Assembly: GCA_934457095.1 (NCBI GenBank) | Contig: CAKSHJ010000009.1 | Coordinates: 2,621-66,620, forward strand | From: an uncultured Eubacteriales bacterium | Lineage (GTDB): Bacteria > Bacillota > Clostridia > Oscillospirales > Acutalibacteraceae | Direction of reading: 5' to 3' | DNA length: 64,000 nucleotides | In this document: one piece after another, positions 1-64,000 of the stretch | Layout of the letters: every line of letters begins with the position of its first letter | Position numbering within the stretch: position 1 is the first letter of the stretch | Notes under the pieces: generated by a model | Seen by the model: the letters and a program-made list of their open reading frames with translations, nothing else | Database searches by the model: none | What the model was told of the DNA's origin: nothing | Made by a program: the position numbers and the translations under genes

Positions 1-1116
1 TTGGTTGCGGGCTTTATGCAACAGGAACGCTTTGGGTTTGAAGAAACGGTATATTTGTTGCTGTTTGGCGACTTACCCAATGCACATGCGCTGGGGAAAT
101 TTTGTAAATTGCTGGCACAGTACAGAACTTTGCCGACTACTTTTGTGCGCGACATTATTATGAAAGCGCCCAGCTCGGACATGATGAATGCGTTGGCGCG
201 CAGCGTGCTGACCTTATATGCCTATGACGATTTACCCAATGCCACCACCATTCCCAATGTGTTGGCGCAGTGCTTGCAATTGATTGCGTTATTTCCGGTG
301 CTGGCGGTGTATAGCTATCATAGTTATCGGCATTATCACAGCGGGCAGAGCCTGTTTATTCATGCGCCTCAGCCCCAACTTTCCACGGCGGAGAATATTT
401 TACATTTACTAAGGCCGGACAGCAAATATACCAATATGGAAGCGCGTGTACTCGATTTGGCATTGGTACTTCACGCGGAGCATGGCGGCGGCAATAACTC
501 TACATTTACCACGCATGTGGTTTCGTCCTCTGGCACCGACACCTACTCTGCCATTGCTGCGGCGCTTGGTTCCTTAAAGGGTCCAAAGCACGGCGGGGCG
601 AATATTAAAGTGACTGAAATGTTTGAAGATATGAAAAAAAATGTGCGGGATTGGACTGATGAAAAGGAGGTTCAGGCATATTTGATTTCGCTGCTGCGCC
701 GACAAGGTTTTGACAAAACCGGTCTCATTTACGGCATGGGGCATGCGGTATATTCTCTTTCCGACCCTAGAGCCAAGTTATTAGGGCAATTTGTCAAGGG
801 GCTTTCTGAGGAGAAAGGTCGGGAGAAAGAATATGAGCTATATAGTTTGGTGGAGCGAATTGCGCCGCAAGTGATTGCAAAAGAGCGTAAAATTTACAAG
901 GGCGTCAGTGCTAATGTGGATTTTTATAGTGGCTTTATTTACAGTATGCTGGATTTACCGGCGCAGCTTTATACCCCGCTGTTTGCGATTGCGCGTATTG
1001 CGGGCTGGAGCGCTCATAGAATTGAGGAGTTGCTCAATAACGGTAAAATTATGCGTCCGGCTTACATGAACATTGCGCAGCGTAGACCGTATATTCATTT
1101 GAATGATAGAATATAA
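1..1116 (+). CDS. gltA: citrate synthase, C-terminal ~370 aa (5' end cut by window edge)
   Basis: ORF open from base 1. Citrate synthase catalytic-region motifs are present (HAEHGGGNNSTF, GPKHGGAN, GMGHAVY, DPRA, NVDFYSG). A hairpin terminator follows. Confidence 0.9.
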   Translation: MVAGFMQQERFGFEETVYLLLFGDLPNAHALGKFCKLLAQYRTLPTTFVRDIIMKAPSSDMMNALARSVLTLYAYDDLPNATTIPNVLAQCLQLIALFPVLAVYSYHSYRHYHSGQSLFIHAPQPQLSTAENILHLLRPDSKYTNMEARVLDLALVLHAEHGGGNNSTFTTHVVSSSGTDTYSAIAAALGSLKGPKHGGANIKVTEMFEDMKKNVRDWTDEKEVQAYLISLLRRQGFDKTGLIYGMGHAVYSLSDPRAKLLGQFVKGLSEEKGREKEYELYSLVERIAPQVIAKERKIYKGVSANVDFYSGFIYSMLDLPAQLYTPLFAIARIAGWSAHRIEELLNNGKIMRPAYMNIAQRRPYIHLNDRI

Positions 1117-1150
1117 AAAACACGCAGAACTGTTTCTGCGTGTTTTTTAT
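1115..1150. terminator. bidirectional intrinsic terminator between convergent citrate synthase and nadE
   Basis: A-run, then 10-bp stem ACACGCAGAA / TTCTGCGTGT (1120-1129 / 1134-1143), then T-run 1144-1149. Confidence 0.8.
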
Positions 1151-1152
1151 GG

Positions 1153-3009
1153 TCAAAATAGCAAAATTGCCTCGATTTGTTGCTGCCATTGTGCTTTAGA
1201 AATATCTCCGGGCATATAGAAACCGCTACGCGGTGACAACGAAATACTATATATAGCCGGACCTTCGGGCATGCAGGAACGTTTGAATTGTTGAGCGAAA
1301 AAACGCTCATAAAACACCGTTAGCCAATGCTTTAATGCTGAGGAATCATAGGTGTGACCATGAGCTAAACTTGCAAGTCGAAAGATTTTGTGCGGCGTGA
1401 AGCCGTAGCGTAATGTGTAATATAAGAAGAAATCGTGCAATGCGTATGGCCCAACCAAGTCCTCAGTTTTTTGTAAAATGGAGTCATTTTCTGAAGGTAG
1501 AAGCTCTGGACTAACCGGGGTTTGTAAAATATCGGTGAGAATTTCGCGTAGAGGCTCTGCACTTTTTTGCATACAATGGGAGACTATATATTGTATTACA
1601 GTTTTAGGGATTCCGCAATTTATGCTATACATAGACATATGGTCGCCGTTATAGGTTGTCCAGCCCAAGGCCGATTCCGATAAATCTCCCGTGCCAATCA
1701 CAACACCGCCCAACTGATTGGCGATGTCCATGAGTACTTGCGTGCGCTCTCTTGCCTGCGCGTTTTCATAAGCGGCATCGTGCGTGGTTGCTTCTTGCCC
1801 GATATCTGAAAAGTGCTGTGTGACTGCCGCCGAGATATCAATCTCTCGGAAATTGCAGCCAAGAGCAGTTGCCAAAGCCTGCGCATTTTGGCGCGTGCGG
1901 CTTGTGGTGCCGAAGCATGGCATGGAGACCGCCGTAATACCGCTGGGGTCTGTTTTCATCAGGTCAAAGGCGCATACTGTGGCAAGTAATGCTAAAGTGG
2001 AGTCTAAACCGCCCGAAACACCCAGTACTGCCTGTTTGCAGCCAATATGTGTAAGACGAATTTTTAAAGCATGAGCCTGTATATTTAGAATACGCTCACA
2101 ATGGGCGGGGAGTTCGCTTTTTTGCGTGGGTAAAAACGGGTTTGCCGGAATCGCTCTTTGTAATTGCAATGGTATAGGCGGCATGGAAAATGAGATTTTT
2201 TTACAGTTTACGTTTTCAAATTTTGCGTGCAGACGCTCCTGCTGCAATAGTTCTAAGTCGATGTCCGCATCAATAAAGCCGGTTGAGAACGGCTTATTCT
2301 GTGCCAATAGCGCTCCGTTTTCGGCAATCAGATTATGCCCGGCGTAAACATGATTTGCGCTCGATTCGCCTTGTCCGGCCCCGGCATATACATATGCGCA
2401 AATTTGTTCGGAGGATTTTCCTGTGATGCGTGCTTTAAGCGGAGTATCTCTGTCGGCGGTTTCGGGCATAGAACTGGGGTGGAAAATAACGGTTGTGCCT
2501 TGTGTACTTAAGGTCTGCAATTGGTGATTCCCAGTGTGAGGGTGCTCAAATAGCACAACTCCAAATTGAAAAGCGGGTATTTCTTGGCAAGAAAATACCA
2601 ATTGTGTACCCAAAGGTACAATTTGTTCCAACACAGTAATTTCCTGCGCATGTACGTTGTTGCTTTTTGGTATAATGCCCAGCAGTCTGCCGTGATAGCA
2701 TACCGCCGCGCAACTGTAAAGGGTGTTGTCTACCGCGAGCGGCAGCCCTACAATACACACAATGTCTTCCTGATCGAGTTGGGTTAATACGGTACTTAGG
2801 GCCTCTAAAGCGGCATTTTGCAGTGTGCGCTGGGTGTATAAATCTCCGCAGGTACAGCCGGTCAGGCAAAGCTCCGGAAATACAATTGCACGAACCTGTT
2901 TGTCTGCTGCCTGCTTTGCAATTTCTATGATTTGCATAGCATTATATGGGCAATTTGCAACCTCTATTGCCGGGGTTGCCGCCGCAATTCTGATAAAACC
3001 GTCCTGCAT
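1153..3009 (-). CDS. nadE: glutamine-dependent NAD+ synthetase
   Basis: 618 aa. N-terminal CN-hydrolase-like domain plus C-terminal NAD synthetase domain with PP-loop GVSGGLDSTLAL. Confidence 0.9.
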   Translation of the reverse strand: MQDGFIRIAAATPAIEVANCPYNAMQIIEIAKQAADKQVRAIVFPELCLTGCTCGDLYTQRTLQNAALEALSTVLTQLDQEDIVCIVGLPLAVDNTLYSCAAVCYHGRLLGIIPKSNNVHAQEITVLEQIVPLGTQLVFSCQEIPAFQFGVVLFEHPHTGNHQLQTLSTQGTTVIFHPSSMPETADRDTPLKARITGKSSEQICAYVYAGAGQGESSANHVYAGHNLIAENGALLAQNKPFSTGFIDADIDLELLQQERLHAKFENVNCKKISFSMPPIPLQLQRAIPANPFLPTQKSELPAHCERILNIQAHALKIRLTHIGCKQAVLGVSGGLDSTLALLATVCAFDLMKTDPSGITAVSMPCFGTTSRTRQNAQALATALGCNFREIDISAAVTQHFSDIGQEATTHDAAYENAQARERTQVLMDIANQLGGVVIGTGDLSESALGWTTYNGDHMSMYSINCGIPKTVIQYIVSHCMQKSAEPLREILTDILQTPVSPELLPSENDSILQKTEDLVGPYALHDFFLYYTLRYGFTPHKIFRLASLAHGHTYDSSALKHWLTVFYERFFAQQFKRSCMPEGPAIYSISLSPRSGFYMPGDISKAQWQQQIEAILLF

Positions 3010-3047
3010 ATGCTTCCTCCTGTCGCTTTACAGAATATGTAAAATTG

Positions 3048-4067
3048 TCAGTTTTCTTTTTTTGTTTTTGTAACTTTACGTTTTTTATCAAATTCGTGCG
3101 GACTCAGCACGCCGGGTAAGTCATAGGTGTAGGTATTACGGTCAAATTCCTTGCTGGCGCAAAACGACAACGCACTGCGAATTTTTTTCATATTGGACCA
3201 TACGCCGCTCATGGAGTTATTTTTGTAGTGCATTTTTAAGGCATAATACAAACAGCACCAACCGGTTTTTCTGGTCAGCGCGCGGTAGGGTTTTTTGTAT
3301 TGTCTATATACACCGCTTTGGTTCAGCGAGGCCCGTACCATAGCCGTAGCCAGAATAAAGTCGTTGATTTTTTTGGCGTTAATAGTGGCAAGCGTGCTGG
3401 CATTTTGCTGGTTGTAGTAATACAGCGCACGATTAATAACCACAACTTTTTCGGCGTGAGAAAAGAGTTTATGCGCAATAGCCATGTCCTCAAACGCCAT
3501 GGAGGGAAAAGTAATGTTATTTTCGGTAAACAGCGTGCGTTTATAAATTTTATTCCACGCAAGACTTTGAATCTGCACATCTTTGAGCAGCCTTTTCAGA
3601 GCCTCCTCCTTGTTAAAAATGCCGCTGGTACGAAAGGGATATTTATATAAAATATCCGATTCCACGAAGTGATAATAGTAGTAGCAACAGGCAATGTCGG
3701 CGTTATTCACGGTAACCGCCGTGTATAATTCTTGCAAGAAGGTGGGCGCTAAATAATCATCGCTGTCCACAAAGCAAATGTATTCGCTTTTGGCAAGAGC
3801 CAAGGCGGTATTACGCGCGACCGACATACCCGCATTTGGCTGGTTAATCACAGTAATGTTGTGGTATTTTGCTGCAAATTCGTTTAAAATTTGCGGGCAA
3901 TTGTCGGTGGAGCCGTCATTGACTGCAATTAAATGAAAATCGCGAAAGGTTTGTTCCATTAGGGTTTGCAGGCATTTTGGTAAAAATTTGTCCACATTAT
4001 AAACCGGCATCAGCACCGTAATTTTCGGCACATGAGATGAATTTGTGCTTGCGGCCAACGGAGTCAA
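3048..4067 (-). CDS. family 2 glycosyltransferase
   Basis: N-terminal GT-A signature ITVLMPVYNVDKFL...VNDGSTDN...VDSDD. Confidence 0.85.
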   Translation of the reverse strand: MTPLAASTNSSHVPKITVLMPVYNVDKFLPKCLQTLMEQTFRDFHLIAVNDGSTDNCPQILNEFAAKYHNITVINQPNAGMSVARNTALALAKSEYICFVDSDDYLAPTFLQELYTAVTVNNADIACCYYYYHFVESDILYKYPFRTSGIFNKEEALKRLLKDVQIQSLAWNKIYKRTLFTENNITFPSMAFEDMAIAHKLFSHAEKVVVINRALYYYNQQNASTLATINAKKINDFILATAMVRASLNQSGVYRQYKKPYRALTRKTGWCCLYYALKMHYKNNSMSGVWSNMKKIRSALSFCASKEFDRNTYTYDLPGVLSPHEFDKKRKVTKTKKEN

Positions 4068-4170
4068 TCCTTTCCTAAGATGATTTGGCTAAATTATAGT
4101 ATATTTTGCGGTTTTTTACAAGAGGCATTCATTTTATTTATACGCCGTTTGCCGCAAAAAAGAACGAGGA

Positions 4171-5726
4171 TTACCTTGTACTTTGCTGTAAAGATGATTC
4201 TGTTGAAGCATCTTTTTGATGTGTGAGCCAGGATTTTAGATTTTTCAGGCTGATTCCGGAAATTTGATTTAGAGTATCTGTAGCGATTAAGAGCAAAAGA
4301 GGTGTAAAGGAGTAGATATAGCGGGAGCGGGTCTCCCAAATTAGCAGAAAGAGAAATAGTCCGTAGACGGCCAATTTGCATAGCAGGGTAGCATCTATTT
4401 TGCCGTTTTTGATGCCGAGGACAAGGGAGAGCATAAGCAGGGTTAATAGAGCTAAATGGAAGCCTTGGCTATAATAATAAAAGACATTGTAGCAATCTTC
4501 CCTATGCACAGGGTTATCCTTGGGGCTCAAAAAATACCATAATTTAGAGTTTGTCTCTAAATAAGTTCTACCTTCCCCGAAAAGAAGATAGGTACCATCT
4601 CCCCAAGTGTTGTGCACAGCTTTGTTGGTAAGGTGATTCATGAGTCCCGCAAAACCAAATTCGGAAATGCGTTTTTTAATCTCCGCAATATTTGCTTGCT
4701 TTTTTTCTTTTGCTCCATGAATGGAATCGGTAAATGCAGGGTCTTCATCGTTCCAGCCACCGTCTCCGCTTAATCCCATCATTACATAATGGGTAAAGGG
4801 ACGTGCGTTTTCATTGCGCAGTTCGGCGGAGACGACTCGTGGCTCTGCAATGGTATTAAAGGAGAAGAAAATAACCACAAAAGCGGCAAGCATGACAGCG
4901 GTGGCTTTTAAAAAAGCAAGTATTTTTTGGCTTAAAATGAGATGAATTAAAATCGCCGCCAAGATGATAGCAACGCTGCCTTTTAGTTTGTAGCCTAATG
5001 CTAACAGGATGCCTGCGCTTGCATAGAGTGTGTATGCGATTGCCGGTTTTTTGCTTGTAACGGCACAAAGGTATAAATAAATGGGAATAACCACAAAGGG
5101 CAGAGCAAAGGTATCGGTATAATATTGCGAGGTATAGGTGTAAAATGGCGCAAAGAAAAAACACACCACAGCGGTAAGCAAACCAATGTGAGCCCCCATA
5201 GTTTGTTTGCAATAAGATAGGTGAATAGTACACCGATATAAATAAAGCAAATATTCAGTATAATGGCATAGTATACGCTGGTGCTACCAGACAGTGCAAA
5301 GACAACTTTGTAAAATGTTTTTAAAATTAGATATATAAAAATATTGTTAGGACATGTGGCAAAATAAGAAAGATCGGGTGTGTCGGTAACGGAGGCAACG
5401 GCGGCATTATAAATTGCAGCGATATCCCAAGTATAGGTTGCTTTGAGAGAGAAACCGAAATACATCAACAACGCGAACATAATAGCGGAGATGCCGGCAA
5501 AAATGAAATGAATGGTTTTGGGCTTCCATTTTACTGCAATTTTACGACAAAAAACGGTGATGGCAATGCCCACAGCGATAAAACCTATTCCCAAAAGTGC
5601 AGAAAGCCAAGGCATACTACCGCTGTTTGTGACGATAATGCTGCCATAAATCCAAGCAAATGAAGCAAAAAACAATGTCTGAAAAATACGACTTAAAATG
5701 GGTTTAACGGTGGTAGGTTTTGGCAT
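4171..5726 (-). pseudogene. polytopic membrane GT-C-like (ArnT/PMT-like) glycosyltransferase, split by a -1 frameshift
   Basis: Two overlapping minus-strand ORFs (5001-5726 and 4171-5250) are both multi-TM. Sensible sequence switches frame at ...YLIANKLWG / AHIGLLTAVV... inside a C5 run (5193-5197, G5 on the coding strand). One extra G would give a single ~520-aa ORF. Confidence 0.6.
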
Positions 5727-6029
5727 GGATTCAGTCCTCCCAAATCAGAATTGTTTTTGAGATGATATAAAGGCGAACATTTTTCATCTTCAAAGCGTTT
5801 ATTGAGTTCATATTTTCCGTGATGAAAATAACCGCACAAAAACAAATTTATATCCTCAAACTGCGTTAAAACCTACTGGTTTGTAACAGCGATTCTCTCT
5901 AGTTTAAGTCTTATGCTATTATTTAAGCACATCTCAACCGTGAATGCAATCATTATACAGAAGTTTGGGTTTGTTTTTCATAAAAAAATAAATATTTCAA
6001 TCTTTTTACAGATATAATCAGTTCGTTCG

Positions 6030-6058
6030 TTGCAATCAATTCATAAAAATGGTATAAT
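6030..6058 (+). promoter_or_regulatory. sigma-A type promoter for glf and downstream glycosyltransferase genes
   Basis: TTGCAA (6030-6035), 17-nt spacer, TGg-TATAAT (6050-6058). It lies inside the 5' extension of the tracked ORF, which argues for a downstream start codon. Confidence 0.6.
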
Positions 6059-6110
6059 GACCGAAGTGTTCAACATGTGCTTGTACTTTGCTACGAAAGG
6101 TGTTGTAAAA

Positions 6111-7217
6111 TTGAGTCAGTATGATTACTTAATTGTAGGCAGTGGTTTGTTTGGCGCGGTATTCGCACAACAAATGACCCAAAACGGCAAAACCTGTCTA
6201 GTGGTGGAAAAAAGAGACCATTTGGGCGGAAACGTGTATTGCAGGCAAATAGAGGGCATTACCGTGCATGAATACGGCGCACATATTTTTCATACCAGCA
6301 ACCGGCGTGTTTGGGAGTATGTAAACCGATTTGCAGAGTTTAATCATTATATCAATTCTCCCATTGCCAATTATAACGGAGAGATATATAATTTACCCTT
6401 TAATATGAATACCTTTTCTAAAATGTGGGGCGTAATTACTCCGGCGCAGGCAAAAGCGAAAATTGAAGAGCAATGCAAAGAAGTTTCCGGTACGCCTCAA
6501 AATTTGGAGGAACAGGCTATTGCGCTGGTGGGCAGAGATATTTATCAAAAGTTGATTAAGGGCTATACCGAGAAGCAATGGGGTAGAGATTGCAAAGATT
6601 TGCCGGCGTTTATTATTAAGCGGTTGCCCGTGCGCTATACCTATGACAACAATTATTTTAACGACTGTTATCAGGGAATTCCCATAGGGGGATATAATGT
6701 GTTGATTGAGCGTTTATTAAAGGGGTGTCGGGTACAGCTGAATACAGACTTTTTAAAGGACAGGGAGCGGCTTTGTGCGTTGGCAGACAAGGTGGTCTAT
6801 ACCGGCACGATTGACAGCTATTACGACTACCGTTTTGGAGCGTTGGAATACCGTAGCGTGCGCTTTGAGAGTGAAACCTTAAACGAGGAAAATTACCAAG
6901 GGGTTGCCGTGGTCAATTATACCGACAGGGAAACGCCGTTCACCCGCGTGATTGAGCATAAGCATTTTGAGTTTGGCCAACAGCCCAAAACTGTAGTCAC
7001 CAGAGAGTATTCTGCGGATTGGAAATTGGGCGATGAGCCGTATTACCCGGTCAATGACGAAAAAAATCAGGCAGTATATGCCCAATATGCGGCGTTGGCA
7101 AAACAGCAGCCGAATGTAATTTTTGGCGGCAGATTGGCAGAATATAAGTATTACGATATGGACAAGGTGATTGCTTCTGCCTTGCAAGCGGCCGAGAAAG
7201 CGCTTGCTGACCATTAA
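6111..7217 (+). CDS. glf: UDP-galactopyranose mutase
   Basis: FAD-binding N-terminus YDYLIVGSGLFGAVFA...EKRDHLGGN and overall Glf-like sequence. Start placed at in-frame TTG 6111 behind RBS AAAGGTG; the track ORF begins at 6030. Confidence 0.9.
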   Translation: MSQYDYLIVGSGLFGAVFAQQMTQNGKTCLVVEKRDHLGGNVYCRQIEGITVHEYGAHIFHTSNRRVWEYVNRFAEFNHYINSPIANYNGEIYNLPFNMNTFSKMWGVITPAQAKAKIEEQCKEVSGTPQNLEEQAIALVGRDIYQKLIKGYTEKQWGRDCKDLPAFIIKRLPVRYTYDNNYFNDCYQGIPIGGYNVLIERLLKGCRVQLNTDFLKDRERLCALADKVVYTGTIDSYYDYRFGALEYRSVRFESETLNEENYQGVAVVNYTDRETPFTRVIEHKHFEFGQQPKTVVTREYSADWKLGDEPYYPVNDEKNQAVYAQYAALAKQQPNVIFGGRLAEYKYYDMDKVIASALQAAEKALADH

Positions 7218-7240
7218 AACATGCTTTACGGAGGAATCGT

Positions 7241-8299
7241 ATGTCTGATGTGAAAATCAGTGTCATTATGCCGGTGTATCAAGTGGAAAAATTTGTTGGA
7301 AAGGCCATTGAAAGCATACAAAACCAGACTCTACGCGAGTTTGAATTTTTAATTGTGGATGACGGTACGCCCGACAACAGCGGCAAAATTTGCGACGAAT
7401 ATGCAAAGAATGACCCAAGAATTCGGGTGATTCACAAGGAAAACGGCGGCGCGCCCAGTGCCAGAAATGCCGCTATGGAAATTGCAAAGGGCAAGTATTA
7501 TTATTTTATGGACTCCGATGATTGGGCAGAGCCCACCATGCTGGAGGATATGTATACCTTGGCCGAGCAGCACTGCTTGGAGCTGGTAGTTGCTGGGTAT
7601 TATATCGACACCTATTATAATGAGCACGAGTATATTACCACCGAGCTTTGTTTGCCAGACAAAATTTTTCAGTCGCAGAAAGAGTTCAGAGAGCAGGCCT
7701 ACCGCTTATTTGATTTGAATTTGCTGTATACGCCTTGGAATAAGCTGTATCTTGCTTCCTATTTAAATGACCGCAATTTAAAATTTTCCGACACCTTTTG
7801 GGATGATTTTCCGTTTAATTTGAGCGTGGTAAGAGATGTTACCCGCGTGGGCGTAACCGAAAAAAAATATTACCATTTTATGCGGGCAAGAGCCGAGAGT
7901 GAAACCACCAAATACCGCAGCGATATGTATGAAAAACGTGAGGAAGAACACCGGTGGCTGCTGGAATTGTACCAATACTGGGGCGTGCAGGATTACAACA
8001 GCATGGAGATGTTGTACCGCCGGTATATTGAGCGGGTGATTGGCTGTATTGAAAATGTAACCACGCCCAATTGTACGCTGACCGCCGCGCAGAAAAAGGC
8101 AGAAATTGCAAAAATTTTGCAAAACCCCAATGTGGACAGAGCCTTGCGTATGGCACAGCCGCGTTCGCTTTATATGAAGCTGATGTTAAAGCCCGTTGCA
8201 TGGAAAAATGTGCGTTTGGCCTATTGGGAGGGCAAATTGATTTCTCGCATAAAAGGCAAAAATGTAAAAATGTTTGCTGCTTTAAAAGCAAAGCGTTAG
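7241..8299 (+). CDS. family 2 glycosyltransferase
   Basis: ISVIMPVYQVEKFV...VDDGTPDNSG...MDSDD. Confidence 0.85.
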   Translation: MSDVKISVIMPVYQVEKFVGKAIESIQNQTLREFEFLIVDDGTPDNSGKICDEYAKNDPRIRVIHKENGGAPSARNAAMEIAKGKYYYFMDSDDWAEPTMLEDMYTLAEQHCLELVVAGYYIDTYYNEHEYITTELCLPDKIFQSQKEFREQAYRLFDLNLLYTPWNKLYLASYLNDRNLKFSDTFWDDFPFNLSVVRDVTRVGVTEKKYYHFMRARAESETTKYRSDMYEKREEEHRWLLELYQYWGVQDYNSMEMLYRRYIERVIGCIENVTTPNCTLTAAQKKAEIAKILQNPNVDRALRMAQPRSLYMKLMLKPVAWKNVRLAYWEGKLISRIKGKNVKMFAALKAKR

Positions 8300-8308
8300 G
8301 AGAATTGC

Positions 8309-9376
8309 ATGGAAAGACCGTTTATCAGCGTGGTGATGCCCGTGTATGGTGTGGAGCAATATTTAAACAGAGCCGCCAAAAGCGTGCTGAGCCAAACCTT
8401 TACCGATTTGGAGCTGATTTTGGTGGAGGATTGTTCGCCGGACCGCTGCGGGGAAATTTGTGAGACGCTTGCAAAAGAGGACGACCGTGTGAAAGTGCTG
8501 CACTTGCCGCAAAACGGCGGAGTGAGCAATGCGCGCAATCAGGGTATGACCGTAGCGCAAGGCCGCTACATTTTGTTTATGGACTCTGACGATTATCTGG
8601 ATTCGGATGCCCTGCAAACAGCGGCGGATTCTTTGCAAAGGAACCCGGCTAAGCTGGTTATATGGGGGTTTACCGAGGAATATTACGACAATGCCGGGCA
8701 ACTTGCCACTACGGTCGAGGTGAAGTTTGACGAGCATTTGCTTGCCGGGCAGGAGGCGCTGCGACCGTATGTGATTCGCTTGGAGCAAAAAACCATGCTG
8801 GGTTACCCTTGGAATAAACTGTATGACCTTGTGTATTTAAAGGAAAAAAATATTTTGTTTGAAACATGCACGGTGAATGAGGATATTTTTTTCAATGTTC
8901 GGTTTGTACGGGACATTGATGCGATGAATATTTTAAGTATGACTCCGTACCATTACCAAAAGAAAATGGATTCGGGCTTGACTTCTAAATTTGTGCCGGA
9001 CTATTATGCATTGCATATGCGGCGCCTCCGGGAGTTGCTGGAGCTATATAAAGGCTGGGGGCTTTGCACCGAGGAGGTAAAGCGTATTCTGGCCAATATT
9101 TATGTACGGTATGTGATTTCTGCCATACAGCAAAATTGCGACAAACGCGCCGGCAAAAGCGGCAAAGAACAAAAGGCGTTTATACGGGAGCTGTATGACA
9201 GCGACTTGTACCAAGAACTGATAGACTATGTGCAGCCCGAAAGCAGACTGGTGAAAATATTGGGCGGTTTTTTACAGAAAAAAAATACCGGGGCGTGCTA
9301 TTTGTGCGGCAAGGGTATCTATGCTGTGAAAAAGAAATTGCCGATTGTATTTGCAAAAGTGAAGCAGAACAGATAA
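8309..9376 (+). CDS. family 2 glycosyltransferase
   Basis: ISVVMPVYGVEQYL...VEDCSPDRCG...MDSDD. Confidence 0.85.
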   Translation: MERPFISVVMPVYGVEQYLNRAAKSVLSQTFTDLELILVEDCSPDRCGEICETLAKEDDRVKVLHLPQNGGVSNARNQGMTVAQGRYILFMDSDDYLDSDALQTAADSLQRNPAKLVIWGFTEEYYDNAGQLATTVEVKFDEHLLAGQEALRPYVIRLEQKTMLGYPWNKLYDLVYLKEKNILFETCTVNEDIFFNVRFVRDIDAMNILSMTPYHYQKKMDSGLTSKFVPDYYALHMRRLRELLELYKGWGLCTEEVKRILANIYVRYVISAIQQNCDKRAGKSGKEQKAFIRELYDSDLYQELIDYVQPESRLVKILGGFLQKKNTGACYLCGKGIYAVKKKLPIVFAKVKQNR

Positions 9377-9392
9377 CGGAAAGGAGTCTTTT

Positions 9393-10856
9393 ATGGAATA
9401 TATCAAGAAAGGCGCACAATGTTTTTTTGACGGCACACCGTTTAAAATTTTATATTTATTGCTTACGCTGCTGGCCTATACCAGTATCACTGCGCAAACA
9501 AAAGGTCTGACCATATTTTCTTTGGCGGTAACGGCTATTGGCGGTGTGGTACTTATTTACCGTGTTGTTTGCCTCAAGCACTTTATACGAACGCCCAATT
9601 TGCTGTTTTTGGGTTTATTTTTTGTCAGCTTTTTAATTTCTGCCGTGGTAAACTGGAAATACGGCATTATGGGTAATTTAAAAGGCGCTGTTTGGATGGC
9701 ATTTCAGTATGGCTTGCTGTTTGCGTGCGACGATACCAAAGAACCTGGTTTTTACAAAAGAGAATTCCATATTTTGTCCTTGATTTATTTGGCGTATATG
9801 GCAATTTGCGCTGCGGTGAGTTTGTACTTTTTGTGTACCGGGAGAGGGGGCGCCATAGAGCACGGCGATACCCGTATTTTCTACGGGTTGTGGTGGCAGA
9901 GATTGTGGGGAGCTTTCAGCGAACCAAATTATGCTGCCGTTGCTATGGTAACTGCTATTTTACTGGCATTTTATTTCTTTAAAATATGCAAGCAAATTTG
10001 GCTGAAAATAGGCTGCTGGGTATTGATTGCTCTATATGCCTCGTACGTTTTGTTCTCCGATTCCAGAACCGGAAAGGTCTGTTTAGCGGTTGGGGTTGCG
10101 GTTTTGACCTATTTGTTGCTGATTAACCCGACAAAACGCGACCGCAAAAAGGCACTCACGCATGTGGTTGCCATTGTACTGGCGCTTGTGGTGGCAGCAG
10201 GGTCTTATTTTGGTGTGTATTATGTTAAGAAAGGTTACAATTATATTCGCGAGAATATTCAGACTTCTCAAACGGAGAATCCCGGTGACTCGTTAAATCT
10301 AGTGATTGGCAGGGAGCAGGATTTGGAAAATGATGTGAGCAACGGTCGGTTTTCGCTTTGGAAGAGCGGCGTGGATATTTTTTGCACCTCTCCTGTATTT
10401 GGCGTAGGCGCAAGAAATTTGACTGCCGCTGCAGATGACAAAGCACCGGACACCTATTTGGTGAATAACCCGAACGGCGGTAAATTTGATTCTACCCATA
10501 ATATGCTGTTAGATGTGTTTGCCGCACAGGGAGCAGTGGGAATTGTGTTGATTGTTTTGGCAATGGCGCTGATTATTGTGAGTGTAATACGACTGCTGAG
10601 CAGGAATTTAAAAGAAAATTATACAGCGGTGGCTACTATGGTAGCTGTGGTGATTTGCATAGGAGCTTCCGGTATGTTTTTGCCGAATGTGATTTATGTA
10701 AATACGCAAAGTACGTTTCTGTTTTGGCTGTTTTTGGGCTATTTGATGTATTATTACAGCAAAACCAGAGATAAAGCGAGACATACCCGAGTTTCTACGC
10801 AGGAGCAACAAGAGGAACAGGAGGTTTCCCGGCCGGAAATACACGAGAATATTTAA
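9393..10856 (+). CDS. O-antigen ligase / Wzy-like polymerase family membrane protein
   Basis: 487 aa with ~10 predicted TM segments. A periplasmic-loop region typical of the Wzy_C family is present (SDSRTGK...GRFSLWKSG...GVGARN...STHNMLLDVFAAQG). Confidence 0.75.
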   Translation: MEYIKKGAQCFFDGTPFKILYLLLTLLAYTSITAQTKGLTIFSLAVTAIGGVVLIYRVVCLKHFIRTPNLLFLGLFFVSFLISAVVNWKYGIMGNLKGAVWMAFQYGLLFACDDTKEPGFYKREFHILSLIYLAYMAICAAVSLYFLCTGRGGAIEHGDTRIFYGLWWQRLWGAFSEPNYAAVAMVTAILLAFYFFKICKQIWLKIGCWVLIALYASYVLFSDSRTGKVCLAVGVAVLTYLLLINPTKRDRKKALTHVVAIVLALVVAAGSYFGVYYVKKGYNYIRENIQTSQTENPGDSLNLVIGREQDLENDVSNGRFSLWKSGVDIFCTSPVFGVGARNLTAAADDKAPDTYLVNNPNGGKFDSTHNMLLDVFAAQGAVGIVLIVLAMALIIVSVIRLLSRNLKENYTAVATMVAVVICIGASGMFLPNVIYVNTQSTFLFWLFLGYLMYYYSKTRDKARHTRVSTQEQQEEQEVSRPEIHENI

Positions 10857-10891
10857 GCGGTATTATAGTTGTCAAAGAGGGGGCGGATACA

Positions 10892-12001
10892 GTGGAACCG
10901 ACAAAAGTGTTAGCCGGATTTATTATGGACGGAAAAGCCGGCGGTGTGGACCGATATTTATTGAATTTTGCAAATCGGGTGTGCAGTGAAAATGTACAGG
11001 TGGATTTTTTGACCAACCGATTGGACTCCGGGCTGCAAAAAATGCTGGAGTCTTACAATTCCGGGCTGTATGAAGTGGCAAACTTGAAACAACCGCAATT
11101 GCAATACCGGCAAATTTGCTACTTAATCACAAAAAATCAATACGATGCTACGTATTTTAATATTTCTACCGCAATCAGTCGCATTGGTCCAAAAGCAGCC
11201 TATGACTGCAAGGTGCCCATTCGTGCAATACACAGTCATTCCACGGGGAATGATTGCAGCAGCGCTTTAAAGCGAAAAATGCTGGACTACTTGCACAACA
11301 AATATAAAAAACAGCTTTATAAAATGGGAAACCGTTTCTATGCCTGCTCTAAAACAGCGGGCTTATGGCTGTTTCCGCAGGAAATTGTAAATTCGGACCG
11401 CTTTCGGGTAATTCACAATGCGATTGACGCGCAAAAATTCTCGTATGACCCGCAGCAAAGAGAGCAGGTAAGAGCAGAGCTTGGCTTGCAGGGGTGCTTT
11501 GTGGTTGGCCACGTGGGCAACTTTTGCTACCCGAAAAACTACCCATTGCTGCTGGAAATTACAAAAGCGCTCGTTGTGCAAAACGATAAGGCGATTTTAC
11601 TCTCAGTGGGAACAGGGCCAGATTTTGAAAGCGTAAAAGAAGCCGCTTATAATATGGGTTTGGAAAAAAATATTCGTTTTTTAGGGCAAAGAGAAGATGT
11701 AAGCCGACTGATGCAAGCCATGGACGTATTTGTTTTGCCGTCTCATTTTGAGGGCTTGGCATTGGTGGCCATTGAGGCGCAAGCGGCGGGTTTGCCGTGC
11801 GTATTTTCGACCGGCATGACAGAGGAGGCCAAAATTACAGACGAGGTGACCTATCTTTCTGTGCAGGATCCGGCGCAGAAATGGGTTCAGGTAATTTTGG
11901 GGTACGAACAGCATTGCCGTCAAAATACCTACCCGCAAATGGTTGCGGCAGGGTATGATTTGGCGGGTGAAAAAGAGGCGTATTTGTCGATTGTGACTTG
12001 A
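10892..12001 (+). CDS. GT4 (GT-B fold) glycosyltransferase
   Basis: C-terminal EX7E-type region PSHFEGLALVAIEAQAAGLPCVFS. GTG start as tracked; an ATG 11 codons downstream is an alternative. Confidence 0.8.
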   Translation: MEPTKVLAGFIMDGKAGGVDRYLLNFANRVCSENVQVDFLTNRLDSGLQKMLESYNSGLYEVANLKQPQLQYRQICYLITKNQYDATYFNISTAISRIGPKAAYDCKVPIRAIHSHSTGNDCSSALKRKMLDYLHNKYKKQLYKMGNRFYACSKTAGLWLFPQEIVNSDRFRVIHNAIDAQKFSYDPQQREQVRAELGLQGCFVVGHVGNFCYPKNYPLLLEITKALVVQNDKAILLSVGTGPDFESVKEAAYNMGLEKNIRFLGQREDVSRLMQAMDVFVLPSHFEGLALVAIEAQAAGLPCVFSTGMTEEAKITDEVTYLSVQDPAQKWVQVILGYEQHCRQNTYPQMVAAGYDLAGEKEAYLSIVT

Positions 12002-12026
12002 AATTTGCGGGATTGGAGGGGGAAAC

Positions 12027-13010
12027 ATGCCGAAAATAAGCGTCATTATACCGATTTACAATGTGGAGGATTATTTGGCAAAGTGCATTGATTCCGTTTT
12101 GGCGCAGAGCTTTACCGATTATGAAATTGTGCTTGTGGATGACGGCTCGACCGACGGCAGCGGAGAAATTGCCGCCGCATATGCCGCAAAGCATGCGTGT
12201 ATTCGGCTGCTGACGCAGGAAAACGGAGGTTTGGGCGCAGCCAGAAACACTGGAATAAAGGTTGCTACGGGGGAGTATTTGCTGTTTGTGGACAGCGATG
12301 ATGCCATAGAACCCAATACTTTACAAGTTTTAATGGACACAGTAGCCCAAACGAGAGCCGATTTGGTTATTTTTGATTTTTTATTGGTAGATGAGCAAGG
12401 CAATCTCGTTAAGGCGGAGCCGGGGTGTCAAAGTGTACCGTCCGACGTTTCTGTAAAGCAGAATCCGGAACTTCTTTTAAATGCTCCGGCGGCTTGGAAT
12501 AAACTTTACAAAAAAAGCTTGTTTATAGAAAGTGGCATATACTTTCCAGGCAGGGTATTTTATGAAGATTTTAGAACTGTACCTAAAATTCTATTGCAGG
12601 CCAATTGCGTGCAATATGTAGCGCAACCGCTTTACCGCTATGTGCAGCGATCGGGCTCTATTATGCACACCAAGCAAGTTGAGCGCAACCGAGATATCAT
12701 CGCCGCATTTGACGATTTGCTAGCCTATTTTAAACGGCATGGCCTATTTGAAACTTACCGCAACGAGCTGGAATTTTTAGCGGTTTTTCATGTATTGGTT
12801 TCGGCTTCGGTGCGAGTGCTTAAGGCAGACCGAAAAAATAAGCTGTTGCCGCAATTTTTGAGCTATGTACAGCAGAATTTTCCGCATTTTTTGCAAAACC
12901 CGTATCTTGAAACGCGTTTGAGAAAAAACGAGAAAATCATTTTAAAATTGCTCAGTGCTAAACATTATTTTGCGTTGGATATGCTGTTAAAATTAAAAAA
13001 CAGTTTTTAA
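12027..13010 (+). CDS. family 2 glycosyltransferase
   Basis: ISVIIPIYNVEDYL...VDDGSTDGSG...VDSDD. Confidence 0.85.
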   Translation: MPKISVIIPIYNVEDYLAKCIDSVLAQSFTDYEIVLVDDGSTDGSGEIAAAYAAKHACIRLLTQENGGLGAARNTGIKVATGEYLLFVDSDDAIEPNTLQVLMDTVAQTRADLVIFDFLLVDEQGNLVKAEPGCQSVPSDVSVKQNPELLLNAPAAWNKLYKKSLFIESGIYFPGRVFYEDFRTVPKILLQANCVQYVAQPLYRYVQRSGSIMHTKQVERNRDIIAAFDDLLAYFKRHGLFETYRNELEFLAVFHVLVSASVRVLKADRKNKLLPQFLSYVQQNFPHFLQNPYLETRLRKNEKIILKLLSAKHYFALDMLLKLKNSF

Positions 13011-13088
13011 TTATGCATAGAGAAATTTTAGATTTTTCATTTACAGCAGTGGATTTTGTGATATAATGGTAAAAAAGGAGGAATTATT

Positions 13089-13688
13089 ATGGGGTTTTCT
13101 TTTGGAAAGCTGTTTGGACACGGTAAAGAGGCCGCTGCGGCTACGCCAGAACAATGCTTTATCAATCTGTATGAAAAAGTGAAAAAGGGAGACTTGGAAA
13201 CCATGGTAACCGTGGCGGGTTTTTCTGCCATTACACCGGAAATGCTCAAGAAAACAAATGGTATTGTAAAGGGTCATATTCAAAAATATTTGGTTAAAAT
13301 TTTAGAAAAAACGCAATTGCAGGCGCAAATACTTGCCGATAACGGAGAAACTGTCACCTTACAGGTAATGGGTGACGCTGCGGATTTGGCAGCTTTAATT
13401 ACCCAATACAGACAGAGGCTGGACGAAATGGAATCGGAGTTAGGCTTGCGCACCAAGCAACAAATGGATATGCGTAAGGTGGGAATGCTTGCCGGTGCGT
13501 TAGACGAGTGTATTGCGCAGGTGGGTACAGTACCCGTTACCGAGGAGCTTGTGGTAGAGAACCAAAGCGGCGCATGGGTAATAGGCGATGAAACTGCATT
13601 GTCAAAAGCGTTTTTGGGTATACATACGCAGGATTTGGAACAGAAATTCAGTGAGGTTTTTGGAGATTTGGCTCAGGCGGTGACTTGA
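13089..13688 (+). CDS. hypothetical protein (no signal peptide), paralog-like to the next gene
   Basis: 199-aa ORF with RBS AAGGAGG upstream and promoter TTTACA-N17-TGa-TATAAT at about 13040-13068. No family recognised. Confidence 0.6.
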   Translation: MGFSFGKLFGHGKEAAAATPEQCFINLYEKVKKGDLETMVTVAGFSAITPEMLKKTNGIVKGHIQKYLVKILEKTQLQAQILADNGETVTLQVMGDAADLAALITQYRQRLDEMESELGLRTKQQMDMRKVGMLAGALDECIAQVGTVPVTEELVVENQSGAWVIGDETALSKAFLGIHTQDLEQKFSEVFGDLAQAVT

Positions 13689-13822
13689 ATTTTTGCGTAA
13701 TTTTGATTAGTGGGTTTGTAGCCCGAAAGGCAAAATGTCTGAAAATGGTATAAGCTAATTTAAACTTGCTATATATCATATGGAACTGAAGATATAGAGA
13801 AAACGAGAGAGAGGTTTTTTTG

Positions 13823-14500
13823 ATGAAAAATTCCGTAAAAAAGATGGGCGCAATGTTGGTTGCACTGGTAATGGTGTGCGCATTATTTGCGGGGTGTGGT
13901 GCAAACACTGCACAACCGGATGCTTCTACGCCGGACGGTTCGATGATGTTACAGCTTAACACTTTGAAAACCGGAAAAATAAGCGATTTGTCGCTCTATG
14001 ATGCTCAGGCGATTGACGAGCAGCTTGAGGGAAGCGGCATGACGCTGAGTCAAATCGAGAATCTGGTAAAGGGCATTTTTGGCAAAACTAACTATCAGAT
14101 TGAAAGTGTGGAGGAAATCAGCGATACCCGGGCAAATGTAACGATTTCCGGTCAAGCGGTAGATATGGCGAAATATATTCCGTTGGTGGGAACGGAGTTC
14201 ATTGCACAAGTAACTGAATTTTCTACGCAGAATGACACCGCTGACATGAGTCAGGAAGAAGCTACTAAAGAAATTATGGGGATTTTGCTCAGCGCAATTG
14301 AAGCAAAGCAGTCCTCTGTAACGCTTAAGGATGTAACCGCAACCATTGCCATGGAGAAAAAGGACGGTAAATGGGATGTTGTTCAAGACGAGGAAAATGT
14401 GAATGAAATGCTTACGCTGTTAATGGGTGGCTCCATGGAGGAAATTCAAGAGTCTGTACAAAATACCTTTGGCAATATGTTCGGCGGTCTTGCCGCATAA
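13823..14500 (+). CDS. lipoprotein of unknown function
   Basis: Signal peptide plus lipobox ALFAGC. ATG at 13823 (the tracked ORF starts at TTG 13820). Confidence 0.7.
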   Translation: MKNSVKKMGAMLVALVMVCALFAGCGANTAQPDASTPDGSMMLQLNTLKTGKISDLSLYDAQAIDEQLEGSGMTLSQIENLVKGIFGKTNYQIESVEEISDTRANVTISGQAVDMAKYIPLVGTEFIAQVTEFSTQNDTADMSQEEATKEIMGILLSAIEAKQSSVTLKDVTATIAMEKKDGKWDVVQDEENVNEMLTLLMGGSMEEIQESVQNTFGNMFGGLAA

Positions 14501-14507
14501 TACCGCA

Positions 14508-14545
14508 CAAAAAGCCCCTGCAATTTTGCAGAGGCTTTTTATATT
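14508..14545. terminator. bidirectional terminator between the lipoprotein gene and argS
   Basis: AAGCCCCTGCA / TGCAGAGGCTT stem with a 4-nt loop, flanked by an A-run and a T-run. Confidence 0.7.
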
Positions 14546-14564
14546 TTTACACAACAAATTTGTT

Positions 14565-16259
14565 TTACATGCTTTCCGGAGCGGAAATTTTAAACATATG
14601 CAGCACATTGCAAATCACCGTAGAGGTTGCCGTACAAAGCGTTAGTCTGGCGTTGGTAAGCTGCGAATTCTCACCCTTTACGCGACAGCAGTCGTAGAAT
14701 TTATGGAATAAATTTGCAAGGGTAATCACATACCGGGTAATGCGGGCAGGGTCATAATTCTTTGCGGCCTCCACAATTTCGGAGGTATAAGCCGAAAGAT
14801 GGAAAATCAACTCCAGTTCGGCAGGAGCATTCAGTAGCCGTAACTCATCATCGGTGCAGGGGTGAGGTGTAATCCCGTCGGCGGCAAGCGCCTTTAAAAT
14901 ACTGCAAATCCTGGCGCGTGCATACTGCACATAATAAACCGGGTTTTGAGAATCCTGTTTCACAGCTAAATCAAGGTCAAATTCCATTTGCGAATTGGCT
15001 TCTCTCATATTAAACAAAAAACGCGCCGAATCTACCGGAACTTCGTCAAGCAAATCTCCCAGCTGAATGGCTTTGCCGGTACGCTTGCTCATACGCACAA
15101 TTTCTCCATTTTGGGTCAAGCGTACCAATTGCATCAAAATTACATCCAATTTGCTGCTATCCAATCCAAGAGCTTCCATAGCGCCCTTCATTCTAGCAAC
15201 ATGACCGTGGTGGTCTGCTCCCCAAATGTCAATACAAAGGTCAAAGCCTCGCTTTACAAATTTATTGCGATGATAGGCAATGTCCGCTGCAAAGTACGTG
15301 GGGTTGCCGTTCTGACGAATCAGCACATCGTCTTTGTCCGCGCCGAAATCGGTGGCCTTATACCACAATGCGCCGTCTTTTATATAGGTATAGCCGCGCT
15401 TTTTCAGTTCATTCACCGTTTCCTGCAGCTCCCCATTTTGGTGCAGCGTACTCTCCAAAAACCATTGGTCGTAGATAATACCGTATTTTTTCAGGTCATT
15501 TTGCATTTTTTCAATATTATGCGGCAGAGCATACGCAATTAGCGCCTGCTGTCTTGCATGAGAATCTGCCTGCACAAATTTGTCGCCGTTGATTGCGGCA
15601 AATTCCGCGGCGCGGTCTTTAATGTCTCCGCCTTGATAACCGTCTTCCGGAAACGGTACGTTTTCCTCACCCAAATATAGTTGGAGATAGCGGGCTTCCA
15701 GAGAAATACCAAACTTTTCAATTTGATTTCCGGCATCGTTTACATAAAATTCACGCCAAACCTCATAGCCCGCAGCACTCAAAACCGAAGCCAAGCAATC
15801 TCCCAAAGCGCCGCCTCTGGCATTGCCCATGTGCATAGGTCCGGTCGGATTGGCCGAGACAAACTCCACCATGACTTTTTGACCTTGCCCAAAATTGCTG
15901 CGACCGTAATTTTCCCCTTTCGCTATAATTTCCTTTACCACCTCCACATAAAATTGCGGGGTTAAAAAGAAATTCAAAAAGCCGGGGCCGGCAATTTCGC
16001 ACCGTGCAAAATAAGAATCCTCTAATATAATGCGGTCGGCAATGGCCTGCGCAATTTTACGCGGCGGCATAGAGAACGCTTTGGCGGAAACCATAGCCAC
16101 ATTTGCTGCAAAATCTCCGTGAGTACGGTCGGCAGGCACTTCAATGGTAAAATGTGCTGCGGGTGCGTTTGGCAATTCGTTTTCAGAGATAGCGTTCTCA
16201 ATTGCGGCTGTAATGAGCGTTCTTAAATGTGAGATGGATTGTTCTACAAGCTTTGACAT
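14565..16259 (-). CDS. argS: arginine--tRNA ligase
   Basis: 564 aa. Class I motifs (SANPTGPMHMGNARG HIGH-like; MSKRTGK KMSKS-like) and an ArgRS N-terminal domain. Confidence 0.95.
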   Translation of the reverse strand: MSKLVEQSISHLRTLITAAIENAISENELPNAPAAHFTIEVPADRTHGDFAANVAMVSAKAFSMPPRKIAQAIADRIILEDSYFARCEIAGPGFLNFFLTPQFYVEVVKEIIAKGENYGRSNFGQGQKVMVEFVSANPTGPMHMGNARGGALGDCLASVLSAAGYEVWREFYVNDAGNQIEKFGISLEARYLQLYLGEENVPFPEDGYQGGDIKDRAAEFAAINGDKFVQADSHARQQALIAYALPHNIEKMQNDLKKYGIIYDQWFLESTLHQNGELQETVNELKKRGYTYIKDGALWYKATDFGADKDDVLIRQNGNPTYFAADIAYHRNKFVKRGFDLCIDIWGADHHGHVARMKGAMEALGLDSSKLDVILMQLVRLTQNGEIVRMSKRTGKAIQLGDLLDEVPVDSARFLFNMREANSQMEFDLDLAVKQDSQNPVYYVQYARARICSILKALAADGITPHPCTDDELRLLNAPAELELIFHLSAYTSEIVEAAKNYDPARITRYVITLANLFHKFYDCCRVKGENSQLTNARLTLCTATSTVICNVLHMFKISAPESM

Positions 16260-16265
16260 AGGTGC

Positions 16266-16691
16266 TTAAACCTCCTTTACGGTAATGCTGATTTCGTTTT
16301 CGCTTGCAAGAGTAGCGTCAAAGTCGAGCGTATAGCGGACCTGCAATGAGCCTCCACTGTCATTGAGATTGACTGTGACAGCATTGGTATAAACTCCCAG
16401 CGTGGCGCTGCCGAGCATAGTGCCGTACTGACACAAATGGCGTTTGCCTTGTTCTAAGATTAAATTGGTGCGTGAGGGAGTGTTGCGTATCAATGTAATG
16501 GCGTTTTGCGGAGTAATTTTCAGCGTGGAGGTTTGTTCGGGCTGACCGGTCTCCTGGTCATACTCCCGGTAGGTGATATAACGGTTGCCGTCTTTTTGTG
16601 CATAGGTACCCGTTGTAGTCAGTTCAATTGCTTCGGTTATTCCGTCCACAGTCTGCTTGTTGCAAATGTGAATCAAATGTTTTTCTTCCAT
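16266..16691 (-). CDS. DUF1934 (YwiB-like) beta-barrel protein
   Basis: 141 aa. Its position immediately upstream of argS is the conserved Firmicute synteny. Confidence 0.65.
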   Translation of the reverse strand: MEEKHLIHICNKQTVDGITEAIELTTTGTYAQKDGNRYITYREYDQETGQPEQTSTLKITPQNAITLIRNTPSRTNLILEQGKRHLCQYGTMLGSATLGVYTNAVTVNLNDSGGSLQVRYTLDFDATLASENEISITVKEV

Positions 16692-16705
16692 AGGTTTCTT
16701 CCTTT

Positions 16706-17551
16706 TTAGTTTGCGTATTCCTTTTGCGGGTAAGCTTCAATGTCTATGAATTGTACGGTTTGTGCTACATTTTGTTGTAAAAAGATATTGGCTTTTTCAG
16801 TAAAGTTTTTAGTGCTGTCGCTGACATAAAAGGTACAATGACCTTTTTCACAACGGTTGCTGAGTAGATTTTGCTGTTTGAGTAAATTGGCGGCATATGT
16901 GGCAGTTTCCTTGCCGCTATCCACCAAAAAAACGCTTTTGCCCATAAATTCCGCAATGGCGCGGTACAAAATCGGGTAATGGGTACAGCCTAAAATCAGC
17001 GTATCAATTTCGGCATTTAAAAGCGGTTGCAAATAATGCGAAATCACCGGTTGTACAATTTTGCTTTCGGGGTTGGTAAAGCCGTTTTCCACCAACGGTA
17101 CAAATAATGGGCAGTCTTGTGTAAATACCTGTATTTGCGGGTCAATTTGCAAAATCTCTTTTTGATAAGCGCCGCTTTGAATGGTGGCGGTGGTACCAAT
17201 GACACCGATGCGTTTATTTTGACTGGCAAGACAGGCAGCCATAGCAGTGGGTTTGAGCACGCCGGTAAACGGCAGAGACAGAGTTTCTCCGATATGCCCG
17301 GCAACCGAACTGACTGTGCCGCAGGCGGCAATAATCATTTTGACTTGCTTGGAGCGTAAAAACGCAATGTCCTGCTTTGCGTATTTGACAATGGTTTCTT
17401 TACTGCGGGTACCGTAGGGTACTCTGCCGGTATCTCCGAAATACACGATATTTTCCTGTGGCAGTATGGTCAGAATTTCTTTCACGGCGGTCAGTCCGCC
17501 CAAGCCCGAATCAAAAATGCCAATCGGTCGGTTATCCATGTTGCAATTCAT
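16706..17551 (-). CDS. murI: glutamate racemase
   Basis: IGIFDSGLGGLT, catalytic Cys motifs IAACGT and LGCTHYP. The start may be the ATG at 17539. Confidence 0.92.
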   Translation of the reverse strand: MNCNMDNRPIGIFDSGLGGLTAVKEILTILPQENIVYFGDTGRVPYGTRSKETIVKYAKQDIAFLRSKQVKMIIAACGTVSSVAGHIGETLSLPFTGVLKPTAMAACLASQNKRIGVIGTTATIQSGAYQKEILQIDPQIQVFTQDCPLFVPLVENGFTNPESKIVQPVISHYLQPLLNAEIDTLILGCTHYPILYRAIAEFMGKSVFLVDSGKETATYAANLLKQQNLLSNRCEKGHCTFYVSDSTKNFTEKANIFLQQNVAQTVQFIDIEAYPQKEYAN

Positions 17552-17577
17552 TCCTCACTGTTTCTCAAAAATGCGGC

Positions 17578-18645
17578 TTACTGTTCCAATGCAAATTGTA
17601 TAATACGGTGTAGCAGTCGGCTGTACGAAATACCCTGTGCCTCCCACAGCATAGGGTACATACTGATAGCAGTAAAACCCGGCAGAGTATTTATCTCGTT
17701 GAGCAGAACGGCGCTGTCGCTTTCTCTTACAAAAAAGTCAATGCGAGAAAGACCGCTGCATCCAAGGGTACGATAGGCCTTTACGGCATTTTCGCGCACA
17801 GTTTGAGCGGTTTGGTCATCAAGTGGCGCGGGAATATAAACCTTGGAGGTTCCGTTTTTATATTTGTCCTCATAATCGTAAAATTCTGCCGAGGGCGCAA
17901 TTTCTCCCACCACAGAGGTTTCGGGTGTATCATTGCCCATAACCGCACATTCTACTTCCTTGCCCACAATACATGTCTCTATTACAATTTTTTTGTCCTC
18001 TTTGGCGGCAAGCGCAACGGCACGGTCGAGCTCGTCGGCATTTTTTGCCTTGCTCACCCCTACTGAGGAACCGGCATTTGCAGGTTTTACAAATACGGGA
18101 TAGCCGTGCAATTTTTCGGTAATTTCCTCATAGATGCGTTCTTTTTGTGCGGGGTATTCATTTGCGTAAAACCAAAGAAATTCAGCTTTGGCAATCCCCG
18201 CTGCCGTAAGTAAAATATTGGTTACGGCTTTATCCATACAAACGGCCGAGGAAAGCGTATTACACCCCACAAACGGAATGCCGCTCAGGGCAAATAGCCC
18301 TTGAATGGTGCCGTCCTCGCCGTTTTTGCCGTGAAGGACGGGAAAAATCACATCTACGTAGAGGGTTTCAATGCCTTGTTCGGTTTGCACCGCTATGCCG
18401 TGAACGCTTTTGTCCGGGGAGAGAAATGCAGTTCGGTTATGCGGGTTTTGTACCCAGGTTCCATTTTTGATTTCATCGGTACTGCCGTCAAATAGCAGCC
18501 AGCGACCTTCCTTGGTGATGCCCAGCATAAAAATACGGTATTGTTCGGTTGGAATATTGGCAATGACGGAAGCGGCGGAAAGCAGAGAAATTTCGTGCTC
18601 AGAGGAAACGCCGCCGAAGATAACGGCAACCGTGGTTTTAGACAT
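17578..18645 (-). CDS. ddl: D-alanine--D-alanine ligase
   Basis: VAVIFGGVSSEHEISLLSA N-terminus and an ATP-grasp domain. Start set at ATG 18645 behind a GGGGG RBS; the tracked ORF extends to 18699. Confidence 0.92.
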   Translation of the reverse strand: MSKTTVAVIFGGVSSEHEISLLSAASVIANIPTEQYRIFMLGITKEGRWLLFDGSTDEIKNGTWVQNPHNRTAFLSPDKSVHGIAVQTEQGIETLYVDVIFPVLHGKNGEDGTIQGLFALSGIPFVGCNTLSSAVCMDKAVTNILLTAAGIAKAEFLWFYANEYPAQKERIYEEITEKLHGYPVFVKPANAGSSVGVSKAKNADELDRAVALAAKEDKKIVIETCIVGKEVECAVMGNDTPETSVVGEIAPSAEFYDYEDKYKNGTSKVYIPAPLDDQTAQTVRENAVKAYRTLGCSGLSRIDFFVRESDSAVLLNEINTLPGFTAISMYPMLWEAQGISYSRLLHRIIQFALEQ

Positions 18646-18887
18646 GATATACAACCCCCGTAAAGTTTGTTCAATTTGAAAAACCATTTTTTCTATCATA
18701 CCATAATACGGGCGGCGCTTGCAAGGGATTCTCTATTATGTAAATCGGGGAAGAAATTCTTTGCGCTCATATTGCATAATGCTGCAAACCGTAGTATAAT
18801 AAACAGCATATATTTCAAGTTTTGCAGATACCGATATTACGATAAACCGAACAAACGTTACAACGATGATGAGCAGGAGTGATTTTT

Positions 18888-19688
18888 TTGATACAAAAGG
18901 CGTTTGATTTGATTGTGGAGGCGACTGCGGCGGCTTTGCAGGAACAAGGTTTTACACAGGAGCAGGATTTTCAGGATGAGTTAGGTCCTGCGGCGCTGTT
19001 TGTAAAGGATGGAGCAGCGTACAGTGTTGTATTTAAGACCGAGGAGAAAATTTTTCAGCTACGCAGCACTAATATGACCGATGAAGGCCCAAATAGCAGC
19101 TGGAAATCGGTTGCCAACTGGATTTTTGACCCAGAGAATGATACGCTGAAAGAGGCTGAGGAGATTGCTGCGGATTTTGTGGAAACATTGCAGGGACCCA
19201 GCCGGATAGAAGCAGTGAAAAATGCGCAGCGGCAGGCCTTTAAGGATGAGAATAACAACCCAGGTCCGCTGTTTTTCTATAAAAGACTGGTCAATATTTT
19301 TCCGGAACTTAAGGAGCAAATTAACGAGGAACGCAATGCATATGTAGGATTTCGTTCGGTGATATTTGCTCGGGAGTTTGTGGTGCCCAAAATTGACAAC
19401 TTGGCGATAAAGAAAAAGGAATCGGCGGCGTTTAAAAAGCTATGCGAGTTGCTGGAGGACTTTTACAAGAACGGCGATTTGGATGTGCGTTCGATTATTA
19501 CGATGGTCATTTTAAATGAGGTAAGCGAGCAGGCGGTGCAGAATATCATGGCAAACGCAGGACCTATGCTGAAAAAGGGCTATCGGTACGGCGCAAAATG
19601 GAGGGGCAAAAGGGCAAAGCCTGAGCGCGAAAAGCTGAGAGACAGGCGTGGTTTGCGGGCAAGCTCCGAACCCCCGAAAAGACTGTAA
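18888..19688 (+). CDS. hypothetical protein with a basic C-terminal tail
   Basis: ~266-aa ORF. RBS AGGAG (18875-18879) sits 8 nt before in-frame TTG 18888; the track start is GTG 18879. No family recognised. Confidence 0.5.
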   Translation: MIQKAFDLIVEATAAALQEQGFTQEQDFQDELGPAALFVKDGAAYSVVFKTEEKIFQLRSTNMTDEGPNSSWKSVANWIFDPENDTLKEAEEIAADFVETLQGPSRIEAVKNAQRQAFKDENNNPGPLFFYKRLVNIFPELKEQINEERNAYVGFRSVIFAREFVVPKIDNLAIKKKESAAFKKLCELLEDFYKNGDLDVRSIITMVILNEVSEQAVQNIMANAGPMLKKGYRYGAKWRGKRAKPEREKLRDRRGLRASSEPPKRL

Positions 19689-19903
19689 TTTAGAAGTGGT
19701 TTTCGCAGCTTTTTTGCATGATAAAATAAAGAAATATGAAAAAATTGCGAAAATAGCTTGACCTTGGGGGTAGGTTTATGTTAACATATTACTACCTCGC
19801 ATTAAGGGGTTATTTTTTCGTGCCCTTTTTTTGAGGGAGGCCATGGGCGGTTCGCAAGTCGAATCAGCCTAAATTTTTTCCGTGCAACGGGAGGTGCCGT
19901 CAA

Positions 19904-20053
19904 ATGAGAGTTAAAATTACTTTAGCTTGTACAGAATGTAAACAAAGAAACTACAACACGATGAAAAACAAGAAAAACGACCCGGACAGACTTGAGATGA
20001 ACAAGTATTGCAGGTTCTGTAGAAAGCATACGCTTCACAGAGAGACAAAATAG
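19904..20053 (+). CDS. rpmG: 50S ribosomal protein L33
   Basis: Not in the ORF track (49 aa). Hand translation gives [60 protein letters not shown] lies upstream, and the rpmG-secE-nusG order is classic. Confidence 0.92.
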
Positions 20054-20071
20054 CTCGGAGGAACGAAAGTT

Positions 20072-20299
20072 ATGGATGAGACAAGGCCAAATTTTCTGGT
20101 CAGGGTTGGAAAAGGGATTGCAAAATTCTTTCGTGAAGGCAGGGCTGAGGTGAAAAAAATTACCTGGCCCAAGCCCAAAACCGTATTCAAGAACGCCGGC
20201 ATTGTTTTATTGATTATCGTCGTTCTCGGTGCGTTTATCTTCGGTCTTGATACATTATTGCTGTGGTTGCTGGGTCTTATCATGGAGGTTGCCCATTAG
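20072..20299 (+). CDS. secE: preprotein translocase subunit SecE
   Basis: 75 aa. Basic N-terminus (FFREGRAEVKKITWP) followed by a single TM segment. Synteny supports the call. Confidence 0.88.
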   Translation: MDETRPNFLVRVGKGIAKFFREGRAEVKKITWPKPKTVFKNAGIVLLIIVVLGAFIFGLDTLLLWLLGLIMEVAH

Positions 20300-20322
20300 A
20301 CGAACAGACGGAGGGAGATACA

Positions 20323-20844
20323 ATGCCTGAGGAAGCAAAATGGTATGTGGTTCATACTTATTCCGGGTATGAAAACAAGGTGGCTTCAAACTTAGAAAAA
20401 ACGGTGGAAAACCGGCATATTCAAGACTTGATTCAGGAAGTAAGAGTGCCGACGGAAATGGTAACCGAGATTAAGGACAACAAAAAACGCCAGGTAGAGC
20501 GCAAAATCTTTCCCGGATATGTGCTTGTAAAAATGGTGCTGACGGACGAATCTTGGTATGTGGTGCGCAATATTCGCGGCTGCACCGGGTTTGTCGGTCC
20601 TTCCTCAAAGCCGATTCCGCTTTCCGAGGAGGAAATTGCAAGACTCGGCGTTGAAAAAAGAGAAGTCGAGATTTCCTACGGCGTGGGTGATACCGTGAAT
20701 ATTATTGACGGTCCGCTGGACGGTTTTATCGGTACGGTGGAGGAGCTTGACACAGAAAAAAACCGCGTGCGGGTCATTGTTTCCATGTTCGGGAGAGAAA
20801 CACCCGTGGATTTGGAACTTCACCAGGCGCAGGCGGTGGAATGA
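20323..20844 (+). CDS. nusG: transcription termination/antitermination factor NusG
   Basis: KWYVVHTYSGYENKV NGN domain plus a C-terminal KOW domain (GDTVNIIDGPLDGFIG). ATG 20323 follows RBS GGAGGGAG. Confidence 0.93.
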   Translation: MPEEAKWYVVHTYSGYENKVASNLEKTVENRHIQDLIQEVRVPTEMVTEIKDNKKRQVERKIFPGYVLVKMVLTDESWYVVRNIRGCTGFVGPSSKPIPLSEEEIARLGVEKREVEISYGVGDTVNIIDGPLDGFIGTVEELDTEKNRVRVIVSMFGRETPVDLELHQAQAVE

Positions 20845-20992
20845 TTTAAGTTTGATAATCAGCGGGCAACCGCTCATTATGCAGGGGAATATACCCCGAA
20901 AGGGAACGCAAAAGCGTCCTTTTTAAGTGGGAGGAATCGGTAAATTTTGAAAGCCGTTCCGCCATTTACCACAAATTTGGAGGTGCAAGAAA

Positions 20993-21418
20993 ATGGCTCA
21001 AAAGGTAGCGGGCTTCATTAAGCTGCAAATACCTGCCGGTAAAGCAACGCCGGCGCCGCCGGTTGGTCCGGCTCTCGGTCAGCACGGCGTCAACATTATG
21101 TCTTTTACAAAGGAGTTTAACGAGCGTACTAAAAATGACGCGGGTATGATCATCCCGGTGGTCATTACCGTTTATGCGGACCGTTCGTTCACCTTTATCA
21201 CCAAAACCCCGCCGGCTGCGGTTTTAATCAAAAAAGCCTGCGGTATTGAAAAGGGTTCCGGTGAACCGAACAAAAATAAGGTTTCTAAAATTACAAAAGA
21301 GCAATTGCAGAAAATTGCTGAAACCAAAATGAAAGACTTAAATGCTGCGAATATCGAAACGGCTATCAGTATGATTGCCGGTACGGCTCGCAGCATGGGC
21401 GTAGAAGTTGTAGATTAA
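20993..21418 (+). CDS. rplK: 50S ribosomal protein L11
   Basis: [36 protein letters not shown]. Confidence 0.97.
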
Positions 21419-21479
21419 ACACCCGGGTGGGAGGAACACCGTAAAATCCGATTTTACCACTCAATAGGGAGGATAAGCA

Positions 21480-22175
21480 ATGAAACACGGTAAAAAATAT
21501 GTTGACAGCGCAAAGCTGATTGACCGTACAAAACTTTATGACGCAGAGCAGGCGCTGGAACTTTGCGTAAAAACAGGCTCGGCCAAATTTGACGAATCTG
21601 TTGAGGTTCATGTGAAATTAGGCGTAGATAGCCGTCATGCCGACCAACAGGTACGCGGTGCAATTGTATTGCCAAACGGTACGGGTAAATCTGTGCGCGT
21701 TGTGGCAATTTGCAAGGGCGACAACGAGAAAGCCGCTAAAGAGGCAGGCGCAGAGCATGTTGGCGCTGAAGAGTTGGTGCAGAAAATTCAAAGCGAGGGC
21801 TGGGCAGACTTTGATGTGCTGATTACCACCCCCGATATGATGGGTCTAGTCGGTCGTTTAGGTAAGGTACTCGGTCCTAGAGGCCTGATGCCAAACCCCA
21901 AGGCCGGCACGGTTACACCGGACATTGGCAAGGCTGTAACTGAGGCCAAAGCCGGTAAAATTGAGTATCGTTTGGATAAAACGAATATCATTCACTGCGT
22001 GATTGGTAAGGTTTCCTTTGGCGCTGAAAAATTGCAGGCAAACTTTGACGCTTTGCTGGATGCAATTGTAAAAGCAAAGCCGGCGGCTGCCAAGGGCCAG
22101 TATATCAAATCCTGTGTGGTGGCTTCCACCATGGGTCCGGGTGTGAAAATTAACCCCGGCAAATTTGCACAATAA
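21480..22175 (+). CDS. rplA: 50S ribosomal protein L1
   Basis: MKHGKKY...[14 protein letters not shown]...[16 protein letters not shown]. Confidence 0.97.
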
Positions 22176-22183
22176 TAAAAAAG

Positions 22184-22411
22184 TTGACAACCCATACTGG
22201 TTGTGCTATTATATTCTACAAGCTGTACTTTATCCAAAGACAGCGGGTGCTGTTTGCGTAACAGAGTTTTTGACTCTACCCGCCGAGGAAAAAGCACAAT
22301 ATACATGCCCTTATAATGTGTATTTGCCTTTCCTGTCTTTCTTTCAAGCAGGGGAGGCTTTTTGTGTTAAGGATAATGGACTGCATCTGACCGATGATGG
22401 AGGTGAATACA
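22184..22411 (+). promoter_or_regulatory. rplJL promoter plus L10-leader-type attenuator
   Basis: TTGACA (22184-22189), 17-nt spacer, TATTAT (22207-22212). The leader contains AAAGACAGCGGGTGC...CCCGCCGAGG. A terminator-like hairpin GCCTTTCCTG / CAGGGGAGGC (22326-22335 / 22349-22358) is followed by T5, just before the rplJ RBS. Confidence 0.6.
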
Positions 22412-22942
22412 TTGCCAAGTGCTAAAATTTTGAAGCAAAAAAAGCAGGCTGTCGCTGATTTGAGTGCGAATTTGAAAGAAAGCTGTGTTGGTGTAATTGT
22501 GAATTACAGCGGTATTAATGTTGCCGACGACACAAAGTTGCGTAAGGAGCTACGTGAGGCGGGCGACACCTATATGGTTGTGAAAAACACATTGCTTTCC
22601 CGTGCTTTAAGGGATGCCGGAATCGAAGGTTTGGACTCTGTACTGGAGGGGACCACTGCGATTGCATATAACAAAGAGGATTATGTTTCCGCAGCAAAAA
22701 TTCTTTCCAAATATGCAGAGGACCACAAGAATTTTACCATTAAAGCCGGCTTTATTGACGGTGCTGTTGTAGATGTAAGTGCTGTGAAAGAGTTGGGCAG
22801 CCTGCCCTCGAAAGAAGTTTTGGTTGCCAAGGCTCTGGGCGGCCTGAATGCACCGATTTCCGGTTTTGCATCTGTGCTTAGCGGCACAATGAGAGGCTTA
22901 GTAGTTGCACTTAACGCGATTGCACAAAAACAAAGCGCATAG
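22412..22942 (+). CDS. rplJ: 50S ribosomal protein L10
   Basis: (M)PSAKILKQKKQAVADLSANLKES. TTG 22412 lies 6 nt after GGAGGTG; the tracked ORF starts at 22394. Confidence 0.93.
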   Translation: MPSAKILKQKKQAVADLSANLKESCVGVIVNYSGINVADDTKLRKELREAGDTYMVVKNTLLSRALRDAGIEGLDSVLEGTTAIAYNKEDYVSAAKILSKYAEDHKNFTIKAGFIDGAVVDVSAVKELGSLPSKEVLVAKALGGLNAPISGFASVLSGTMRGLVVALNAIAQKQSA

Positions 22943-22988
22943 AATGCAGTAAAAAAATTTAAAATGATATTTTTGGAGGTATATTATC

Positions 22989-23375
22989 ATGGCAGAGAAA
23001 AAAGTTGAAAAGTTGATTGAAGATGTAAAGGCACTTACCGTTTTGGAGCTTTCTGAGCTTGTAAAGGCTTTGGAAGAGGAGTTCGGTGTTTCCGCAGCAG
23101 CTCCGGTTGCAGTTGCAGCGGCAGCTCCGGCAGCGGGCGGTGCAGCGGCAGGCGGCGCTGAGAAAACTGAATTTGATGTTGTTCTGAAAGCAGCAGGCGC
23201 AAACAAAATCAATGTAATTAAAGTGGTTAGAGAAGTAACTGGTCTTGGTCTCAAAGAAGCAAAAGAAATCGTTGATGGCGCACCCAAAACATTGAAAGAG
23301 GGCGTTTCCAAAGACGATGCCGATGCAATGGCAGCAAAATTGAAAGAAGCCGGCGCAGAAGTAGAATTGAAATAA
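22989..23375 (+). CDS. rplL: 50S ribosomal protein L7/L12
   Basis: Ala-rich hinge plus C-terminal [22 protein letters not shown]. Confidence 0.97.
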
Positions 23376-23392
23376 AAAATTTTACCGTAATA

Positions 23393-23426
23393 AAAGCAGG
23401 TTGGAAATTTCCGACCTGCTTTTTTG
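23393..23426. terminator. bidirectional terminator between rplL and sbcC
   Basis: GCAGGTTGG / CCGACCTGC stem (23396-23419), preceded by an A-run and followed by T6. Confidence 0.8.
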
Positions 23427-23431
23427 TGTGC

Positions 23432-26400
23432 TTATAAGTCCTTGACGATGGTAATAGTACTGCCGCCATTTTTGGAGGGTCGTACTTGAATTTGCGTGGG
23501 AATAAGGCTTTTCAACTCACTGACATGGGAGATAATCCCGACGGTACGCCCCATTTTGTGAATTTGTGACAGCGCTTTCATTGCGGTATCTAAAGTTTCA
23601 CGATCCAAAGAACCAAAGCCTTCGTCTATAAAAATGGAATCTAGGCGAATACTGCCGGAATACGATTGCACCACATCGGAGAGACCAAATGCAAGGGAGA
23701 GCGAGGCCAAAAATTGTTCGCCGCCAGAGAGGGTTTCAATGGAGCGAGGAGCGCCGGTAAAGCCGTCCAAGACCTCTAAATCGAGTCCTCTTTTTGCATT
23801 GCCCTCGGTAGAGCCTTCCAAGCGTCGCAGACTGTACCGGCCACGACTGAGTCGAGAAAAAAATTCGTTGGCGTAGGTTAAAATATCGTCAAGCATAACA
23901 CTTAGGATGAACAAATGCAACGGAATTTTTTTCTCATTACTGCCCGAGAGCAACAAATATAATCGATTGGCTTGCTCGTATTGTGTTTGTGCATTTCTGG
24001 TGTTTTCGCTGAGTTTTGTAAGTTCAATCAGTGTTGTTTGAGAGGTTTGCAGTAGTTGTGTTTGACTGCCAATTTTTAAGGAGAGTGTTTGTTGTTGCGC
24101 TTGTAATTGTGCGTATTTTGCTTCCAATGGCGGGAGGTTGGGCATAGTTTGGTCTTTTAATTGCTCATTTAAAAGCCGTAATTGTTCGGCGATGGCTTTT
24201 TTCTGTGTGGTATGGTCTGTAATATCCCGCTCTAAATCCAGCATTTCTTGACGGGAGATATGCATAGCATTTAAATCTGCATCGGCAGAGAGCGACCATG
24301 CGCAGGCTTGCTGTTTTTCTAATAGAACAGACAGTGTTTTTTGTTGAGATTCCTGCGCTTCAAGTAAATCTTTTTTTGCGTGCGTCAGGCTGACCTCTTG
24401 GGAAGCCGATTTTGTGGTGGCCTGTAACCATTGTTGGTCCCATTGTACGGTTTCTTTTTTATATTGTGCCAGCATATTGTGAAAATTTTTCCAAACAGTT
24501 TGTAGGTCATTGATATCCTGTGGTTGGCGTAATCCGGATTGTATCTCCTTAACGGAGGCTTTTACGGAGGCAATTTGTTGTTGATAGTCCGCCATCTCTC
24601 CTTTATTTTTCTCCATAGCCTCTTTTAAACGACTTTGTTCGTGTTGCAATTTTTGCAGACCGATTTCCGATTTGTTCTGTGTAGCTACCATGCTTTTGGT
24701 TTTTTCTATCAGTTCAGTTTGTTGCTGCAACTTCAATGGTAAATCGGTTTGTGTAAGAGGTATTTGTTCGCATAGAGTGATACAATCGGTCAATTGTTTG
24801 TTTTTTTCATCAAGTATTGTTTTTGCACGGGTAAAGGCTTGCAATTCCTGCTGATATTGCGCCTGTAATAGTTCAAGGTGTTGAGTTAATTCGGTCAATT
24901 GTAAGGTGTCAGTTTGCTGTGTGGTATGGGATGTGGCTGGAGTTGGGTGGTGTAGCGAGCCACAAACAGGGCATGGGGCGTTTTCTTGTAAAGTTTGCGC
25001 TATGGTAAGCGCGGAATTTTGCATGATAGCGGTTTGCAAATCTGTTAACTGTTGCTGTGTTTGAGCAAGTGTCTGTTTCTGCTGTTGTATTTTATTTTGT
25101 GCGGTGTTCAGAGCCTGCTGTGCGGTCTGTTGTTCAGTTTGCAATTGTGCCCGAGTCTGAAATTGCCGACTGTATTCAGTTAATATACGAAATTGTTCGT
25201 TATATTCGGGCAGTAGGCGATTCTGTTTTTCCAGTTCTTGCAAATGTTTGGTACCGTTTTGTATGCGTAGCTCTAAAGCGTTTATTTGCGCCTGTATTTG
25301 CGTTTGTTGCTGTTGTTTTTGCTCCGCTATATTTTCCAATTCTTTTTGTTGTGTGCATAGTGTTTCCAGACGTTTTACGGCCTGCATATTGCGCTCTAAA
25401 TCCGGCAGGGTTTGTTCCAAACGTAAAATTTCTTTCTTTTTTTGCGCAATGGAATTTTGTTCATGCCCAAGCATTTCTAAATGTGCTAAGGCCTGTTTAT
25501 AGGATTGTTCGGCAGTTGATAGAGCATTTTGTTTGTGTGTCACGGTCTGTATGGCATTGTGATAATTTTGCCAATACGGAAAAATTTGCTCAATTTGTTT
25601 GGCCGTATCAAGACGCCGTTGTTTTTCCAGAATTTGTGGATTCAGGGATAGAAGCTGTTGTTGAGTTTGTTCCAATTGCTGTTTTTGTGTGAATTTTTGC
25701 AAAAGCGTCTTGGCGGTATGGAGTTCTTCCTGCATTTTCTGCAAGTTTTGCTGCAAATGATTGAATTCTGTTTTTGTGACATGTAATACGGCTGCGGCTT
25801 GCTCACATTTTTCGGACAGCGCTTCTACGGTGTCAACAGCTTCCTGTTGGAGCAGCGTATTCTTTTCGATATAAAGCTGCTCCACGCTCCGAAATAACTC
25901 CTGAGTGTGCTGTTTCATTTTTTCGGTAATTCGAGACCAAATCTGTGTTTTGAATAGGGTTTGTAAAATTTCGGCTTTGCCGTTGGAGTTAGCACGCAAC
26001 AATTTTAGGAAGTCGCCTTGCGGCAATACAATTACCTGCGAAAATTGCTCGCAGGTCAATCCCAATAGCCGTTCGGCGTAGTCCCGAACTTTGGATTCGC
26101 TACCGGCTACAAGCAACTTCCATTGAGCGGTATCGTCAGCGGGATTACCGGCAGTTAACTGGTAACAAGCGTGTTCATCGCGGATTTCCCTTCTGCCACT
26201 GCCACGCACAAAATGTACTGCCTGTGAGCGACAAAAACGGTAACAGGCGTCTCCCAATTCAAAGGAAAAGTCCACGGAAGTGGTCAGGGTATCGTCAGCG
26301 GCGGTACTGCGCATGCCGGACCAGCTACGGCGACCACCGGTGGATTTACAATATAAAGCAAAGCACATTGCGTCCAAAATGGTGGTTTTGCCGCCGCCGG

Positions 26401-26509
26401 TAGCGCCGGTAATTAAAAAAACAGGAGATTTTCCCAATGCGGAAAAATCTATGGTGGTGGGTTGTATGTAAGAGCCGAAGCCTTGCATGGTCATGAAAAT
26501 AGGTTTCAT
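23432..26509 (-). CDS. sbcC: SbcC/Rad50-family DNA repair ATPase
   Basis: 1025 aa. Walker A GATGGGKTT, a very long Gln-rich coiled coil with a central CPVC zinc hook, and C-terminal signature LSGGE plus Walker B FIDEGFG. Confidence 0.9.
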   Translation of the reverse strand: MKPIFMTMQGFGSYIQPTTIDFSALGKSPVFLITGATGGGKTTILDAMCFALYCKSTGGRRSWSGMRSTAADDTLTTSVDFSFELGDACYRFCRSQAVHFVRGSGRREIRDEHACYQLTAGNPADDTAQWKLLVAGSESKVRDYAERLLGLTCEQFSQVIVLPQGDFLKLLRANSNGKAEILQTLFKTQIWSRITEKMKQHTQELFRSVEQLYIEKNTLLQQEAVDTVEALSEKCEQAAAVLHVTKTEFNHLQQNLQKMQEELHTAKTLLQKFTQKQQLEQTQQQLLSLNPQILEKQRRLDTAKQIEQIFPYWQNYHNAIQTVTHKQNALSTAEQSYKQALAHLEMLGHEQNSIAQKKKEILRLEQTLPDLERNMQAVKRLETLCTQQKELENIAEQKQQQQTQIQAQINALELRIQNGTKHLQELEKQNRLLPEYNEQFRILTEYSRQFQTRAQLQTEQQTAQQALNTAQNKIQQQKQTLAQTQQQLTDLQTAIMQNSALTIAQTLQENAPCPVCGSLHHPTPATSHTTQQTDTLQLTELTQHLELLQAQYQQELQAFTRAKTILDEKNKQLTDCITLCEQIPLTQTDLPLKLQQQTELIEKTKSMVATQNKSEIGLQKLQHEQSRLKEAMEKNKGEMADYQQQIASVKASVKEIQSGLRQPQDINDLQTVWKNFHNMLAQYKKETVQWDQQWLQATTKSASQEVSLTHAKKDLLEAQESQQKTLSVLLEKQQACAWSLSADADLNAMHISRQEMLDLERDITDHTTQKKAIAEQLRLLNEQLKDQTMPNLPPLEAKYAQLQAQQQTLSLKIGSQTQLLQTSQTTLIELTKLSENTRNAQTQYEQANRLYLLLSGSNEKKIPLHLFILSVMLDDILTYANEFFSRLSRGRYSLRRLEGSTEGNAKRGLDLEVLDGFTGAPRSIETLSGGEQFLASLSLAFGLSDVVQSYSGSIRLDSIFIDEGFGSLDRETLDTAMKALSQIHKMGRTVGIISHVSELKSLIPTQIQVRPSKNGGSTITIVKDL

Positions 26510-26527
26510 TGGCTGCAGAACGCCTCC

Positions 26528-27700
26528 TTATTCGAGCGGTAGCGGTTCTTCTTTTAGCTGCGTTAGAATAGTTTGGAACAGTGTAATATCTGCCTTTGTA
26601 GGTTCCGTGCTGCAAATTTGCTGTAAAAATTGCGTAAACACTGCAGTTTCGTCTACGGTACGACTTTGCATATTGCGGCGCAGTATTTCTTGCTCCGAGG
26701 TGGTTTGTGCATAAAGCCAATTGCAATGCACAGACAGAATATTCGGAAAATACGGGCGGAGCTGCTCCAGCGGCATGTAAACGGGTACATTGTTTGTTAA
26801 TTCCACTGCCAAATAGTCAGAACACGGGGCGGTTTTGCCAAGAGAGAGCAATTCCTCCAGAGTACCGGTTAGAGTGCGCATATCTCTCACAGGCGCAATG
26901 GGCAGCAGTGTGAGATTACGCTCCTGTTTGGTGAGCCTTAGGAGAGTAAGCGATTTTTGGTGACGTTCCTCATCGAAAGAATATTTTAACGGAGAGCCGC
27001 AGTAAGCGCCGTTTTTACCGACTTGTTGCTGTCCGTGTAAATGTCCTAAGGCGACATAATCAAAACGCCCGAATAAGGCGGGCGGAACCTCTCCGCTGCC
27101 ACCGACGTAAACAGCGCTTTCAGAGTCGCAGGTGATGCTGCCTGCCGCAAAGCAGTGGCATACCAGTACATTGATTGCTGTTTTGTCCAGTTGGCTTTCA
27201 ATGGCGGAGATCACTACCTGATACGCCATGGCAAAACCCTGTATCGAGTCATCGTTAAAATATTGACGCACAGTTGCCGGTTCTATATAGGGCAATAAAT
27301 ATAAATGCAGGACTTCATTGCCGTTTTGTAGTACAACCGGAGTAAATGCGTCCTCTAATTTTGAAGCAATATAAATGCCGCTGCTGCGCAACATACCGGC
27401 GCCCACTGCGATACGGTCTGAACCGTCATGATTGCCAGTAATTACGGCAAAGGGTATTTTATGGCGGCTCATTTCGGTCAGCGTTTTGTCAAACAGGCGA
27501 AGAGCCTCTACCGGGGCAATTTGCCGGTCAAAAATGTCGCCTGCCAATATTACACAGTCAGGGTTTTCTGTTTGTACAGTCGGCAAAAAGCACTCTGTGA
27601 TAAAATGTTCCTGATCCGGTAATAGGGAGCGGCCATAAATCATTTTTCCAAGGTGCCAGTCTGAGGTATGGAGTATTTTCAAGAACAGCGTTCCTTTCAA
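26528..27700 (-). CDS. sbcD: SbcD/Mre11-family nuclease
   Basis: ILHTSDWHLGK, GDIFD, GNHD, and GHLH phosphoesterase motifs. Lies immediately upstream of sbcC. Confidence 0.9.
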   Translation of the reverse strand: MKGTLFLKILHTSDWHLGKMIYGRSLLPDQEHFITECFLPTVQTENPDCVILAGDIFDRQIAPVEALRLFDKTLTEMSRHKIPFAVITGNHDGSDRIAVGAGMLRSSGIYIASKLEDAFTPVVLQNGNEVLHLYLLPYIEPATVRQYFNDDSIQGFAMAYQVVISAIESQLDKTAINVLVCHCFAAGSITCDSESAVYVGGSGEVPPALFGRFDYVALGHLHGQQQVGKNGAYCGSPLKYSFDEERHQKSLTLLRLTKQERNLTLLPIAPVRDMRTLTGTLEELLSLGKTAPCSDYLAVELTNNVPVYMPLEQLRPYFPNILSVHCNWLYAQTTSEQEILRRNMQSRTVDETAVFTQFLQQICSTEPTKADITLFQTILTQLKEEPLPLE

Positions 27701-28416
27701 TAATTGGTTTTGCTATATTTGCCTCTACCGGTTTGCAGGTCGGTATCGACAATCGGTATCATTTTCTCAAAAACGGAGATGTGACGGCGATTCATAGCAC
27801 GGTCTATATGCTGTGCGCCGAAGAACCATTGCTTATAGGTGACCTTATGAACCATTTCCTCTAAAAAGACTTGCAGCGCCGAACGCGGCACATCTTGTCG
27901 GGTTCCCACCAACACATGATTTGGGCAAGGCTCATGGGTTAAAATGTAGTCCACACTCAACCCGCGGTCAAACAGGCGGTTTACACCGGCAATCATTTCC
28001 TCTCTGGTGGGGGTTTCCTCAGGCCACCATTTACCGGTTTCCATATAAATTTCTTTTTCTTCGGTTTCGCCGCCGCCAAAGGCAAAAAAGCTATGATTTT
28101 CTATTTCAAACAACTCTCCCCGCATTAAATGCAGAATATTCGGGCGAATTTCATGCACTTTACCGCCGTTCCATTCTTTTTTGGGATAGGCGTTTAACAA
28201 GTCAAAATTTTCGTGCGTACCCTCTACAAATAAAATGGTGTACGGCTTTTTGCTCAATTGGTCAAGCTGTTTTTCTTCCTTTTTTCCGCCGTCCCAAATA
28301 AAACCGAAGTCACCACATACAATCAGGGTATCCTGCGCGGTTAATTTTTTGGCGGTATCCGTCTGAAAACGGCGAATATCTCCGTGTGTATTACCCGTAA
28401 TGTAAATCACAAGCAT
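27697..28416 (-). CDS. calcineurin-like metallophosphoesterase
   Basis: ITGNTHGD...CGDFGF...EGTHENF motifs. ATG 28416 follows AAAGGAG. Its stop overlaps the sbcD start by 4 nt. Confidence 0.75.
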   Translation of the reverse strand: MLVIYITGNTHGDIRRFQTDTAKKLTAQDTLIVCGDFGFIWDGGKKEEKQLDQLSKKPYTILFVEGTHENFDLLNAYPKKEWNGGKVHEIRPNILHLMRGELFEIENHSFFAFGGGETEEKEIYMETGKWWPEETPTREEMIAGVNRLFDRGLSVDYILTHEPCPNHVLVGTRQDVPRSALQVFLEEMVHKVTYKQWFFGAQHIDRAMNRRHISVFEKMIPIVDTDLQTGRGKYSKTNY

Positions 28417-28551
28417 GCTCCTTTGCAAATGATAAATTGTGAACAATCTGAAAAATCCCTTTTCATTTAGAAACGGAACTGGTATACTTAAATGCAGAGT
28501 TTTCTTAATTTTGAACTACTATTATCATATCACAACGGGGGCAAAATTTCC

Positions 28552-29925
28552 ATGAAAAAAAAGATGATTTCATGCATAGTGGTACTTTTTGCGATTTTTA
28601 TGGCAATCCCGCAATTTTGGACCTTTGCAGCGGAGTTTCATATTGATTTTGAAACCAATTCTAAGGGAATTTATATGGCCAATTTAGATACCGATACTGT
28701 GGTATATGCGAAAAATGCCGATTTAAGGCTGGAGCCGGCTTCCTGCACGAAAATTATGACCTATATTGTCGCCTCCGAGCACATTGGTGACGCACAGGGT
28801 ACGCAAATTACCGTGAGCGATTACATAGAACCCACTTTGTCCGGCACGGGTAGTTCTATGGCCGGCGTAATAACGGGCGAAACGCTCACGGCGCTGCAGC
28901 TTTATAATTTAATGATGGTACCCTCCGGTAACGACGCCTCTTTGGTGCTGGCAGAATATGTGGGCGGGTTGCAAAACGGCGCTACCGGTGAGGAGGCAGT
29001 GCAAAATTTCGTGAAGCTTATGAATGAAAAAGCAGCGCAATTGGGCTGTGGTAACACACATTTTGAGAATCCACATGGGTTGCACGGTGAACAGCATTAT
29101 ACCACTGCCTCAGACTTATATAAGATGACCAAGTATGCGTTGACCCTGCCTTATTTTTCGGACATTACTGCGCAGACTTACTATACGCTACCGGCGACCA
29201 ATAAAAGTGCAAGCTCGCGCACGGTGTATACCACCAATAAAATGATTTCAGAAAATACTGCCGAGAATCCTTACTTTTACCAGTATGCAAGGGGTATTAA
29301 AACCGGTGCACATGACCAAGCCGGTTATTGCTTGGTTTCCAGTGCGGTATATAATGGGTATACCTATATTTGCGTAGCGCTGGGCGCGCCCTCGGTAGAT
29401 GCAAACGGCAGAGAAATTACCCAGCGGGGGGAATCTTTAGATAGCAAAAGGTTGTATCGCTGGGCATTTACCACGCTGCAGAAAAAAGATGTTTTAAAAA
29501 GCACAGACATTGTTGCAGATGTAAAAATTGACTATGTTTGGGATCAGGACAGGTTGCAGCTTTCTCCGGAAAAAGATTTTTCTACCATATTACCAGCGAA
29601 TGTGGATGCCAGCAGTGTGATGCTCACGCCGCATTTGCCCGAGAGCGTAAAAGCCCCGGTAAAACAAGGCGATATCATTGGTACGGCAACTTTGAGTTAT
29701 GCCAATCAGGAGCTTACAACCATCAATTTGGTGGCGGCAAACTCCATGGAAAAAAGTCAGATTTTACAAATAGGTAGTGTGATGAAGCAAATTTTTACTT
29801 CACCTTGGTTTATGATTGTGGCGGCGGTGATAGCTGTTTTAGTGATAGTGTATATTATTTTAATGCTACTTTACCGAAGCAAAAAGAGAAAATTACGTAA
29901 AATTAAAAAATACAGAAGAATGTAA
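28552..29925 (+). CDS. D-alanyl-D-alanine carboxypeptidase (S11, PBP5/6-like) with a C-terminal membrane anchor
   Basis: Signal/TM segment, SxxK (ASCTK), SxN (PSGND), and KTG (IKTGAH) motifs, plus a C-terminal TM segment and basic tail. Confidence 0.88.
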   Translation: MKKKMISCIVVLFAIFMAIPQFWTFAAEFHIDFETNSKGIYMANLDTDTVVYAKNADLRLEPASCTKIMTYIVASEHIGDAQGTQITVSDYIEPTLSGTGSSMAGVITGETLTALQLYNLMMVPSGNDASLVLAEYVGGLQNGATGEEAVQNFVKLMNEKAAQLGCGNTHFENPHGLHGEQHYTTASDLYKMTKYALTLPYFSDITAQTYYTLPATNKSASSRTVYTTNKMISENTAENPYFYQYARGIKTGAHDQAGYCLVSSAVYNGYTYICVALGAPSVDANGREITQRGESLDSKRLYRWAFTTLQKKDVLKSTDIVADVKIDYVWDQDRLQLSPEKDFSTILPANVDASSVMLTPHLPESVKAPVKQGDIIGTATLSYANQELTTINLVAANSMEKSQILQIGSVMKQIFTSPWFMIVAAVIAVLVIVYIILMLLYRSKKRKLRKIKKYRRM

Positions 29926-29938
29926 ATGTTTTGCAGAC

Positions 29939-29967
29939 TTGACAGCGTCTTGGAAATTCTATAAAAT
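29939..29967 (+). promoter_or_regulatory. promoter of rnpB
   Basis: TTGACA (29939-29944), 17-nt spacer, TAAAAT (29962-29967). Confidence 0.6.
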
Positions 29968-29971
29968 AAAT

Positions 29972-30323
29972 ATGCGAGCAGACTGAGCAGTCGCGGGTAC
30001 AACTCGAAAGGGTGTGCTTGAGGAAAGTCCGAGCTCCACAGGGCAGAATAACGGCTAACGGCCGCCGGGGGTGACCCTAGGGATAGTGCAACAGAGAGAT
30101 ACCGCCCGGTTTTTACCGCGGCAAGGGTGGAAAGGCGAGGTAAGAGCTCACCAGCGTACAGGAGACTGTACGGCTATGTAAACCCTATTCGGAGCAACAC
30201 CGCAGAGAAACATATAGCGCTTGCCCGGCGCGTTTCGAGAAGGTGGCATGAGCCGTGGCGGCAACGCCCGGCCAAGATAGATGACTGTTCACGACAGAAC
30301 TCGGCTTATAGGTTTGGTCGCAT
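29972..30323 (+). ncRNA. rnpB: RNase P RNA, bacterial type A
   Basis: Universal core GAGGAAAGTCCGAGCTCCACAGGGCA near the 5' third and ACAGAACTCGGCTTATAGG near the 3' end. P1 pairs ATGCGAGCAGACT with AGGTTTGGTCGCAT. The ends are approximate. Confidence 0.9.
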
Positions 30324-30324
30324 G

Positions 30325-30357
30325 AAAGGACCTCTCTTTTTTGAGAGGTCTTTTTTA
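30325..30357 (+). terminator. intrinsic terminator after rnpB
   Basis: GACCTCTC / GAGAGGTC stem (30329-30350), then T6. Confidence 0.85.
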
Positions 30358-30447
30358 TTTGCGCATAAAAAAGAAAAGCAGCTTACCAAATGATAAACTG
30401 CTTTTCTCAATGGTTCAGTTGTTCGTCACCCCAGCGAACAACTCAAA

Positions 30448-31764
30448 TTATTCTTCGGTATTTTTCTTGGAAGAAGCTTGCTCGAAAGTGGTAACCGGAG
30501 CAAATTTTTCCTCAAGCGGGTCAATTTGAATCTGCATGAACTCTTGATAAGAAGTTTCAACAAGTTTGAAATCGGAACGGTCCAAACCGGCAATTTCCTC
30601 TTCTTTGTGTGCACGCAGACCTACGGTAAACTTCAAAATGAAGAATACAATGGTCATAACGGCAGCGCCCCATGCCAAAATTGAGAATACACCCAAGGTT
30701 TGAACGCCGAAGAAGCTCCAGCCATGGCCATAGAATACGCCGTCTGTGGTGGAGAACAAACCGGTTAAAATAGTGCCGGCCGTACCGCAGAAGCAGTGCA
30801 GACCAACAGCGCCAACCGGGTCGTCTACCTTGAATACCTTGTCGACCAGCTCGATACCGAATACCATAACAAAGGAAACGATAACGCCGATGCAGAAAGC
30901 GCCCCAAGGCTCAATTTGGTCACAGCCGGCTGTAATGGCCACCAGGCCTGCAAGCGGTGCATTGAGCATCATAGCAACATTGGGCTTTTTGTATTTTACC
31001 CATGTAATGAACAAAACGGTAACGGTAGAAGCCGCTGCGGCAATGTTAGAGGAGAGGAATACATTTGATGCAGTGACCATGTCGTCTGCGGTTGCGGTAA
31101 TGGTGGAGCAGCCGTTAAAGCCGAACCAGCCAAACCACAGCACGAATGTACCCATACCTGCCAGCGTTAAAGAGTGAGCAGGCATCTCTCTGGATTTGCC
31201 GTTTTTGTCGTATTTACCGATACGCGGGCCGAGAATAGCTGCGCCCACCAGTGCAATGATACCGCCAAGACCGTGAACAGATGCAGAACCTGCAAAGTCA
31301 TGGAAGCCCATTTGGCTGAGCCAACCACCGCCCCATGCCCAGTGACCTGCAACAGGGTATACAAAACCGCTGATGATGGTGCTGTAAATGAGGAAGGATT
31401 TAAAGTTGACTCTCTCCAGCATGGAGCCGGATACAACCGCAGCGGTTGTTGCACAGATTGCACCCTGGAACATCACATATGCATAGTTGGGCACAGTCAG
31501 CTCCAGGTAATCGTAGCTTCGCATAGCAAGGAAGTTAAAGTCGCCGAAAATCGGGTTGCCGTTGCCGCCGAACATAAAGCCGTAGCCGAATGCCCAGAAT
31601 ACAAGAGATGCAATGGCAAAATCCAGCAGATTGTCAATCCAAGCGGTGCTGGAATTCTTTACTCTTGAGAAACCGGTTTCCAACAAAGCAAAACCGCTAT
31701 GCATAAAGAAAATAAACATAGTTCCGAATAGAATCCAAAGGGTATCTATTGCTGAAATTTCCAT
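30448..31764 (-). CDS. amt: ammonium transporter
   Basis: 438 aa polytopic protein. Amt signatures are present (FFMHSGFALLETG, AGSASVHGLGG, VGLHCFCG). Confidence 0.9.
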   Translation of the reverse strand: MEISAIDTLWILFGTMFIFFMHSGFALLETGFSRVKNSSTAWIDNLLDFAIASLVFWAFGYGFMFGGNGNPIFGDFNFLAMRSYDYLELTVPNYAYVMFQGAICATTAAVVSGSMLERVNFKSFLIYSTIISGFVYPVAGHWAWGGGWLSQMGFHDFAGSASVHGLGGIIALVGAAILGPRIGKYDKNGKSREMPAHSLTLAGMGTFVLWFGWFGFNGCSTITATADDMVTASNVFLSSNIAAAASTVTVLFITWVKYKKPNVAMMLNAPLAGLVAITAGCDQIEPWGAFCIGVIVSFVMVFGIELVDKVFKVDDPVGAVGLHCFCGTAGTILTGLFSTTDGVFYGHGWSFFGVQTLGVFSILAWGAAVMTIVFFILKFTVGLRAHKEEEIAGLDRSDFKLVETSYQEFMQIQIDPLEEKFAPVTTFEQASSKKNTEE

Positions 31765-31848
31765 GGTTTTCTACCTCCAAAACAAAATTGTGCAATGCAT
31801 TTTATTTATACATATTTAAAAAATATGCAGTCGCAAAAACAAAATGCA

Positions 31849-33945
31849 TTACTTTACGCTGAATAATAATCTTCCGTATGACGGGAACGGCCAATATTTG
31901 TCGCCCACCATACCTTCGAGTTTGTCTGCAACAGAGCGCGTAGCCTCCATTTGCATGAATACAGCATTGCGATAAGCAGATGCTGTGTCCCTCACATTGG
32001 TAATCTTTTCGGCCATTTCTACATTCTCTTCCAATTTTTTGCAGTTTTGGAACAAAGCATAGGAAAGGTCAGAAAGGTCATTGAGCAGGGCTTCCTCCAG
32101 CGCGCAGCTAAAATTTGCACTCAGCTGTCGTTTTGCAACCGCAGCTTCGCTCAAATCCTTTATGTATGCGCAAACCGCCGGCAGAATATCCCGTTTAACC
32201 ATGTCAATCATGGTTAAGGCTTCTATGTGAATCTGTTTGAAGTAGTTCTCGAGGGTGATTTCATAACGAGAACGAATCTCCATTTCAGAAAGGACACCGT
32301 GTTTTTCAAAAAGCGCGATGTTTTGCGGATGAATATAGCAAGCGGCGGCTTCTGCCACCGAGGGCAAATTTAACAGCCCCCGTCTTTGCGCCTCCTCCAC
32401 CCATTCCGCAGAGTAATTGTTGCCGTTGAAAATGATGCGTTTGTGGTTCCGAATGGTGGTGCGAATCAACCGGCTCAAAGCCGCCTGAAAGTCAATTGCT
32501 TGCTCCAACTCGTCTGCAAATTCGCACAGAATGTCTCCGATTGCCGTGTTGAGCATAAAATTGGTACAGGCAATGGAGGCCGAGGAACCCAGCATACGAA
32601 ACTCAAACTTATTGCCGGTAAAGGCAAAGGGTGAGGTTCGGTTGCGGTCTGTGGTATCCTTTGCAAAAGAGGGCAAACCGTCTACGCCAACTTCCATATA
32701 CGAGGTTTTTTGCGCATGGTATACGCGGCCGTCCTCAATACATTGCAGAATTTCCGTCAATTCATCTCCCAAAAAAATGGAGATGATAGCAGGCGGCGCC
32801 TCATTGGAACCCAAACGGTGGTCGTTTCCGGCAGAAGCCGCAGAGAGCCGCAGCAAATCCTGATGCCGGTCAACGGCCTTAATGATTGCTACCAGAAATA
32901 GCAAAAATTGCGCGTTATCTCTGGGAGAATCGCCCGGCTCTAATAAATTTACGCCGGTATCGGTCGCCATAGACCAGTTGTTGTGCTTGCCGCTACCGTT
33001 TACGCCCTTAAAGGGCTTTTCATGCAGCAGGCAGGCAAGGTTGTGCTTAGCCGCAACGCGCTTCATAACCTCCATAATCAGTTGGTTATGGTCGGTTGCA
33101 ACATTGCTGGTTGTGAAAAGCGGAGCCATTTCGTGTTGACCCGGTGCGGCTTCATTGTGCTTTGTTTTAGATGGAATCCCAAGCTTCCACAGTTCCTCGT
33201 CCAGGTCTTTCATATAAGCCGAGATTCTTGGCTTGATGACGCCGAAATAATGGTCTTCAAGCTCCTGACCCTTGGGCGGTCTTGCGCCCAACAGAGTTCT
33301 GCCGGTATACAAAAGGTCCTTGCGTTGGTTGTAAAGCGCCTTATCAATCAAAAAATACTCCTGTTCGGCGCCCACTGTGGTTCGCACATGTTTTGCGTTG
33401 TGTGGGTTACCAAATAGCTTTAAAATACGCATAGCGTGTTTATCCACAACATCCATAGAGCGCAAAAGCGGTGTTTTTTTGTCCAGAGCCTCCCCGCCGT
33501 AGGAGCAGAAAGCGGTGGGAATACACAAAGAGCCATCTTTGATAAATGCATTGGAGGTTGGGTCCCATGCGGTATAGCCGCGAGCCTCAAAGGTGGCGCG
33601 CAAGCCGCCCGAGGGAAAACTGGAAGCATCCGGCTCACCTTTAATCAGCTCTTTTCCGGAAAATTCCATAATGACCTTGCTGTCATCCACGGGGGTTAAA
33701 AAGCTGTCATGCTTTTCCGCGGTAATGCCCGTCATGGGTTGAAACCAGTGGGTATAATGCGTAGCGCCATGTTCCAGCGCCCAGTTTTTCATAGCGTTGG
33801 CAACAGAATTTGCCACATGAATTTCCAGTGGCAGCCCATCCTCACGGGTCTTTTTCAAAGATTTATAAATCTCTTTGGGTAATCTGGCGCGCATAATGTC
33901 TTCGTTGAACACCAGTGTGCCGAACAGCTCGGGAACTTTGCACAT
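31849..33945 (-). CDS. glnA: type III glutamine synthetase
   Basis: ~698 aa. GSIII-type N-terminus (ELFGTLVFNEDIMRARLPKEIY) and catalytic region (NGSGKHNNWS). Start set at ATG 33945 behind GAGGTGA; the tracked ORF extends to 34035. Confidence 0.88.
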   Translation of the reverse strand: MCKVPELFGTLVFNEDIMRARLPKEIYKSLKKTREDGLPLEIHVANSVANAMKNWALEHGATHYTHWFQPMTGITAEKHDSFLTPVDDSKVIMEFSGKELIKGEPDASSFPSGGLRATFEARGYTAWDPTSNAFIKDGSLCIPTAFCSYGGEALDKKTPLLRSMDVVDKHAMRILKLFGNPHNAKHVRTTVGAEQEYFLIDKALYNQRKDLLYTGRTLLGARPPKGQELEDHYFGVIKPRISAYMKDLDEELWKLGIPSKTKHNEAAPGQHEMAPLFTTSNVATDHNQLIMEVMKRVAAKHNLACLLHEKPFKGVNGSGKHNNWSMATDTGVNLLEPGDSPRDNAQFLLFLVAIIKAVDRHQDLLRLSAASAGNDHRLGSNEAPPAIISIFLGDELTEILQCIEDGRVYHAQKTSYMEVGVDGLPSFAKDTTDRNRTSPFAFTGNKFEFRMLGSSASIACTNFMLNTAIGDILCEFADELEQAIDFQAALSRLIRTTIRNHKRIIFNGNNYSAEWVEEAQRRGLLNLPSVAEAAACYIHPQNIALFEKHGVLSEMEIRSRYEITLENYFKQIHIEALTMIDMVKRDILPAVCAYIKDLSEAAVAKRQLSANFSCALEEALLNDLSDLSYALFQNCKKLEENVEMAEKITNVRDTASAYRNAVFMQMEATRSVADKLEGMVGDKYWPFPSYGRLLFSVK

Positions 33946-34318
33946 AGATTTCACCTCGTCCATAAGAGTCAAGGAATAACTCCGTTCACATCCTTTCGCT
34001 AAATTTGGATAGTTATAACCAAAAAAGAGCACCATAGCATTTTTTCTACTACAGAACTCTTACTTTGCTTATGAACATTATTATAAGATACACAAAGCAG
34101 AAAGTCAATGCTTTGCCTATACTTTGCCGAATTTGACCGTGATACAAAATAATGTATTATTTTAAGTAAAAAGCACCAAATTTGGAGAAAAGACAAGATG
34201 GGTAAAAGTGTATTTATGCAAAAAATAATGTGAAAATTTTCGATATAAACAACACATTGCAATTAATTTGCGGTAAAATAACACGAACTGCCATTACAGA
34301 AACGGAGGAAAAAGAAGA

Positions 34319-35347
34319 ATGTTTGCAAAACGGTTGGTGGTTGCGGCGGTGGTATGGCTTTTATGCGCGGTGCCGGGAATGTCGGTATTTGCGCAGGAGA
34401 TGCAGGCGGATTTTACATTTTCAGCTTCTGCCGAAACGGTACAGGAAGGCGATGAGATACGGGTTGCGGTAACGGCCGAGGAATTTGCGGATACAATGGT
34501 GATTGCCGGGTTTCGTTTGCGCGCGGAATATGATGCCTCCAAGCTGACGCTCAAGCGGGTGGATACTTCTTCACAAATGCAAAGCGGTACATTTCGTTAC
34601 CATACAAGCGGGGACGGTATGACGGGTATTTATGTATGCGACGGCGCCTTTGCCCCGCAATTGACCGGGGAGTGCTTGACCTTGGTGTTTCGGGTCAATC
34701 AGGAGCCGGTATTCGGAGAAACATCGGTTTCCGTTAAAATGGATCAGCTTGTAGACTGGAACGCAGTGCAATTACCGTCAACTTTTGGCAGTACGGTTGT
34801 TTTCTGCATCGCACCTGAATTTGCCAGAGAGGCGGTGCTAACCAAATTGATACCTGATCAAGGTGTTTTAGAGCCTATGTTTGATGCGGATATACAGGAG
34901 TATTCCATGCAGGTGGGCGCAGAGGTAACGGAAATTTTGTTTGACATGGAGGCGGCTGACGGTGCAACAGCAAGAGTTAACCGCAAAAACTTGGAAAAAC
35001 AGGGTTCAGTGACCCAATTTATCATTACAGTTACCTCGGCCGACAGAAAAAATAAAAGCAAATACACGGTCAATGTAACAAGAGGTGAAAAGGTTGCAGT
35101 CGGCACCGATACCAGTACGACCAAGAGCAAAACGACAAGCAGCAAAACGGAAAATGAAGCGCAGACTGAGGACGTAAATAGGGCGGTGTATTACGGCGAT
35201 CGCAATTTATATATGATAGGAGACCAGATGCCATCCTACTTGATTTATATGATTGTAGGAGGAGCGAGTTTGCTGACGGCGGTTATCGTAGGATTGGTAG
35301 TGGTGTTGATGCACAAAAAAGGTAAGTTCCGCAGCGATTTGCATTAG
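34319..35347 (+). CDS. cell-surface protein with a cohesin-like domain, a cadherin-like beta-sandwich domain and a C-terminal TM anchor
   Basis: Signal peptide, a repeat-type Ig-like region (LTKLIPDQGVLEPMFDADIQEYSMQV...YTVNVTR), a Thr/Ser/Lys linker and a C-terminal TM helix. Confidence 0.6.
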   Translation: MFAKRLVVAAVVWLLCAVPGMSVFAQEMQADFTFSASAETVQEGDEIRVAVTAEEFADTMVIAGFRLRAEYDASKLTLKRVDTSSQMQSGTFRYHTSGDGMTGIYVCDGAFAPQLTGECLTLVFRVNQEPVFGETSVSVKMDQLVDWNAVQLPSTFGSTVVFCIAPEFAREAVLTKLIPDQGVLEPMFDADIQEYSMQVGAEVTEILFDMEAADGATARVNRKNLEKQGSVTQFIITVTSADRKNKSKYTVNVTRGEKVAVGTDTSTTKSKTTSSKTENEAQTEDVNRAVYYGDRNLYMIGDQMPSYLIYMIVGGASLLTAVIVGLVVVLMHKKGKFRSDLH

Positions 35348-35409
35348 CGGTATAGAAAAAACTGTCGGATATTGCCCGGCAATTTTTTGAAGAATACGAG
35401 AAAATGCTA

Positions 35410-35438
35410 TTGACTTATACAACTGCCTGCGGTATAAT
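35410..35438 (+). promoter_or_regulatory. promoter of tRNA-fMet
   Basis: TTGACT (35410-35415), 17-nt spacer, TATAAT (35433-35438). Confidence 0.65.
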
Positions 35439-35470
35439 AATAATTGCGCAATCCGCTAATGTATTATTAT

Positions 35471-35547
<77 letters not shown>

Positions 35548-36116
35548 CACACATGATAAGTTCGGAATTTGAACTTATCATAGAGAAAAGCTAACAAGCC
35601 TTGTGTTTGCGGGCTTTTCTCTATGATATGCAGCTCGGTTGCAGCACTGCTGTGGTAAGCATTCCCTCTTACCGGGGATTAGACATCGTCTGGCGCGCTT
35701 TGTCCGGCGCAGTGCAGGGTATCAATTTGCACCTGTTGGCTCGGAGAGCTGCCGCTACTATGCTGCAACCGCTATGGTATAAGTCTGCACAAGTATTCAA
35801 AGTGCAATTTGAATATTTGTCTTGGCTTATATTGTCAAGGTACTTGAGGGTAAAACAAGAATTCGCACCTCCCGAAAGAAGTGCGAATTCCCTATAAAGA
35901 CTTGAATAATATCTCAAAGTGTGATACAATCACACCCATGAGGCATTGATCAGTCGGAGAGTACTGTCTTACTTCTTCCGGCGCAAGCCTTATAGGAATT
36001 GGAGTTCCTATAAGGCTATCGGTGCTTTCTTTTGTTTTACCTAAGTTGATTGTATACTATTTGTTTGCTTTTTGCAAGTAAAATTTTACATTTTTTTAAA
36101 AAATTTTTTAGAGTAG

Positions 36117-36132
36117 TGGGACGTACGTCCCA
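36117..36132. repeat. palindrome copy 1 (TGGGACGTACGTCCCA)
   Basis: Perfect 16-bp palindrome overlapping the -35/spacer region of the toxin-1 promoter. Confidence 0.9.
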
Positions 36133-36137
36133 GGTCG

Positions 36138-36146
36138 TGGTATAAT
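36138..36146 (+). promoter_or_regulatory. extended -10 promoter of small ORF 1
   Basis: TGgTATAAT located 48 nt upstream of the small-ORF start codon. Confidence 0.5.
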
Positions 36147-36193
36147 AGGCATGCTGCCTACCCAATCCGTCAGCGGAGAGGGGGTGAAAACCG

Positions 36194-36277
36194 ATGTCAC
36201 AATACATAGTTTTACTCAATGCTATCCTGACAGGTGTATTTATACATCTAATTTGTCAATGGATAGACAGGAAGTAG
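36194..36277 (+). CDS. candidate type I toxin peptide 1 (27 aa, MSQYIVLLNAILTGVFIHLICQWIDRK)
   Basis: Below the ORF-track cutoff; found by hand. Strong SD GGAGAGGGGGTGA (36174-36186). The peptide has a hydrophobic helix plus a short charged tail, and is followed by a 12-bp-stem hairpin and a convergent promoter. Confidence 0.5.
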   Translation: MSQYIVLLNAILTGVFIHLICQWIDRK

Positions 36278-36287
36278 CTTAGGCAGC

Positions 36288-36358
36288 AATCAAAGAACCC
36301 CCGGAGTTCACACCTCCGGGGGTTCGCTTGTGTTCCAATGTCACACATAGTTTTACTA
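36288..36358 (-). ncRNA. candidate antitoxin sRNA 1 (convergent antisense transcript)
   Basis: Minus-strand promoter TTGCAA (36387-36392), 16-nt spacer, TATAAT (36365-36370). The predicted RNA starts with the complement of ATGTCACACATAGTTTTACT, a near-copy of the toxin start region, and ends at the shared hairpin. Ends are inferred. Confidence 0.45.
36295..36325. terminator. bidirectional hairpin shared by small ORF 1 and its antisense RNA
   Basis: GAACCCCCGGAG / CTCCGGGGGTTC, a perfect 12-bp stem with a 7-nt loop. U-rich sequence follows on both strands. Confidence 0.6.
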
Positions 36359-36363
36359 ATTTC

Positions 36364-36438
36364 TATTATACACGAAAATTTGTTTTTTGCAAGTATTTTT
36401 GAAATAAATTTTGGTGCAGTTTGGGACGTACGTCCCAA
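36364..36438. repeat. 75-bp cassette copy A (antisense promoter plus palindrome)
   Basis: Identical at 74/75 positions to 36709-36783 by hand alignment. Confidence 0.85.
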
Positions 36439-36439
36439 A
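36420..36439. repeat. palindrome copy 2 (TTTGGGACGTACGTCCCAAA)
   Basis: Perfect 20-bp palindrome. Confidence 0.9.
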
Positions 36440-36459
36440 AGAGATTGTTTTGCCGAAAA

Positions 36460-36488
36460 TTGTCGAACGATTTTATTTGTGGTATAAT
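36460..36488 (+). promoter_or_regulatory. promoter of small ORF 2
   Basis: TTGTCG (36460-36465), 17-nt spacer, TGg-TATAAT (36480-36488). Confidence 0.5.
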
Positions 36489-36530
36489 GGTTGAGCTGTC
36501 GACTCTTTCCAGCAGGAAGGAGGTGCCTGC

Positions 36531-36617
36531 GTGGAACTTAAAACAACTTTCTTTATTTCTGTCATGGCAAATGTAACTTCATATTACATATGCAAACGGT
36601 TGGACGGAAGTAAATAG
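36531..36617 (+). CDS. candidate type I toxin peptide 2 (28 aa, (M)ELKTTFFISVMANVTSYYICKRLDGSK)
   Basis: Found by hand. GTG start lies 5 nt after GGAAGGAGGTG. The C-terminal pattern Y-I-C-K-R-L-D resembles H-L-I-C-Q-W-I-D of peptide 1, and the downstream architecture is the same. Confidence 0.5.
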   Translation: MELKTTFFISVMANVTSYYICKRLDGSK

Positions 36618-36631
36618 CGACAGCTCAACCA

Positions 36632-36703
36632 AAAAAGAAAGCCCGGGGAACTGCAATTCCTCGGGCTTTCGCTTATGCCTGCATGGATATATAACAACTT
36701 TCT
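36632..36703 (-). ncRNA. candidate antitoxin sRNA 2
   Basis: Minus-strand TTGCAA (36732-36737), 16-nt spacer, TATAAT (36710-36715). The predicted RNA carries the complement of TGCCTGCATGGATATATAACAACTTTCT, a diverged copy of the toxin-2 SD/start region 36523-36559, and ends at the hairpin plus U6. Ends are inferred. Confidence 0.45.
36637..36670. terminator. bidirectional hairpin shared by small ORF 2 and its antisense RNA
   Basis: 14-bp stem GAAAGCCCGGGGAA / TTCCTCGGGCTTTC. The preceding A6 gives a U6 tail on the minus strand. Confidence 0.65.
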
Positions 36704-36708
36704 ATTTG

Positions 36709-36783
36709 TATTATACACGAAAATTTGTTTTTTGCAAGTGTTTTTGAAATAAATTTTGGTGCAGTTTGGGACGTACGTCCCAA
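36709..36783. repeat. 75-bp cassette copy B
   Basis: See copy A. Confidence 0.85.
36766..36783. repeat. palindrome copy 3 (TTGGGACGTACGTCCCAA)
   Basis: Perfect 18-bp palindrome. Confidence 0.9.
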
Positions 36784-37296
36784 CAGGAAAGAGAAAAAGA
36801 AGCAAAAAGAGAAAGCGCTGCGGCGGGATTTTAAGGGGGAGAGGAAAGCCAAAGATAAAGAGAAATGCCACCTTTCCTCTCCCCCTCGCTACGCTTCACC
36901 CCCACACCTATCCGTCATTTCTCCCTGTTTGAGAGAGAAAAAGAAAGTAATATTTTCATTGTTTTTACATAAATAACAAAAAATGGAAACAATACTTTGA
37001 CTTACAAAGAAAAAAGGGATTCTGCGTAAAAATCAAACATTCATTTCATCCATAAAAATACCAATTAAGCGGTCAATTTCATCTTGATTTTTTACGTAAC
37101 TTATACTTTTTTCTTCTTTGCCAGTAAAAATGATATTAGACTTATTCGTTATGGGTGTCATTTTTGGTAGAGGGTGGGTGTCATTTACAGTATTGTTGAT
37201 CAGTTAGATACCACCAAACGGTTTATGTAGCACAAGGTTACAAGAGTAAATCGTCCTGTGGACCCGGCATCAAATAAACATACTAGGGGTATCATC

Positions 37297-37806
37297 ATGA
37301 TTTGCGTGGGAATTGACGTTGCCAAGGACAAGCACGACTGCGTCATCCTCAGCTCGGAAGGCGAAGTCCTGGCAGATGTATTCGCCATCCAAAACAACGC
37401 AGAGGGCTCTGACACGCTGCTGCAAACCGACCTCTACCGGAAAGGCTGGTTTCGACCCTTCACACGGCATCCGTTTACGCACTTCCCGGCGAGTTCCCCG
37501 GAGTTAAAAGCGCACTTAACACATTTGAAAACGCTCTTAAATGACGTCTCCAAAGGCCGCTATGGGAGAGATATGGCAACAACACTTCGAGATGCCGCCA
37601 GATGTTCCGTCGGCTCTGTTATGCCGGCCAAGTCTCTGGAACTGCGGCATACGATCCACTTAATTCACGGACTGGACACCGAAATTGAGGTCGCTATCCA
37701 GTCCATGATGGAGGAAATACAGTCTCCCATTACGACGATTCCGGGCATTAGCGTTCGTATGTTGGTTCGGCTGATTTATGCTTTGGAGAAGAATACAGCC
37801 GCATAA
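37297..37806 (+). pseudogene. IS110-family transposase remnant (internally deleted and C-terminally truncated)
   Basis: The N-terminus MICVGIDVAKDKHDCVILSSEGEVLADVFAIQNNAEG matches the DEDD/RuvC-like IS110 domain. It jumps directly into ...KGRYGRDMATTLRDAARCSVGSVMPAKSLELRHTIHLI...SPITTIPGIS of the C-terminal domain. It is only ~170 aa against ~400 expected. Confidence 0.75.
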
Positions 37807-37941
37807 CAACTTTTCTCTCATATGCTTAGCTGGGTGTCCGATTGGACGTCTGCTTTGCGATACCCTTTTTGAACCGCCTACTTTTTGGCCATTCTTCGTA
37901 TTTTAGGCTTGACTTTTAATAATTAGTCTTTCTTTTTTGCT

Positions 37942-37954
37942 GGGACGTACGTCC
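37942..37954. repeat. palindrome copy 4 (GGGACGTACGTCC, 13 of 14)
   Basis: Followed by TGGATAAAAT, which resembles the TGGTATAAT after copy 1, and by a terminator-like hairpin ATCACAGC / GCTGTGAT. Confidence 0.8.
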
Positions 37955-38060
37955 TGGATAAAATAAAAAATCACAGCCGGAGCTGTGATTTTGCGGGTAT
38001 ATTGTCTTTTTTTGTAAAATTGTGTAATATGGGGCTATTAACTTAAAAGGGGAGAAGAAT

Positions 38061-39029
38061 ATGAAATTTACAGAAAACACTTTATTTAAGGATTATGCGG
38101 TTTTTTGGCTGGAAAACTATGTTCGTGGTTTTGTAAAGGATAACACATATATGGGTACCTATTACCGTCAAACGCACAACGCCTTAATTCCGTATTTTGG
38201 GAACATGGCAATATCAGATATAAAGTCAAGCATCATTCAGGAGTTTTTCAATATTCAAGGAAAACGATATTCTCTGGAAACCATGAAAAAGATGAGATTT
38301 TGTTTATCCAACATATTGCAAGTAGCCGTAGATGATGAAATTATTTCTAAAAACCCTCTCAATAAAAGGATTCGGCTAAAGAGCAATATTGAACCTATTG
38401 AAAAACATGTTTGGAATCGAGAGCATTTTGAATGTGCGTACCGCTTCGCTTTGCTGCACCCGCAAGGGTTGGGTCCGTTACTACTAATGGATACCGCGAT
38501 TAGTCGCAGTGAACTATTAGGGATAGAGTGGGGGAATGTGCTTTGGAGTGAGGGGTGCATAGCAATACGGAATGGTACGGTTATTGTACAAGACCCCGAA
38601 ACGAAAAAACATTACCTTTTGACCGATGGATTAAAAAATAAATATCGTATGCGTAATATTCCGTTGTCAAAAGATGTTTATAATTGTTTAAAGTTACACT
38701 ATCAGCGCATTTTATTTTTAGGGCAGCATAAAGGATTGACCCAGAATCAAATCAATAAGCAATTTGTGATTTCAAATCAAAAAGGGGGAGCGATGGATCC
38801 AAATAATTGGGCAAAAAGAAATTTTAGACGCTTTATGAATGATTTAACATCTCAATATCCAGAGATACCGGTTTTAACTCCACATGAATTAAGGCACACT
38901 AGAGCTACGCTATGGTGGGAGGAAAAAGTAGACCTTTTATCTCTTGGTATGGTTGGTGGTTGGAGAAACCTTAGAATGTTGCGTGAAAGATATGCGCATA
39001 GTAATATTGACCATTTGAAAAAACTTTGA
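38061..39029 (+). CDS. tyrosine-type site-specific integrase
   Basis: 322 aa. N-terminal SAM-like core-binding domain and C-terminal catalytic residues (R...HELRHTRAT...LRERYAH). Own promoter TTGTCT-N17-TAATAT (38002-38030) and RBS AAAGGGGAG. Confidence 0.85.
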   Translation: MKFTENTLFKDYAVFWLENYVRGFVKDNTYMGTYYRQTHNALIPYFGNMAISDIKSSIIQEFFNIQGKRYSLETMKKMRFCLSNILQVAVDDEIISKNPLNKRIRLKSNIEPIEKHVWNREHFECAYRFALLHPQGLGPLLLMDTAISRSELLGIEWGNVLWSEGCIAIRNGTVIVQDPETKKHYLLTDGLKNKYRMRNIPLSKDVYNCLKLHYQRILFLGQHKGLTQNQINKQFVISNQKGGAMDPNNWAKRNFRRFMNDLTSQYPEIPVLTPHELRHTRATLWWEEKVDLLSLGMVGGWRNLRMLRERYAHSNIDHLKKL

Positions 39030-39057
39030 ACAGATAAAGGTTCAGTGTTTATTCTTT

Positions 39058-39098
39058 TAATCAGGGTGTCCGGAGTTCGAATCTCCGATGGATCACCA
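39058..39098 (+). pseudogene. orphan tRNA 3' fragment (variable region, T-arm, acceptor 3' strand, CCA)
   Basis: CGGAG TTCGAAT CTCCG T-arm, then ATGGATC-A-CCA. No matching 5' acceptor strand, D-arm or anticodon arm lies upstream, because the integrase stop codon is 30 nt away. Confidence 0.6.
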
Positions 39099-39136
39099 AA
39101 ATAAAACAGCTGCTGTACGGCGGCTGTTTTATTTTA
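39099..39136 (+). terminator. intrinsic terminator after the tRNA fragment
   Basis: AAAACAGCTG / CGGCTGTTTT stem followed by ATTTTAT. Confidence 0.7.
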
Positions 39137-39231
39137 TAGTTTTTTGCCTGATTTGGTTAAAATAATATATACGGATATATAAATATATGGTATATTATTT
39201 AGAAAGAATAATAACTTAAAGGAAAGAAAAA

Positions 39232-41925
39232 ATGGAAAATCAATCAAAATTACATGCATTTTTCTTTAGAAACAAAAACGAAAATATAGTAGTTGACGCA
39301 ATACCGAACAGAAAAGATAGGAGAAAAACCGCAAGATATTGTTTGTTGTTTTTTCTTTCCTTTATCATACCTGTGTGTATATTGGTGGCGATTTTAGCAA
39401 GATTGCAGGTGTTTCCGGATGGAGAAAGCACCGTTCTAACTGCCGATTTAGCCGCGCAATATACTGATTTTTTCTCGTACTTCAAAGGCTTTTTTAACGG
39501 AGAAAACAATCTGTTTTATTGTCTTAGCCAAACTTTGGGTAACAATATATGGGGTGTTTTACCGTATTATTTGTTGAGCCCTTTTAATTTGGTACTTTTG
39601 TTTTTTAGTTCAGAGGCGTTACCGACTGCAATTTATATCATAACAGTATTGAAAATAGGCGCATGCGGTGTGACATGTTTTTTATTTTTGAACCGTGTTT
39701 TTCACGGAGAGTATGCTGCATTGATATTCTCCACTTGTTATGCGCTGATGAGCTTTAATGTGGTATATCTTTCTCACATTATGTGGTTGGACGGCGTGAT
39801 TTTACTGCCTGTAATTTCCTTGGGCATTCACAGAATGCTGGAGAAAAAGCGGCCTTTATGCTATATTTTATCCTTATTTTTGGCTTTGGTAACCAACTAT
39901 TACATTGGGTATATGTTATGTATTTTTACAGTTGTATATTTTTTGTACCGGATATTGCGTGCTTTACCGCAGCAGGAAAAATGGAAGTATTTTTGGCAAA
40001 AAGCCTATATGTATATGATTTCCTCTTTCATAGCGGGCGGGATGGCAGCGGTTGTGCTGTTACCGGCATTTATGGCATTAAACGGCGGAAAGTCCAACGG
40101 TTTTAAGGGTTTGTCTTTTGCGTTCAACGGTTCTGTTTTTGAAATTCTGGGGAATTTATACACTAATATGTTTTCGCTCACAGAGGCAAAAAACGACTGG
40201 TTCGACGGTCTGCCGAATATTTTTGTAGGTATTTTTATATTGGTGCTAACGGTGTTATTTTTTATACAAAAACCGATTGCGCTTAAAACAAAATTGCTGA
40301 CCGGCAGTTTGATTGCCGTGTTTATTTTATCGTTCTGGGTTGCGCCGCTGGATTTGGCATGGCAGGGTTTTACGCCGCCCAATTGGTTTCCGCACCGATA
40401 TGCGTTTTTGTTCAGCTTTGTTTTGGTAACGCTGGCATTTGAGAGCTTTGGAGTGTTAAGAACGCAGAAGCCGCCTGCAGTGCGCTATTGCGTGACGGGA
40501 ACAGCAATGCTTGCAGCTACGATATTGCTGGCGTGGTTAACGGGCAGACTTCATAGCGGTATGAAATTTGTGCTGTTGGATGCCGGGTTGGTTGTGTTGT
40601 TTTTCATTTTATTGTATTTTGTGCATTTACAGACGAAAAAATGGCTGCAATTTGCATTAACGCTGGGCATGGGTGTGATTTGTACAGGAAATATAACGCT
40701 TAATGCCAATATGGTTTTGCGGCGCATGGATTACGGAAGCTATGGGGAGTATGCGCAATATTATGAGGACGCAACGCCGGTGATTGAGAAAACAAAGGCG
40801 ATGACGCAGGGGGATTTTGCGCGCATGGAGAAGGATTTTTTCTATACCTTTAATGATGCCATGCATTATTCTTACCATGGCATTACGCACTACAGCTCGA
40901 ATTTAAAAGCGAGTTTAGTGAGTTTTTTTGGCAAGACAGGGTATAAAAGTAACGATGTAGTTATCAGCAACAGCCAGGGCAACACGCTGGCCTTTGACAG
41001 CATTTACGGCGTGCGGTATTTTATTTCAGGGCAGTCAAGCTTCCCGCAGTACCGCAAGGTTTTGCAGGAGGGCGGTTATTCCGTTTATGAAAATCCGTTT
41101 GCCTTGGGCTTGGGCTTTACCATTCCGGAGGAGGTTGCGGCTTTGGAATTGGATGAGGAAAATCCGTTTTTGTCGCAGAATCGGGTGTTGCATTGCTTTG
41201 CCCCGCAGATCCGGCAGGAGGTTTTTACAGCGGAGACGCTGCTGAATACGCAGACGGATAATTTAACGGTGACAAGTGAAAACGGAAACATGGTTCTGGA
41301 GAAGATAGACCCGGAGCAGCCTGCTTCTATTTGCTGGACTTACCAACGAGACGAGGCGTTCAGTCCGGTATATATGTGTTTTGGCAACGCGGAAAGAGCG
41401 CGGAAGATTATAGTGAAGGTCAATGATGAGCCGGTGTATTATGACCATAATTATCACGGTGCGTTTTATGATTATATACACCCAGTGCTGCTGAACGATA
41501 CAGCGGAAACCTATACCGTTTCGCTGGAGCTGACAGCGGAACGCTTTGTGGTGGGAAAACCGTATTTATATCGGCAGAACATGCAAGTATTTGAGCAGTA
41601 TTACAGCGCTATGGCAGACGGTAATTTTGCCGCGACGGAAAACAACGGTTCTTCCTTTAGCGGACAGGTGGTTGCCAAAGAGCAGGAGAGATTGTTTTTC
41701 TCGTTGCCGTATGAGCGCGGTTGGAGCGTATATATAGACGGACAAAAAGTGGAAACCGAGGCTGTATTTGATACCTTTTTATCTGTGAAAATTCCGGCGG
41801 GCAAACATACCGTGGAGTTGTCGTTTATACCGCCGGGATTGTTTATGGGCAGTGTGGTAAGCGGTGTAAGCATACTTGCATTGGGTGGGTATTTATGGTT
41901 ATTGCACCGTGGTCGCATCGGCTAA
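39232..41925 (+). CDS. YfhO-family polytopic membrane glycosyltransferase
   Basis: 897 aa, more than 12 TM segments plus a C-terminal extracytoplasmic domain and a final TM segment. The N-terminal region (ADLAAQYTDFFSYFKGFF...LFYCLSQTLGNNIWGV) is typical of the YfhO family. Confidence 0.8.
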   Translation: MENQSKLHAFFFRNKNENIVVDAIPNRKDRRKTARYCLLFFLSFIIPVCILVAILARLQVFPDGESTVLTADLAAQYTDFFSYFKGFFNGENNLFYCLSQTLGNNIWGVLPYYLLSPFNLVLLFFSSEALPTAIYIITVLKIGACGVTCFLFLNRVFHGEYAALIFSTCYALMSFNVVYLSHIMWLDGVILLPVISLGIHRMLEKKRPLCYILSLFLALVTNYYIGYMLCIFTVVYFLYRILRALPQQEKWKYFWQKAYMYMISSFIAGGMAAVVLLPAFMALNGGKSNGFKGLSFAFNGSVFEILGNLYTNMFSLTEAKNDWFDGLPNIFVGIFILVLTVLFFIQKPIALKTKLLTGSLIAVFILSFWVAPLDLAWQGFTPPNWFPHRYAFLFSFVLVTLAFESFGVLRTQKPPAVRYCVTGTAMLAATILLAWLTGRLHSGMKFVLLDAGLVVLFFILLYFVHLQTKKWLQFALTLGMGVICTGNITLNANMVLRRMDYGSYGEYAQYYEDATPVIEKTKAMTQGDFARMEKDFFYTFNDAMHYSYHGITHYSSNLKASLVSFFGKTGYKSNDVVISNSQGNTLAFDSIYGVRYFISGQSSFPQYRKVLQEGGYSVYENPFALGLGFTIPEEVAALELDEENPFLSQNRVLHCFAPQIRQEVFTAETLLNTQTDNLTVTSENGNMVLEKIDPEQPASICWTYQRDEAFSPVYMCFGNAERARKIIVKVNDEPVYYDHNYHGAFYDYIHPVLLNDTAETYTVSLELTAERFVVGKPYLYRQNMQVFEQYYSAMADGNFAATENNGSSFSGQVVAKEQERLFFSLPYERGWSVYIDGQKVETEAVFDTFLSVKIPAGKHTVELSFIPPGLFMGSVVSGVSILALGGYLWLLHRGRIG

Positions 41926-42031
41926 ATGTAAATATTGTGTGACGGCGGGAAATAGAGGTTGAAGAACGCTTTGAGATACGATACACTATATAACAAACGA
42001 CAGTATAGTACAAAAGGAGTATTACAGAGCG

Positions 42032-43216
42032 ATGGCTTTTGACAAAATGATTCTCAAACAATTGCTGAAGAAAGTAGACGATGTTTCGTTTGAGGTAAAG
42101 TTTCCCGATGGCGAGGTATTGAAAGCGGGACAGGACGAACCCATAGCAGTAATTCGCGTCAACGGCAATATAGAGGTGGGCGCTTTGATGAAGAGTCCTT
42201 CTCTTACTTTGGGCGAAGCGTATATGGACAAAATTTTGGAGCTGGAACAGGGCAATTTATTTGAAATTTTGAATTTGGTGCTTGCCAAATTGGAGGACTT
42301 TTCAAGCGATTTCAGCGGGCTTTCCAAAATTATGAAAACCTCGACCTCAAAGAAAAACCAGAAGAAGGAAATTGCGTCGCACTATGACATTGGCAATGCG
42401 TTTTTTGAGCTTTGGCTGGACGAAACGATGAGTTATTCCTGCGGATATTTTCGGCAGCCGACCGATACGTTGTATATGGCGCAGATGAATAAGGTAGACT
42501 ATATTTTAAAAAAGCTGAATTTAAAACCCGGACAAACACTGTTGGATATTGGCTGTGGTTGGGGGTATTTGTTGCTTGCTGCGGCCCAAAAATACAAGGT
42601 GAAGGGCGTTGGCATTACTTTAAGCGAGGAGCAATACCGCAAAGGTCAGGAGCGAATCAAAGCTGAGGGGCTGGAGGGTCAGGTGGAGATTCGCCTGATG
42701 GATTACCGCGATTTGGAGAAGAGCGGTATGCAGTTTGACCGTATTGTAAGCGTGGGTATGTTAGAGCATGTAAGCCGCGACAATTACCCGTTGTTCATGA
42801 AAAATATTGACAAGGCGCTCAACCCAAAGGGGCTTGTGCTGTTGCATTATATTAGCGGCAGGCAGGAGCATGACGGCGACCCATGGATTAAAAAATATAT
42901 TTTTCCGGGCGGTATTATTCCCAGTTTGCGGGAAATTCTGCATTTGGTGGGCGAGCACAATTACTATACGCTGGATGTGGAAAGTCTGCGCCGCCACTAT
43001 GAAAGAACCTTACTGGAATGGGCCAAGAATTTTGCGGCTAAGCGCGAGGTGATTGATACCATGTTTGAGGAGCGTTTTGTGCGTATGTGGGAGCTGTATT
43101 TGGTGGCGTGCGCCTCGGTTTTTCACAACGGTATTTGTGATATTCATCAGGTGTTGTTCAGCAAGGGTGTGGATAATACATTGCCGATGACCCGGGATTA
43201 TTTGTACAGAGATTGA
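42032..43216 (+). CDS. cfa: cyclopropane-fatty-acyl-phospholipid synthase
   Basis: HYDIGNAFFELWLDETMSYSCGYF, SAM motif LLDIGCGWG, and EHV. Confidence 0.9.
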   Translation: MAFDKMILKQLLKKVDDVSFEVKFPDGEVLKAGQDEPIAVIRVNGNIEVGALMKSPSLTLGEAYMDKILELEQGNLFEILNLVLAKLEDFSSDFSGLSKIMKTSTSKKNQKKEIASHYDIGNAFFELWLDETMSYSCGYFRQPTDTLYMAQMNKVDYILKKLNLKPGQTLLDIGCGWGYLLLAAAQKYKVKGVGITLSEEQYRKGQERIKAEGLEGQVEIRLMDYRDLEKSGMQFDRIVSVGMLEHVSRDNYPLFMKNIDKALNPKGLVLLHYISGRQEHDGDPWIKKYIFPGGIIPSLREILHLVGEHNYYTLDVESLRRHYERTLLEWAKNFAAKREVIDTMFEERFVRMWELYLVACASVFHNGICDIHQVLFSKGVDNTLPMTRDYLYRD

Positions 43217-43248
43217 GTTGGGTTCTTTTTGAGAAAGGGGGAGGCGCA

Positions 43249-44064
43249 TTGAAAAAGAAGGCGATATTGGCGTTGTGTATTGCGGCGGTATGCAGCGTGA
43301 GCCTGTGCGGCTGCGGGGCGGGAATCGCTCAAATGCCGCGTCCGTTTCCAAACGGTACGACTTCGCAGACAGAGCAAGTGAGTTCAGCGGAGGAGCCGGA
43401 GGTTTCCTCATCGCCGGCAGTACAGGAGTCGGAGCAACCGGTGAATACGCACATGCGACTGGAGGATATTACGGTGGAAACCGAGCGAGGCGTGCAGGTG
43501 TATCCGGCGGTTTATGACATGGATGATACATCGGTGCAGGAACAGGTGAACGCGCTGATTGAGCAGCATCGTCAGTTGGGACAGGCACAGTATGGCGGAC
43601 AGGCAAAATTGGAGAGTACCACGGAGGTGACGTTTTTGAGCGGTGAGCGGTTGTCGTTGGTTTTTAGCCATAAGCTGGTGAACCCCGAGCAGGCGCCGAA
43701 TTACCCTGTGGTATACCGCAGCAGTTTAGTAGTAGATTTAAAGACAGGCGCGCAGCTGCATTTGAGCGATTATGCCTCGGTATACCCGATGTACGAGCAG
43801 TTGAGATACAGCTTGTATGAGGTGGTGGGTGATGACGATACAGATAAGACAACGGTACAGGTTGCGGTACGGAATTTGCTGCGTAACGACAGGCTTTCTG
43901 CGGTGAATTTGAGCCGTGCAGATTACCCGCTTTCAAAAGAATTTGCTCCAAGTTTATATGGCTATATAACAGAAGATAAGGTGGGTTTGCTGATTGCGGT
44001 TTCGGAGGAAACTGGTGGTTCGATGCGTGTGGAATTTGATAAAGATGAGGTGCTGTATGCCTAA
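43249..44064 (+). CDS. lipoprotein of unknown function
   Basis: (M)KKKAILALCIAAVCSVSLCGCG lipobox. TTG 43249 follows a GGGGGAGG RBS; the tracked ORF starts at 43213. Confidence 0.65.
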   Translation: MKKKAILALCIAAVCSVSLCGCGAGIAQMPRPFPNGTTSQTEQVSSAEEPEVSSSPAVQESEQPVNTHMRLEDITVETERGVQVYPAVYDMDDTSVQEQVNALIEQHRQLGQAQYGGQAKLESTTEVTFLSGERLSLVFSHKLVNPEQAPNYPVVYRSSLVVDLKTGAQLHLSDYASVYPMYEQLRYSLYEVVGDDDTDKTTVQVAVRNLLRNDRLSAVNLSRADYPLSKEFAPSLYGYITEDKVGLLIAVSEETGGSMRVEFDKDEVLYA

Positions 44065-44262
44065 AAAAGGAACTTTTAGGCAGAACGGGAATCGCTTGCC
44101 GCGCTTGACAAAAAGCAGAGAAATGTGATAAATTTTCCATAGGTATCGTAACAAAGTGAGTGGGGAGATTCCGCTTTCTTTTTTACACTAGAATTAGCTA
44201 TCGCTAACCGGAGTTAGTGGTTGCGTACATATTTGCTGAAAAACGAAAGTACAGGTGAGGGT

Positions 44263-46002
44263 ATGATGATAAATAAACGGCTGCTGCAAAGTGTGCCGGA
44301 GTCAAAAAAATATATTTGGTGTAACGTGGCGTTGCAGTGGTTTGCTTTGGCAGCCAACGTTGTTATGGTAGGCGCAATTGGGTTTTGTTTGCAGACGTTG
44401 CTTTGGCAAAGAACCAATTTGTTTGCAGTGATGATGCCGCTTGCAATTGGGGTGGGTGCAATTTTACTGCGCCTTTTTTGTACGCTGGGTAGTGCCCGTA
44501 TGCGGTATCTTTCCGCAAAACAGGTGAAAAAAACGCTGCGCAGCCGTATTTACCAAAAATTACTGCGATTGGGCAGTTCCTATCAGAACAAGGCTTCCAC
44601 CGCGGAGGTGGTACAGGTAGCCGTAGAGGGCGTAGACCAGTTGGACATTTATTTTGCCGCGTATTTGCCGCAATTTTTTTACAGTATGATAGCTCCGCTG
44701 ACTTTATTTGGTGTATTGTGCTTTGTCAATTGGCAGAGCGCGCTGATTTTGCTGGGTTGCGTACCGTTGATACCGGTTTCGATTGCGCTGGTGCAGACGT
44801 TTGCAAAAAAATTGCTTTCTAAATATTGGGGGCGGTATACGGCGCTGGGCGACACTTTTTTGGAAAATTTGCAGGGATTGACTACGCTGAAAATATACCA
44901 GGCAGATGAGAAAAAGAATACGGAAATGAATGAGGAGGCCGAACATTTTCGCAAAATTACCATGAAGGTGCTGACTATGCAGCTCAATTCTATTTCGATT
45001 ATGGATATTGTGGCGTTTGGAGGTGCAGCGGCGGGTATGGTGATGGCGGTCAGTCAATTTGCCACCGGGCGTATGAGTTTTGCCGGCTGCGTGATTGTGA
45101 TTTTACTCTCGGCCGATTTTTTTATACCGATGCGTCAACTGGGCAGTTTTTTTCACATTGCCATGAACGGTATGGCCGCAAGCGATAAAATTTTTAAATT
45201 GCTGGATATGCCTGAACCACCTGAGAACACCGAAACCGTGCCGGGGGAAAATTGTACGATTGTTTGTGAAAATTTGAATTTTTCCTATGAGGAAAGTCGC
45301 GGAATTTTACAGGGAATCGACATGGAATTTGCCAAGGGAAGTTTTACGGCAATTGTGGGCGAGAGCGGTAGCGGAAAGTCTACCTTGGGCGGAATTTTGG
45401 CAGGGCGCAATGCGCCGTACAGCGGCAGTGTGACCGTAGGCGGTGTGGAATTGCGCGAAATTGCCGAGAAAAGCCTGATGCAAACGGTGACTTATGTTGG
45501 CCATAACAGCTATTTATTTGGGGGTACTGTACGCGAAAATTTACAATTGGGCAATCCTGCGGCTAACGATACACAAATGTGGCAGGTGTTGGAGCAGACC
45601 AAATTGGCGGAATTTTTGCGCGGTGAAAACGGTTTGGGTACGCAACTTTTAGAACGCGGCGAAAATTTTTCCGGGGGACAGCGGCAGCGGCTGGCGTTGA
45701 GCCGTGCGCTTTTACATGACAGTTCGGTTTATATTTTTGATGAGGCTACTTCGAACATAGATGCAGAGAGTGAAGACGATATTATGGCGCAAATTTACCG
45801 TTTGGCAAGCGTAAAAACGGTTCTTTTTATCTCTCACAGACTGGCCAATGTGATACATGCGGACCGTATTTATGTGCTGCAAAACGGGCGCATTGCAGAG
45901 CAGGGAACTCATCCAACGCTCATAGAGCGGCAGGGAATTTACGAAGAATTGTACCGTCGCCAAAGGGAGTTGGAGCAGTATGCAAAGGGGGCAGTCATAT
46001 GA
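44263..46002 (+). CDS. ABC exporter, fused permease-ATPase, CydD-like subunit
   Basis: Six-TM domain plus NBD (Walker A GESGSGKST, signature FSGGQRQR, Walker B IFDEATS). Its stop overlaps the next gene start. Confidence 0.75.
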   Translation: MMINKRLLQSVPESKKYIWCNVALQWFALAANVVMVGAIGFCLQTLLWQRTNLFAVMMPLAIGVGAILLRLFCTLGSARMRYLSAKQVKKTLRSRIYQKLLRLGSSYQNKASTAEVVQVAVEGVDQLDIYFAAYLPQFFYSMIAPLTLFGVLCFVNWQSALILLGCVPLIPVSIALVQTFAKKLLSKYWGRYTALGDTFLENLQGLTTLKIYQADEKKNTEMNEEAEHFRKITMKVLTMQLNSISIMDIVAFGGAAAGMVMAVSQFATGRMSFAGCVIVILLSADFFIPMRQLGSFFHIAMNGMAASDKIFKLLDMPEPPENTETVPGENCTIVCENLNFSYEESRGILQGIDMEFAKGSFTAIVGESGSGKSTLGGILAGRNAPYSGSVTVGGVELREIAEKSLMQTVTYVGHNSYLFGGTVRENLQLGNPAANDTQMWQVLEQTKLAEFLRGENGLGTQLLERGENFSGGQRQRLALSRALLHDSSVYIFDEATSNIDAESEDDIMAQIYRLASVKTVLFISHRLANVIHADRIYVLQNGRIAEQGTHPTLIERQGIYEELYRRQRELEQYAKGAVI

Positions 46003-47657
46003 AAAAACGCAGCAATTTACAAGTCATGTCAAGATTGATTGGCTTGGTAAGGCCGTTGACGGGCTATATGATTTTGGCAGTATTGCTGGGGATTTTGGGC
46101 TTTTTATGTGCTATTTTTATCACCGTATGCAGCGCATGGGCGCTTTTGGATGCCATGAAGCTGTCCGCTCCGTTGCCCATGACAGCGGCATTTGCGGTGG
46201 CGATTACCATTGGCGTGTTGCGGGGATTTCTGCGCTACGGAGAGCAAGCGTGCAACCATTATATTGCCTTTAAACTGCTGGCGCTGATTCGCGACCGGGT
46301 GTTTCGAGCGTTGCGCAGGCTTTGCCCGGCCAAATTGGAGGGCAGGGGCAAGGGCGATTTGATTGCGGTGATTACCTCGGATATTGAACTTTTGGAGGTT
46401 TTTTATGCGCATACGATTTCCCCGATTTTGATTGCATTTTTTGTTTGTGCAATCATGGTGGGTTTTCTTTGCGGTATACATTGGATATTGGCTTTGGTGG
46501 CGCTTACCGCTTATTTAACGGTGGGAATTGCCGTGCCGGTATTTGTTTCTAAAATGAGCGGCAATACCGGCGAACAATTTCGTAAACAGAGCGGTGAGTT
46601 GAGTAGCTTTGTGCTGGAAAGTTTGCGTGGCTTACAGGAGACCGTACAATACGGGGCGGGCGCAAAACGCTTACAGGAGTTGGAGGCACGCACGGACGAA
46701 TTGAACCGGCAAGAGGAGTTGCAGAAGAAATATATGGGTAGGAATACCGCCCTGAGCAATACTCTGATTTTGGTATTCAGCCTGTTGATGCTTACGGTGG
46801 CGGCGTTGCTGTACAGCGGCGGTATGATTGATTTTGCGGGACTGCTGATTGCCGTGGTTGCCATGATGAGCTCCTTTGGGCCAGTGGTGGCGCTTGCCGA
46901 TTTGGGCAGTACCCTGCAAAATACCTTGGCCGCGGGCAACCGTGTGTTGGACATTTTGCAGGAAACACCGCTGACGCAGGATATTACCGGCAAGGAGCGG
47001 GTGGAATTTTCCGGCGTACAGGCGCGGCATATTACCTTTGGGTATGACGACCGTGCGGTACTTGGCGATGTCAGTTTGACGGTGCCGGAGCATAAAATTG
47101 TAGGAATTGTGGGCAAAAGCGGCAGCGGAAAATCGACTTTGCTTCGGTTGATGATGCGTTTTTGGCGTGTGGAGCAGGGCAGTATGGAGATTTCCGGCAC
47201 GAATATTGAGGAAATCAATACCGAAAATTTACGGGAAATGGAGAGTCTTGTTTTGCAGGAAACGCATTTGTTTCATAGCAGTATTGCGGAAAATTTGCGC
47301 ATTGCCAAGCAGGACGCAACTCAGGAAGAGTTGGAAATTGCCTGTAAAAAGGCGGCGGTACATGATTTTATTATGAGTTTGTCCAAGGGGTATGAAACGC
47401 CGGTGGGCGAGTTGGGCGATACGCTTTCCGGTGGAGAAAAACAGCGGATTTCTTTAGCGAGAGCATTTTTGCACAATGCGCCGTTTATGCTGCTGGACGA
47501 ACCGACCAGCAATTTGGATAGTCTGAACGAGGCAGTGATTTTACAGGCGTTGCACCGCGAGCGGGCAAATAAAACGGTGGTGTTGGTATCGCACAGAGCC
47601 TCTACGGTGCAGCTTGCAGATGAGGTGTATCATGTGGACAGCGGGAGAATGAGCTGA
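45999..47657 (+). CDS. ABC exporter, fused permease-ATPase, CydC-like subunit
   Basis: Six-TM domain plus NBD (GKSGSGKST, LSGGEKQR, LLDEPTS). Confidence 0.75.
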   Translation: MKKRSNLQVMSRLIGLVRPLTGYMILAVLLGILGFLCAIFITVCSAWALLDAMKLSAPLPMTAAFAVAITIGVLRGFLRYGEQACNHYIAFKLLALIRDRVFRALRRLCPAKLEGRGKGDLIAVITSDIELLEVFYAHTISPILIAFFVCAIMVGFLCGIHWILALVALTAYLTVGIAVPVFVSKMSGNTGEQFRKQSGELSSFVLESLRGLQETVQYGAGAKRLQELEARTDELNRQEELQKKYMGRNTALSNTLILVFSLLMLTVAALLYSGGMIDFAGLLIAVVAMMSSFGPVVALADLGSTLQNTLAAGNRVLDILQETPLTQDITGKERVEFSGVQARHITFGYDDRAVLGDVSLTVPEHKIVGIVGKSGSGKSTLLRLMMRFWRVEQGSMEISGTNIEEINTENLREMESLVLQETHLFHSSIAENLRIAKQDATQEELEIACKKAAVHDFIMSLSKGYETPVGELGDTLSGGEKQRISLARAFLHNAPFMLLDEPTSNLDSLNEAVILQALHRERANKTVVLVSHRASTVQLADEVYHVDSGRMS

Positions 47658-48001
47658 TGGAACAGGTACATACCAAGTGCGAACGCGAAAAACGCATGGT
47701 TTCTGAGATGATTGCGTTGTATTGCAAAAAGCAGCGCCATACCAAAAGCGGCGCATTGTGTGAGGCGTGCAGTGCGTTGAACGACTATGCACGACAACGC
47801 AGCGACCGGTGTCCGTTTATGGAGAATAAAACTTTTTGTTCTAATTGTAAGGTGCATTGCTATAAACCCGATATGCGGGAGCAAATTCGCGTAGTCATGC
47901 GGTTTTCCGGGCCGAGAATGCTGCTGCATCACCCGATTTGGGCGTTGCGGCATGTGCTGGAGAGCAAGCGTGAGAAAAAAAGATTGGAGGGGCAATCATG
48001 A
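47657..48001 (+). CDS. Cys-rich protein of the nitrous-oxide-stimulated-promoter (YgbA-like) family
   Basis: 114 aa. Pattern CxxC...RCPF...FCSNCKVHCYKPDMRE...MRFSGPRMLLHHP. Its start overlaps the stop of the upstream ABC gene. Confidence 0.65.
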   Translation: MEQVHTKCEREKRMVSEMIALYCKKQRHTKSGALCEACSALNDYARQRSDRCPFMENKTFCSNCKVHCYKPDMREQIRVVMRFSGPRMLLHHPIWALRHVLESKREKKRLEGQS

Positions 48002-48423
48002 AAAAAACCAAGAAAATTATACTGATTGTACTAGGGTGTATCGGTCTGGCGCTTGGTGCGGCAGGCGCTGTGCTGCCGTTGATGCCGGCGTTTCCGTTTT
48101 TGTTGTTGGCGGCGGTTTGCTTTGGCAAAAGCTCGGAAAAATTGCACAATTGGTTTACCGGCACCAAGCTGTATAAAAAGAATTTGGAGTCGTTTGTACA
48201 GGGAAAGGGCATGACATGGAAGGTGAAAATTCGCATTATGTGCGTTGTGACCGTGCTGCTTTCGATTAGCTGTGTGATGATGATGCGTGTGCCCATCGGT
48301 CAGATTGTGGTGGGTTGCGTATGGCTGTTCCATATTTTGTTCTTTATTTTCGGCATTAAAACCATGAAGCCCGAGGACGAACAAGAGTTTTCCTCCAAGG
48401 ATGCAAGTGGTGAGCCGGAATAA
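47998..48423 (+). CDS. DUF454 / YbaN-family inner membrane protein
   Basis: GLALGAAGAVLPLMPAFPFLLLAAVCFGKSSEKLHNWF. ATGA overlap with the upstream gene. Confidence 0.75.
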   Translation: MKKTKKIILIVLGCIGLALGAAGAVLPLMPAFPFLLLAAVCFGKSSEKLHNWFTGTKLYKKNLESFVQGKGMTWKVKIRIMCVVTVLLSISCVMMMRVPIGQIVVGCVWLFHILFFIFGIKTMKPEDEQEFSSKDASGEPE

Positions 48424-48424
48424 G

Positions 48425-48467
48425 AAAAAGACACCGCCCTGCTCAAAACGAGAGGCGGTGTTTTTTG
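48425..48467. terminator. bidirectional terminator between ybaN-like and purC
   Basis: ACACCGCC / GGCGGTGT stem with an A-run before and T6 after. Confidence 0.75.
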
Positions 48468-48474
48468 CGTCTGT

Positions 48475-49152
48475 TTATGCTAAAATCATCGCGGTTAAAT
48501 CCATGGGGTCGAGCGGTTTGCCGTTTTGATAGCAGCGCATATTGCCAGAGGCGATTTCATCGATTAAGATGACCTGATTATTGTGGTAGCCGAATTCAAA
48601 TTTGATGTCGTATAATTCAATGCCCTTTTGCTTTAAGGTGTCGGTTAAAATCCTGTTTATCGTCTGGGTTAATTTTTTGGTATCCGCAAACTGCTGCGCG
48701 GTCATAATGCCCAAAACCTCCAGACCTTCGCAGGTAACCAACGGGTCGCCGCGGTCGTCATCTTTCAGCGTCATCTCCACATAGCCGCCCAGCGGCTGAC
48801 CTTCGGTAACATAGTCGCCATAGCGCCGAAAGAAGCTGCCCACGGCACGGTTACGACAAATCACCTCCAGGCCTTTGCCGAAACATTTAGCAGGGAGCAC
48901 CTCCATGGTGGAGTTTTCTATGTCGGCGGAAACATAATGGGTTTGAATACCGGCTTTTTTTAAAATTTCAAAGAAAAATACCGAAACCTTCAGGTTTTCC
49001 TTACCAATGCCGTCAATGGTAAGCCCTACGGTATTGGCGCCGGGGTCAAATACGCCGTCGGTACCGGTTACATCGTCCTTGAATTTGAGCAGATAATTTC
49101 CGTTGTCCAGTGCGAATACGTCTTTTGTCTTGCCTTGATATACAGCTTTCAT
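48475..49152 (-). CDS. purC: phosphoribosylaminoimidazole-succinocarboxamide (SAICAR) synthase
   Basis: [13 protein letters not shown]...LKFKDDVTG...[10 protein letters not shown]...YDIKFEFG. Confidence 0.88.
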
Positions 49153-49470
49153 GAATCTGCACCTCCATTATAATGTTACTCTGTTTTTTATTTTAGCACT
49201 TTTTTACGCATTGGCAAAGGCGCAATCGCAAATTTTTCATAATTTTGTGAGCATTGTAAATTGTGAGAAAAAACAGAACCCGTTTTTTGTTCAATGCCAT
49301 AAAGGCATATCGGTGTTTAGGTACAGAAAAAAGCGGCATACTTTAAGAGAAACAGCGGAATTTATAAAAAATTCGCAACAGGACAAGGGGGTGTATTGCT
49401 ATTTGCGGCTGCAATGCGTATAATGAAAAATAACGAAAAATTTGCAGCACAAAGGGGGAAGATAACAGAT

Positions 49471-50862
49471 ATGGACAACAGAGTAGCGGCGTTTTTTGAG
49501 GATTTGCAGGGGAAGAAAGTGGCATTTTTGGGTCTTGGCGGCAGCAATGTGCCGCTTGCAAAAATTTTTGCGCAAAAGGGCGCGGTGGTATTTGCCTGCG
49601 ATAAACGTGAGCGCGCCCAACTTGACGACAGCGGCAATGAATTGGAGGCGTTGGGTATTACCTTGAGAACCGGCGCGGATTATTTGCGGGATTTGCAGGT
49701 AGATATGATGTTCCGCACGCCGGGTATGCGGTTTCATACGCAGGAGTTGGAGCAGGCAAGAGCGCGCGGCGTTGCAGTGACCTCTGAAATGGAGGTGTTT
49801 TTTGAATTGTGTCCGTGTAAAATATACGCCGTGACCGGTAGCGACGGCAAAACCACCACGACCACTATTATCTCCGAATTATTAAAGGCGGCGGGTAAAA
49901 CCGTACATTTGGGCGGGAATATTGGCAGGCCGCTTTTGCCGGAGGTTGACAGGATAAGCAGAACCGATGCCGCAGTGGTAGAGTTGTCAAGTTTTCAGCT
50001 TATCTCCATGCGGCGGAGCCCGCAGGTGGCTGTGGTGACGAATCTTTCGCCCAACCACTTGGATATGCACAAGGATATGGACGAATATGTGCAGGCAAAG
50101 CGTAATTTGGTGCTGCATCAGACGGCTGATTCCAAAACGGTGCTCAATGCCGAGAGCCCGCTTGCCATAAGTTTTGCACCGGACGCCAGAGGGCAATTGT
50201 TTACTTTCAGCAGTGAAAAACCGTGTCGGTACGGCGCTTATTTACGCGGTGACGGCATGTTGGTTATGGCAGAGAACGGCACAGAAACCGAAATCCTACA
50301 TTGCAGTGAGATTCGAATTCCCGGCAGGCATAATATTGAAAATTATTTGGCTGCAATTACCGCGGTTTGGAGAGAGGTATCCGTAGAGGTAATTTGTAAG
50401 GTGGCCAAAAATTTTAGCGGCGTGGAGCACCGCAACGAGTTGGTACGCGTGGTAAACGGCGTTTCTTATTATAACGACTCAATCGGAACCAGTCCCAGCA
50501 GAACCGCAAACGGAACTTTGCAGCTATATGGCCGGAAAATTATTTTAATTGCCGGGGGTTATGATAAGCAGCTTTGCTACGATGAAATCGGTTCGGTGAT
50601 AGTCGATAGAGTAAAAATTTTGATTTTAATGGGTGCAACCGCGGACAAAATAGAACATGCCGTAAAAAAAGCGCGAAATTACAAGGAGGGCACACCGGTT
50701 ATTTTGCGGGCAAATTGTATGGAGGAGGCTGTGGCTTTGGCAGAGCGTTCTGCCCAACCCGGCGATATTGTTTCGCTTTCGCCGGCTTCGGCCAGCTTTG
50801 ACCTGTATGAAAATTTTGCGGCAAGAGGCGAACATTTTAAAGCGTTGGTAAACCGATTATAA
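49471..50862 (+). CDS. murD: UDP-N-acetylmuramoyl-L-alanine--D-glutamate ligase
   Basis: Rossmann-like N-terminus VAFLGLGGSNVPLAKIF and Mur ligase P-loop VTGSDGKTTTT. Start at ATG 49471; the tracked ORF starts at 49396. Confidence 0.9.
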   Translation: MDNRVAAFFEDLQGKKVAFLGLGGSNVPLAKIFAQKGAVVFACDKRERAQLDDSGNELEALGITLRTGADYLRDLQVDMMFRTPGMRFHTQELEQARARGVAVTSEMEVFFELCPCKIYAVTGSDGKTTTTTIISELLKAAGKTVHLGGNIGRPLLPEVDRISRTDAAVVELSSFQLISMRRSPQVAVVTNLSPNHLDMHKDMDEYVQAKRNLVLHQTADSKTVLNAESPLAISFAPDARGQLFTFSSEKPCRYGAYLRGDGMLVMAENGTETEILHCSEIRIPGRHNIENYLAAITAVWREVSVEVICKVAKNFSGVEHRNELVRVVNGVSYYNDSIGTSPSRTANGTLQLYGRKIILIAGGYDKQLCYDEIGSVIVDRVKILILMGATADKIEHAVKKARNYKEGTPVILRANCMEEAVALAERSAQPGDIVSLSPASASFDLYENFAARGEHFKALVNRL

Positions 50863-50873
50863 AGGAGAAAAAT

Positions 50874-51890
50874 ATGGAACAATTAAAAGAATTGCTGTTT
50901 GCGCTTTGCCACGCGCCGGGTACGCCCGGTGACGAAGGTGTGGCGGCGGAGCAGGCAAAGCGGGCATTGGAGCGCTGGTGCAATCAGGTGACGATTGACT
51001 GCATGGGGAATGTGGTGGCGTTTGTGGGGAACGAAAATGCGCAGCGACAAATTATGCTGGACGCGCATTTGGACCAGATTGGCATGGTGGTGACGCAAAT
51101 TGACGAAAACGGCTTTTTGCACATTGCGCCGTGCGGCGGCATTGACCGCCGGGCATTGCCGGGCGCAGCGGTAACGGTATATGGCAAAGAGACCTTGCCG
51201 GGTATTGTGTGCTGTTTGCCGCCCCATTTAACCGAAGACGACGGTAGTAAAGTAGCGCCGGTGGACAAAATGGCGGTAGATTTGGGATTGAGTCGGGAGC
51301 GGGCAGAAGAACTGGTGGCTCCGGGCGACCGCATTGTGATAAAAGGTGCGCCCAGAACATTGCTGAATCACCGGGTGAGTGCGCCGGCATTGGACGACCG
51401 TGCAGGTTGTGCGGCGGTCATAGAATGTATGCGTTTATTGCATGGTAAAACGCTGGACTGCGGGGTGACCGTGCTGCTGAGTACCAGAGAAGAAACCGGC
51501 GGTCAGGGGGCGCAAACAGGTACATTTGCGATTTTCCCGACCGAAGCGATAGCGGTGGATGTGAGCTTTGCCGATCAACCGGGTGTTGCTGCGGAAAAAT
51601 GCGGCAAATTGGGCGGCGGACCAATGATAGGTTTTGCGCCGACTTTGGATACGGAGATGAGAGAGCAGCTTTTGCGCCTTGCAAAGGCCGGAGAAATTCC
51701 GCACCAGGCGGAGGTGATGGGCGGAGCTACCGGTACCAATGCCGATGCAATCGGAGTGACGCAAACCGGCGTGAGAACGGCGTTGCTGTCGATCCCGTTG
51801 CGCTATATGCATACCACCGTAGAAACCGCGGATTTACACGATATTGCAAATACGGCAAGACTGCTGGCGGATTATATTCATCATAGATAA
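50874..51890 (+). CDS. M42-family metallo-aminopeptidase
   Basis: LCHAPGTPGDE...DAHLDQIGMVVT...ALDDRAGC...TREETG. Confidence 0.85.
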   Translation: MEQLKELLFALCHAPGTPGDEGVAAEQAKRALERWCNQVTIDCMGNVVAFVGNENAQRQIMLDAHLDQIGMVVTQIDENGFLHIAPCGGIDRRALPGAAVTVYGKETLPGIVCCLPPHLTEDDGSKVAPVDKMAVDLGLSRERAEELVAPGDRIVIKGAPRTLLNHRVSAPALDDRAGCAAVIECMRLLHGKTLDCGVTVLLSTREETGGQGAQTGTFAIFPTEAIAVDVSFADQPGVAAEKCGKLGGGPMIGFAPTLDTEMREQLLRLAKAGEIPHQAEVMGGATGTNADAIGVTQTGVRTALLSIPLRYMHTTVETADLHDIANTARLLADYIHHR

Positions 51891-51906
51891 GCAAAGGAGA
51901 GGTTTT

Positions 51907-52941
51907 ATGGCAAATATAAAATTGCTGGAGCAGCTGTGTGTATTGCCCGGTGTTTCCGGCAGAGAGGAACCGGTAAGAGATTTTATTCTGGCGCAAATTA
52001 CCCCCTTTGCAGACAGTGTGACTGTGGACGCTATGGGGAATATTATAGCCGAGAAAAAGGGTGCGCAGCCGGCCAAAACCAAATTGATGCTCAATGCGCA
52101 TATGGACGAGGTGGGTCTGATTGTAACGCATATAGACGAGAACGGTTACCTGAAATTTGCCACGGTGGGCGGCATTGACAAGCGTGTGCTTTGCGGCAGA
52201 AGCGTGACCGTTGGCAACGGTGTGTCGGGGGTAATTGGCGCTAAACCGGTGCATTTGCTCAAAGGCGAGGAAAAAGGCAAGGCTGTACCCTTGGACGATT
52301 TGTATTTGGACATTGGCGCAAACAGCCGTGCCGAGGCGGAAAAGGTGGTTAGCTTGGGAGATACGGTTTGTTTTTACTCGGAATTTGACGCGCAGAACGG
52401 TATGATTTACGGGCGTGCATTGGACGACCGGGTAGGCTGTGCCATTTTAATTGAAATGATACAAGGCGATTTGCCGTATGATATGACCTTTGTGTTCTGT
52501 GTGCAGGAGGAGGTCGGTACAAGGGGCTCGAAAACGGCGGCATATCGGGTAAATCCGCAGGCGGCCATTGTGGTGGAGACGACTACCGCTGCCGATATTG
52601 CGGGCGTACGCCCCGAAAAACAGGTGTGTAATTTGGGAAAAGGTCCGGTGCTTTCCTTTATGGACAAGGGCACAATTTATGACCGTGCATACTACTGTTT
52701 GGCGTTGGAACTTGCAAAGCAGGAACGGCTTCCCTGTCAGGTGAAGCAGGCGGTAGCCGGCGGCAATGACGCTGCGGCAATTCACACAAGCAGGGCGGGC
52801 GTGCGTACCGTTGCGGTTTCGTTGGCGTGCCGGTATTTGCACGCCGCAACGGGACAAATTGCACAGACTGACTTTGATGCAGCACAAAAATTGGTACAAA
52901 AGTTGGCAGAGCGTATTGCGGGCAGCGCTCCGCAGGAATAA
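51907..52941 (+). CDS. M42-family metallo-aminopeptidase (paralog)
   Basis: LCVLPGVSGREE...NAHMDEVGLIVT...ALDDRVGC...VQEEVG. ATG 51907 follows AAAGGAGAGG. Confidence 0.85.
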   Translation: MANIKLLEQLCVLPGVSGREEPVRDFILAQITPFADSVTVDAMGNIIAEKKGAQPAKTKLMLNAHMDEVGLIVTHIDENGYLKFATVGGIDKRVLCGRSVTVGNGVSGVIGAKPVHLLKGEEKGKAVPLDDLYLDIGANSRAEAEKVVSLGDTVCFYSEFDAQNGMIYGRALDDRVGCAILIEMIQGDLPYDMTFVFCVQEEVGTRGSKTAAYRVNPQAAIVVETTTAADIAGVRPEKQVCNLGKGPVLSFMDKGTIYDRAYYCLALELAKQERLPCQVKQAVAGGNDAAAIHTSRAGVRTVAVSLACRYLHAATGQIAQTDFDAAQKLVQKLAERIAGSAPQE

Positions 52942-52954
52942 AAAAGGAGAAACC

Positions 52955-54223
52955 ATGCTTTACCCGGAATTTCATATTGACCAGAAAATTCAGGCAGCGG
53001 CAGCGCAAACGCTGGAAATGATTGCGCCCCGTTTGCGTAAAATTGATGAGACCACGGAATATAACCAGCAGAAAATGTTGGCGGCTTTTCGGCAGGCGCG
53101 AATCAGCGAGAGCCATTTTGCGGCCTCAACCGGCTACGGCTACGGAGACAGAGGCAGAGACGCTTTAGACGAGGTTTATGCCAAGGTGTTTGGCGCGCAG
53201 GATGCCTTGGTACGGCATCATTTTGCAAGCGGTACGCATGCGCTGGCCGTTGCGTTATTCGGCGTTTTGCGACCGGGTGACACCATGCTGAGTGTGACCG
53301 GCCTTCCTTACGATACCCTCAGGGGAGTCATTGGCATAACGGGGGACGGCAACGGTTCGCTGCGGGAATTTGGCATTGCCTATGAGGAGGTGCCGCTTAC
53401 CGACGCCGGCTTGCCGAATTACGAGGCGATAGAGCAGGCGATTACACCCGGTTTAAAAATGGTATATATCCAGCGCTCCCGCGGGTATAGTCTGCGACCG
53501 TCCTTATTTGTGGAGGACATTGAAAAAATTGCCAAAATCGCAAAGAAGAAGGCGCCCGACTGCATTGTTATGGTGGACAATTGTTACGGGGAGTTTGTGC
53601 AAACGGAGGAGCCTACAAGTTGGGGAGCGGATTTGATGGCAGGCTCTTTGATTAAAAATCCGGGCGGAGGCATAGCGCCTGCGGGCGGGTATATTGCCGG
53701 CAGAAAAGATTTGGTGCAAAGTTGTGCGTATCGACTGACTACGCCGGGTACGGGCAAAGAAATCGGCGCGACTTTGGGCAGTAACAGAGAGCTGTTTATG
53801 GGAGCTTTTCAGGCGCCGCATGTGACCGGAGAGGCATTGAAAACAGCGGTATTTGCGGCGGGTTTGCTCAGTTGTTTTGGTTATGAGGTGACCCCTAATT
53901 GGAATGAGGAGCGAGCGGATATTATTCAGGCGGTGCTACTAGAGAAGGAACAGGCATTGGTAGCATTTTGTCAGGGTATGCAAAAGGGCGCGCCGGTGGA
54001 CTCTTTTGTGGTGCCGGAGCCATGGGATATGCCCGGCTATGATTGCAAGGTGATTATGGCAGCCGGAGCGTTTACTTTAGGGGCCTCCATAGAGCTTTCT
54101 GCCGACGCGCCTCTGCGTGAGCCGTATGCGGCGTGGTTACAGGGAGGGCTGCATTTTCACAGCGGAAAATTAGGTGTAATGCTGGCGTTACAAAGTATGC
54201 TGGAGCAGAATCTGTTAAAATAG
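52955..54223 (+). CDS. PLP-dependent methionine gamma-lyase-family / aluminium-resistance (YnbB-like) protein
   Basis: SESHFAASTGYGYGDRGRDALDEVYAKVFGAQDALVR...SGTHAL. ATG 52955 follows AAGGAGA; the tracked ORF starts at 52766. Confidence 0.75.
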   Translation: MLYPEFHIDQKIQAAAAQTLEMIAPRLRKIDETTEYNQQKMLAAFRQARISESHFAASTGYGYGDRGRDALDEVYAKVFGAQDALVRHHFASGTHALAVALFGVLRPGDTMLSVTGLPYDTLRGVIGITGDGNGSLREFGIAYEEVPLTDAGLPNYEAIEQAITPGLKMVYIQRSRGYSLRPSLFVEDIEKIAKIAKKKAPDCIVMVDNCYGEFVQTEEPTSWGADLMAGSLIKNPGGGIAPAGGYIAGRKDLVQSCAYRLTTPGTGKEIGATLGSNRELFMGAFQAPHVTGEALKTAVFAAGLLSCFGYEVTPNWNEERADIIQAVLLEKEQALVAFCQGMQKGAPVDSFVVPEPWDMPGYDCKVIMAAGAFTLGASIELSADAPLREPYAAWLQGGLHFHSGKLGVMLALQSMLEQNLLK

Positions 54224-54232
54224 CAAAAATGG

Positions 54233-54261
54233 TTGACTTTTGGGAGTAATTGCGGTATAAT
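54233..54261 (+). promoter_or_regulatory. promoter of tRNA-Leu
   Basis: TTGACT (54233-54238), 17-nt spacer, TATAAT (54256-54261). Confidence 0.65.
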
Positions 54262-54297
54262 CCTATTTGCGTTTGCGATGCGAGCGCATTTGATTAT

Positions 54298-54380
<83 letters not shown>

Positions 54381-54718
54381 AGCAAGGGCAACAAAATAGG
54401 TTGTCCGCGGCAAAGCCGCAGAAAAAAACCAGTGCTGATGCGGGTTTGCGGGCTTTTTTGAAGCGAAAAGCAAGAAAGGGTTGCCGTGGGTGTCCAAGTC
54501 CCAAAAGAGAACCAATGCATGAGAAATTAGGCAGGAGGTTCTCTTTTTTGCTTCATCTTTCGGGTTTGCCGGGAGCATGGAACATTTCTCTCGCACACAG
54601 AGAAAAATTTTTACAAAAAGTGAGGTGCGCGAGCAAAAAAGCGGGCACGCCCGCAAAAAATATTTTCCCGTTTGGATGGGGAGCAAAGCGCGCTGAAAAG
54701 GACACAGCGCGCTTTTTT

Positions 54719-54910
54719 TCATGCTTGCCTTAAACCTTTGATATACACTATTCTATTTTCCGTATTTCTCTGGAAGTGCCCCCATTTACACCTATTTTCA
54801 GCCATATACAAGATTGCGTTAATAAAGACGTAATGATCAATTTTTACATTTCCTCGCTGAATTGGAAAATACTTTTCAATTCGGGCATACCGTTCTTTTG
54901 TGATTTTCAT
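54719..54910 (-). pseudogene. IS5/IS1182-type transposase N-terminal (DUF4096) fragment
   Basis: 63 aa: ...RYARIEKYFPIQRGNVKIDHYVFINAILYMAENRCKWGHF... The catalytic DDE part is absent. Confidence 0.65.
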
Positions 54911-55585
54911 ATTTGTATTGTATCATACTATTTAATTAGCATCAAAACACGCTAAAAACAGAAGAAACCGTAGGAACCAAACATGAGAAAGAGGTTACGG
55001 ATTGCGCCGGCGACCGGGATATCGGCGGTGCTGTGAGGAATATTTTTGGTCTTGCCGATGCTGTACGCGCGGCCCATCCCGGAGGAGATCTACGATTTGT
55101 CGCTGCTGGGCCGCCGAGCGGGAAGGGGTGTCGAAAGACGGGGTATACGACCAAACGGGCGGGGAGATGTTCACCCGGCAGGGTGATGAGGAAACGGTGG
55201 CCGGATATCTCGACGAGCTCATCGGCGAACAGAAAAAATCCACCCTGTTGTGCAGAGTGGAAATGAAACGATTGATCTTCTGTTAAACGGTAGGCTCGGG
55301 GATGTCCTGCAGCAGGGAGTGCGTTTGGAAATCACCAACGCGGCGGCGGATTCTACGAAAAGCAGTGCGGCGAACGACAAATTTTATGAGCAGGTACAAA
55401 ATGTGATTTCGGATTATTGGCGGGACGGTTATGACACGGAGATTCGTTTTACGGCTGGCTAGGCCGGCGCACAGGTAAACGGCAAGACGGTCAGAAATCA
55501 GATTGGATATGAGGTCACAGGGGATGGCGACTTTTCATTTCTGCGGAAACTTTTTTCGATATTACCGGGAAAATCCTTTCTTTGA

Positions 55586-56143
55586 AAGAGGGTAGCAATT
55601 ACGGTCAAAGAAGAAAAAGCAGAAGTGCCCGACAGCCAATTCCAAACCGTGCGTCTGATTGTGGATTCCCAAAAATGTACCATTGACGGGTCAGAATATG
55701 GCGCGGATGTCATTAACATGAGTCTAACCGCCAAAACCGGTGTTGCATCTGATTCCTACTATCTGGATCGGGCAGTCAACTAGGCCGTAACGAATCAGGT
55801 GGTTGTGATAGCCGCTGCTGGCAACGACGCATCCGATACCGCCCTATACTGTCCCGCACATATCCCGGAGTTGCTTTGTGTGATTGCGGTGGATTCCAAA
55901 GACCAGCTGGCATCTTTCTCGAATTACGGTTCTGCGGTAGACTTGGCCGCACCGGGCGTGAGTATCCAAAGCGTGGTTCCGAATGGCTACGGTTATAAAA
56001 GCGGCACTTCGATGGCGGCTCCTCATGTAGCTGCCCGCCGCAATCTCAAAAACCAAACAAAATTCTTCGAAGCAACGTTGAGAGAACAGCTACCCGGATT
56101 ACGGTCAACAATCCGCCAGCCCGTGTGGCTTCGGTTATTTTGA
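55586..56143 (+). pseudogene. subtilisin-like (S8) serine protease fragment with an in-frame stop
   Basis: ...GADVINMSL...YLDRAVN*(TAG 55781-55783)...VVVIAAAGND...FSNYGSAVDLAAPG...SGTSMAAPHVA. The N-terminal Asp/His region is missing and the tail is out of character. Confidence 0.65.
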
Positions 56144-56703
56144 AGGATTCTTCCGGCAAGTCGTTATCTGTTTAGACACCTGTGAATGGAAGTGTTTCGT
56201 TTACCAGGCTATCCTCCTTAACCTCGTATCAGGTCGTAGTCTGCAATGATAGCGGCAAAAGCGAGCATTTGAGCGTATTTACAAAATATCAAATCAAAAG
56301 CAGCGGCGGTGGTTCTGGGCAGAAAAGCAGCGGCAATTAAGAACGGCATGAATGCCCGCATCGCAAAACCGCTGGATATGAATATTTTCATGCGTGTCCT
56401 CTATCAGTTCCTTGATTAAAACGCAAGGAGGCTTCATCCGGATACAGCAAAGTACGCCTCCCTTTCCGGTTGAAGAAGTATGGGGCGGCGGCGAAATGGA
56501 AAAAGAGGAACCTGATGAAGGCGGTCAATGTTCCGCAACTGTCCGATTTCCCCATGCGGTTTCTGTTTTTTGAGAATTTTCATTCAATAGACCATTGTGT
56601 TTCCGGGAGGATTTTTTTACAATAAAAGCGTTAAACTTTCAAATTCCTTCCAAAAGGATTCGATTCTCTAGGGAGGCTATTTTGGAGAAAAGGAGCAGAT
56701 ACC

Positions 56704-57336
56704 ATGAAGCAAACAGAGAATAGCTGTCGGTTTCCTCTGGGGCAGGAGGGAAAACAAATGCTCGCGGAAATGAATGTACATCACGCGGCTGTGAACGCAT
56801 TGACGCAGTGGTGCCTGAATGTGCAGAACGGGGATGTTGTGTTGGATATTGGGTGCGGCGGCGGTCGAGTGCTGCGGCAGCTGGCGGACACCATAACGCA
56901 CGGAAAGCTGTATGGGGTCGATTATTCCGAAACCTCCGTGCAGTGTGCGCAGGCGGAAAATGCCGCTGGGATCACAACCGGGAAGGTAACGGTTTGCCTA
57001 GGGGATGTCGCTGAGCTCCCCTTTCCGGACGCCATGTTTGACAAAGTTTACTCCATTGAAAGCTACTTTTTCTGGCCGGATTTAGCCAGCAATCTGTGTG
57101 AGATTTTTCGCGTGGTGAAGCCGGGCGGGAAGGTCTGTATCGCGGAGAATGTCATGCGCCGGGAACAGTATACGGACGCGCAATGGCAGGAGATGGAAAA
57201 CTATGAGATGCACCCAGTAAGCGCGGATGTGTTCGCGGGGCTACTCAAGGCGGCGGGATTTGCGGATGTAACGGCATATATGCGGTTTGAGGAGCAGCGG
57301 GAGCAGCTGTGCATGGAAGCGTATAAGCCGCAATAA
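56704..57336 (+). CDS. class I SAM-dependent methyltransferase
   Basis: Motif I VLDIGCGGG, then post-I YGVDYS and a Methyltransf_11-like FDKVYSIESYFFW. Confidence 0.8.
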   Translation: MKQTENSCRFPLGQEGKQMLAEMNVHHAAVNALTQWCLNVQNGDVVLDIGCGGGRVLRQLADTITHGKLYGVDYSETSVQCAQAENAAGITTGKVTVCLGDVAELPFPDAMFDKVYSIESYFFWPDLASNLCEIFRVVKPGGKVCIAENVMRREQYTDAQWQEMENYEMHPVSADVFAGLLKAAGFADVTAYMRFEEQREQLCMEAYKPQ

Positions 57337-57420
57337 AAACCAAAGGCATCCCCAGGACGAACATCGTTCATGGGGATGCCTTTTTTGCGGTCATGGGATG
57401 GACGGCCCGGCTGCTTTTGT

Positions 57421-58002
57421 CTAGCTGAGAGAAAACAGGATTTTGTAGGCCGTCATGTAGTGGCCGTACAGGGGGGAGGCGTCCTTGGAAAAAATCGCAT
57501 CCTTGCCCCGACCAACCAGACCCGCACTCAGAATTTCCGCAATTTCAAAACTTTCCTGTCTGCTGCAGTTGCGGTGCTGCAGAATCTCCACGAAAATTGA
57601 ACAGGTGAATTCCTTCCACTTCTTTAAAAACAGCGGGTCTAAGTTTTCCTTGACCAGACATTTCAGAAGATGTTGGTGCCGCAAAAAGAACCCGGAAAAG
57701 TAGTCCGCCAACGCGGAAGGGTTTTGGCTGGCCAGCATGGCCACGTGCGATTGCTTTGGTTCTGTGATGATGCGGGCCGGCGCCACATAAAGTTCGTCCC
57801 TCTGCTGCGCCAGGGAATGGATGAAATCGTGCGAAAAGCTGTGCCACACCTCCGCCATGCCGGGAAATTGCTTGTAAAACGTGCTGCGGGCGATCTGTGC
57901 TTTCGCGATCACCATGGACACACTGATTTTTTCACAGCGCGTCTTTTTGCTCAGGGCCAGCGTCGCTTCCTTGATTTTCCGCACGCTCCCGACCGCATTC
58001 AT
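57421..58002 (-). CDS. TetR/AcrR-family transcriptional regulator
   Basis: N-terminal HTH ...ISVSMVIAKAQIARSTFYKQF. Start set at ATG 58002 behind AAAGGGGA; the tracked ORF extends to 58083. Confidence 0.75.
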   Translation of the reverse strand: MNAVGSVRKIKEATLALSKKTRCEKISVSMVIAKAQIARSTFYKQFPGMAEVWHSFSHDFIHSLAQQRDELYVAPARIITEPKQSHVAMLASQNPSALADYFSGFFLRHQHLLKCLVKENLDPLFLKKWKEFTCSIFVEILQHRNCSRQESFEIAEILSAGLVGRGKDAIFSKDASPLYGHYMTAYKILFSLS

Positions 58003-58298
58003 ACCGTCATCCCCTTTCTCGATGGTTTTCGACAAAAATTCATGCTTAGGTCGATTGTAGCGCATGGAAAAAAGGCCTGTCAAGAAGAATTTGCCTCATT
58101 GAGAAAAATTAGGCAATAATGGTGGGCCTGGCTGACGATCCCCTCAGAAACGGTCAAAACAGGAGGGCAGATAAAGCAGGAACATTGTCTATCGGGAGTG
58201 AGAAACATTAGTCAATAATCTGTGGTGTTAAACAAACCGCTATGCTACAATGAAATCGTAAACACACAAGCAAACCAATTGGGAATGGAGGTTCCATC

Positions 58299-59900
58299 AT
58301 GAAAACCAAGACAAAAATTTTTTCCTGGGTGGCTGCGGCCGTGCTGACGGCAGCGATGCTCATCTCTTTGGCCGGCTGCGGGAATGAGCCGTCGGCCGGC
58401 ACCCCGGCAAACAGTACGCAAACCGCGGGTTCCTCCACCAAAAAGGATACCCTGATCCTTGCCGGAGACTATGGTAGCCCTATGAATCCAGTGCTGCATA
58501 ATACGGCGGACGTGCAGTCTGTGATTTTCTCCGGCCTGCTCAAGCTGGATTCCAAGAATCAGCCGATTTTGGATTTGGCAAAAAGCTACGATTACGACGA
58601 GGCCTCGATGACGTACACCTTCCATCTGCGGGAGGGGGTCAAGTGGCACGACGGCAAAGAGTTTACCGCGGACGACTGCGTTTTTACCTACACCGTCCTG
58701 ACCCAGGATAAAAGCATCAGCTCCGATGTGCTTTCGAATTACCTGGATGTAGCGTCGGTTTCCGCGCCGGATAAGCTCACCTTTGTGGTCAAAATGAAAG
58801 AGCCGAACCTCGCCATGCCCGCCTACTTTACCATCGGCATCATCCCGAAACACCTGCTGGAGGGCAAGGACATCAATACCGACGCGTTTAACCAGCATCC
58901 CATCGGCACCGGCAGATACAAGTTTGTCTCCAAGGACACCGCAAGCAACAGCGTTGTCCTGGAACGCAATGAGGATTACTACGATAACGTCCCCAAAATC
59001 AAGAGCCTGATCTTCAAAAATGTTGCCGATGAAACCGTGAAGGCCAATATGGCGCAGTCCGGCGAGGTGGACATCGCGTGGCTCAACGCCAATTATATCA
59101 AGAGTTTCCAGGGGAACCCAGACTATCAGATCACCCGGCATAACTGCTGTGATTTCCGCGGCATCACCCTGCGGTACGACGGCGGGTTCTGGAAGGACAA
59201 CGCGGACAGCGCCTATGCCCTAAACTATGCGATCGACAAGCAGGCCATCCTCAAAGCGACAGTCGACGGGAAAGGCGAGGTCGCCTACAGCCCTCTGCAG
59301 AAAACGAACCTCGGCGGCAACAAAAACGCTGACCTCTACCTTTACGATGTAGCGCAGGCCGCCAAAGAACTGGAAAAGCTGGGATGGAAAAAGGGCAGCG
59401 ATGGCATCCTTGAGCGCAAAGGCCAGAGATTCAGCTTCACCCTCATGGCGCCGGAATCCGAGGTCGAGCGGGTCGACATGGCAAAGCTGGTTGCCGATCA
59501 GCTCAAGGCCGTTGGCGTAGAAGTGAAGGTGTTCCCGCTGGCAAGCTGGGATTGGACCGGCTATGATTCCTATTTGGTCGGGGAGGCGTTTATCTTTGAC
59601 GCCGATCAGTGCTACGCGTTTTATACCACCGGCGGCAGCAATAACGGGCAGGGCTACAGCAACCAAAAAGTGGATGAACTGCTGGCCCGGGCAAGGCACG
59701 AAACCGATCTCAGCAAACGGCAGGCCCTGTACGGCGAATTTGAAGTCGAGCAGGCTAAGAACCCGCGCGTCCTCCTGCTGAACTACCTGGATGCTTTCTA
59801 TGTTAGCAAGTCTCAGATCAGGGGTATCGACGAGGGCAAGATTTTAGGGCACCATTCCCGCGGGATGCTTTGGAACGTGGAGAACTGGTACTTCGAGTAA
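58299..59900 (+). CDS. ABC transporter substrate-binding lipoprotein, family 5 (peptide/nickel type)
   Basis: Lipobox LISLAGCG and an SBP_bac_5-like sequence (FHLREGVKWHDGKEFTADD, GTGRYKF). Confidence 0.85.
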   Translation: MKTKTKIFSWVAAAVLTAAMLISLAGCGNEPSAGTPANSTQTAGSSTKKDTLILAGDYGSPMNPVLHNTADVQSVIFSGLLKLDSKNQPILDLAKSYDYDEASMTYTFHLREGVKWHDGKEFTADDCVFTYTVLTQDKSISSDVLSNYLDVASVSAPDKLTFVVKMKEPNLAMPAYFTIGIIPKHLLEGKDINTDAFNQHPIGTGRYKFVSKDTASNSVVLERNEDYYDNVPKIKSLIFKNVADETVKANMAQSGEVDIAWLNANYIKSFQGNPDYQITRHNCCDFRGITLRYDGGFWKDNADSAYALNYAIDKQAILKATVDGKGEVAYSPLQKTNLGGNKNADLYLYDVAQAAKELEKLGWKKGSDGILERKGQRFSFTLMAPESEVERVDMAKLVADQLKAVGVEVKVFPLASWDWTGYDSYLVGEAFIFDADQCYAFYTTGGSNNGQGYSNQKVDELLARARHETDLSKRQALYGEFEVEQAKNPRVLLLNYLDAFYVSKSQIRGIDEGKILGHHSRGMLWNVENWYFE

Positions 59901-59930
59901 GAGCCTGTTTCAAATCTGTCCGCACACAGA

Positions 59931-60989
59931 ATGGAGCAAAGGAGGCGGGGATCCTTGAACAATCAAAATGCAAAAGCAAGGCTGGCTTGGAAGATCGGCA
60001 AGCGCTGTCTCGTTTTTGTGGCTGCTATGTTTCTGCTGTCGGTGGTGGTGTTCGTGTTTGCGCGGCTGGCTCCCGGGGACCCTTTGCAGGCGTTCTACGG
60101 CGACGCGGTGGAAAGCATGACCGCGCAGGATATGCAGGACGCCAGGGCAAGGCTGGGGCTCGACGGCCCCATTTCGCTCCAATATTTCCGCTGGCTCGGC
60201 GGCGTGTTCCATGGGGATTTCGGCATCTCGCTGCAATACAAAATGCCGGTCATGCAGGTGATCGGGCCGTTAATCGGCAATACGCTGCTGCTTGGCGGCA
60301 CCGGTTATGTTCTGGTTTTTGCCGTGTCGATTCTGTTGGCTATGGTCTGCGCTAGGTTTGAGGACAGCTGGCTGGATAAGCTCATCTGCAAGGTCAGCAC
60401 GGTCATCTACTACATCCCGCCCTTCTGGGCCGGCGTGGTGCTGATTTTGATCTTCAGCATCAGTCTGCGCTGGTTCCCGAGCAGCGGGGCCTACGATACG
60501 GGCATGGCGGCGGACATCGGCAACCGCGTTTCCCATATGATTTTGCCCTTGGCGGTCATGATGGGGAGCCACTTCTGGTACTACACCTACCTGATCCGCA
60601 ACAAGCTGCTCGACGAGGTTCGCAAGGATTACGTCCTACTTGCCAAATCCAACGGGCTTGGGAAGAGCCGGATCCTTTGGGGACACTGCCTGCGGAACGT
60701 CGCGCCGACCATCGTGAGCGTGATGGCGATTTCCATCCCCCACGTGCTCAGCGGCACGTATATCGCCGAGGCGGTGTTCAACTATTCGGGTATCGGGGCG
60801 CTGGGCGTGGAGAGCGCCAAGTACCACGATTATAACCTTTTGATGGTGGTGGTCCTGCTCACCGGGATTCTGGTGATTGCCAGCAGTCTGCTGGCTCAAA
60901 CCATCAATGAGAGTATCGACCCCAGAATGAAAGTAACGGAGGTGTCGTTATGGCGGCGCAGGCGCAGGAAAAAGACTTATTCCGCATAG
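59931..60989 (+). CDS. ABC peptide/nickel transporter permease (DppB/OppB-like)
   Basis: Six-TM BPD_transp_1 protein with N-terminal ...FARLAPGDP. An alternative TTG start at 59955 follows AAGGAGG. Confidence 0.85.
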   Translation: MEQRRRGSLNNQNAKARLAWKIGKRCLVFVAAMFLLSVVVFVFARLAPGDPLQAFYGDAVESMTAQDMQDARARLGLDGPISLQYFRWLGGVFHGDFGISLQYKMPVMQVIGPLIGNTLLLGGTGYVLVFAVSILLAMVCARFEDSWLDKLICKVSTVIYYIPPFWAGVVLILIFSISLRWFPSSGAYDTGMAADIGNRVSHMILPLAVMMGSHFWYYTYLIRNKLLDEVRKDYVLLAKSNGLGKSRILWGHCLRNVAPTIVSVMAISIPHVLSGTYIAEAVFNYSGIGALGVESAKYHDYNLLMVVVLLTGILVIASSLLAQTINESIDPRMKVTEVSLWRRRRRKKTYSA

Positions 60990-61861
60990 TGGGCGCGGGC
61001 TACCGGGTGCATACGCCCCAGCTGAAAAAACCCACCCTGCGGCACAAGCTCAGGGGCAAGCCGCTGGTTTCCATGACGGTTCTAGGCGTGATTTTTTTGG
61101 GCTGCTTTGCCGCAGAGTTCATCATGAACAACGACCCGACCGCCTTTTATCTCGACCACTGCAGCGAAGCGCCAAACGGCACGTTCTACTTTGGCACCGA
61201 CTTCCTCGGACGGGATATTTTTTCGCTGATTTGGTTCGGCGGGCGGGTGTCCATTTTAATCGGCCTGCTCAGCGCGGCAATCATCACGGCCATCGGCATT
61301 GTGTACGGGTGTATCAGCGGTGTCTCCGGCAGCCGTCTGGATTCTTTCCTCATGCGCGTTACCGAGGTGGCTGGCAGCATCCCCTCGATTCTCTTTATCT
61401 TATTGATTACCGCCTTTTTCGGCAACAACAATATCCTTACCCTGTCTCTGGTCATCGGAATCGTCGGCTGGTTCAGCCTAGCCAGAATCGTACGCAGCGA
61501 GGTGCGGCAGATCCGCAGCCAAGAGTATGTTCTGGCCGCCCGTTGCATGGGCGCTGGGTTCGGGCATATCATGCGCAGGCACCTAGTCCCCAATTTTGTA
61601 TCGGCCATCATGTTCGTCATTATTTCCGGCATCAGCACCAGCATGGTGACTGAAGCCACCCTCAGTTTCCTCGGGCTGGGGTTGCCCGTGGAGGTCGTGT
61701 CCTGGGGCAGTATGCTGTCCCTAGCGAACCGGGCCTTGCTGCTCGGAACCTGGTGGGTCATTTTGATTCCCGGTTTCTTTTTGGTCGTCACCCTGCTGTG
61801 CATTACCAATATCGGGCACGCGCTGCGCAAGGAGGTCAATCGCCGGCCAAGCAACCTTTGA
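60950..61861 (+). CDS. ABC peptide/nickel transporter permease (DppC/OppC-like)
   Basis: OppC-type N-terminal TM segment, GTDFLGRDIFS, and an EAA-loop region. The start is uncertain because it overlaps the upstream gene by 40 nt. Confidence 0.8.
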   Translation: MAAQAQEKDLFRIVGAGYRVHTPQLKKPTLRHKLRGKPLVSMTVLGVIFLGCFAAEFIMNNDPTAFYLDHCSEAPNGTFYFGTDFLGRDIFSLIWFGGRVSILIGLLSAAIITAIGIVYGCISGVSGSRLDSFLMRVTEVAGSIPSILFILLITAFFGNNNILTLSLVIGIVGWFSLARIVRSEVRQIRSQEYVLAARCMGAGFGHIMRRHLVPNFVSAIMFVIISGISTSMVTEATLSFLGLGLPVEVVSWGSMLSLANRALLLGTWWVILIPGFFLVVTLLCITNIGHALRKEVNRRPSNL

Positions 61862-61897
61862 CTGCGGTTTCTATTTCTACCCGAAAGGAGGGACGGC

Positions 61898-63013
61898 ATG
61901 AAGCCTGTTCTTGAAGTCAACCATTTGTCTGTGAGCTTTGATACCCCTCTGGGGGAGCTGGAGGCTGTGCGGGACGTGTCTTGGAAACTCGCGCCCGGCG
62001 AGGTGCTGGCTGTGGTGGGGGAATCCGGCTGCGGGAAGACCGTCATGGTGCAGTCCATCATGAAGCTGCTGCCCCCGACCGCCAAATATAAAGCGGGCCG
62101 GATCCTGGTCGAGGGGGAGGATCTTGTTCCGTATCCGGAGCGGAAAATGCGCAGGCTCCGCGCCAACGCGTTTTCAATGGTGTTCCAGGATCCGATGACG
62201 TCCCTGAACCCGACCATCCCCATTGGAAAGCAGATGGTGCAGGCCATTTGCCGGCACAGGAAGATCAGCCGGGAGGAGGCCCGGGAGAAGGCCATGGAAC
62301 TGATGCGGATGGTGGAGATCGAGGAGGTGGAGGAACGGTTCCGGCTGCAGCCCCATTTCTTTTCCGGCGGGATGCGGCAGCGGTGCGTGCTGGCGATGGC
62401 GCTGGCGTCCGAGCCGAAGGTTATTTTCGCCGATGAGCCGACCACGTCCTTGGACGTTACCGTACAGGCCAAAATCCTCCGGCTCATCCGCAGTCTCAAG
62501 GAGCGGACCGGCGTTTCCTTTGTGTTCATCTCGCACGATCTGGGCGTGGTGGCCGGGGTTGCCGACCGGGTCGCGATTATGTACGCCGGGAAGATTGTGG
62601 AGATCGGTACGGTGCAGGAGGTTTTCTACGACCCTAGGCACCCGTACACATGGGGGCTGCTGTCGGCGCTGCCGGCCTTTGCGGACGAGCGGAATCTGTT
62701 GCGCAGCATCCCCGGCGCGCCGCCGGTCATGATCGACCTGCCCCCGGGCGACGCCTTCGCGCAGCGCAATGCCTACGCCTTGGCGATCGACTACGAACGG
62801 GAGCCACCGATGTTCCGGATTTCGGAAACGCATTCGGCCGCCACCTGGCTGCTGGACCCACGGGCGCCGAAGATCGAGGCGCCGGCCGGGCTTCCCGGCA
62901 ACGCCGCAGCCGCGCCGGTGCCGCCCCTGCGGGATTTGCCTGAAACAGCGGCCCCGGTCCGTACTCCCGCGTCCATCGACGCCGGTCCCGGTCTGGCAGG
63001 AGGTGAGGTATGA
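61898..63013 (+). CDS. ABC transporter ATPase (DppD/OppD-like) with a Pro/Ala-rich C-terminal tail
   Basis: GESGCGKT, FSGGMRQR, FADEPTTSLD, and the oligopeptide C-terminal motif HPYTWGLL. There is an extra ~55-aa low-complexity tail. Confidence 0.85.
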   Translation: MKPVLEVNHLSVSFDTPLGELEAVRDVSWKLAPGEVLAVVGESGCGKTVMVQSIMKLLPPTAKYKAGRILVEGEDLVPYPERKMRRLRANAFSMVFQDPMTSLNPTIPIGKQMVQAICRHRKISREEAREKAMELMRMVEIEEVEERFRLQPHFFSGGMRQRCVLAMALASEPKVIFADEPTTSLDVTVQAKILRLIRSLKERTGVSFVFISHDLGVVAGVADRVAIMYAGKIVEIGTVQEVFYDPRHPYTWGLLSALPAFADERNLLRSIPGAPPVMIDLPPGDAFAQRNAYALAIDYEREPPMFRISETHSAATWLLDPRAPKIEAPAGLPGNAAAAPVPPLRDLPETAAPVRTPASIDAGPGLAGGEV

Positions 63014-63894
63014 CTACCCCGGTTTTGGAGGTGTCGCACCTGCGGCAGTACTTCCGCGTCCATTCCCGTTTTACCGTCAAAGCGGTGGACGATATTTCCT
63101 TTTCCGTGCAGCCCGGCGAAATTTTCGCGCTGGTCGGGGAGAGCGGCTCCGGGAAATCCACGGTCGCGAAAACGGTCATGGGCCTGTACGCACCGACCGA
63201 TGGGGAGATCGCCTTCCAAGGCCACGACATCACACACGCCGCCGGTCGGCGTGCGCATTCCGGTTTGCTTCACCGGAAGATGCAGATTATCTTCCAAGAC
63301 TCCGCTGCGGCGCTCAATCCGCGCATGACCGTCGGGCAGATCATCCTAGAGCCGCTGAAGGTCAACCGGATTTTCCGGGAGAAAAAGGAGCTTGTGCGCC
63401 GGCTGGACGAATTGCTGGAGCTGGTGGGGCTCAACCGGACCTTATGCCAGAAGACGCCGCCGGAAATCTCGGGAGGGCAGCGCCAGCGGGTGGCCATTGC
63501 CAGGAGCATCGCGTTGCAGCCGGACCTGCTCATTGCCGACGAGCCGATCGCCGCGCTGGATGTTTCCATCCAGGCACAGATTGTCAATCTGTTCCAGCAC
63601 CTGCAGGCAGAGCATGGCTTCGCATTCCTGTTCATTGCGCATGACCTGGCCATTGTGCGCTTCCTAAGCGACCGCGTCGGCGTGCTGTACCACGGCAAGC
63701 TGGTGGAGTGTGCGCCCACGGAGGAGCTGTTCCGCAACCCCCTGCATCCGTATACGCGGTCGCTGCTTTCGGCGGTGCCAAAGCCCGACCCCATCGCGGA
63801 ACGAAATAAGGTGCTCCTGGAGTTTGACCGCAGTACCTTTCCGGGCAAGGGCGAGTGGAAAGAGGTTTCCCCGGGACACTTCCTGCTGGACTGA
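63010..63894 (+). CDS. ABC transporter ATPase (DppF/OppF-like)
   Basis: GESGSGKST, ISGGQRQR, IADEPIAALD, HPYTRSLL. ATGA overlap with the upstream gene. Confidence 0.88.
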   Translation: MTTPVLEVSHLRQYFRVHSRFTVKAVDDISFSVQPGEIFALVGESGSGKSTVAKTVMGLYAPTDGEIAFQGHDITHAAGRRAHSGLLHRKMQIIFQDSAAALNPRMTVGQIILEPLKVNRIFREKKELVRRLDELLELVGLNRTLCQKTPPEISGGQRQRVAIARSIALQPDLLIADEPIAALDVSIQAQIVNLFQHLQAEHGFAFLFIAHDLAIVRFLSDRVGVLYHGKLVECAPTEELFRNPLHPYTRSLLSAVPKPDPIAERNKVLLEFDRSTFPGKGEWKEVSPGHFLLD

Positions 63895-64000
63895 CCCTGC
63901 AGTCTCTCGTTCTACGGAGACGCCTCCTCCCTGCTCGCGGTCATTTAGGACGGCGCCCAATTCCGCATTTTGCTCACGGATGTGCTCATGCAGGAGCTGG

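Follow-up and report, generated by a model that had tools for sequence, protein, structure and literature searches.

[quoted passage not shown] They lie in a 64-kb stretch of DNA from an uncultured bacterium of the Eubacteriales (the window, i.e. the whole stretch of 64,000 nt that was analysed). The sequence-only reading that first pointed to this locus had called the modules unannotated, and indeed a near-identical contig (L002, 99.96% over window positions 35348-38066) has no gene call between a 342-aa gene and an IS110 remnant. The elements that this reading listed for the two cassettes are all present in the sequence, either exactly where it had placed them or no more than 1-3 nt away.

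Elements, RNA folds and antisense pairing of the two cassettes

In cassette A, the toxin promoter consists of an extended -10 element (TGgTATAAT, 36138-36146, plus strand) without a good -35, with a predicted transcription start site (TSS) at ~36153. The toxin mRNA predicted from the fold would be ~183 nt long (36153..36335, plus strand). It contains a Shine-Dalgarno (SD) sequence, GGAGAGGGGGTG (36175-36186, plus strand), and an ORF of 27 aa (36194-36277, plus strand) that translates to MSQYIVLLNAILTGVFIHLICQWIDRK, in which AxxxG, 8 residues, W and IDRK follow one another. The inverted-repeat and terminator scans found a hairpin of 12 perfect bp with the loop UUCACAC at 36295-36325, and it scored as terminator-like on both strands; it is the predicted common terminator of both RNAs. 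The repeat search located a diverged direct-repeat copy of the toxin start region (36194-36225) at 36338-36366 (plus strand), and the complement of this copy is the 5' tail of the predicted antisense RNA. This putative antitoxin RNA A (36285..36358, minus strand, from the fold and duplex predictions) would comprise ~75 nt, made up of the terminator hairpin and a tail of 33 nt, and the promoter scan placed its promoter, TTGCAA-16-TATAAT with 10/12 matches, at 36365..36392 on the minus strand.

Cassette B is built in the same order. The promoter scan identified the toxin promoter TTGTCG-17-(TG)TATAAT (36460-36488, plus strand; predicted TSS ~36494), and the fold predicts a toxin mRNA of ~187 nt (36494..36680, plus strand) with the SD sequence GGAAGGAGG (36515-36523, plus strand) and an ORF of 28 aa with a GTG start (36531-36617, plus strand), translated as (M)ELKTTFFISVMANVTSYYICKRLDGSK. 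Peptide B carries an SxxxN motif and R23 followed by LDGSK; the R replaces the W of the family. Its hairpin terminator (36637-36670, from the fold) has 14 bp including one G.U pair; both hairpins had been described as perfect, which is right for A and slightly overstated for B. On the minus strand hairpin B is followed by a good U-run (UUUCUUUUUUGG), on the plus strand by a weaker one, and the plus-strand U-tracts are poor behind both hairpins. At 36677-36703 (plus strand), the repeat search found the toxin B start region (36525-36552) again as a diverged direct repeat. The predicted antitoxin RNA B (~77 nt, 36627..36703, minus strand, from the fold and duplex predictions) has an unstructured tail and, according to the promoter scan, the same TTGCAA-16-TATAAT promoter with 10/12 matches (36710..36737, minus strand). 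The region as a whole contains 16 promoter-like sites, compared to 5.0 +/- 2.4 in shuffled sequences.

The predicted folds of the toxin mRNAs have minimum free energies (MFE) of -75.1 kcal/mol for A (z = -7.1) and -68.9 kcal/mol for B (z = -5.5). In the MFE fold of B, an 8-bp anti-SD helix is formed by 36503-36510 with the SD at 36515-36522, and in that of A sequestration of the SD is limited to 3 bp (CCC 36161-36163 with GGG). Besides this anti-SD pairing, which the sequence-only reading did not contain either, we observed another feature absent from that reading, a helix that closes the 5' end of each toxin mRNA onto its 3' part. In the MFE fold of A the 5' arm 36153-36160 pairs with 36280-36287, directly past the stop codon, and in B 36494-36501 pairs with 36618-36625, the B repeat matching 14/14 at the DNA level.

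Both antisense RNAs fold as a free tail plus terminator, and as predicted they stop short of the toxin ORFs. The tail of antisense A pairs with 36183-36217, a stretch running from the 3' end of the SD over the ATG to codon 8 (-32.1 kcal/mol), and that of antisense B with 36522-36553, which likewise extends from the end of the SD over the GTG to codon 8 (-36.9 kcal/mol). Cross-pairing of the tails and start regions of the two cassettes yields only -14.1 and -10.6 kcal/mol, about what shuffled tails reach on average (~-14 kcal/mol); 0/1000 shuffles attained the cognate value. The proposal that the antisense RNAs are complementary to the SD and start region of their toxins is supported by the duplex energies.

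These features were compared with those of par(pAD1)-type loci, which have convergent promoters, a common hairpin terminator and direct repeats that give the antisense RNA its complementarity to the translation start, away from the overlap, together with an SD-sequestering 5' stem-loop and a helix that sequesters the 5' end (Weaver 2020, PMC7472228). The likeness to the logic of pAD1 par (Fst RNA I/RNA II) that had been noticed at the outset extends to all of these defining features in both cassettes, with SD sequestration in A amounting to 3 bp only. As in pAD1 par, the promoters converge on a hairpin terminator common to both RNAs, the antisense RNA avoids the ORF and reaches the SD and start codon via direct repeats, the SD is hidden by a 5' stem-loop and a helix locks the 5' end, a likeness that concerns the presence of such a helix. 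A YUNR U-turn in the terminator loop of the toxin mRNA is another par-type feature, which is stated not to be universal (Weaver 2020, PMC7472228); by inspection, UUCA is present in the loop UUCACAC of hairpin A and no YUNR occurs in the loop CUGCAA of hairpin B. The systems differ in that the antisense RNA is ~75 nt long here and ~40 nt in pAD1 par, and in that the repeat here is one ~30-nt region split by an internal loop, while pAD1 has two named repeats. The hosts differ as well: Clostridia, their phages and small plasmids here, Enterococcus faecalis for pAD1.

Relatives of the cassettes and homology of the peptides

When the locus was compared by blastn with plasmids, no match was obtained, and the comparison with phages gave one match, which was the entry point to the family. 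The family was then gathered with degenerate DNA patterns, and the same architecture was found in 59 viral contigs, at least 569 genome loci (counted in species-representative genomes) and 27 plasmid records (carriers of 2-7 kb). Small plasmids of Waltera (LC817946) and M. gnavus are among those with such a cassette. A DNA profile made from 78 other loci, with the window excluded, covers the toxin mRNA from its 5' end to just past the stop codon, without the repeat block, and matches only two places in the 64 kb, namely cassettes A and B (E = 7e-25 and 2e-10). Together with the promoter counts, the fold z-scores and the duplex energies, these matches exclude a chance origin of the cassettes.

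Among 80-95 non-redundant relatives, the par-type features are conserved and show covariation. For 95 non-redundant cassettes, alignment of the start region to the downstream copy in the same cassette gave a Smith-Waterman score of 32.8, compared to 14.5 for non-cognate copies, and the cognate copy was the best partner in 86 of them. A minus-strand promoter with at least 10/12 matches was present in 79/95 (controls: 8/95 and 4/95) and a TG-extended -10 in 74/95. The consensus mRNA structure from 80 sequences was 91% paired, while slid partners gave 35-45%, and the same alignment contained 213 compensatory cells versus 20-72 with slid partners. Because the sequence of the 5'-3' helix is conserved family-wide, a cognate versus non-cognate test of this helix is uninformative, and covariation counts on the alignment were used in its place: the helix has 7 bp with GC/AU and CG/UA exchanges. 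In the consensus, the SD is sequestered by a CCCC/GGGG helix, with U-A in some of the sequences. Every relative kept by the ORF-anchored extraction has a conserved, open peptide ORF, and only 7 of the 121 extracted cassettes score weakly for the SD or start with a non-canonical codon.

Alleles of both cassettes, A' and B', occur in strain L222. Compared to A and B, their start region, ORF and repeat are 50-63% identical and the flanks 83-100%, and they keep cognate pairing (-29.9 and -38.4 kcal/mol). That the ORF, SD and cognate complementarity are intact in four alleles at ~40% nucleotide divergence argues for selection acting on these sequences.

Among 99 distinct family peptides, a Trp is found at the same position in 98, including peptide A (W23), and peptide B with its R23 is the only one with R. 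Thirteen residues before the W, 94/99 peptides have S and peptide A has A; nine residues before it, G, S and N are found in 30, 64 and 5 of the 99, peptide B having N. Given these off-consensus residues, peptide A or B could be attenuated. A conserved Trp between the transmembrane (TM) helix and the charged C-terminus, and a P/D/S/T-xxx-G motif whose G lies nine residues before the W, have been described (Fozo 2010, PMC2887945; Weaver 2020), and our family has exactly the same spacing from motif to W as Fst EF0409, PepA1 and LdrD. When the family was aligned with hhalign to an alignment of Fst, EF0409, PepA1 and LdrD, the probability was 94.9% over 30 gapless columns, and the reversed control gave 1.4%. 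A Megamonas protein, WP_208854436.1, named 'Fst family toxin' by PGAP (NF033608, 29.2 bits versus a cut-off of 26), matched the family profile with 98.5% (hhalign) and links the family to Fst. Its gene has the same cassette layout, and its C-terminus carries the motif of the family (HYFCKWLD); it differs by a 4-residue helix insertion, also present in allele B' of L222, and by its Negativicutes host.

Curated models recognised the peptides less readily. Peptides A and B had no match at E <= 10 in Pfam (including PF13955 Fst_toxin) or NCBIfam (including NF033608), and they lie below the curated HMM thresholds; NF033608 gave sub-threshold matches in 9/28 family members and PF13955 in 0/28. Such thresholds are a harsh test for 30-aa peptides, as even pAD1 Fst reaches only 22.8 bits where Pfam requires 36. 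In the PDB, the window peptides had no match at E <= 10 to the Fst-family entries, peptide A had no HMMER match at E <= 10 to any chain (including PepA1, 4b19), and the family profile had only a chance match to a transporter. No TA-related RNA family was found by Rfam at the gathering score in the window or at E <= 10 in 35400-38100, and a literature search for the motif ICKWLD returned no paper. Fst-like peptides of Clostridiales, with a C. bolteae sequence among them, are listed in Fozo 2010 (PMC2887945). One family member is named 'SCIMP protein' in nr, a name that corresponds only to a weak sub-threshold Pfam match.

Like pAD1 Fst, the family peptides are ~30 aa long, with a small-xxx-small/G motif in the TM helix, and 9 residues further on comes an aromatic position; the tail is charged, in this family mostly acidic. 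Unlike Fst, they have Ser (Ala in peptide A) where PxxxG has Pro, and Ser or Asn often takes the place of the Gly; the motif YYICKWLD belongs to this branch only and not to pAD1 Fst. PepA1 of the SprA1/SprA1AS system of Staphylococcus aureus, a 30-aa member of the Fst superfamily, has G14 and W23 at the same positions as peptide A and thus the same Gly-Trp distance of 9, and SprA1AS, like the antisense RNAs predicted here, acts on the start region from outside the overlap; PepA1 differs in its PxxxGC and its basic tail. The enterobacterial Ldr/Rdl systems have the peptide signature in common (PxxxG, 8 residues, W, charged residues), LdrD being part of the matching profile, whereas they are regulated differently, in the manner of hok/sok: the antisense RNA is encoded on the strand opposite to the 5' end, and a leader ORF is present.

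The type I toxins of C. difficile (CD0956.2-RCd10, CD2517.1-RCd8; NF047374) also have hosts among the Clostridia, and their loci are often in prophages. These toxins are 34-53 aa long with Lys-rich tails, and toxin and antitoxin genes overlap convergently (PMC6563280). Sub-threshold NF047374 matches occurred in 21/28 family members, confined to the N-terminal 18 residues and reaching at best 24.6 bits versus a cut-off of 60. With these scores, mostly acidic tails and predicted antisense RNAs that end before the ORFs, we rejected an assignment of the cassettes to this class.

The palindrome and the carrying element

We also observed a 16-nt perfect palindrome, TGGGACGTACGTCCCA, that was not part of the sequence-only reading; its copies at 36117 and 36767 coincide with the start and end coordinates of the stretch which that reading had singled out. 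The first copy (P1, 36117..36132; none of the palindromes has a strand) overlaps the -35 position of the toxin A promoter and lies outside the TA family architecture. P2 (36422..36437) is at the end of an 83-nt block (36359-36441) that is repeated with 96% identity at 36704-36786, where the palindrome search located P3 (36767..36782). A degenerate copy, P4 (TGGGACGTACGTCCTG, 37941..37956), lies ~105 nt upstream of a tyrosine recombinase gene (38061-39029). None of 139 related TA loci (L010-L148), which come from other genomes and from viral contigs, contains the palindrome, nor does the phage-like contig L001, and scans of viral and metagenome collections for the 16-mer found only isolated unrelated matches, apart from L165. 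The palindrome is specific to this lineage, where it bounds the cassettes and marks the junctions at which strains differ: the strain differences begin at palindromes. Strain L004 lacks both cassettes. Unit 0 (35900-36133), which has convergent promoters and a hairpin, was considered as a third TA cassette and rejected, as it has no ORF and no match to the family DNA profile and shares with A and B only the right-hand promoter/palindrome block.

The carrying element sits between a tRNA-Met gene and the tyrosine recombinase gene, its IS110 gene is truncated, and the parAB genes that L165 and L005 possess are gone. Because the element is largely decayed, a maintenance role of the modules may be vestigial.

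The palindrome, (T)GGGACGTACGTCCC(A), might function as a DNA site through which the TA modules become exchangeable cassettes. Lineage-specific sites, adjoining the tyrosine recombinase or bound by the ParB of the element, would then bracket TA A, TA B, parAB and a membrane protein as self-contained modules. Strains would differ by rearrangements there, and the parts that confer TA specificity (start region, ORF and repeat) would be exchanged in the form of hypervariable alleles within conserved regulatory frames. We consider this unlikely; if true, a Firmicute would possess a small system that shuffles addiction modules as cassettes. The parS reading lacks covariation support, because the parB genes of the homologous elements L208 and L211 carry no equivalent palindrome. 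An integron was considered and rejected. Integrons have an IntI-type integrase, attI and attC sites (imperfect palindromes of 57-141 bp) and promoterless cassettes, and to our knowledge they are essentially unknown in Firmicutes. Here, the recombinase is a generic Phage_integrase/SAM-like protein whose sole match to a model named for an integron integrase was far too low (NF040815 XerA, 22 bits versus a cut-off of 220), the palindrome core measures only 14-16 bp, the TA cassettes carry their own promoters, and homologous recombinases (57-70% identity) occur without the palindrome.

Alternative readings, proposed mechanism and significance

Palindromes that flank both units, the recurrence of the 83-nt block and strain differences that start at palindromes would be expected if the locus consisted of generic intergenic repeats or palindrome-defined mobile cassettes with incidental small ORFs. 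We regard this as extremely improbable: the palindrome is missing from the related TA loci and from L001, and the family profile recognises the toxin mRNA part and not the repeat block. The sequence-only reading had itself named generic repeats without linked small ORFs as an outcome that would speak against TA modules, and the opposite was found, as the relatives keep an open peptide ORF.

To two other explanations we give a small probability each. The architecture could be genuine and the peptides non-toxic, i.e. regulated small membrane proteins of mobile elements with holin-like, superinfection-exclusion or signalling roles. Many of the loci are on viral contigs, and Phage_holin_3_3 of Pfam gave weak sub-threshold matches in 12/28 family members (best E = 0.0037); these matches are, however, far under the cut-off (12.9 versus 28.4 bits for the first member). 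Against this explanation stand the profile homology to Fst, PepA1 and LdrD, which are described in the literature as toxic on overproduction, and the combination of 5'-3' locking, SD sequestration and start-codon antisense, a signature of mRNAs whose product must stay unmade (Weaver 2020, PMC7472228). Alternatively, and at a similarly low level of probability, the cassettes could be decaying remnants whose toxins, one or both, are inactivated (W to R and G to N in B, S to A in A) and which are passively carried in a degraded element. The unique R of peptide B, the damaged IS110 gene, the loss of parAB relative to L165 and L005 and the strain without either cassette are in line with decay. Yet allele B' of L222 also has KRLD, together with an intact SD, start codon, repeat complementarity and promoters, which suggests that the R in place of the W is a variant maintained in this lineage. 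In addition, pAD1 Fst is functional with V at this position (PMC8147318, PMC7472228), and the preservation of ORF, SD and cognate complementarity in the four diverged alleles likewise speaks against inactivation.

We favour the reading as two TA modules, for which we propose the following mechanism. The toxin mRNA (~185 nt) would be made from a weak promoter with an extended -10 and a poor -35. Its 5' end would be locked to sequence past the stop codon, and its SD would be buried by an upstream anti-SD, partly in A and fully in B; we propose that the mRNA is therefore stable and poorly translated. The stronger convergent promoter would give rise to the ~75-nt antisense RNA with the common hairpin terminator, and the 5' tail of this RNA could form a duplex of ~30 nt in trans, covering the 3' edge of the SD together with the start codon and the 7-8 codons at the beginning of the ORF. 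The duplex would block ribosome binding and probably trigger its own cleavage. If the antisense RNA were lost faster than the mRNA, the 27-28-aa peptide would be made; with its single membrane helix and short charged tail it may damage the membrane or the cell envelope. As a consequence, the DNA carrying the modules, here a decayed integrative element, would become hard to lose.

The modules appear to be ordinary further members of the known Fst/par family, from a branch that abounds in gut Clostridia and also in their phages and small plasmids, and the general understanding of type I TA systems is unchanged by them. About 100 natural toxin/antisense pairs with compensatory changes form a clean set for work on RNA-RNA specificity, the A/A' and B/B' alleles provide four predicted orthogonal pairs in near-identical promoter frames, and the modules could serve as counter-selection or plasmid-stabilisation parts for gut anaerobes that are hard to engineer. 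Gene callers overlook these modules, and the branch is among the commonest small-gene families on the mobile DNA of gut Clostridia. The Fst/par family thereby reaches well past the Bacilli, where it has been studied so far.

Anatomy and predicted pairing of the two cassettes

We read region 35700-37200 directly and applied an ORF listing, a repeat scan and a promoter/terminator scan to it, and together these bore out the two adjacent cassettes, A and B, that the sequence-only reading had proposed. Cassette A opens on the plus strand with an extended -10 promoter (TGgTATAAT, 36138-36146) that has no usable -35, followed by a Shine-Dalgarno (SD) sequence (GGAGAGGGGGTG, 36175-36186, plus strand) and the toxin A ORF, which starts with ATG (36194-36277, plus strand; peptide MSQYIVLLNAILTGVFIHLICQWIDRK). 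Downstream lie a perfect 12-bp hairpin (36295-36325), terminator-like by score on either strand, a second, diverged version of the start region (36338-36366; original, 36194-36225) and, on the minus strand, the antisense promoter TTGCAA-16-TATAAT (36392..36365). Cassette B has the plus-strand promoter TTGTCG-17-(TG)TATAAT (36460-36488), an SD (GGAAGGAGG, 36515-36523, plus strand) and a toxin ORF with a GTG start (36531-36617, plus strand; peptide (M)ELKTTFFISVMANVTSYYICKRLDGSK), then a 14-bp hairpin (36637-36670), a start-region copy (36677-36703; original, 36525-36552) and the same minus-strand antisense promoter as A, TTGCAA-16-TATAAT (36737..36710). The start-region duplicates and opposite-strand promoters were thus where that reading had placed them; its description of both hairpins as perfect holds for A and is a little loose for B, which includes one G.U pair. 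Promoter-like sites numbered 16 in the region versus 5.0 +/- 2.4 in shuffles. The modules had also been called unannotated, and on L002, a contig 99.96% identical over window 35348-38066, the interval that separates the 342-aa upstream gene from the IS110 remnant indeed has no gene call, indicating that standard pipelines leave them uncalled.

The predicted toxin mRNAs fold at -75.1 kcal/mol (A, z = -7.1 versus shuffles) and -68.9 kcal/mol (B, z = -5.5). In both predicted folds the 5' extremity pairs directly 3' of the stop codon (A, 36153-36160 with 36280-36287; B, 36494-36501 with 36618-36625, a 14/14 repeat in the DNA). The SD of B falls within an 8-bp helix with upstream CUCUUUCC, and just three guanines of the SD of A take part in pairing. 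As folded, the antisense RNAs would be 75 and 78 nt long, with a 5' tail of ~33 nt (unpaired in B, only weakly paired in A) ahead of the terminator hairpin. The proposed complementarity of this RNA to the toxin SD and start codon was borne out with RNAduplex: each tail targets its own start region, at 36183-36217 with -32.1 kcal/mol (A) and at 36522-36553 with -36.9 kcal/mol (B), and both duplexes run from the 3' end of the SD through the start codon to codon 8. Because pairing is far weaker for the A/B cross pairs (-14.1 and -10.6 kcal/mol) and for 1000 shuffled tails (mean ~ -14 kcal/mol, none reaching the cognate value), the two modules are predicted to be orthogonal.

Another strain of the same organism (L222, 95.5% identical to the window over 36895-39030) carries at positions 1-665 alleles A' (peptide MQPYISIINAILVGVAIHIICTWIDR) and B' (peptide MSHEAFSLIRSIVAGVLTDLICYYIRKRLDRMR) of window 36132-36790. 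The two strains share 83-100% identity in the promoters, the 5' UTRs and the antisense-promoter/palindrome blocks; the start region, ORF and downstream start-region copy (the repeat) are 50-63% identical between alleles, or 50-80% when the terminator is counted in. Cognate tail/start duplexes in all four alleles range from -29.9 to -38.4 kcal/mol and the twelve non-cognate combinations all from -10.6 to -22.7 kcal/mol, so that A, A', B and B' would represent four orthogonal toxin/antisense pairs in one species.

A family of related cassettes with a conserved RNA architecture

The homology searches of peptides and cassette that the sequence-only reading had suggested returned a large family. 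A homologous cassette was found by blastn on one human-faecal phage-like contig, a three-peptide alignment retrieved 59 loci from viral contigs, and a 28-peptide alignment gave at least 600 matching stretches and at least 569 confirmed loci in species-representative genomes; the genome matches listed were overwhelmingly from Lachnospiraceae, Oscillospiraceae and other Clostridia. By tblastn the peptide was present on 27 plasmids (among them plasmids of 2-7 kb in Waltera, Mediterraneibacter, Aerococcus and Streptococcus, and larger ones in Ligilactobacillus), almost always without annotation. The peptide consensus is M(E/D)xLxxFLxSVxA(G/S)VVxYYICKWLDG(D/E)x, with a length of 26-33 aa in 118 of 121 cassettes. 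When a DNA profile of 78 other loci was run against the 64-kb window, it matched cassettes B (E = 7e-25) and A (E = 2e-10) and nothing else.

On contigs L069-L080 the peptide was 86% identical to the first sequence of the query in all twelve, and LC817946.1, a small Waltera plasmid, belongs with them. The contigs are ~4.8-11 kb long, most of them <7 kb. Their assignment to many genera (Dorea, Blautia, Ruminococcus, Eubacterium, Pseudoflavonifractor), with even a 542-nt contig in a Streptomyces assembly, points to a small plasmid or phage that is shared widely, or else to contamination. In the Caudoviricetes MAG records DAL87736.1 and DAM96363.1 of nr, the family member MEEIFTAFLISVIAGVVSYYICKWLDGDK is named 'SCIMP protein', probably a misannotation from a weak Pfam match to SCIMP, which we observed among family peptides at E = 0.022.

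Of 121 distinct cassettes, 95 remained once redundancy had been removed. In these, the toxin would typically be transcribed from an extended -10 (TG in 74/95) whose -35 is poor, and most inferred 5' UTRs measure 34-43 nt, most commonly 40-41. At ~80-150 nt beyond the stop codon, 79/95 cassettes have a minus-strand promoter with a score of 10/12 or more, compared with 8/95 on the other strand and 4/95 after shuffling. Start regions aligned with their own downstream copy at a mean local score of 32.8 versus 14.5 with the copies of other loci; in 93% of cassettes the cognate score was higher than the 99th percentile of the non-cognate ones. The best partner was the cognate copy in 86/95, indicating that the repeat co-evolves with the start region, as would be expected if its complement were a regulator.

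The RNAalifold consensus of 80 toxin mRNAs contains a 7-bp 5'-3' closing helix, an anti-SD/SD helix and two intra-ORF helices. It is 91% paired, versus 35-45% with partners slid by 1-3 columns, and has 213 compensatory cells versus 20-72 in the slid controls. The intra-ORF helices (equivalent to ~36555-36606 in cassette B) are conserved over the 80 loci, with GC/AU exchanges. In this consensus the coding stretch for ASVVAYYICK, which is strongly conserved, folds into a hairpin, so peptide conservation may partly reflect RNA structure.

The palindrome and the surrounding locus

The cassettes are bounded by copies of a 16-nt palindrome, TGGGACGTACGTCCCA, which is perfect at 36117-36132 (P1), 36422-36437 (P2) and 36767-36782 (P3), three copies where chance predicts 0.13, and degenerate at 37941-37956 (P4). 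Its core of 14-16 nt, (T)GGGACGTACGTCCC(A), is lineage-specific and clusters in this element only; L222 has one copy with a central T-to-C change. The palindrome is absent from 139 related TA loci in other genomes and viral contigs (L010-L148), from the phage-like contig L001 and from homologous recombinase elements. It is not part of the TA module. Further copies occur in two strains of the same species, at 156, 1419 and 2683 of L165 and at 4766 of L005. Two of those in L165 precede the start codons of parA and a membrane-protein gene by ~24-26 nt, both directly 3' of a terminator-like hairpin, and the third lies inside parB, coding RDVRP. Three strain differences start exactly at the palindrome (window/L165 at P4, L005/L165 at the parB copy and L005/window at P1). 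By our subjective weighting, a little under half of the weight goes to a candidate role in protein binding, either parS-like or as an operator, in which rearrangements mediated by the repeats would be a side effect; a site-specific recombination site is an improbable role. Just 3' of P3, at 36834-36886, there is a 15-bp perfect inverted repeat (AGGGGGAGAGGAAAG / CTTTCCTCTCCCCCT), which L222 has too.

The cassette region is flanked by tRNA-Met (35471-35547) and a generic tyrosine recombinase gene (38061-39029), with a truncated IS110 transposase gene (37258-37806) between them. On contig L004, from another strain of the species, positions 11745-12357 hold a ParE/DUF6290 type II TA instead of window 36067-36936; addiction modules have a hot spot at this site downstream of tRNA-Met. 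L005 and L165 carry parA/parB-type genes at this locus, and recombinase homologues (57-70% identity) adjoin parA-parB in integrated elements; therefore we regard the window as holding a reduced remnant of such an element.

Downstream of this recombinase gene in other strains (L222, 3040-7499; L219, 1121-5550) come a second tyrosine recombinase, present in both, and SIR2/STALD and TIR-domain genes, giving a defence-island look, and the L222 segment contains a full IS110 transposase; in the window, a YfhO-type gene follows the recombinase gene. Upstream of cassette A, 'Unit 0' (35900-36133) has convergent promoters, TTGAAT-17-TACAAT with TG on the plus strand (35902-35930) and TTGCAA-17-TACAAT on the minus strand (36077..36049), around a hairpin (35986-36017), and contains no ORF. 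It is kept in strains L004, L005 and L006, with compensatory stem changes in L004, and may be an sRNA pair or a cassette relic. Elsewhere, the window encodes RNase P class A (29975-30324), a ribosomal protein L10 leader (22216-22373) and tRNA-Leu (54298-54380). The names borne by proteins that cluster at 90% identity with its ribosomal protein L10, together with the class A RNase P, identify the organism as an uncultured gut Clostridiales / Clostridium sp.

Relation to par/Fst-type systems

Loci of the par(pAD1) kind have convergent promoters, a bidirectional terminator, direct repeats that provide complementarity to the start of translation, an SD covered by a 5' stem-loop, and a sequestered 5' end (Weaver 2020, PMC7472228). 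All five features are found, or predicted, in the window cassettes, which agrees with the pAD1 par logic first ascribed to them. Fst/RNAII and SprA1 interact outside the overlap, and in Fst/RNAII the antisense RNA leaves the ORF uncovered (T1TAdb paper); the window cassettes would likewise pair outside the overlap and, as in Fst/RNAII, leave the ORF uncovered.

A TM helix carrying P/D/S/T-xxx-G, then a Trp and a charged tail make up the Fst/Ldr signature (Fozo 2010, PMC2887945; Weaver 2020, PMC7472228). Among 99 family peptides, W is present in 98, the residue at W-13 is S in 94, and that at W-9 is G in 30, S in 64 and N in 5; Fst EF0409, PepA1 (PDB 4b19) and LdrD (PDB 5lbj) have the same G-to-W spacing of 9. 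Allele B' has R at the W position, as B does, so R appears to be a variant kept in this lineage, not a newly arisen lesion. Window peptides A and B gave no HMMER-level match to Pfam Fst_toxin, NCBIfam NF033608 or PDB entries of Fst-family peptides up to E = 10, and the 28 family peptides gave sub-threshold matches to NF033608 (9/28) and Ldr_toxin (5/28) and none to PF13955; Fst of pAD1 also falls below Pfam's own cut-off. In a profile-profile comparison, the family matched Fst, EF0409, PepA1 and LdrD with 94.9% probability, gapless over 30 columns, versus 1.4% for the reversed-sequence control. On a Megamonas plasmid, a peptide named 'Fst family toxin' by PGAP, which passes NF033608 with 29.2 bits against a cut-off of 26, matched the family profile at 98.5%. 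Its locus is laid out in a similar way, with a TATAAT ~45 nt upstream, then an SD and a terminator hairpin and, like the window cassettes, a downstream start-region copy and a minus-strand TATAAT. The C. difficile toxin model NF047374 made sub-threshold matches in 21/28 members, to the N-terminal helix only, which hints at a remote link between those toxins and the Fst superfamily.

Fst-like sequences in Clostridiales have already been noted in reviews (PMC6563280, PMC2887945, PMC7472228), so the family belongs to a known kind of system. The profile match, the Megamonas bridge peptide and the par-type features lead us to place it within the Fst superfamily, as a putative Ser-type branch whose regulation is of the par type. 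The window cassettes are very probably genuine par/Fst-type type I TA modules, whose expression, toxicity and biological role we infer.
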